Assembly: GCA_030619825.1 (NCBI GenBank)
Contig: JAUXAS010000014.1
Location: 1-15,422, forward strand
Direction: 5' to 3'
Origin: Hadesarchaea archaeon
Lineage (GTDB): Archaea > Hadarchaeota > Hadarchaeia > Hadarchaeales > Hadarchaeaceae
Length of the DNA stretch: 15,422 bases
Part shown: positions 1 to 15,422 of the stretch, one piece after another
How the letters are laid out: each line of letters begins with the position of its first letter
Numbering within the stretch: the first letter of the stretch is position 1
The notes under the pieces: generated by a model
The model's input: only the letters and a program-made list of their open reading frames with translations
Database searches by the model: none
Told to the model about the DNA's origin: nothing
Program-made: the position numbers and the translations under genes

Positions 1-345
1 CCGTTCACCGAGAAAGTTTTGGATCAGGACGCGCTTGCCCTCGACTTTTATCGTGATCGGAAAGTGTGAGTAAACCACACGAAGTTTGTAGGCGAAACCC
101 GTAGTGACACCCTTGAACATGTTGGCCAGACAGGCCCGGATTATGCCGACCGCAGCTCGATGTTTTCGACGCTGGAATAGGGCTTCGACCAAAATTTTTT
201 GCCCCTCCTTTTTCAGCTCGACCCCGGGAACATCGAATTTATATGCGAGCTTACCCTTCGGTCCACTAGCTTCGATTATTTTGCCCGAGAGTTTGACCTC
301 TACGCCTTCGGGCACTTCTACCTCTTCTCTGATTTTTGCTGCCAT
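1..345 (-). CDS. rpl6: 50S ribosomal protein L6 (uL6), 3'-truncated by the window edge
   Basis: Not in the ORF track. Manual translation from ATG at 345: MAAKIREEVEVPEGVEVKLSGKIIEASGPKGKL...NMFKGVTTGFAYKLRVVYSHFPITIKVEGKRVLIQNFLGER, typical archaeal L6. GGTG SD upstream; follows S8. Confidence 0.95.
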   Translation of the reverse strand, partial: MAAKIREEVEVPEGVEVKLSGKIIEASGPKGKLAYKFDVPGVELKKEGQKILVEALFQRRKHRAAVGIIRACLANMFKGVTTGFAYKLRVVYSHFPITIKVEGKRVLIQNFLGER

Positions 346-443
346 TTTGGACACCATTACTATTCAGCGTTCCCTTGGTCTTTCATAACATTTTAGGTCA
401 CTTGACTTTAAGGTTTAGAGCGTGATGGTTTTTGATAGATTAG

Positions 444-833
444 CTAGTAAACGTACGTCAAGAGTCGCCCGCCCAAACCCTGCTCTTCAGCCTGTCGGTG
501 AGATATTACTCCTCGCTGGGTAGAGACCAAGAGCAAGCCGAACCCGGCCGCGGGCAGGTACCGCTTCTCCCAAGGCTCGTAACTGTCGCGCTTCACGGCG
601 TATCGGGGCTTTATCACCCCGCACCCGTTGATCTTACCCTGTAGCGCGACCCTGAACTTCCCCCCGCGGCCATCATCGATGAACTCAAACTCACCTATGA
701 AACCTTCCTGCTGCATGATGCGCAACACCTCGCTGATCAACTTCGACGCGGGGGCAACCACCGCTTCACGCTTTCGAGCACGTTCGTAGTTTTCAATTTT
801 TGAAAGCGCGTTCGCTAGAGGGTCTAACAGCAT
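444..833 (-). CDS. rps8: 30S ribosomal protein S8 (uS8)
   Basis: [17 protein letters not shown]...[14 protein letters not shown]...CGVIKPRY...[17 protein letters not shown]. Start moved to ATG 833, which has a GGTGA SD; the track's extension to 938 overlaps S14. Confidence 0.96.
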
Positions 834-837
834 CTGC

Positions 838-984
838 TCACCCATATTTTTTGAACCCCATCTTTGGCGCCAGTTCGCGGAAGCAGCGTCGACACAAGGA
901 GAGCCCGTAGCGCTGATAGACGTGCCCGTAGCTGCCACACCGGATGCACTTGTGGGCTCCCTTGCCGAACTTCCGCTTTGGCAT
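838..984 (-). CDS. rps14: 30S ribosomal protein S14 (uS14, zinc-binding type)
   Basis: Not in the ORF track (48 aa). Manual translation [48 protein letters not shown], with CxxC...CRRC. TGATG overlap with the L5 stop. Confidence 0.96.
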
Positions 985-1490
985 CAAACCACCTGAACTC
1001 CAAATTTTTCGGTGATGAAACTTATCGCTTCCTCTTTGGTAACCCGATGGCTTTTCGGTATTGCCTTGGGTTGGCGTCGCCTGCGCCTAGTCCGATACCC
1101 GGGCCGGCGGAGCGTCGTGCATACATCCATCCCGAAGAGGCCTACCTCGGGATCGTAGGAGACCCCCGGGATATCGATGTGTTCCTTGATGCCGAAAGCG
1201 AAGTTGCCCCCGTCGTCGAAACAATCTTTATTGAGGCTGCGCTCGACTGCATCAAACAACCGCTTCAGTGATTTTACCGCCTCCTCGTCGCGCAGCGTGA
1301 CCTTACAGCCCACGGATTCGCCCTGCTTTATCCCCCACTCCCTTATCGTCTGTTTCGCCTGCGTTCGTGCTGGTTTTCGCCCCGTGATACCCTTCAGCAC
1401 TCGCTCGGCATTCGCAAGCTTGTCGCCGCCCTTGCCGACTCCTATATTGAGGGTAACTTTCTCAATCTTGATCTCACGCATCGGGTTCAT
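984..1490 (-). CDS. rpl5: 50S ribosomal protein L5 (uL5)
   Basis: [19 protein letters not shown]...GCKVTLR...[29 protein letters not shown]. Confidence 0.97.
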
Positions 1491-2218
1491 GCCGCCGCCT
1501 CCTGTAGCGAGAGAGCTGGCTTTTCCTTCCCGACGACGAATACGTAATGTTCGGGAGCTTGGAAAGTTTCGCCGCCAGCCTCGAGGGTCACGATGTTTGG
1601 CTGCGCGCCCTCGACCAGCTTGACATCGGTTATGGTGCCAACCCTGCCCACGTTTTTCCCACCCGTGATCAATGCCGTGGCCCCCTTCTCGAACGGAAAT
1701 CGCTCGAGTACCTTGAGCTCGGGCAAGGCAAGCTTTACTCCATCACCCGGCTTGAATTCATCAAAATCGCCGACGAGCGTCTTGCCGTCATGAAAGGAGA
1801 GCTGAACCCGCTTGCCCCGCACGATGTCCTTACGCATGACCTTGCAAAGTTTCGAAGATGTTTCGGCTTGATCTATTCCGCGGGGGGTCAAACGCCCCCG
1901 GTGGTCCAAGAGCACGCGATAGTTTCGGTTCAAGGCCGGCAGTTGCACGACATCCATCAGGCCTGTTGGGAATTTGGGGCTTCGTCTCACCCTACCGTCC
2001 ACAAGCACTTGCCCTCCCGTGAGAATTCTGTCTGCTTCCCGAGCGGTTCGGGCGAGCGAGAGGTAATCCCTCAGGAGCAGCCGGAGCGGCAGGGCGCCCT
2101 CGCGAGGATGAGGTCCGGGTGAGGGCTTCACCATCCAAGGGAGTGACTTGCGCGGAAGCCTCAGTGCCCGCGGCGCCGCGTAGCGTTTCAGATGCCTACT
2201 TTGTCCTTTCTTTGCCAC
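1487..2218 (-). CDS. rps4e: 30S ribosomal protein S4e (eS4)
   Basis: HLKRYAAP...PSPGPH...LPLRLLLRDYL...VLVDGRVR...TGLMDVV...ITGGKNVGRVG. Probable GTG start at 2218 after a GGAGGT SD. Confidence 0.95.
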   Translation of the reverse strand: MAKKGQSRHLKRYAAPRALRLPRKSLPWMVKPSPGPHPREGALPLRLLLRDYLSLARTAREADRILTGGQVLVDGRVRRSPKFPTGLMDVVQLPALNRNYRVLLDHRGRLTPRGIDQAETSSKLCKVMRKDIVRGKRVQLSFHDGKTLVGDFDEFKPGDGVKLALPELKVLERFPFEKGATALITGGKNVGRVGTITDVKLVEGAQPNIVTLEAGGETFQAPEHYVFVVGKEKPALSLQEAAA

Positions 2219-2573
2219 CTTTTGACCTCCTCTCAAGCACCCTGTCGCGTTTCTTGTCTGCGGCGAGCTTTATCAGCATGACGTTTGAAGGCACGGCCGG
2301 CACGGGGACCTGGGTTCCATCGGCTTTCGTCGTCGTCGCCCCTTGAATTTGAATGCGACGACGCTTGGTGTTAACCTCGAGCACGTCGCCCTCGAGCCTC
2401 TTGAAGTCACCACGCATTATCCGCACCCTATCCCCCTTCCGCACGGGCAGGGAACGCGTTCGGTACTTTCCCCGAAGCTCGCGGCTCAGGGGTGCGGAAA
2501 GGAATCGGTGCCTCCGGTGCAAGGGCGCGGCATAGAGCGCCAAGTGCTGTTTTCTGGGTTGTTTGCTAACCAT
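2196..2573 (-). CDS. rpl24: 50S ribosomal protein L24 (uL24)
   Basis: SKQPRKQ...APLH...LSRELRGKY..RSLPVRKGDRVRIMRGDFK (KOW motif)...PSNVMLIKL. Confidence 0.96.
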   Translation of the reverse strand: MVSKQPRKQHLALYAAPLHRRHRFLSAPLSRELRGKYRTRSLPVRKGDRVRIMRGDFKRLEGDVLEVNTKRRRIQIQGATTTKADGTQVPVPAVPSNVMLIKLAADKKRDRVLERRSKGGKERTK

Positions 2574-2576
2574 TTT

Positions 2577-3002
2577 TTACACCACGGTGGATGCTATCCC
2601 AGCGACTCTCGGCCACCGCTCGGCAGCCTCGCGGGCCATGGGACCCTTTATTTCTGATCCGCGGGGGGCCCCCTCGGGGGTTATCAGGGCGGCCGCGTTG
2701 TCATCAAATTTTATGCGCATGCCATCGGTGCGACGGTACTCCTTGCGCTGTCGGATAACGATCGCGCGGACGATCTGCTTTCGAAGCTCGGGCTTGCCCT
2801 TTTTTACTGAGGCGACGATATGATCGCCCACACCGGCCTTGGCCAGGCGCCTGCGCCTGCCATGATAACCGGCGACGCTCACAATCTGCAGCTCCTTGGC
2901 CCCCGTGTTGTCAGCGCAGACGAGTCGCGCCCCAATCGGTAGTGCCCGTGTGGGCGCCACCGCGGCCACACCTATCGAAATGCCGATACCTTTCTTTCCC
3001 AT
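2577..3002 (-). CDS. rpl14: 50S ribosomal protein L14 (uL14)
   Basis: [10 protein letters not shown]...AGVGD...[12 protein letters not shown]...[19 protein letters not shown]...[17 protein letters not shown]. Confidence 0.97.
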
Positions 3003-3050
3003 GCTAAGCCCCCAGCTTCTGCGCGACGACGAACGATTTGATCTTGCTCA
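3003..3050 (-). repeat. Direct repeat, downstream copy: displaced, degenerate 3' end of rps17 (att-like)
   Basis: gctaagcccccagcttctgcgcgacgacgaacgatttgatcttgctca matches 8448-8495 at 44/48. On the minus strand it reads (L)[14 protein letters not shown] versus S17 [15 protein letters not shown]. It abuts the L14 ATG (TAG-C-ATG). Confidence 0.95.
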
Positions 3051-3095
3051 AACTATCGGTCAAGTTATCCCACCATTCCCTATTGGGAGGTACTG

Positions 3096-3115
3096 ATATT
3101 TAATTAAGGATTTCG
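3096..3115 (-). promoter_or_regulatory. Putative BRE/TATA promoter for L14 and downstream genes
   Basis: Minus strand CGAAATCC-TTAATTAAATAT in the AT-rich spacer about 100 nt upstream of the L14 ATG. Confidence 0.45.
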
Positions 3116-3132
3116 AATGGTTCTGCGGGTGG

Positions 3133-3159
3133 CCAAGGCAAGCAACATTTCAGCCTTGG
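3133..3159. other. Stem-loop just downstream of the glycerate kinase stop (possible 3' end or processing signal)
   Basis: CCAAGGC-N13-GCCTTGG, a perfect 7-bp stem; no clear U-tract. Confidence 0.3.
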
Positions 3160-3163
3160 GACA

Positions 3164-4543
3164 TCAAGTCAGAATCAAGCATGCTATATCCATAACATTT
3201 GTTCTAGTAGGTCCTGTTATCAAGAGGTCCCCAATCTCTTTAAAGAAGCTGTGAGAGTCATTTCGCTCGAGATGAAGCACGGGATCGAGTTTAAGGTGCC
3301 TCGCCTTTTCAAGGGTGAAGCTATCCGCGACAGCTCCGGCAGCATCGGTAGGGCCGTCTATGCCGTCCGTGCTGAAGGAGGCTACGGTCGCGTTTCCCAA
3401 GCCCGATATCCCGATTGCGGCACTGAGCACGAGTTCCTGATTGCGCCCGCCTATACCCTCTCCTTTTACCGTCACCGTCGTCTCCCCTCCGGAAATCAGG
3501 AGCGCGGGCCTTGATACAGGCTTGCTTGCTTCTATCACACCTTTCGCAATAGTGGCAAGATGTGCGCCGACCTCCCTCGCTTCGCCCTGCATGGTTGTCG
3601 TGAGTATCGAAACGTTAAAGCCATGAGATTTTCCGACCTCCATAGCTGCTCTGATCGCGTCCGCATTACTCGCTATGATCTCATAGAATGTGTTCAGAAA
3701 ATATTTCCCCCCGGGTTTTGGTGTTTCGGGCACCTTTTCTTCTGCCCCCTTTTTTAAGTGTTTTAAAATGTTTTTCGGCGCCTTCTCAATGAGCCCATAT
3801 TTCTCGATTACTGCCAGTGCATCTGAAAATGTCATCGGATCAGGATAGGTCGGGCCGCTCGCGATGGTATCCAACCTATCCCCGACCACATCCGAGATGA
3901 GCAGGGTGATGACTCTCGCGGGATGGGCTGCTTTGGCCAGCTGGCCGCCCTTTATCCTAGAAAGGTGTTTCCTGACGGCATTCACCTCTTGGATCATCGC
4001 CCCGCTTTTGAGGAGCAATTGGGTTGTTTCCCGCAATTCATCGAGAGAAATCCCCTCCGCAGGGAGAGTGATAAGGGCCGAGCCGCCCCCGCTCAAGAGA
4101 CACACGACGAGGTCCTGAGGCTCGAGGTCGCTAACGAGATTGATCATCTCTTCAGCGCCCTTTACTCCCGCTCTAGTGGGGAGGGGGTGGCCAGCTTCGA
4201 CGAGCTTGATCTTTCTCGTTCGATATACCGATGCCGTGCCCTCGGGGACGTTGACCACGCCGCTCGTGATCCTGTCTCCAAATATCTCCTCAAACACTTC
4301 AGCCATATTCCCGCTCGCCTTCCCACCCCCCACCACGATGATCTTTCCAACCTCTGAAAGGTCAAGCTCGTAAGTTCCAATTTTCAGGCATTCCCCATCG
4401 ATTCTCACCCGACTCCGCATTTTGGAAGAGGGATCGGCGGATTCGATCGCCTTGTTTACAAGCTCGATGAGGATTTGCCTCGCTCGCCGAAGTTCAGGGG
4501 TTTTGGCGTTGTCGAGCAATTGCTTCTCGTTTTTAATCGACAT
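3164..4543 (-). CDS. Glycerate 2-kinase, MOFRL/TtuD (class II glycerate kinase) family
   Basis: Motifs VVGGGKA, EAGHPLP, LLSGGGSAL, NAVRKHLSRIKGG, ISDVVGD...IASGPT, SGGETTV, GGRNQE, TDGIDGPTDAAGA, TGPTRTNVMD. Confidence 0.93.
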   Translation of the reverse strand: MSIKNEKQLLDNAKTPELRRARQILIELVNKAIESADPSSKMRSRVRIDGECLKIGTYELDLSEVGKIIVVGGGKASGNMAEVFEEIFGDRITSGVVNVPEGTASVYRTRKIKLVEAGHPLPTRAGVKGAEEMINLVSDLEPQDLVVCLLSGGGSALITLPAEGISLDELRETTQLLLKSGAMIQEVNAVRKHLSRIKGGQLAKAAHPARVITLLISDVVGDRLDTIASGPTYPDPMTFSDALAVIEKYGLIEKAPKNILKHLKKGAEEKVPETPKPGGKYFLNTFYEIIASNADAIRAAMEVGKSHGFNVSILTTTMQGEAREVGAHLATIAKGVIEASKPVSRPALLISGGETTVTVKGEGIGGRNQELVLSAAIGISGLGNATVASFSTDGIDGPTDAAGAVADSFTLEKARHLKLDPVLHLERNDSHSFFKEIGDLLITGPTRTNVMDIACLILT

Positions 4544-4632
4544 CTGCTCACACTTGCAATATTTGAGCTAAGTTAAATAGAAATGAGGTGTTGATGAAAT
4601 GAGAAATTTCTTAAACGAACAGATTTTCCTTA

Positions 4633-6183
4633 CTACCTTGGTTGGATCCCTATCTTTGGTTTCTTGAAAATTTTTTCATCTATGACTTTAAGTTCGCTCG
4701 AGACGGTTGGAGAAAAATCCATTTTATTGAGGATATCCCTTTCCAAATCGACTCCAGGCGCGATTTCCTCTAACACGAGGCCGTTTTTACCGAGCCTGAA
4801 AACGGCCCTCTCGGTGATGTATAAAACTTCCTTTCCGAGCTTCCTCGCGTACTCGCCGCTGAACGTGATGTGCTCTACGTTTTTCACAAATTTCTTGACC
4901 GATCCATCTTGCAAAATTTTCAATCTCCCACCACCGACTTCTATTTGAAGGCCCTTCGCGGTTAAGGTCCCGCAAAAGACGACTTTTTTGGCATTCTGAG
5001 TGATATCGATAAAACCACCACAACCTGCGAACCTCCCACCAAATTTGCTCACGTTGACATTTCCCTTTTCGTCAACTTGGGCCATACCCAAAAAGCTCAA
5101 GTCCAGTCCTCCCCCCTGATAGAAATCGAATTGATATGGTTGATCGATGAGCGCTTCGTAGTTTATTCCAACCCCGAAATCCAAACCAGAAAGGGGGACA
5201 CCACCTATCACACCTGACTCGACCGTCAGCGTGAATTTTTCGTAAACGTTTTCCTCAATTGCGACATTGGCGACCTCTGTTGCCATCCCGATACCAAGAT
5301 TTATAATATCTCCGGATTTTATTTCCATAGCCGCCCTCCTCCCAATGACTTTTCTCTCGTTGAGCGGCCTAGGTTCAACCTTAGAGGGAGGAATTATCGT
5401 TTCGCCGCTGATCGCTGGATTATAAGATTCACGAACAGTTTGCCACCCGTACTCGGGTTTCGAAGCTACTACAACGTAGTCTACGAGAATACCCGGAATT
5501 TCAACCTTCCTGCTTGGTAGGGATTTAGTAACCTTTTCCACTTGAACGGCCACGGTCCCTCCGCAATTTTTTGTCGCTTGAGCTATGGATAGGTTTTCTA
5601 GGGTCACCCCTTCCTTTTCCATCGATATGTTGCCCTTTTCATCCGAAGTTGTTCCGCGGATTAAAGCAAAATCTACGGGGAAAGTTTTGTAACTCAGATA
5701 TTCTTTGCCATCGATCTCGATCAGTTTGACCATATCTTCCTCTTTCTTGGTGATATCGTTTACTTTACCTCCTTCGACTCGAGGATCTACAAACGTGTAC
5801 AAACCTGTGTGCGTTATCAGATATGGCCTCTTTGCGGCAATATCCCTAAATAATTGAGAAATCACACCTTGTGGAAAGCAGTAGGCGATAACTTTGTTAT
5901 TCATTATCAGTTCACTTGTCAACGGGGCTTTTCCGGAATGAGTAAATATCAATTTTTTAATAAGATGTTCAATACCCAGGAGATCGAATCCCACTTCTTT
6001 TCCCCCGGACTGGCCCGCAGGCTGAACGATCGTCAGATCTCTCGGTTTACCCGTTTTGAGAAATCTGTTCCTTAATGCGTAAAAGAGTTCAAATGGAAGA
6101 TTAGTCGTTGTGAAACCGCCAGTCGCAACTGTATCTCCATCCTTTATGTGATTAATTGCTTCCTCGGCCGTCGCTACCTTCAT
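4633..6183 (-). CDS. Family I acyl-CoA:carboxylate CoA-transferase, fused alpha/beta (YdiF / propionate CoA-transferase type)
   Basis: IKDGDTVATGGF, PQGVISQLFRDIAA, GLYTFVDPR, INLGIGM, TVESG (catalytic Glu motif), QFDFYQGGGLD, NVNVSKFG, YITERAVF, EIAPGVDLERDIL. Confidence 0.92.
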   Translation of the reverse strand: MKVATAEEAINHIKDGDTVATGGFTTTNLPFELFYALRNRFLKTGKPRDLTIVQPAGQSGGKEVGFDLLGIEHLIKKLIFTHSGKAPLTSELIMNNKVIAYCFPQGVISQLFRDIAAKRPYLITHTGLYTFVDPRVEGGKVNDITKKEEDMVKLIEIDGKEYLSYKTFPVDFALIRGTTSDEKGNISMEKEGVTLENLSIAQATKNCGGTVAVQVEKVTKSLPSRKVEIPGILVDYVVVASKPEYGWQTVRESYNPAISGETIIPPSKVEPRPLNERKVIGRRAAMEIKSGDIINLGIGMATEVANVAIEENVYEKFTLTVESGVIGGVPLSGLDFGVGINYEALIDQPYQFDFYQGGGLDLSFLGMAQVDEKGNVNVSKFGGRFAGCGGFIDITQNAKKVVFCGTLTAKGLQIEVGGGRLKILQDGSVKKFVKNVEHITFSGEYARKLGKEVLYITERAVFRLGKNGLVLEEIAPGVDLERDILNKMDFSPTVSSELKVIDEKIFKKPKIGIQPR

Positions 6184-6217
6184 CTTCGACCCCGAATCTT
6201 ACCTTTTTGCTATTTTT

Positions 6218-7183
6218 CTAAACGTATTCTCCGGCACTTATGTTTATCAACTGTCCGGTTATGTAACTCCCTTCGGTCGCCAAAAACGCTACCAACTTCG
6301 CGACTTCCTCCGGTTCCCCTCTCCTACCAAGCGGAATTTTTGATAACCTATCACGGAGCATGCCCTGGGGCATGGCATCGGTCATCCTAGTTTTTATGCA
6401 ACCGGGTAATACTGCATTGCAAAGTATGTTGTACTGCGCATACTCCAGCGCGACCGTCTTTGTAAGTGAATTTACCCCTCCTTTCGCTGCCGCATAGTTT
6501 GCCTGCCCCGTGGCTCCATCGATGGCGCTCATGGAGCTTACGTTTACTATATTTCCCCCGCCCTGCTGGATCATGTAAGGTAGCACTGCCCTAGTGCAGT
6601 TATAAGTTCCAGTCAGATCTACATCGATGACCCTTTGCCACTGCTCTGGAGCCATGTTGACGAGAAGCTTATCTATGTTCATGCCGGCATTATTCACCAA
6701 AACGTCCACTCTGCCCAACTTCTCCACGATTTCCTTCACCATCTTCTCGACTTCCTCGTATTTTGAGACATCGCCCTTGATGAAGATCGCCTCCCTGCCG
6801 CCTTTTTTGATTTCCTCCATAGCTTTCACTCCTTCATCCGGCAAGTCGTGAAAGGCATTCATTACGATGTTAAAACCTCTTTTGGCCAACTCCAAAGCTA
6901 TCGCTTTGCCTATCCCCCTGCTAGCACCCGTAATTAACGCGACTTTGCTGACCTCCTTTTTCTCCTTTATCTCAGGAACGAAGAAGTTGAATTCCCCATA
7001 GTCTGTTACCCTCTTCTCGATTCTCCCCTCCATCCCTACCTTCAAAATGTTGTAGTGCTCATCCTCTATCCTGACCAACTGACGTTTTCCTTTCTCGTCT
7101 TCAACGATTCCGGATTTCGTGGACTTTTTATAAGGAGGCGTTGGGACGGTCACATCCGTATAACTGATTAATTTTACCTTCAT
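6218..7183 (-). CDS. FabG/PhaB-like 3-oxoacyl-CoA reductase (SDR) with a ~75-aa N-terminal extension resembling a DUF35 OB-fold
   Basis: SDR motifs TGASRGIG, LVNNAG, NVSS, GQANYAAAK, PGCIKTRMT, IPLGRRGEPEEVA. Extension KLISYTDVTVPTPPY...GIVEDEKGKRQLVRI...LKVGMEGRIE. The ATG lies 2 nt after the thiolase stop with a GAGGT SD. The OB-fold call is less certain than the SDR call. Confidence 0.88.
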   Translation of the reverse strand: MKVKLISYTDVTVPTPPYKKSTKSGIVEDEKGKRQLVRIEDEHYNILKVGMEGRIEKRVTDYGEFNFFVPEIKEKKEVSKVALITGASRGIGKAIALELAKRGFNIVMNAFHDLPDEGVKAMEEIKKGGREAIFIKGDVSKYEEVEKMVKEIVEKLGRVDVLVNNAGMNIDKLLVNMAPEQWQRVIDVDLTGTYNCTRAVLPYMIQQGGGNIVNVSSMSAIDGATGQANYAAAKGGVNSLTKTVALEYAQYNILCNAVLPGCIKTRMTDAMPQGMLRDRLSKIPLGRRGEPEEVAKLVAFLATEGSYITGQLINISAGEYV

Positions 7184-7185
7184 CT

Positions 7186-8331
7186 TTACCTCTCCAATAT
7201 CGAAACTATCGCAACGGAACCGGTCCCGCCGTGTCCTTCGATTATGGCGGTTTTTCGATCCGGAACCTGTCTCTCACCGGCTTCTCCTCGGAGTTGCAAG
7301 AACATTTCCACCATGGTTCCCACGTGTGTCGCACCCACGGGATGTCCTTTGGCTTTGAGCCCGCCACTCACATTCACGGGGAGAGACCCGTCGAACATGA
7401 CCACGCCCTCTCTGACCAATTTGGCGCCTTCACCTTTCTTGGCAAGACCTAGCGCTTCGTAACACATGGGCTCAACTGGAGTGAAAGCATCGTGGACTTC
7501 TACGATATCTACATCTTTTGGACTCTTCCCCGCTTCTTTGTAAGCCTGATCCGCTGCTCTTTTCGAGCAAAGTAAAAACGTTGGATCCTCCCTCTCTATT
7601 GCCAACAGGTAATCGTGGGCCACGCCCATTCCTTTGATAAAGACCGGCGTGTCGGTATACTTCTTCGGATCGGCGCTCAGCAAGACAGAAGCGGCGCCAT
7701 CACTGATCGTGGAGCAATGGAACAATCTGATCGGATCGGCGATCATTCTCGAGTTCATCACTCCCTCTTTCGTGATATCTTTGTGGAAATGAGCCCACGG
7801 GTTTCTGAATGCATTTTTATGGTTCTTAACCGAGATATCCGCCCAGTCATCTTCCGTGACGTCATACTTGTTGGCGTACAGTCTTATCAGCAAGGCGTAT
7901 GCGCCGGGTTGGGTTATTCCGTACTTTCGCTCCTCGGGAGAGGACCCGTGAGTCAAAAATTCTGTGATTCTGTCGATTCCGAACTTGTTCATCTTCTCAA
8001 AGCCCACGACAAGGACGTTCTTCGCCTCCCCCCTCTCGATCATATTCTTAGCTCGATAGATCGCTATGCTCCCGCTCACGCAGGCCGATTCAACTTTGAA
8101 ACCATAGGCGTCGGGGTTTCCCAAATATTCCCATGCCAAAGTTCCAGTTTGGTGTTGTTCGGAAAAGGCATTGTCTACACAACTCACGATGACACAGTCT
8201 ATCTCTTTGGGAGAAATGCCATTCTCAACGTTTTTCAAACAGCCGTCCATCGCCTCCTTGATGAGATCTGGAGTATCTTGTTCTAACACGCCAAATTTCG
8301 TGTGTCCGTAAGAGACAATTCCCACTTCCAT
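7186..8331 (-). CDS. Archaeal-type (SCP-x-like) thiolase / acetyl-CoA C-acyltransferase
   Basis: VGIVSYGHTKFG, KVESACVSGS (nucleophile Cys), VLVVGFEKM, SVKNHKNAFRNPWAHF, CSTISDGAAS, VEVHDAFT, VNVSGGLKAKGHPVGAT, QLRGEAGERQV. Confidence 0.93.
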   Translation of the reverse strand: MEVGIVSYGHTKFGVLEQDTPDLIKEAMDGCLKNVENGISPKEIDCVIVSCVDNAFSEQHQTGTLAWEYLGNPDAYGFKVESACVSGSIAIYRAKNMIERGEAKNVLVVGFEKMNKFGIDRITEFLTHGSSPEERKYGITQPGAYALLIRLYANKYDVTEDDWADISVKNHKNAFRNPWAHFHKDITKEGVMNSRMIADPIRLFHCSTISDGAASVLLSADPKKYTDTPVFIKGMGVAHDYLLAIEREDPTFLLCSKRAADQAYKEAGKSPKDVDIVEVHDAFTPVEPMCYEALGLAKKGEGAKLVREGVVMFDGSLPVNVSGGLKAKGHPVGATHVGTMVEMFLQLRGEAGERQVPDRKTAIIEGHGGTGSVAIVSILER

Positions 8332-8360
8332 TCGATCGCCTTCATAAACATTGAGGACTG

Positions 8361-8378
8361 GTTATAAATAATTTCCTA
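8361..8378 (-). promoter_or_regulatory. BRE/TATA promoter of the inserted thiolase operon
   Basis: Minus strand TAGGAAATTA-TTTATAAC, with the TATA about 30 nt upstream of the thiolase ATG and an SD-like AAGGCGA in between. Confidence 0.6.
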
Positions 8379-8447
8379 ATTCAGTTACAAGTTGGTCTAT
8401 GTCTTTAGTAATAGTCGTCTCTCCTACATACGTTCAGAGATACTCCC

Positions 8448-8495
8448 GCTAGGCCCCCAGCTTCTGTACGACGACGAACGATTTGGTCTTGCTCA
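8448..8495 (-). repeat. Direct repeat, upstream copy: functional 3' end of rps17
   Basis: gctaggcccccagcttctgtacgacgacgaacgatttggtcttgctca; 4 mismatches to 3003-3050. Confidence 0.95.
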
Positions 8496-8766
8496 GCCGC
8501 CGGCACTCCATAATTTTCACCCTATCCCCAGTGCGAGCGGCGATGCAGGGTGGGTTGTGGGCGTGGAGCTTGGAAGTGCGGCGCTCATATCGCTCGTATT
8601 TCGGAATCACCTGCATGCGCTCCATCTCGATCGTGACCGCGCGCGACATCTTATCGCTCACCACGACACCTTCGAAGGTTCTGCCTCGCACTGAGAGCGT
8701 GCCATGGAAGGGGCACTTTGGATCGGAGCATCGCTCCTTCGGGGGTTTAATTCCCATGCCTACCAT
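8449..8766 (-). CDS. rps17: 30S ribosomal protein S17 (uS17)
   Basis: [17 protein letters not shown]...GVVVSDKM...[20 protein letters not shown]...[20 protein letters not shown]. Confidence 0.97.
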
Positions 8767-8770
8767 AGAT

Positions 8771-9043
8771 TTACCTCCTCCGTTTCACCCGCTCCTCGGG
8801 CCGCCTGACGAGCTTCGCTCCTTCAATTTCGACCTCCTCGCCACCGGGAAGGGTGAACATGAATTTAGAGCTCCCCTTGGGTATGATCTTGGTTCCCTCA
8901 GCCTGCTCGATCACCAGCATGTCGCGCGTCTCGTCGATGATGGTGCCGCGGACGCCGAGCAGCGTGGGATCCGAGCTATTCTCGACCCTGGCTTTGAGCC
9001 CAATGAGCTCATGCCGCATTAAGTTTTGCTTGGTTATCGGCAC
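8771..9043 (-). CDS. rnp1: Ribonuclease P protein component 1 (Rpp29/Pop4)
   Basis: [14 protein letters not shown]...[11 protein letters not shown]...IPKG...[11 protein letters not shown]. Start is probably GTG 9043 (AGGTG SD 6 nt upstream); the alternative is GTG 9052. Confidence 0.93.
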
Positions 9044-9052
9044 ATGCTCCAC

Positions 9053-9361
9053 CTATCTCATGTCGATCATCTCGGGGGAGAAACCCATCCCCACGAGCAC
9101 TTCTCTTACGCGGGCCTTGTGTTTGCCTTGAAGCTCGATCCGGCCCTCTTTCGAGGTCCCGCCGCACGCGAGCTTCGACTTCAAGTTCTTCGTCAGTTCC
9201 TTGATGTCGAGTTGTTTCTCGTCTATACCCTCAACGATGGTCATGATCTTGCCGTATTTTCGTTTTATCGAATATATGTTGATTCGCTGCTGTTCACGGG
9301 CGATTTCTTGACAGACGCAGAGTTCCTTGGGCAAGCCACAGACCTTGCATACCTCTGGCAG
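9053..9361 (-). CDS. sui1: Translation initiation factor aIF1 (SUI1 homolog), probable CTG start
   Basis: (M)PEVCKVCGLPKELCVCQEIAREQQ...KYGKIMTIVEGID...LKSKLACGGTSKEGRIELQGKH. The N-terminal Zn-knuckle CxxC extends upstream of the track's TTG (9334) to CTG at 9361; no in-frame ATG or GTG is available. Confidence 0.92.
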   Translation of the reverse strand: MPEVCKVCGLPKELCVCQEIAREQQRINIYSIKRKYGKIMTIVEGIDEKQLDIKELTKNLKSKLACGGTSKEGRIELQGKHKARVREVLVGMGFSPEMIDMR

Positions 9362-9364
9362 CTC

Positions 9365-9568
9365 TCATACACCTCCTTTTTCTTTCATTATCGTGATGAC
9401 TCGAGCTATCGTGCGGCGGAGTTCGCGGATTCGCGCCGGGTTCTCGAGCGAGCCCCCCGCGGCTACCGTGGCGCGTGACCGAGCGAGTTCGGCCCGTAGC
9501 TCCCGGAGCTTCGCTCGCATCTCCTCGACGTTCATATCTCGGATCTCACTGGGTCTGAGTATCGCCAC
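9365..9568 (-). CDS. rpl29: 50S ribosomal protein L29 (uL29)
   Basis: (M)[11 protein letters not shown]...KLRELRAEL...[19 protein letters not shown]. Probable GTG start at 9568. Confidence 0.94.
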
Positions 9569-10280
9569 TCCCCTCACTCTCCTCGGGTTTGGCTTCTTCC
9601 GCTCGTTCCCCTTCGGCGGGCTTAGCTTCTGCCTTCTCCTCACTCGTTACAATCGCTGGCGCAGCTTTCTCCGGTTTTGGAGCTTCTTCGGCTGCAATTT
9701 TGATCTCGTCGGGCAAGGGGACATCAGGGGACATTATCAGCACTTTTACCCCCGCTATCCCTGGCTTTAGCTTTGCCGCCGCGTAACCGTGACTAACTAA
9801 TTTTTCAGCAGGCTCCCCCGCCTTGCTGAGGTAACCCCGGTAGAAGCGCTGGCTGCGGGTACGCTCCCCAGCTATCCTGCCAGAGATCACAATTTCGACC
9901 CCCCGAGCTCCGGCGTTCACTATCCTGCGCATCGCGCTGTACCCGACCCGCCTTGCACTTATCCCACGCTCGAGGCTGAATGCAATCCGCTTCGCCATGA
10001 CGGGGGCGCAGAGTTCAGGTTTGGTGAGCTCAACGACTTCGATCTGTGGGTTCTCCAGCCCAAATTTCTGGGCTAGTTCGTCGGTGAGGTGCTTTATGCT
10101 CTTCCCCTTGCGCCCGATCACCATCCCGGGCCGCTCGGCGTAAAGTGCGACCCTTGTACCGGTGGGAATCCGCTGGATGTCTGCGCCACCGTACCCCGCT
10201 CGCCCGAGCTCTCGTTCTAGGAACTCCTCGAGCTCCATGTGTTTCAGGCCGAGTTTGATAAAGGTGCGCTCCACGGGCAC
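9546..10280 (-). CDS. rps3: 30S ribosomal protein S3 (uS3)
   Basis: ELGRAGYGG...[17 protein letters not shown] (KH domain)...[12 protein letters not shown]...[12 protein letters not shown] start overlapping the L22 stop; acidic low-complexity C-terminal tail. Confidence 0.96.
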
Positions 10281-10732
10281 TAGGCTGCCTCCTTGAGGAT
10301 GATTTCAACATTGGTCAGCGGCTTGTTGAAGGGGGTGGCTCGGGCGAAAGCACGAGGCAGAAAGCCGGGGATTGTGATTCCCTTGTTGGCGCTCGCGTGC
10401 ACAATCCTGAGCTTTTCCGCGTCCAGCCCTTTGTACGAGGCGTTGGCCTCGGCATTCCCCAAGACCTTTAAGATCGCGCGCGCCGCTTTCGTTGGGAATC
10501 GCCCACTTCCTCCAGCCCCCCGCCTGTGCGCGAGCTTCTTTCGATGGCGCTTGAACGGTACAGGCCTTTTTTTAGCGACAACCGCTTGCAAATACTCCTT
10601 GGCTCTATCTAGTTTCATACCTTTGATCGCCCTGCAGACCTCCACCGCGTGCTTCGGTGAAACGCGCATTTCTTTGCCGAGAGCTTTAGCACATGGTTCT
10701 TCCGCTTTAGTAGAATAACCGAACTTGGGCAT
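10280..10732 (-). CDS. rpl22: 50S ribosomal protein L22 (uL22)
   Basis: [17 protein letters not shown]...VPFKRH...GRFPTKAA...[12 protein letters not shown]...PRAFARATP. Confidence 0.96.
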
Positions 10733-10736
10733 CAGA

Positions 10737-11138
10737 TCACTTTAGCGGGACGTACAAAGAGCTACGGGTTGCTCCAATACCTGGCATCCCATGGGTAACT
10801 TTCTTGCGTGTGTGAGAGAACTCGCCGAGGTGGTGGCCGACCATCTCGGGCTTCACCTCGATGATGATGAATTCCTTGCCATTGTGGACGGCGAACTTCA
10901 GGCCGACCATCTCGGGCAGGATTACCATTTCCCTACAGTGAGTGCGAATCGGGTTTTCCGTTTTTCCTGCATCTCGCGCCCTTCGGATGCGTTCGATCAA
11001 CTTCTTCTCTCGGGGTGTGAGGCCACGGGTGAGTGAGCGTCGCTGGCGCGCCGGGAGGAGCTTCGCGAAGTCATCGAGCGGGAGCTTCTGGAGTTCCTCG
11101 ATCGAATAACCCCTGAACGTGAACTTCTTCTTCGGCAT
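10737..11138 (-). CDS. rps19: 30S ribosomal protein S19 (uS19)
   Basis: FTFRGYSIEEL...RTHCREMVILPEMVG...HNGKEF...EMVGHHLGEF...HGMPGIGATRSSLYVPLK. Confidence 0.97.
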   Translation of the reverse strand: MPKKKFTFRGYSIEELQKLPLDDFAKLLPARQRRSLTRGLTPREKKLIERIRRARDAGKTENPIRTHCREMVILPEMVGLKFAVHNGKEFIIIEVKPEMVGHHLGEFSHTRKKVTHGMPGIGATRSSLYVPLK

Positions 11139-11142
11139 TGGT

Positions 11143-11850
11143 TCACCTCTTACCCGTTCTCCTCGCCGCTATTAACCCCACCTTTTGCCCCGGCGGCGCA
11201 CCCCGCCCCACGGTCTTCGGCCGACCCGCGTGCTTTCCCCTGCCCCCTCCAAAGGGGTGATCAACTACATTCATCGCGACGCCCCGCACGTGGGGATACG
11301 GTTTCCCTCGCGCGAGCATGACGTGGTATCGCTTCCCGGCCTTGACGAACGGTTTCTCTAGACGCCCGCCGCCAGCGACGACCCCGACGCTGGCGCGGCA
11401 ACGGGGATTGAAATCTCGAATCTCACCCGAGGGGAGCTGGACCGTCGCGCGGCCGACATCGTGGGCAATCAGGATAGCGTGGGTGCCGGAGGCACGAACG
11501 AAGCGCCCACGGTCCCCTGGCTTAGATTCGATGTTATGAATGAGTGTGCCCTCAGGGATCTCAGCGAGCGAGAGTGTGTTTCCCGGTTTGATGGGGGTTG
11601 AGATGCCGCACATTATTTTATCTCCCACTTTTAGCCCCTCAGGCGCGAGCACCAATCGCTCCTCTCCATCACCATACCTTACCCTAGCCACTGGGGCGCT
11701 CCTGCCGGGATCGTGCAGGATATCGAGCACGACTGCCTCAGCCTCCTTTTCAGCCGGGGGGAGCTTAACCTCACCAAGCCTTCGCCAAGACTTTGCGCGG
11801 TAGGTAGGCGCTCCCTGTCCGCGCCTTTGAGCTCTTATTCGCTTTCCCAT
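11143..11850 (-). CDS. rpl2: 50S ribosomal protein L2 (uL2)
   Basis: MGKRIRAQRRG...HDPGRSAPVA...IPEGTLIHNIE...LPSGE...VRGVAMNVVDHPFGGG...PPGQKVGLIAARRTG. Confidence 0.97.
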   Translation of the reverse strand: MGKRIRAQRRGQGAPTYRAKSWRRLGEVKLPPAEKEAEAVVLDILHDPGRSAPVARVRYGDGEERLVLAPEGLKVGDKIMCGISTPIKPGNTLSLAEIPEGTLIHNIESKPGDRGRFVRASGTHAILIAHDVGRATVQLPSGEIRDFNPRCRASVGVVAGGGRLEKPFVKAGKRYHVMLARGKPYPHVRGVAMNVVDHPFGGGRGKHAGRPKTVGRGAPPGQKVGLIAARRTGKR

Positions 11851-12113
11851 CAGATCATCCCCAGTTTCGAGGCTATCTCGTCGGCCATGAATTCGGGCGC
11901 GAGCCTCACGTAGGCGCGCTTTCGCCCATCCGGGATTATCTCTATTTTTACGTTATCGACCTTTACCTCAAAAAGCAACTCGACTGCCAGCTTCACGTCC
12001 GATCGAGTCGCGTCGTTCGCCACGATGAATACGAGCTTGTTTTCGGTCTCGATTAGTTTGACCGCCTTCTCGGTGGCCTGCGGGTAGAGCACGACTTTGT
12101 GCGGGTCCTTCAT
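11850..12113 (-). CDS. rpl23: 50S ribosomal protein L23 (uL23)
   Basis: MKDPHKVVLYPQATEKA...ENKLVFIV...VELLFEVKV...KRAYVRL...IASKLGMI. Start at ATG 12113 (ATGA overlap with the L4 stop). Confidence 0.95.
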   Translation of the reverse strand: MKDPHKVVLYPQATEKAVKLIETENKLVFIVANDATRSDVKLAVELLFEVKVDNVKIEIIPDGRKRAYVRLAPEFMADEIASKLGMI

Positions 12114-12898
12114 GTGAACAACCCTCCGGCGAGCTTTTGGATGGCCCCTTTTGTCCACGCCGTAAGCCGTCCCGGAACACCTCCGGGGGCAAGCTTTTCC
12201 GCGTTGAGGTTTCTAACTTCCACGACCTCGACGCCGGGCAAGTTCCTCGCGCCGAGTTTGATGCCTTTGTCTTCGCCGACCACGATGAGCGGACCTACGG
12301 CCTGCCGGTATCGCCTGCCGCGCATCTTGCCGCGTCCCGCCCGCACTCGCTTGCTCTTGGTGACGCGCTCCACGTCTTGCCACAACCCGAGCTTTCGGAG
12401 GATCTCCTTCGCTCGGCTGGCCCTACCAAGCCCCTCGAACTCGTCAGTTACCACAAGTGGGAACTCAGCAACACTCCCCGCGACGTGACCCCGGGAGCTG
12501 ACCAACTTCTTCTCCTTGGTGGCAGCGACTGCCGAGCGAACGGCAAGTCGACGCTCCTTCCGGTTGATGCGTTCACGGAGAACCTTCTCGACTTTCGGTG
12601 GGTGGGCCCGCCTCCCGCCGGCTGTGAAAGGGGCAAAAGCCCCACGTCCAGCGGCTGGGTAACGGATTCCCTTCACGCGGCGAACTCGAGCGACACCATG
12701 CCCCTTTCCCCATGTCTCAGCGGAAGTGCGCTTGCCAGCCATCCAGTCGGCCCCGCTAGGTTGAAACCTGGCACTCTGGGCGGCTAACACCGCGCGCTTA
12801 ATAATATCTGGTCTGAATTGCTCATCGAAGATTGCTGGAAGCTCGATCTCCTCAACGGGTTTACCCTCAAGGGAATAGACGTGGACTTTCATCTTCAT
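12110..12898 (-). CDS. rpl4: 50S ribosomal protein L4 (uL4)
   Basis: FRPDIIKRAV...AGKRTSAETWGKGHGVARV...GGRRAHPPK...INRKERRLA...RAGRGKMRGRRY...LAPGGVPGRLT. Confidence 0.97.
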   Translation of the reverse strand: MKMKVHVYSLEGKPVEEIELPAIFDEQFRPDIIKRAVLAAQSARFQPSGADWMAGKRTSAETWGKGHGVARVRRVKGIRYPAAGRGAFAPFTAGGRRAHPPKVEKVLRERINRKERRLAVRSAVAATKEKKLVSSRGHVAGSVAEFPLVVTDEFEGLGRASRAKEILRKLGLWQDVERVTKSKRVRAGRGKMRGRRYRQAVGPLIVVGEDKGIKLGARNLPGVEVVEVRNLNAEKLAPGGVPGRLTAWTKGAIQKLAGGLFT

Positions 12899-13905
12899 GC
12901 ACCCTGTTGGGAAGCCATGCTCAAATAAGTGATCGAGGGTGGAGAGGTTGGGGCGCCCGTGGGTAAGCGCATGGGCTGCCGGAGGTGCATGAGCCGCTTC
13001 GTTGGCCCTGGGATCGAGCCCGCGAGCACGATGAAATCCCCCTTGACTGGACCATAGCGGAGGAAACCGCCGCTCGGCGTCACTTCCTTTCCCTCACCCC
13101 CGAGCTTCAAGATGCGCTTGTTGAACTCCGTGCGCTGGTGGTAGCCCATCTGGCCGGCGGCCGGGACGGTCCACATCACCCGCGGAGGCGACCAAGGACC
13201 GAGCGTTCCAACTTGGCGGTGCCCCTCCTTGGTCTTGCGCGTCAAAATTTTGATTCCCCAACGCTTGACGGGTCCTTGGAATCCCTTGCCCTTGGTGATC
13301 GCGAGCACGTCGACGTATTCGCCCTCTTTGAGGACATCGGCCGCGCGGACTTGCTTCCCCAATAATCCCTTGCAGTAATTCCACCGTTCCTCTATCTTGC
13401 TGCCCCCGACGCGAATCTCGATCAGGTCAGGCTTCTTTTTTGCCAAGTTGCTTGCGCGGGGTTGGGTACACACGAGCACACGAACATCGGCGATTTTTCC
13501 TTCTTTGATGAGGGCTTCTGCGCGCTCGAACGCTTTCTGCTGGTCGTACTTTTTTGGCAAGCTCAGCGTTCTGGCGAGATCCTTCGGCAGCTCGCTCGCC
13601 CAGATATCCGTTGTGGCGTTGAGCCCACGGGTGGTTGAGCTGTACAGGCGAGCGGCGTAGATGACGAGAGGGGGGGCCTCGATGACCGTCGCGGGGATGT
13701 TTATCTCCTGACCTGAGGTCAAGCTCCCCTTACGGTCGTCTATCATGAAGACTTGGGTCATCCCGGCCTTGTAGCCAACGAACCCCTGGAGGCGCAAGGT
13801 AGCCTCCGCTGGCCAAGCCCGCACGTGGGCGATCGGGCGTGGGGCTCGTACCCGCGGCATGTAGGCGAGCGAACCCCGCCTCGGACGGTGTTTTCGCCTT
13901 CCCAT
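12895..13905 (-). CDS. rpl3: 50S ribosomal protein L3 (uL3)
   Basis: RPRRGSLAYMPRVRA...GYKAGMT...TKGKGFQGPVKRWG...AGQMGYHQRTEFNKRIL...GSIPGPTKRL. Confidence 0.97.
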   Translation of the reverse strand: MGRRKHRPRRGSLAYMPRVRAPRPIAHVRAWPAEATLRLQGFVGYKAGMTQVFMIDDRKGSLTSGQEINIPATVIEAPPLVIYAARLYSSTTRGLNATTDIWASELPKDLARTLSLPKKYDQQKAFERAEALIKEGKIADVRVLVCTQPRASNLAKKKPDLIEIRVGGSKIEERWNYCKGLLGKQVRAADVLKEGEYVDVLAITKGKGFQGPVKRWGIKILTRKTKEGHRQVGTLGPWSPPRVMWTVPAAGQMGYHQRTEFNKRILKLGGEGKEVTPSGGFLRYGPVKGDFIVLAGSIPGPTKRLMHLRQPMRLPTGAPTSPPSITYLSMASQQGA

Positions 13906-13906
13906 T

Positions 13907-14764
13907 TTATCCCCCTATGAGCGCGTTCAGCAGCGCAAGCGTGGCCACGAGCGCTTCCTCCGTTCGAACTGTGGCGGTCCCCTGATTCGGGATCGTATTT
14001 ATGATGACGTCGAAGAGTTTGCCTGCATCGACGTCCTGGCGCTCGCAGATTTCGAAGAGGCCCGCGTAAGAGCCTCCGAAGGCCACCGCCACGCTGCGAG
14101 GGTTGCTACTCCTTATCGCCTGCACGGCTTCATATAAATTTTTGCCGTACCGCGACGTCCCTATAATATAGTCTGCTTTCAGAACTTTTAAGGCCTCTGC
14201 GAGGGTTTTCGCCCGCAGGACTTCGTAGCCCCAGTATTCACCAACTTCACTCCGGTGTACCCGCTCAATTGCGCGTTTGCCCTCACCCAAACTCTTACCG
14301 AGTCTAACCGTTACCCGCTCTCCAACGTTGAGTTTTTCGCTTGTGAAACCACGCTCACGTATCCCGAGTTCAAGCAGGCTGCCACGTTTGCCCGCATCTA
14401 CAACGACGGCTTCACGATAATCACCAGGGGAGGTCTTCTCATCCACGAGCGGGTGGTGGGGTGTGCGCAGGGGTGGAAGTAAACCCGCGTAACGGAGCTC
14501 CTTCGTGCGAGGAAAGAGAAGCTTGCGCAGGTATTGCGGTGTTTCCATATAACGCAAAAGTGTTGAGATAACCCCGACCTCGGATGCTTGATTTTTCAAG
14601 TGGGAGTCATCATCGTAATAAATGCAGACATTACCAACACGAAAGATCGCGAGCGCACGCCCGATCGAACCGATCTTGAGAGTTTTCTGTCGAAGGTCAG
14701 GCGCATCTGTAACGAGCGAGGAAGGCAGCAGCACGAAAAACGATGGGGGGATTTCAGACGTCAT
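13907..14764 (-). CDS. SPOUT-class RNA methyltransferase (MTH1 / SPOUT1-C9orf114-like)
   Basis: KIGSIGRALAIFRV...LLRYMETPQYLRK.LFP...LRYAGLLPPLRTPHH...YWGY...IGTSRYG...NTIPNQGTATVRTEEA. This family commonly lies directly upstream of L3 in archaea. Confidence 0.9.
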   Translation of the reverse strand: MTSEIPPSFFVLLPSSLVTDAPDLRQKTLKIGSIGRALAIFRVGNVCIYYDDDSHLKNQASEVGVISTLLRYMETPQYLRKLLFPRTKELRYAGLLPPLRTPHHPLVDEKTSPGDYREAVVVDAGKRGSLLELGIRERGFTSEKLNVGERVTVRLGKSLGEGKRAIERVHRSEVGEYWGYEVLRAKTLAEALKVLKADYIIGTSRYGKNLYEAVQAIRSSNPRSVAVAFGGSYAGLFEICERQDVDAGKLFDVIINTIPNQGTATVRTEEALVATLALLNALIGG

Positions 14765-14767
14765 CGC

Positions 14768-15421
14768 TTAACCCTTTGTGACTCCCACAGGTTTCAAGCG
14801 TGCGATCATTCGAGCGATGCCGGCATCGTGGCTGACCTTTACAACGCGGTCGACATCCTTGTATGCCAAGGGCGCCTCCTCAGCGATGATAGATATCTTA
14901 GCAGGGTGCACGATGATCCCCCTGCTCTCGAGTTCGCGCTTGACATCTTCTCCCAAGAATTGCCTGCGTGCGGCAGTCCGGCTCATGTGACGGCCTGAAC
15001 CGTGGGCTGTCGAAGCGAAGGTCTCCTGCATCCCTTGTTTCGTACCGACGAGCACGTATGAAGCGGTGCCCATCGTTCCAGGGATTAGCACGGGTTGCCC
15101 GACATCGCGGTAAATTGCAGGTACATCCGGATGTCCGGGCCCGAAAGCCCTCGTCGCTCCCTTACGGTGAACGTAAACTTTTCGGCGCCCGCCATCAACT
15201 TCATGCTCCTCGAGTTTTGCGATATTGTGTGCAACGTCGTAGATGATGTCCATACCCAGGCTCTCCGCATCCTTTCCGAGAACTTGCTCGAAGGACTGCC
15301 GAACCCAGTGAACGATCATCTGACGGTTTGTCCAAGCGTAGTTAGCTGCGCAGGCCATCGCCGAGAAGTAGGCTTGCCCCTCAGGCGAAGTCACGGGCAC
15401 GTTCACGAGTTCTCGATCGGG
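14768..15421 (-). CDS. rtcB: RNA-splicing ligase RtcB, C-terminal part (5' end outside the window)
   Basis: PDRELVNVP...[10 protein letters not shown]...[13 protein letters not shown]...[10 protein letters not shown]...[10 protein letters not shown]...STAHGSGR...[10 protein letters not shown]...LKPVGVTKG; frame open to the window edge. Confidence 0.96.
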
Positions 15422-15422
15422 C

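Follow-up and report, generated by a model that had tools for sequence, protein, structure and literature searches.

Insertion with long target duplication is known in bacteria (Furuta, Abe and Kobayashi 2010, PMC2853133). In streptococci, integration takes place at the 3' ends of the ribosomal-protein genes rpsI, rpmG and rplL, and CIMEs of 1.2-13 kb are described (PMC7563491). In archaea, 14 of 68 thaumarchaeal elements sit in the 3' ends of protein genes (PMC6563490), and att lengths range from 8 to more than 100 bp (PMC8371274). Furthermore, the integrase of pTN3, which has low specificity, can act on short segments (104 bp) in a manner resembling homologous recombination, as shown for Thermococcus inversions (PMC5495485). 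The locus analysed below, in a ribosomal protein operon of Hadesarchaea, looks like an unusual target, uS17, for a known kind of scar and not like a still-mobile element.

The insert between uS17 and uL14

The window (the whole stretch of DNA analysed, 15,422 nt of the Hadesarchaea genome G000) carries a pair of direct repeats, 3003-3050 and 8448-8495, identical at 44 of 48 positions. The pair scores 69.8 bits, against 34.6 for the best pair in 20 Markov shuffles of the window. One copy forms the end of an intact uS17 gene (8766-8449) while the other directly adjoins the uL14 ATG at 3002; the uS17-uL14 spacing in the genus is 1 nt. The 5397 bp lying between the repeats hold four metabolic genes, encoding a thiolase, an SDR/FabG reductase, a family-I CoA-transferase and a MOFRL glycerate kinase, in none of which profile searches detect a recombinase domain. 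An earlier note, made from the sequence alone, had described the 48-bp repeat, the placing of its two copies and the recombinase-free metabolic cargo, and all three are borne out. uS17, the four cassette genes and uL14 are all on the minus strand, and GC content is about 0.6 on the flanks versus 0.42-0.56 in the island. The features are the following, numbered from the first letter of the window:

8449..8766, minus strand: intact uS17 (rps17), 105 aa (TIGR03630, 147.6 bits, cut-off 105)
8448..8495, minus strand: upstream repeat copy, which forms the final uS17 codons with the stop and is constrained by coding (mean pairwise divergence 0.038)
8433..8447, minus strand: probable remnant, presumably collapsed by deletion, of a duplicated uL14 5' stub that still has about 27 nt in G003
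8362..8376, minus strand: putative cassette promoter before the thiolase gene, judged from sequence, a site that is TATA-like by the archaeal consensus
7186..8331, minus strand: thiolase-domain protein, 381 aa (PF00108, PF22691; PRK06064-like, below cut-off)
6218..7183, minus strand: FabG-type ketoacyl reductase with a 76-aa N-terminal extension (domain search)
4633..6183, minus strand: fused family-I CoA-transferase, 516 aa (PF01144; FadX-like, below cut-off)
3164..4543, minus strand: MOFRL-family glycerate kinase, 459 aa (PF13660, PF05161)
3096..3116, minus strand: putative replacement promoter, a BRE/TATA-like site that precedes uL14 by about 100 nt and can be aligned across 6/6 filled genomes
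3046..3069, minus strand: 12-nt tandem duplication at the right junction (present in G000, G003, G012 and G013; absent from G001 and G010)
3003..3050, minus strand: displaced uS17 tail, which no longer codes, is decaying and serves as the uL14 5' leader (divergence and substitution counts)
2577..3002, minus strand: intact uL14 (rpl14), 141 aa (TIGR03673, 200.2 bits, cut-off 191.45)

A single old insertion, its scars and its mosaic cargo

A uS17 match was obtained in 65 of 66 genomes of the phylum, and in 60 of these 65 it lies within 54 bp of a uL14 match, the two genes being contiguous and the site empty. This supports the true insertion proposed in the earlier note. The two genes are split in five genomes (G000, G001, G003, G010 and G012), and G013, which gave no uS17 match, has the island on the uL14 side; the cassette is thus carried by 6 of the 14 genomes of the genus. 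These six filled genomes are monophyletic on the flanking genes (UFBoot 100 for the concatenated, 94 for the downstream and 100 for the upstream genes) in a 19-genome tree, G013 being missing from the upstream-gene tree. None of the 60 empty-site genomes holds other cargo at the junction; of the two outcomes that the earlier note had named for the rps17-rpl14 junction in relatives, the empty site was found and different cargo was not.

Junctions were also found outside the genome assemblies. All six metagenome matches are filled, the search pattern having been built on the letters of the filled clade and being unable to detect empty sites. Contig L095 covers the entire island, and contigs from run X1 bridge both junctions at depths of 102 and 118, the flanks being at 127-131; X1 is possibly related to the source sample, and the other assemblies give firmer support. 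No joint skipping the island occurs among the contigs of four runs. A contig of run X12 aligned to the uL14-side copy runs on for 30 letters, 29 of which are those of the uS17 body of the filled clade, versus 25-27 for the uS17 of empty-site genomes. It may represent an empty site in a strain of the filled clade, a sister lineage absent from the sample or a misplaced contig. The six-genome clade, the contiguous genes in 60/65 genomes and the independent contigs bridging the junctions together establish one ancestral insertion and no assembly artefact. A chimera could be suspected from the fragmentation of G000 into 96 contigs, but it is refuted, and we consider it practically excluded, by the same junctions in five other genomes, by L095 and by the flank-like depth of the X1 bridges; the earlier note, too, had argued against an artefact.

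The scars themselves are informative. In G003, the upstream copy runs past the stop codon and is followed by a degraded duplicate of the initial ~27 nt of uL14, which extends the repeat to 70 bp at 87% identity. Since this copy reaches into the uL14 start, the duplicated block is put at ~76 bp, covering the whole uS17/uL14 junction. In the remaining four genomes the sequence after the upstream copy is shorter than in G003, probably as a product of deletion. The mean pairwise distance is 0.146 in the displaced S17 tail, 0.038 in the coding copy and 0.189 over the four-fold sites of uL14; the displaced tail has accumulated 15 non-synonymous versus 4 synonymous changes. Confinement to one clade and decay of the displaced copy at about the neutral rate agree with the old, fixed event previously proposed. 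Both copies have a Ser codon where all eight empty-site genomes of the genus have Ala, which suggests duplication of resident DNA, whereas one base of the G003 uL14 stub, like the empty-site genomes and unlike the filled clade, points against it.

The cargo has a wider but patchy distribution. The CoA-transferase was found in 11/66 genomes, five of them filled and six belonging to other genera, and in none of the 8 empty-site genomes of the genus, two of which are 90% and 94% complete. In G016, G040, G050 and G051 the cassette lies amid housekeeping genes (acetyl-CoA synthetase, M29 peptidase, PAC2, ArgRS, in part), and in G015 it has a restriction-modification locus on one side and genes for PIN and transposase proteins on the other. 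For coaT and gck, G015 branches as sister to the filled genomes (support 100), yet it is more distant on ribosomal genes, which suggests from the trees that the cassette was gained horizontally. The four closest relatives of the FabG-type reductase come from Hadesarchaea archaeon. Its 76-aa extension has no Pfam match; an Atlas lead of 0.83 to PF01796 clusters, a lead only, makes it probably a DUF35/ChsH2-type OB fold at that level. Judging from family membership, the cassette likely serves short-chain acyl-CoA or acetoacetyl-CoA turnover and glycerate phosphorylation.

The cassette is also a mosaic that swaps and gains genes. In G001, the island has in addition a serpin gene, then a 90-bp repeat of the 3' end of gck (79% identical to its own gene and 88% to that of G015, from another genus) and a 3' fragment of an aldehyde:ferredoxin oxidoreductase gene. 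The G010 island has an additional beta-helix gene, and no further S17 copy lies beside the extra genes of either genome. In the same way, metagenome contig L096 encodes uL14, uL24 and S4e proteins identical to those of G000 but has divergent coaT and gck ends around an added 2H-phosphoesterase gene, the coaT-gck segment having been replaced. In run X1 this L096-type joint dominates (depth 101.6 versus ~18).

Survival of the split operon and possible routes of insertion

The BRE/TATA-like site upstream of uL14 (distance 0.118), also found in G001 and G010 despite a different upstream gene, could serve as a replacement promoter for uL14 onward. The S17 tail contains a G-rich, Shine-Dalgarno-like run, likely a ribosome-binding site for uL14; no anti-Shine-Dalgarno motif was found in G000. 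A viable insertion at a 1-nt junction must probably duplicate the S17 tail and either bring a promoter or allow read-through. As duplication of the tail is likely needed for survival, the repeat alone cannot demonstrate an att site. Furthermore, in 6/6 filled genomes a frame beginning with a TTG at the junction stays open as far as the former S17 stop beside uL14. This frame could be a relay mini-ORF passing ribosomes to uL14, although the open frame is not significant (probability of no stop by chance 0.50; 15 of 19 changes non-synonymous). In E. coli, 15 nt of an upstream gene are reported to be enough for such a relay (PMC10666635). RNA run X19 covers 9/30 bins (share 0.13, contigs), too thin for a reliable reading of transcription. 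A scan for sigma-70 promoters and terminators (8 versus 5.4 and 9 versus 6.0 expected) is uninformative for archaea.

Candidate enzymes are present in the genus but not at the locus. Tyrosine recombinases (PF00589) occur in 11 of its 14 genomes, and the five matches of G000 are all on contigs other than that of the island. A tRNA gene accompanies 7 of 30 integrase loci of the genus, one of them doubtfully (ARAGORN). In the corresponding superoperon of G009, a tRNA-Ser gene is the site of a classical element that has a 69-bp repeat. The rpoD gene, near integrases in G009 and G012, was rejected as a second protein-gene target: a tRNA gene lies between. Serine recombinases (PF00239) were detected in one of five filled genomes (G013) and not in G000. 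Cas1 is complete in G001 and fragmentary in G000, its matches being on other contigs and none in the island, where domain searches reveal neither casposase nor transposase. A casposon or transposon was dismissed, terminal inverted repeats being absent (best local score 6, equalled or exceeded in 493 of 500 shuffles). Domain searches and the ORF lists of relatives also give no recombination or conjugation gene in the island.

The 48-mer, which the earlier note had thought might lead to a recombinase, has no third copy in the 991 kb of G000. Viral contigs contain no exact match to the degenerate S17-tail pattern and no coaT, uS17 or surface-gene anchor locus; 19 matches to the 17-nt promoter motif, none aligning over more than 23 nt, were taken as chance. 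No integrase-coding element was found at the uS17 site in 66 genomes, six metagenome loci and the viral contigs, a small sample. The proposal that rps17 is a recombinase attB is so far unsupported, with a single event, no other cargo, no integrase or remnant, no internal att copy in G001 or G010, no attP-like viral match and a duplication that covers the uL14 start.

Scans for duplicated gene ends, limited by genome fragmentation in both cases, found no genome-wide excess in G000 or G001. Among 952 gene models of G000, uS17 is the sole clear case, while in G001 (937 kb, 870 gene models) cargo is enclosed by a duplicated 3' end in two cases, and a third case concerns a 5' end. One of the two 3' ends is that of a gene for an Ig-rich surface protein of ~900-1100 aa, presumably S-layer-like, a label of our own. 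At this 3' end, differing integrase-less cassettes are present in G001/G009, G004 and G010 (two in tandem), ending in displaced copies that start within 1-2 nt of one position. The site is empty in G002, G003, G006, G007 and G012, no copy was detected at the insert of G011, and a copy bounded at about the same point occurs in G016, a genome of another genus. Pfam assigns nucleotidyltransferase/HEPN and Ig domains, and no recombinase, among the 16 proteins scanned. The surface-gene site is an att-like hotspot in the lineage and makes trans-acting integration plausible. The mobilisation in trans suggested earlier is therefore credible, given that the family has at another protein gene a hotspot with fixed boundaries and no integrase, although uS17 itself lacks the hotspot marks, having one event, one cargo and no tandem copies.

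Several routes could have produced such a scar. The reading we favour, with in our view about an even chance of being right, is one old insertion that made a long target duplication, involved no recombinase dedicated to the site and survived by means of a promoter-like site. A horizontally acquired thiolase-FabG-CoA-transferase-glycerate-kinase cassette would have entered the uS17/uL14 junction in the ancestor of the clade by short-homology or microhomology recombination (a Campbell-type crossover or a template switch), duplicating ~76 bp. uS17 would have stayed whole, uL14 would have kept an S17 tail with a likely ribosome-binding site, and the end of the insert would have supplied a promoter-like site to the downstream genes. 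Both non-coding copies would then have decayed, and the cassette would have swapped and gained genes by homologous recombination with copies of other lineages. In favour of this reading are the monophyly of the filled genomes, the empty junctions free of other cargo, the reach of the duplication into uL14 in G003, the Ser codon common to both copies, the recombinase-free insert, the extra genes of G001 and G010 that lack S17 copies, the replaced coaT-gck segment of the L096 type and the agreement in size and gene content with PMC2853133. Short-homology recombination, named as an alternative in the earlier note, fits slightly better than the att reading. Against it stand a left boundary that is sharp and common to all filled genomes, the family hotspot, which points to a site-specific process in trans, the rarity of gene-end duplications genome-wide, and both the possible X12 empty site and the single G003 stub base.

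Some of these observations are better accommodated by a CIME-like relic, which we regard as a real though less than even possibility. A tyrosine recombinase, acting in trans or since deleted, would have integrated a circle with the S17/L14 junction as attP by crossover at the 5' edge of the block common to both, and uS17 may have been a secondary site. The geometry equals that of elements in protein-gene 3' ends (PMC6563490, PMC7563491), 48-76 bp is within the reported archaeal att range (PMC8371274), and the tyrosine recombinases of the genus, the tRNA-Ser element of G009, the surface-gene hotspot and the possible X12 empty site all agree with it. It is weakened by the missing hotspot hallmarks at uS17, the lack of viral S17-tail, uS17 or coaT matches, the location of genus integrases with a visible target at tRNAs and the lack of an island-skipping joint in the contigs of four runs. 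A longer segmental duplication or two-step rearrangement, the redundant halves of which were deleted down to stubs, seems improbable. Stubs do shrink between G003 and the others, and the right end in G001 keeps gck and oxidoreductase 3' pieces, but one left boundary is common to 6/6 genomes and 3/3 L14-side metagenome matches, no longer S17 or L14 remnant is seen, and the CoA-transferase, found in none of the eight empty-site genomes of the genus, was not a resident being moved. More speculatively, and in our opinion unlikely, Hadarchaeota could capture integrase-less cassettes through a host recombinase that inserts circles in trans at tRNAs and at fixed protein-gene 3' ends, more than once at the surface-protein gene and a single time each at uS17 and glycerate kinase. 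The island described here would be a product of this kind, locked in by supplying a promoter, and perhaps a relay mini-ORF, to the downstream ribosomal genes. If the trans-acting reading is true, the hotspot offers a testable way for subsurface archaea with small genomes to gain genes.

Comparison with described systems

With a single origin, empty sites in sister species and both scars visible, the locus is a clean, dated case of a highly conserved gene junction broken and rewired in deep-sediment archaea, and the uS17-uL14 split is a clade marker within the genus. It also cautions against taking every duplicated gene tail in a compact operon for an att site, as insertions of other types probably do not survive. 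Searches at the level of titles and abstract openings found no literature on uS17 (rpsQ) as an integration target, and the word "ribosomal" is absent from the main texts of PMC6563490 and PMC8371274.

Archaeal elements, including casposons in ef-2 (PMC6563490, PMC8371274), have in common with the island a 3'-distal target in a housekeeping gene, a preserved frame and the repeat length. They are mobile and carry integrases or casposases, whereas the island has neither, nor terminal inverted repeats. Streptococcal CIMEs (PMC7563491) resemble it in being integrase-less, in size, in metabolic cargo and in their position at the 3' end of a ribosomal-protein gene, with flanking att-like direct repeats and a restored target gene. 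Such CIMEs derive from ICEs or IMEs that still use the same site and are found in tandem with them, whereas no parent element or second occupant is seen at uS17, whose position is mid-operon. CIME accretion, with internal att copies left by tandem integration, is likewise not encountered at the island, including the extra genes of G001 and G010. An activity like that of the pTN3 integrase (PMC5495485), shown for inversions in Thermococcus, is a possible route that would blur the two main readings.

Insertion with long target duplication (PMC2853133) has in common with the island an insert below 20 kb (5397 bp here) with no mobile-element gene, and a direct repeat of more than 30 bp (48 here, ~76 in G003) that is single at the empty site. 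The described class has restriction-modification cargo in bacteria, no archaeal case having survived the screen as reported there, while the uS17 island places metabolic genes inside an essential archaeal operon. The island thus works like the long-target-duplication class but is no restriction-modification instance of it.

A hotspot at a surface-protein gene

Throughout the family, a hotspot occupies the 3' end of one gene, which is large and codes for an Ig-rich surface protein.
G001, contig C6, 8500-9850 (locus L217): hotspot at the surface-protein gene 3' end; further loci, L282, L283, L285 and L318

The cassettes found there, some of them in tandem arrangement, lack an integrase and consist mainly of nucleotidyltransferase/HEPN pairs. 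Every one of them terminates in a displaced copy of the gene end, and the left boundaries of these copies nearly coincide. Five genus genomes hold the hotspot without an insert.

Variation within and beside the metabolic cassette

The following features concern the cassette lying between uS17 and uL14.
Window 6953-7183: reductase N-terminal extension
L096, 1-1100 (counterpart, window 4421-4640 in sequencing run X1): divergent coaT-gck allele
L080, 4761-6900 (G001): serpin gene and the sequences downstream of it
L084, 4171-6084, opposite strand (G010): secreted beta-helix protein, 637 aa

A Pfam search with the reductase extension gave no match, and an Atlas lead, to be taken as a lead only, points to DUF35/ChsH2 OB folds. 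In the allele of L096, a locus whose uL14, uL24 and S4e proteins are identical to those of the source genome, a 2H-phosphoesterase gene is bracketed by divergent ends of coaT and gck; the majority joint in run X1 has this form.

Genes have also been added beyond the glycerate kinase. G001 gained a serpin gene downstream of it, followed by a gck 3'-end copy of foreign appearance; also downstream of the serpin gene are a 16-bp palindrome, which occurs near the G015 cassette too, and an aldehyde:ferredoxin oxidoreductase 3' fragment. The beta-helix gene of G010 lies between gck and the promoter-like site of uL14, with no flanking duplication.

Repeats, duplications and tRNA-associated elements

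L143, 3870-4180 (G049) and L090, 14279 (G016): 16-bp palindrome
G001, contig C11, 54650-55900: gene 5'-end duplication
L090, 17450-17469 (G016): tRNA 3' fragment, 20 bp
L138, 8197-10438 and 12860-14495 (G009); L139, 1-1750 (G012): classical integrase elements

G049 carries three palindrome copies downstream of coaT, where gck is not a neighbour, and G016 a single one upstream of coaT. An 884-aa gene of G001 has its 5' end duplicated over about 100 bp, and an inserted gene of 860 bp lies between the copies. Contigs C14, C55, C64, C66 and C79 of the source genome share an intergenic repeat family with units of 50-130 bp.

The tRNA fragment of G016 lies directly downstream of the cassette glycerate kinase, in inverted orientation relative to a tRNA-Arg 17 kb distant. 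Two tRNA genes within the ribosomal superoperon host classical integrase elements (G009, G012), one of which shows a 69-bp repeat.

Follow-up and report, generated by a model that had tools for sequence, protein, structure and literature searches.

A zinc-free OB domain of the DUF35/ChsH2 type, fused to a dehydrogenase behind a thiolase of Hadarchaeota: a probable thiolase-docking module with a possible role in sugar-acid cleavage

Introduction

DUF35 proteins have been described as partners of thiolase-fold enzymes in several arrangements. In Methanothermococcus a complete, stand-alone DUF35 protein is found together with a thiolase and HMG-CoA synthase (6ESQ; Vogeli 2018). For Sulfolobus acidocaldarius a complex of thiolase, DUF35 protein, ketoacyl-CoA reductase and MaoC protein is reported (Saci_1121, Saci_1120, Saci_1104 and Saci_1085; bioRxiv 10.1101/2024.07.05.601840). 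The DUF35 part of Shy and ChsH2 is described as binding a thiolase-fold partner (PMC11321319), and the main interface between Shy and Sal is given as a helix plus the OB subdomain (PMC12329534). Fusions are also on record: DUF35 joined to Rossmann-fold domains and to hot-dog dehydratases was listed in 2010 (PMC2954200), and an HMGS-DUF35 fusion is known (PMC12960953). A system of a different kind is the 2-deoxyribonate cluster of Klebsiella michiganensis, which encodes a CoA-synthetase, a hydroxyacyl-CoA dehydrogenase, a thiolase, a CoA-transferase and a glycerate kinase; according to the accessible part of that paper, which does not mention DUF35, the pathway rests on mutant fitness and not on enzyme assays (PMC6365646).

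The locus described here resembles each of these systems in part. As in the reported Sulfolobus complex, an archaeal thiolase, a DUF35-type protein and a FabG-like short-chain dehydrogenase/reductase (SDR) come together. The Sulfolobus parts, however, are separate, include a dehydratase and work reductively with NADPH, whereas here an OB domain without Zn ribbon is fused to the SDR, MaoC was not found and a CoA-transferase and a glycerate kinase follow. ChsH2-Ltp2 (6OK1), which supplies the best structural match, and Shy-Sal (9MYR) are alike in that a DUF35 domain fused to a neighbouring pathway enzyme docks the latter on a thiolase-fold dimer; they are described with a full DUF35 carrying a Zn finger, a fused MaoC hydratase and a Cys-less aldolase partner, whereas the thiolase here keeps C84, HDAF and GHP. 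The Methanothermococcus complex gives the best sequence match and has the same thiolase type, but its mevalonate set exists as a separate copy in the genome studied here. With the Klebsiella cluster our locus shares dehydrogenase, thiolase, CoA-transferase and glycerate kinase, a likeness of activities and not of compared sequences; the Klebsiella cluster is bacterial and contains in addition the CoA-synthetase, a lactonase and MFS transporters, all absent from the operon here.

A first-pass annotation of this DNA, made from the sequence by eye, knew of no characterised example of the Zn-less OB-SDR architecture. DUF35-Rossmann fusions have been in print since 2010 (PMC2954200), so that the architecture is not entirely new to the literature; neither the OB-SDR form without zinc nor this operon turned up in a literature search that most subscription papers lay outside. 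DUF35 tethering and a thiolase/DUF35/FabG complex are likewise already published; new are the zinc-free form and its possible job in this locus.

Results

A four-gene set within a ribosomal-protein cluster

The window, i.e. the whole stretch of 15,422 nucleotides that was analysed, carries on its minus strand a set of four genes inserted into a ribosomal-protein cluster. The DNA is archaeal, and close homologues bear Hadarchaeota or Hadesarchaea labels in the databases. The features are listed in the direction of transcription.

8362 to 8376, minus strand: candidate BRE/TATA-like element, 30 nt upstream of the thiolase start (by eye)
7186 to 8331, minus strand: archaeal/SCP2-type thiolase, 381 aa, with C84, HDAF at 280, GHP at 329 and the motif E365-x-H367-GG
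7188 to 7195, minus strand: GGAGAGGT, a Shine-Dalgarno-like motif that overlaps the 3' end of the thiolase gene (read from the sequence)
6218 to 7183, minus strand: OB-SDR gene, open reading frame of 321 aa
6968 to 7183, minus strand: predicted DUF35/ChsH2-type OB domain without Zn ribbon, residues 1-72 (profile, model and structure alignment)
6947 to 6967, minus strand: short charged linker, residues 73-79 (sequence; pLDDT below 50 at 74-76)
6218 to 6946, minus strand: FabG-like SDR domain, residues 80-321
4633 to 6183, minus strand: family I YdiF/Pct-like CoA-transferase, 516 aa (match to 2AHU, E 2e-137)
4572 to 4580, minus strand: TATA-like CTATTTAAC upstream of the glycerate kinase (by eye)
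3164 to 4543, minus strand: MOFRL-family glycerate 2-kinase homologue, 459 aa (profile matches)

The insertion (3164-8331) lies between an S17-like and an L14-like gene, both named by eye. Kinase or operon occupies the same ribosomal-protein site in five relatives (G015, G017, G018, G019 and G020) and is located elsewhere in other genera. At 13907-15406 on the minus strand, upstream of an L3-like gene, the window encodes a putative RNA methyltransferase (PF02598) and, as named by eye, the C-terminal part of an RtcB-like protein, both of them ordinary. Contigs from RNA libraries (three runs of one study) span parts of the operon and two bridge the OB-SDR junction; carry-over of DNA into these libraries is possible.

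The N-terminal extension is coding sequence

The SDR profile PF00106 matches residues 80-271 of the OB-SDR protein (E 5e-63), so that 79 residues precede the SDR. The motif GGAGAGGT is located 4-11 nt upstream of the ATG, and no in-frame ATG, GTG or TTG occurs between codons 52 and 95. For codons 2-71 the dN/dS ratio was 0-0.26 in seven of nine orthologue comparisons, the remaining two being saturated, and 33 of 45 candidate homologues (319-321 aa) consist of extension plus SDR. Taken together, these four observations indicate that the extension is translated. An internal start near VSKVALITG, which the first-pass annotation had named among the cases that would undo its proposal, was ruled out because there is no start codon at that point. 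Its description of the gene was accurate: it had reported about 75 extra residues ahead of the Rossmann fold, free of Cys and hence of a Zn ribbon, then a charged linker, in a gene right behind the thiolase, and we find 79 residues with the DUF35-like pattern that it had quoted and no Cys, the linker at residues 73-79 and a gap of 2 nt between the thiolase stop and the OB-SDR start.

Residues 1-72 correspond to the OB half of DUF35

On the basis of profile and model comparison, residues 1-72 are confirmed as a predicted conserved OB fold of the DUF35/ChsH2 type that lacks both the zinc ribbon and the N-terminal helix, in agreement with the fold originally proposed by eye. Single-sequence searches were silent: residues 1-75 of the window protein alone gave no match in Pfam, NCBIfam or PDB sequences. 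The complete window protein gave no match to PF01796 (gathering cut-off 27.1 bits), and its relatives all remained below the cut-off (best 20.3 bits), with sub-cut-off matches in 2 of 28 relatives in one set and 5 of 24 in another (best E 5e-4). A profile built from 20 relatives gave three matches in the PDB, led by the DUF35 protein in 6ESQ (E 2e-4), with the ChsH2 chain in 6OK1 second (E 0.023). When the same profile was run on 13,365 ORF segments from the genome to which the window belongs, one significant match appeared besides the domain itself, the canonical DUF35 gene (E 9e-6).

The AF2 model of the domain has a pLDDT of 91.3 and begins with a strand. Structure alignment against 48,161 chains ranked ChsH2 of 6OK1 first (Z 9.2, rmsd 2.3, 72 aligned) and the DUF35 protein of 6ESQ second (Z 9.0, rmsd 2.0, 70 aligned), followed by Trf, PhlABC, benzoylsuccinyl-CoA thiolase and Sal-Shy chains (Z 7.7-8.4). 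The N-terminal domain does model as an OB fold. Foldseek returned nothing at E<=0.001; in its ranking DUF2500 stood first (TMq 0.62) and DUF35 chains held ranks 2-6 (TMq 0.73-0.76); DUF2500 was dropped owing to the lower TM-score and a Z of 6.2 versus 9.0-9.2 for DUF35/ChsH2. A Pfam match to HA70_C (E 0.049, residues 54-107) was discarded as chance since it spans the junction of the two domains and structure comparison favours DUF35. In the ESM Atlas the domain led to OB_ChsH2_C clusters at 0.82-0.83, a lead below the tool's 0.9 mark, and the full-length model returned SDRs alone.

A canonical DUF35 protein has an N-terminal helix and a CxxC..CxxC zinc ribbon, neither of which is present here, and a thiolase-fold gene next to it, which is present; this thiolase has no C-terminal extension. 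The OB domain probably works like DUF35, yet it is not a canonical member, having no Zn ribbon and scoring below the PF01796 cut-off.

A thiolase gene accompanies the domain in every locus read

A search of 1.84 billion representatives yielded 24 matches: nine SDR fusions, of which one is a weak fragment, three fusions to a 3-hydroxyacyl-CoA dehydrogenase (3HCDH) and 12 short forms without a second domain, one of which has an N-terminal sequence that continues into 3HCDH in locus L027. One of the SDR-fusion clusters is named from Fervidicoccaceae. SDR and 3HCDH are two unrelated enzymes for one 3-keto/3-hydroxyacyl-CoA step, and both are fused to the OB domain. Among 66 genomes of the phylum the domain is present in 12; a thirteenth match is a canonical DUF35 protein. 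A locus scan with a four-sequence alignment gave one locus in genome contigs and nine in metagenomes, the contexts of Bathyarchaeia- and Fervidicoccaceae-labelled members lying outside it. Seven of the nine metagenome loci encode stand-alone OB domains, each ending at a stop codon, while 3HCDH fusions are encoded in the other two.

The thiolase lies directly upstream of the OB domain in all 12 phylum genomes and all nine metagenome loci; these 21 loci are not independent, as L025/L026 and L029/L030 are duplicates and the metagenome loci represent about five distinct types. In G019 the contig carries the 3' end of the thiolase only. The thiolase is thus the constant partner, whether the domain stands alone or is fused to SDR or 3HCDH, and further OB-SDR fusions next to thiolases, which the first-pass annotation had suggested looking for, do occur in the phylum genomes. 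In a domain tree built from 40 rows and 71 columns, with stars on 12 of its 37 branches, the 38 Zn-less domains are separated from two canonical ones; the number of fusion events is not countable from it because the tree is poorly resolved.

Two kinds of gene neighbourhood can be distinguished. In 11 of the 66 genomes thiolase, OB-SDR and CoA-transferase follow in this order. In G038 and the metagenome loci, thiolases of a sister clade with HDCF/CNVGG motifs are found among sugar aminotransferases, UDP-GlcNAc 3-dehydrogenase and hexapeptide-repeat acyltransferases. Such nucleotide-sugar/glycosylation clusters with thiolase and Zn-less OB domain (alone, SDR- or 3HCDH-fused) are located at L015 6133-12774, L025 5853-8012, L028 3262-6068, L029 5269-8116 and L033 3280-7219, and one hexapeptide acyltransferase in them passes an LpxD-like cut-off. 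A supply of 3-hydroxybutyryl-CoA as an acyl donor for sugars is plausible in these clusters, with 3-hydroxybutyryl or acetoacetyl sugar acylation as a possible outcome; the literature on hydroxybutyryl sugars gave no useful support for this idea.

Thiolase and SDR

The thiolase has the nucleophile C84, HDAF at 280 and GHP at 329; a second Cys (as in HDCF) and the usual C-terminal acid/base motif are absent. It is of the same type as the 6ESQ thiolase (E 8e-57), and an ESM Atlas query gave generic thiolases. Among the homologues listed (best 120 of 182 matches), ExHGG is present in all 120 and HDAF, which is known too in 7YVY and BbsB, in 119; the 120 include MSBL1- and Bathyarchaeia-labelled proteins. 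In residues 333-369 of the thiolase (7186-8331, minus strand) E365-x-H367-GG is invariant and GATH occurs in 57 of 120, again among the matches listed. E365 aligns with a His of benzoylsuccinyl-CoA thiolase. The ExHGG motif is a hint of a special substrate.

The SDR motifs are intact (TGASRGIG 85, NNAG 164, S217, YAAAK 230), as in classical FabG-like enzymes. The domain scores above the cut-off of NF009466 and misses those of the FabG/PhaB equivalogs (TIGR01830, 269 versus 297.75 bits; TIGR01829, 229 versus 302.1 bits). An acidic residue after beta-2 is the mark of NAD-type SDRs. This Asp is present in 26 of 34 close homologues; the window's own SDR belongs to the eight without it and keeps the Arg of GASRG. 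The cofactor loop (residues 108-113; 6845-6862, minus strand) reads NDL/SDI in the 26 and NAxHD in the eight. Loop type and OB-domain identity do not match up (P0004, 97%, with Asp; P0027, 77%, without), a pattern which, judged from the sequences, may reflect a repeated switch or recombination.

CoA-transferase, glycerate kinase and genome content

A full-length CoA-transferase is present in exactly the 11 operon genomes and in none of the 55 others. In nine of the 11, which belong to several genera, the glycerate kinase follows it, completing a cluster of dehydrogenase, thiolase, CoA-transferase and glycerate kinase as in the Klebsiella pathway; of the other two, one lies on a contig that stops too soon, and in G028 no glycerate kinase was found. 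The kinase also occurs in 11 of the 55 non-operon genomes, twice at contig ends. TATA-like boxes similar to CTATTTAAC precede it in seven of seven relatives read (by eye), the gap before it measures 415-460 bp in two genomes, and in G038, which lacks the operon, it stands beside an aldehyde:ferredoxin oxidoreductase gene. From its own TATA-like box, the wide gaps, its absence in G028 and its location in G038, the kinase may serve glyceraldehyde oxidation instead. Four relatives have genes for aldehyde:ferredoxin oxidoreductase at a distance of up to about 5 kb from the operon (L016 13031-15874, L017 429-2255, L019 2-1621 and L021 6543-6767), two of them confirmed and two named by eye, that of G018 being a remnant. 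In G031 a ribokinase-like gene is also near the operon.

The CoA-transferase search matched 823 plasmid records. None of the three bacterial homologues that were read (51-55% identity) is accompanied by a glycerate kinase: the 51% identical one occurs with a 3-hydroxybutyrate dehydrogenase and phaC, another with a MaoC gene, and the third has uninformative neighbours.

MaoC (PF01575), crotonase, acyl-CoA dehydrogenase and class III PHA synthase were not found in the window's genome (G000, 89% complete). HMG-CoA synthase, a thiolase and DUF35 do form a set of their own in it, divided between the ends of two contigs: one (C41) carries HMG-CoA synthase and the N-terminal part of the thiolase, the other (C9) the C-terminal part and the canonical DUF35 gene, and the two likely represent one mevalonate operon broken by assembly. 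With these enzymes not found and the mevalonate set elsewhere, the operon gives the impression of a self-contained pathway linking one free 3-hydroxy acid with two acyl-CoAs.

An acetate-CoA ligase homologue adjoins the operon or lies one gene off in three relatives read; this is little informative, as the ligase is above cut-off in 49 of the 66 genomes. In G000 there was no match to PF00501 and no full ligase copy was found; an 84-aa N-terminal piece (TIGR02188) lies within contig C21 (4086-4340). DeoC passes its cut-off in 21 of the 55 genomes without the operon and in a single one of the 11 that have it, a weak contrast between kin that are not independent. No deoxyribonate source or transporter was identified near the operon, and the window contains no CoA-synthetase, lactonase or transporter.

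Discussion

Judging from its fold and constant neighbour, the OB domain probably acts as small subunit to the thiolase encoded next to it and would, by binding this thiolase, keep the dehydrogenase close. This is made less secure by the missing helix and Zn finger, which form part of known DUF35-thiolase interfaces. The channelling proposed in the first-pass annotation is weaker than stated there: for Shy-Sal, the nearest tethered precedent, the flexible link was judged inconsistent with direct channelling (PMC12329534), whereas the OB-SDR linker here has about 7 residues.

Concerning direction and substrate we lean, with less assurance, towards oxidation followed by thiolysis, acting on the CoA ester of a sugar acid, with 2-deoxyribonyl-CoA as the most probable substrate. 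The CoA-transferase would activate the free acid, the SDR would oxidise C3 of the CoA ester, and the thiolase would split the 3-keto ester into acetyl-CoA (glycolyl-CoA in the case of a 2-hydroxy acid) and glyceryl-CoA; the CoA-transferase would then recover CoA from glyceryl-CoA and the glycerate kinase would form 2-phosphoglycerate. Thiolysis is exergonic and the oxidation endergonic. By means of the tether the former would pull the latter, the mirror image of the originally proposed logic. We favour this direction because thiolase, dehydrogenase, CoA-transferase and glycerate kinase correspond to four of the five enzymes proposed for deoxyribonate in Klebsiella (PMC6365646), and it is backed by the NAD-type Asp of most close SDR homologues and, weakly, by the lower share of DeoC among the operon genomes. 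The deoxyribonate reading is weakened in that this correspondence is one of activity alone, that the window SDR itself lacks the Asp, that the kinase seems to be promoted separately and that the three bacterial transferase homologues read come without glycerate kinase.

The same tether could serve C4 catabolism. The substrate would then be (R)-3-hydroxybutyrate: after its activation by the CoA-transferase and its oxidation by the SDR, the thiolase would form two acetyl-CoA, with the kinase as a bystander. The YdiF/Pct type of the transferase, its homologue beside a 3-hydroxybutyrate dehydrogenase and phaC, the scores of the SDR on FabG/PhaB models and the kinase's apparent promoter all suit this route. 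We nevertheless consider it unlikely, given that the kinase is directly next in nine of 11 genomes from several genera and that the thiolase is set apart by ExHGG in every homologue among the matches listed.

Condensation of acetyl-CoA pulled by reduction, as first proposed for this locus, would release 3-hydroxybutyrate as an electron sink or supply lipid or PHA precursors. The Sulfolobus complex is reported to run that way (bioRxiv 10.1101/2024.07.05.601840), and an SDR that keeps the GASRG Arg without the NAD-type Asp is in line with it. For the operon, however, this direction is doubtful and in our view rather unlikely: dehydratase, acyl-CoA dehydrogenase and PHA synthase were not found in the 89% complete genome, the kinase is left unexplained, and most close SDR homologues look NAD-type. 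It is a better match to the HDCF/CNVGG sister clade, whose setting of sugar aminotransferases and hexapeptide acyltransferases makes a 3-hydroxybutyryl-CoA donor plausible.

That the OB domain tethers nothing, but binds acyl-CoA for the SDR, as proposed for the DUF35 family (PMC2954200), or only aids folding of the thiolase, the fusion being a by-product of gene adjacency, is improbable: the missing helix and Zn finger, the stand-alone forms without a reductase alongside and the reported failure of Sulfolobus thiolase and DUF35 to express singly (bioRxiv 10.1101/2024.07.05.601840) would agree with it, but the domain is fused to dehydrogenases of two unrelated kinds that share one step, scattered over its (poorly resolved) tree, and the Shy DUF35 is described as needed for partner binding and dispensable for catalysis (PMC11321319).

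Returning to docking on the thiolase with oxidation before cleavage, the complete picture is possible and we put it forward with reserve: a metal-free OB domain of 70 residues would be a transferable tag for docking on thiolases, joined to SDR and to 3HCDH on separate occasions, which in Hadarchaeota forms the core of an archaeal acyl-CoA pathway in which 2-deoxyribonate or a related aldonate is cleaved to acetyl- or glycolyl-CoA and glycerate via an ExHGG (Glu/His-loop) thiolase. If the binding holds true, it would define a minimal DUF35 unit without zinc and helix and provide a short tag by which enzymes can be attached to archaeal thiolases, and a single scaffold would serve 3-ketoacyl-CoA chemistry in either direction. 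If the proposed substrate is right, thiolase chemistry would extend to polyhydroxy substrates, and DNA-derived or other sugar acids would be a concrete carbon source for the uncultured Hadarchaeota of the subsurface.

Follow-up and report, generated by a model that had tools for sequence, protein, structure and literature searches.

The aIF1 gene is a passenger in a ribosomal protein operon

We analyzed a stretch of 15,422 nucleotides (the window) from a Hadesarchaea archaeon (the host). The minus strand of the window is an archaeal S10/spc ribosomal protein operon with the gene order S3-L29-aIF1-Rpp29-S17. As a sequence-only reading of the window had recognized, the gene for aIF1 (SUI1) is embedded in this operon. 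It is on the minus strand at 9053..9361, consists of 102 codons followed by TAG (9055-9053), and encodes a four-cysteine zinc-knuckle motif at the N terminus. It is a passenger, located between the gene for ribosomal protein L29 (9365..9568, minus strand, GTG start) upstream and that for the RNase P subunit Rpp29 (8771..9043, minus strand, GTG start) downstream. Rpp29 is the second non-ribosomal passenger. Four metabolic genes at 3164-8331 (minus strand), encoding a thiolase, a short-chain reductase with an N-terminal extension, a CoA-transferase and a DUF4147/MOFRL protein, split the operon between S17 and L14. The C-terminal tail of S3, about 60 residues past the Pfam domain, is charged and of low complexity (9546-9700, minus strand).

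The aIF1 frame matched the Pfam SUI1 family (PF01253) with an E value of 1.7e-19 and 70.5 bits (cut-off 25.5). It is the single aIF1 match in the host genome (89% complete), which has no second copy with a normal start. Among the matches listed, the nearest homologues that carry a name bear the labels Hadarchaeaceae, Hadesarchaea or Hadarchaeum. Read from the CTG codon at its 5' end, the frame contains basic loop 1 and the archaeal knuckle CX2CGLPX3C-phi-C, as this motif is given in the available text of PMC6237735; the same text reports that the knuckle of Methanocaldococcus jannaschii aIF1 holds zinc. M. jannaschii aIF1 (PDB 4MO0) aligned with the host protein without gaps, residues 1-102 on 1-102, with Met1 on the CTG codon. 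The host protein shares this full-length, gap-free alignment, the zinc-knuckle motif and basic loop 1 with the characterized proteins of M. jannaschii, Pyrococcus and Saccharolobus. By extension from these orthologues, it would bind the 30S subunit and reject wrong initiation complexes.

A CTG codon behind a Shine-Dalgarno motif occupies the Met1 position of aIF1

Reading along the minus strand, the last codons of L29 contain the Shine-Dalgarno (SD) motif AGGAGGTG (9377-9370). This is followed by TA, the L29 stop codon TGA (9367-9365), GAG and CTG (9361-9359), so that the spacer between motif and CTG (9369-9362) is 8 nt. The L29 stop lies in the aIF1 frame, two codons 5' of the CTG, which excludes any upstream start. 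The sequence-only reading had made the same point and had placed the initiator at CTG 9361, 8 nt past a full SD motif; the positions and the 4MO0 alignment agree with this placement.

The SD motif is complementary to the 3' tail of 16S rRNA as read in four relatives. A search of the host assembly found no 16S 3' tail, and the tails of relatives were used instead. Among canonical starts in the host, SD spacings of 5, 6, 7 and 8 nt occur 44, 14, 11 and 12 times. That is, the spacing of aIF1 is usable in the host but is off the 5-nt peak. Long SD spacing is stated to lower efficiency in the available text of PMC6237735. A predicted RNA fold over the aIF1 start region had nothing notable compared to shuffled sequences (z 0.47).

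The codon is not a sequencing error. The earlier reading had called for a check of C versus A at 9361, and we placed contigs from eight runs of eight studies on positions 9000-9700. Seven of the eight runs bridged 9361 with more than 31 bases on either side, and the other (X16) covers the site with 25 bases on one side. There were no other letters or indels at 9359-9377. Two of the bridging runs, X7 and X11, may be the source of the assembly; C holds in the independent contigs, and CTG recurs in relatives. At base 9651, the window disagrees with all eight runs.

The CTG codon is conserved in the family of the host

We surveyed 66 genomes of the phylum, of which 65 had an aIF1 gene and 64 a readable start. 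In the family of the host (f1, probably Hadarchaeaceae; 45 genomes including the host), the codon at the Met1 position is CTG in 34 genomes of 10 genera and GTG in three genomes of one genus, and the remaining eight have a shorter spacer. None of the 45 has ATG or TTG at this position. In contrast, aIF1 starts with ATG in all 19 readable genomes of the five other families. Thus, the weak start is conserved within the family and not beyond it in the phylum. The outcome in which close relatives all have ATG did not occur.

The 34 CTG genomes, one of which is identical to the host over the region and one of which has Ns upstream, are kin and count as one origin. All 34 have GGAGGTG or a variant with one mismatch at the same distance, and 32 have an in-frame L29 stop at the host position. 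We also examined 63 metagenome loci, leaving 16 that lack the knuckle motif unscored. The 28 closest (at least 79% identity) all have CTG, which in 13 of them immediately follows a stop codon. We built a FastTree phylogeny from a concatenated alignment of 10 ribosomal proteins in 21 chosen genomes, with 1,769 columns and the root placed on family f2. In this tree, CTG was found on both sides of the deepest split in f1, indicating that it is ancestral to the family, with a single origin. The triplet before the aIF1 ATG is CTA or CTG in 12 of the 19 outgroup genomes, which makes loss of the ATG a plausible one-step route to a CTG start.

Conservation around the codon has the pattern expected of a start. 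Among the 34 CTG genomes, 10 different codons precede the CTG, with a stop among them. After the CTG, starting at codon 2, the amino acids are kept and the codons vary, and the CTG itself is invariant. Leu10, for example, uses all six leucine codons, including TTG in 11 of the 34. Conservation of the protein starts exactly at the CTG. The aligned sequences themselves show the codon, where it lies, that it is fixed in the family and that the protein is conserved from it onward.

In the eight other genomes (L153-L156, L162, L163, L182 and L021), the spacer is one base shorter in seven and two bases shorter in one, and the sequences read as if the T of the CTG was lost. The Met1 position is TCG or GCG in all eight. 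The shorter spacer removes the CTG and also puts the triplet that overlaps the L29 stop in frame. This triplet is ATG in five genomes and ATA in two, and about one base separates it from the SD heptamer; the sole candidate in the eighth genome is a GTG inside the SD motif. The three short-spacer genomes included in the tree occupy three separate places, as judged by inspection of the tree. If the overlapping triplets are starts, then aIF1 in these genomes would have gone from one poor start to another.

Downstream starts and recoding do not account for the CTG codon

Based on these results, aIF1 translation very probably initiates at the CUG codon. A standard gene caller starts the protein at the first in-frame ATG, GTG or TTG, which is a TTG at 9332..9334 (minus strand). 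This TTG is preceded by a weak 4-nt SD-like motif, and of 120 aIF1 homologues listed, 45 are called as 93 residues and 29 as 99. However, the TTG encodes Leu10 and is inside the zinc-knuckle motif. As had been pointed out from the window sequence, starting there would cut off the first two knuckle cysteines. The residues before Leu10, these two cysteines included, are conserved with synonymous variation, which contradicts a start at TTG 9334. Furthermore, 17 of the 34 CTG genes have no in-frame canonical codon before residue 29, and the first one can be as late as residue 88. Given also that independent contigs agree on 9361, we see almost no chance that aIF1 starts at a downstream canonical codon or that the base at 9361 is a sequencing error.

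There is also an ATG at 9368-9366 that overlaps the L29 stop and opens an out-of-frame mini-ORF of 24 codons (9294..9368, minus strand). The sequence-only reading had missed this ATG, as well as the off-peak spacing of the SD motif. Ribosomes might start at this ATG and shift frame, or read through the L29 stop to make a fusion, or the mini-ORF might be regulatory. In favor of such recoding, 20 of the 34 CTG genomes have the overlapping ATG, 32 of the 34 have L29 and aIF1 in one frame, and the triplet at the overlap is in frame as ATG in five of the genomes whose spacer is shorter by one base and as ATA in two more. Against it, the overlapping triplet in the rest of the 34 is GTA (6), GTG (4), ATA (2) or another triplet (2), with no start triplet in 8 of the 34, and the mini-ORF varies from 7 to 72 codons, so that neither its presence nor its length is conserved. 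We found neither a conserved out-of-frame AUG with its ORF, as in uORF-type control, nor the single leaky stop, or the conserved upstream start with a shift site, of programmed readthrough or frameshifting. The L29 stop is TAA in 8 of the 34, and tandem stops precede the CTG in one genome and 13 metagenome loci, which excludes readthrough from L29. Recoding also gives no cause for fixing CTG against its synonyms. We regard it as very improbable; taken together, recoding and a downstream start leave only a small chance that CUG is not the initiator.

Start codons of other genes in the host and its relatives

As a control, we compared start codons of other operon genes in 21 loci (the window and 20 chosen relatives; 13 of the 21 are of the CTG type). 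A canonical codon precedes the first conserved residue in 475 of 480 copies of 26 other genes, compared to 7 of 21 for aIF1, and three of the five misses look like broken or cut frames. In the 13 CTG-type genomes, CTG is at the modal start position in 1 of 300 copies of 25 other genes, a set that includes the methyltransferase, L32e, S5 and SecY, for which the start column was ill-defined.

The host lineage is lax about start codons in general. There are 299 SD-led canonical starts among 898 predicted genes of the host (ATG 151, TTG 76, GTG 72); that is, TTG and GTG make up about half. SD-led CTG candidates number four compared to 1.4 expected, and there are a few ACG, ATA and ATT candidates. 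Further SD-led near-cognate candidates lie on the minus strands of contigs C70 (CTG), C80 (ACG), C53 (ACG) and C62 (ATA).

Other initiation factors of the host have varied starts. aIF1A has ATG and aIF2-gamma has GTG at the expected start, and aIF2-beta was not found in the 89% complete genome. aIF2-alpha (C54:4531-5316, plus strand, L381), which is one of the four SD-led CTG candidates, appears to start at CTG, 5 nt past an SD motif. In a survey that read 50 loci of 61 genomes with a match, the aIF2-alpha starts in 35 genomes of f1 were TTG (15), ATG (13), CTG (4) and GTG (3). The start of aIF2-alpha drifts, indicating that a weak start that is merely tolerated reaches TTG easily; that of aIF1 never does. 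The aIF2-alpha CTG thus cuts both ways: CUG appears to be workable in the lineage, yet tolerated weak starts drift and that of aIF1 is fixed.

Two genomes of family f5 (L268 and L269) and three Asgard genomes (L607, L626 and L630) have ATC or ATT at Met1 of Rpp29 and no canonical codon. aIF1 in the two f5 genomes begins with ATG.

Near-cognate aIF1 starts occur in two other groups of archaea

We looked at 120 of about 5,300 knuckle-pattern loci in named genomes. Two had no canonical start and three had only a GTG inside the SD motif. All five are from Asgard archaea or Aenigmatarchaeota, and we sampled these groups separately, leaving out the 10 to 12 lowest-scoring matches in each. In Aenigmatarchaeota, 10 of 52 aIF1 loci had no ATG, GTG or TTG before the first cysteine (9 of 49 once the three seed genomes are left out), with CTG, ATC or ATA there instead, compared to 1 of 189 copies of neighboring genes without a canonical start. 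In Asgard archaea, 15 of 52 aIF1 loci had none (14 of 50 without the seeds), compared to 5 of 174 copies in a neighbor-gene control that takes in 7 of the 15 exceptional genomes, none of them with ATT. The codons at the expected start in the exceptions of the two groups (CTG, ATC, ATA and ATT) are behind SD-like motifs.

Some of these loci have further features. In three Asgard loci (L217, L218 and L273), an ATG right behind the SD motif in two corresponds to ACA in the third, and an ATA is found two codons on in all three, which suggests that the ATA is the aIF1 start. In two others (L613 and L616), the codon expected to start S3 is ATA or ATC, and no canonical one is available. Seven Aenigmatarchaeota loci (L238, L250, L295, L297, L300, L308 and L310) encode an additional N-terminal CxxC pair before the aIF1 knuckle.

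No aIF1 gene without a canonical start was found among 50 Thermoproteota loci, or in the top 30 loci each of Nanoarchaeota, the Methanobacteria phylum and the phylum of genome G192, the last sampled via a record labelled Bathyarchaeia, with proteins that resemble Methanosarcinales loci. Most archaea start aIF1 at ATG, and a CTG start is therefore no pan-archaeal rule. In a separate set of Thermococcales-like aIF1 genes (L435-L460), which resemble that of Pyrococcus and lack the knuckle, the start is GTG in 26 of 26. Usable neighbor controls for this set were L22, S3, L29 and L14, with Rpp29, S17 and L24 dropped because of wrong-frame ORFs. S3 starts with TTG in 15 of 26, and the invariant GTG of aIF1 is thus only suggestive.

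Discussion

Our results indicate that aIF1 of the host has a real and conserved CUG start, and we suggest that it represents, in archaea, a version of a regulatory design known elsewhere. We consider it slightly better than an even chance that the weak codon lets aIF1 limit its own level by physiological negative feedback. A 30S subunit that has newly bound, or has just ended L29 three bases upstream, would be held by the SD motif and would pair initiator tRNA with the CUG. Judging from the biochemistry of aIF1 from other archaea, the factor would hinder full accommodation of the tRNA and destabilize non-AUG complexes. When abundant, aIF1 would cause its own CUG to be rejected, and when it is scarce the CUG would be admitted. 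Such feedback would uncouple the output of aIF1 from that of the heavily translated ribosomal protein genes nearby. The gene-specific fixation of CTG and the near-cognate aIF1 starts elsewhere in archaea are consistent with autoregulation, with the Asgard starts lending weak support. On whether weakness is particular to the aIF1 start, the counts point both ways: CTG is at 1 of 300 neighbor starts, but it is also at 4 of 35 aIF2-alpha starts, and TTG or GTG is at half of the SD-led starts.

Several properties of aIF1 and of archaeal initiation that this proposal draws on have been described. The available text of PMC4705826 states that aIF1 of S. solfataricus discriminates against AUU, and that of PMC6237735 that aIF1 prevents full tRNA accommodation. 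Reinitiation is possible across short intergenic distances (PMC10666635 and PMC6728339, available text). As in the termination-reinitiation described there, the upstream gene ends close by, with 3 nt between the L29 stop and the CTG, and its coding sequence contains the SD motif; this arrangement would permit coupling. The cases described in that text are stop-start overlaps; here, in contrast, the ATG that overlaps the stop lies in another frame, and the codon in the aIF1 frame is near-cognate.

The same weak codon could have other explanations. The main rival, which we consider less probable than feedback, is that the CUG keeps aIF1 at a low and constant ratio to the ribosomal proteins and is insensitive to the level of aIF1. 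aIF1 is a passenger in the S3-L29-aIF1-Rpp29-S17 operon, and the passenger Rpp29 also has weak starts (GTG in the host, ATC or ATT in two Hadarchaeota and three Asgard genomes). The 8-nt spacing, off the 5-nt peak, would be a second static weakening, and a constant ratio accounts for the fixed CTG no less well than feedback. However, TTG, GTG or a weaker SD motif would throttle aIF1 too, and the gene has retained a perfect SD motif with a codon of the class that aIF1 is expected to penalize. In addition, queries with eight operon genes found none of them within 32 Asgard aIF1 loci, and near-cognate starts occur there nonetheless.

Alternatively, ATG might have been lost once and the preceding CTG might have served in a lax lineage, with no selection for a weak codon. 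Half of the SD-led starts of the host are TTG or GTG, aIF2-alpha starts at CTG in four genomes, and the CTA or CTG before ATG in 12 of 19 outgroups provides the one-step route. Such tolerance seems improbable to us. TTG differs from CTG by one transition and is frequent both at Leu10 (11 of 34) and where aIF2-alpha starts (15 of 35), yet in none of the 45 family genomes is the Met1 codon TTG or ATG.

With the feedback proposal, it is natural to ask how often such control arose. We tentatively raise the possibility, to which we give somewhat less than an even chance, that stringency autoregulation of aIF1 arose several times in archaea. The cases would include CUG in Hadarchaeaceae; CUG, AUC or AUA in Aenigmatarchaeota; AUA, AUU or CUG in Asgards; and possibly GUG in Thermococcales. 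They would also include at least three switches within the host's family, in which the CUG was given up for an AUG or AUA that shares bases with the L29 stop and is crowded against the SD motif. An AUG or AUA crowded in this way would be the archaeal form of the poor context of eIF1.

Relation to infC and eIF1

The bacterial gene for IF3, infC, is co-transcribed with ribosomal protein genes. As with infC, the mRNA of a fidelity factor has a near-cognate start of its own, and a low level of the factor would relax stringency and raise synthesis. The two differ in that the fold of IF3 is unrelated to SUI1 and in that the aIF1 codon is CUG and lineage-restricted in archaea. Feedback has been shown for infC in bacteria and is a proposal for aIF1. 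Eukaryotic eIF1/SUI1 is the orthologous factor, and the same negative-feedback logic is proposed for aIF1. Its autoregulation through a poor AUG context was reportedly described by Ivanov et al. in 2010. eIF1 keeps its AUG in a weakened context and relies on scanning, whereas aIF1 has a non-AUG codon behind an SD motif in a polycistronic operon. The available text of PMC4705826 likewise describes autoregulation of IF3 through its AUU start and of eIF1 through poor context, in agreement with what the sequence-only reading had taken as established, and leaves open a control role for non-AUG starts in archaea. The eIF1 loop is also discussed in PMC6237735. Because the logic matches that of infC and eIF1, we claim no new principle.

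In the open-access literature searched, we found no description of a non-canonical start or autoregulation of archaeal aIF1. Neither is described for the characterized proteins of Methanocaldococcus, Pyrococcus and Saccharolobus in the text available, and term searches of the available text of two reviews (PMC7531240 and PMC6412873) found neither. The available text of PMC8211752 mentions only a possible frameshift in the aIF1 gene of Sulfolobus solfataricus. Table S2 of PMC6237735, with 744 aIF1 sequences, could bear on this point.

A conserved natural CUG on aIF1 names an mRNA and a one-base change by which feedback in archaea could be probed, and a reconstituted Pyrococcus initiation system already exists, according to the available text of PMC6237735. 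If the proposal is correct, one homeostatic logic, that of self-limiting fidelity factors, would operate in all three domains, and the Asgard cases would bear on the origin of the eukaryotic eIF1 loop. Whatever the mechanism, standard gene callers truncate aIF1, which then loses half of its zinc knuckle. Of the 120 homologues listed, 75 are 93-99 residues long, and some entries labelled Hadarchaeota at NCBI are already called at 102 residues.
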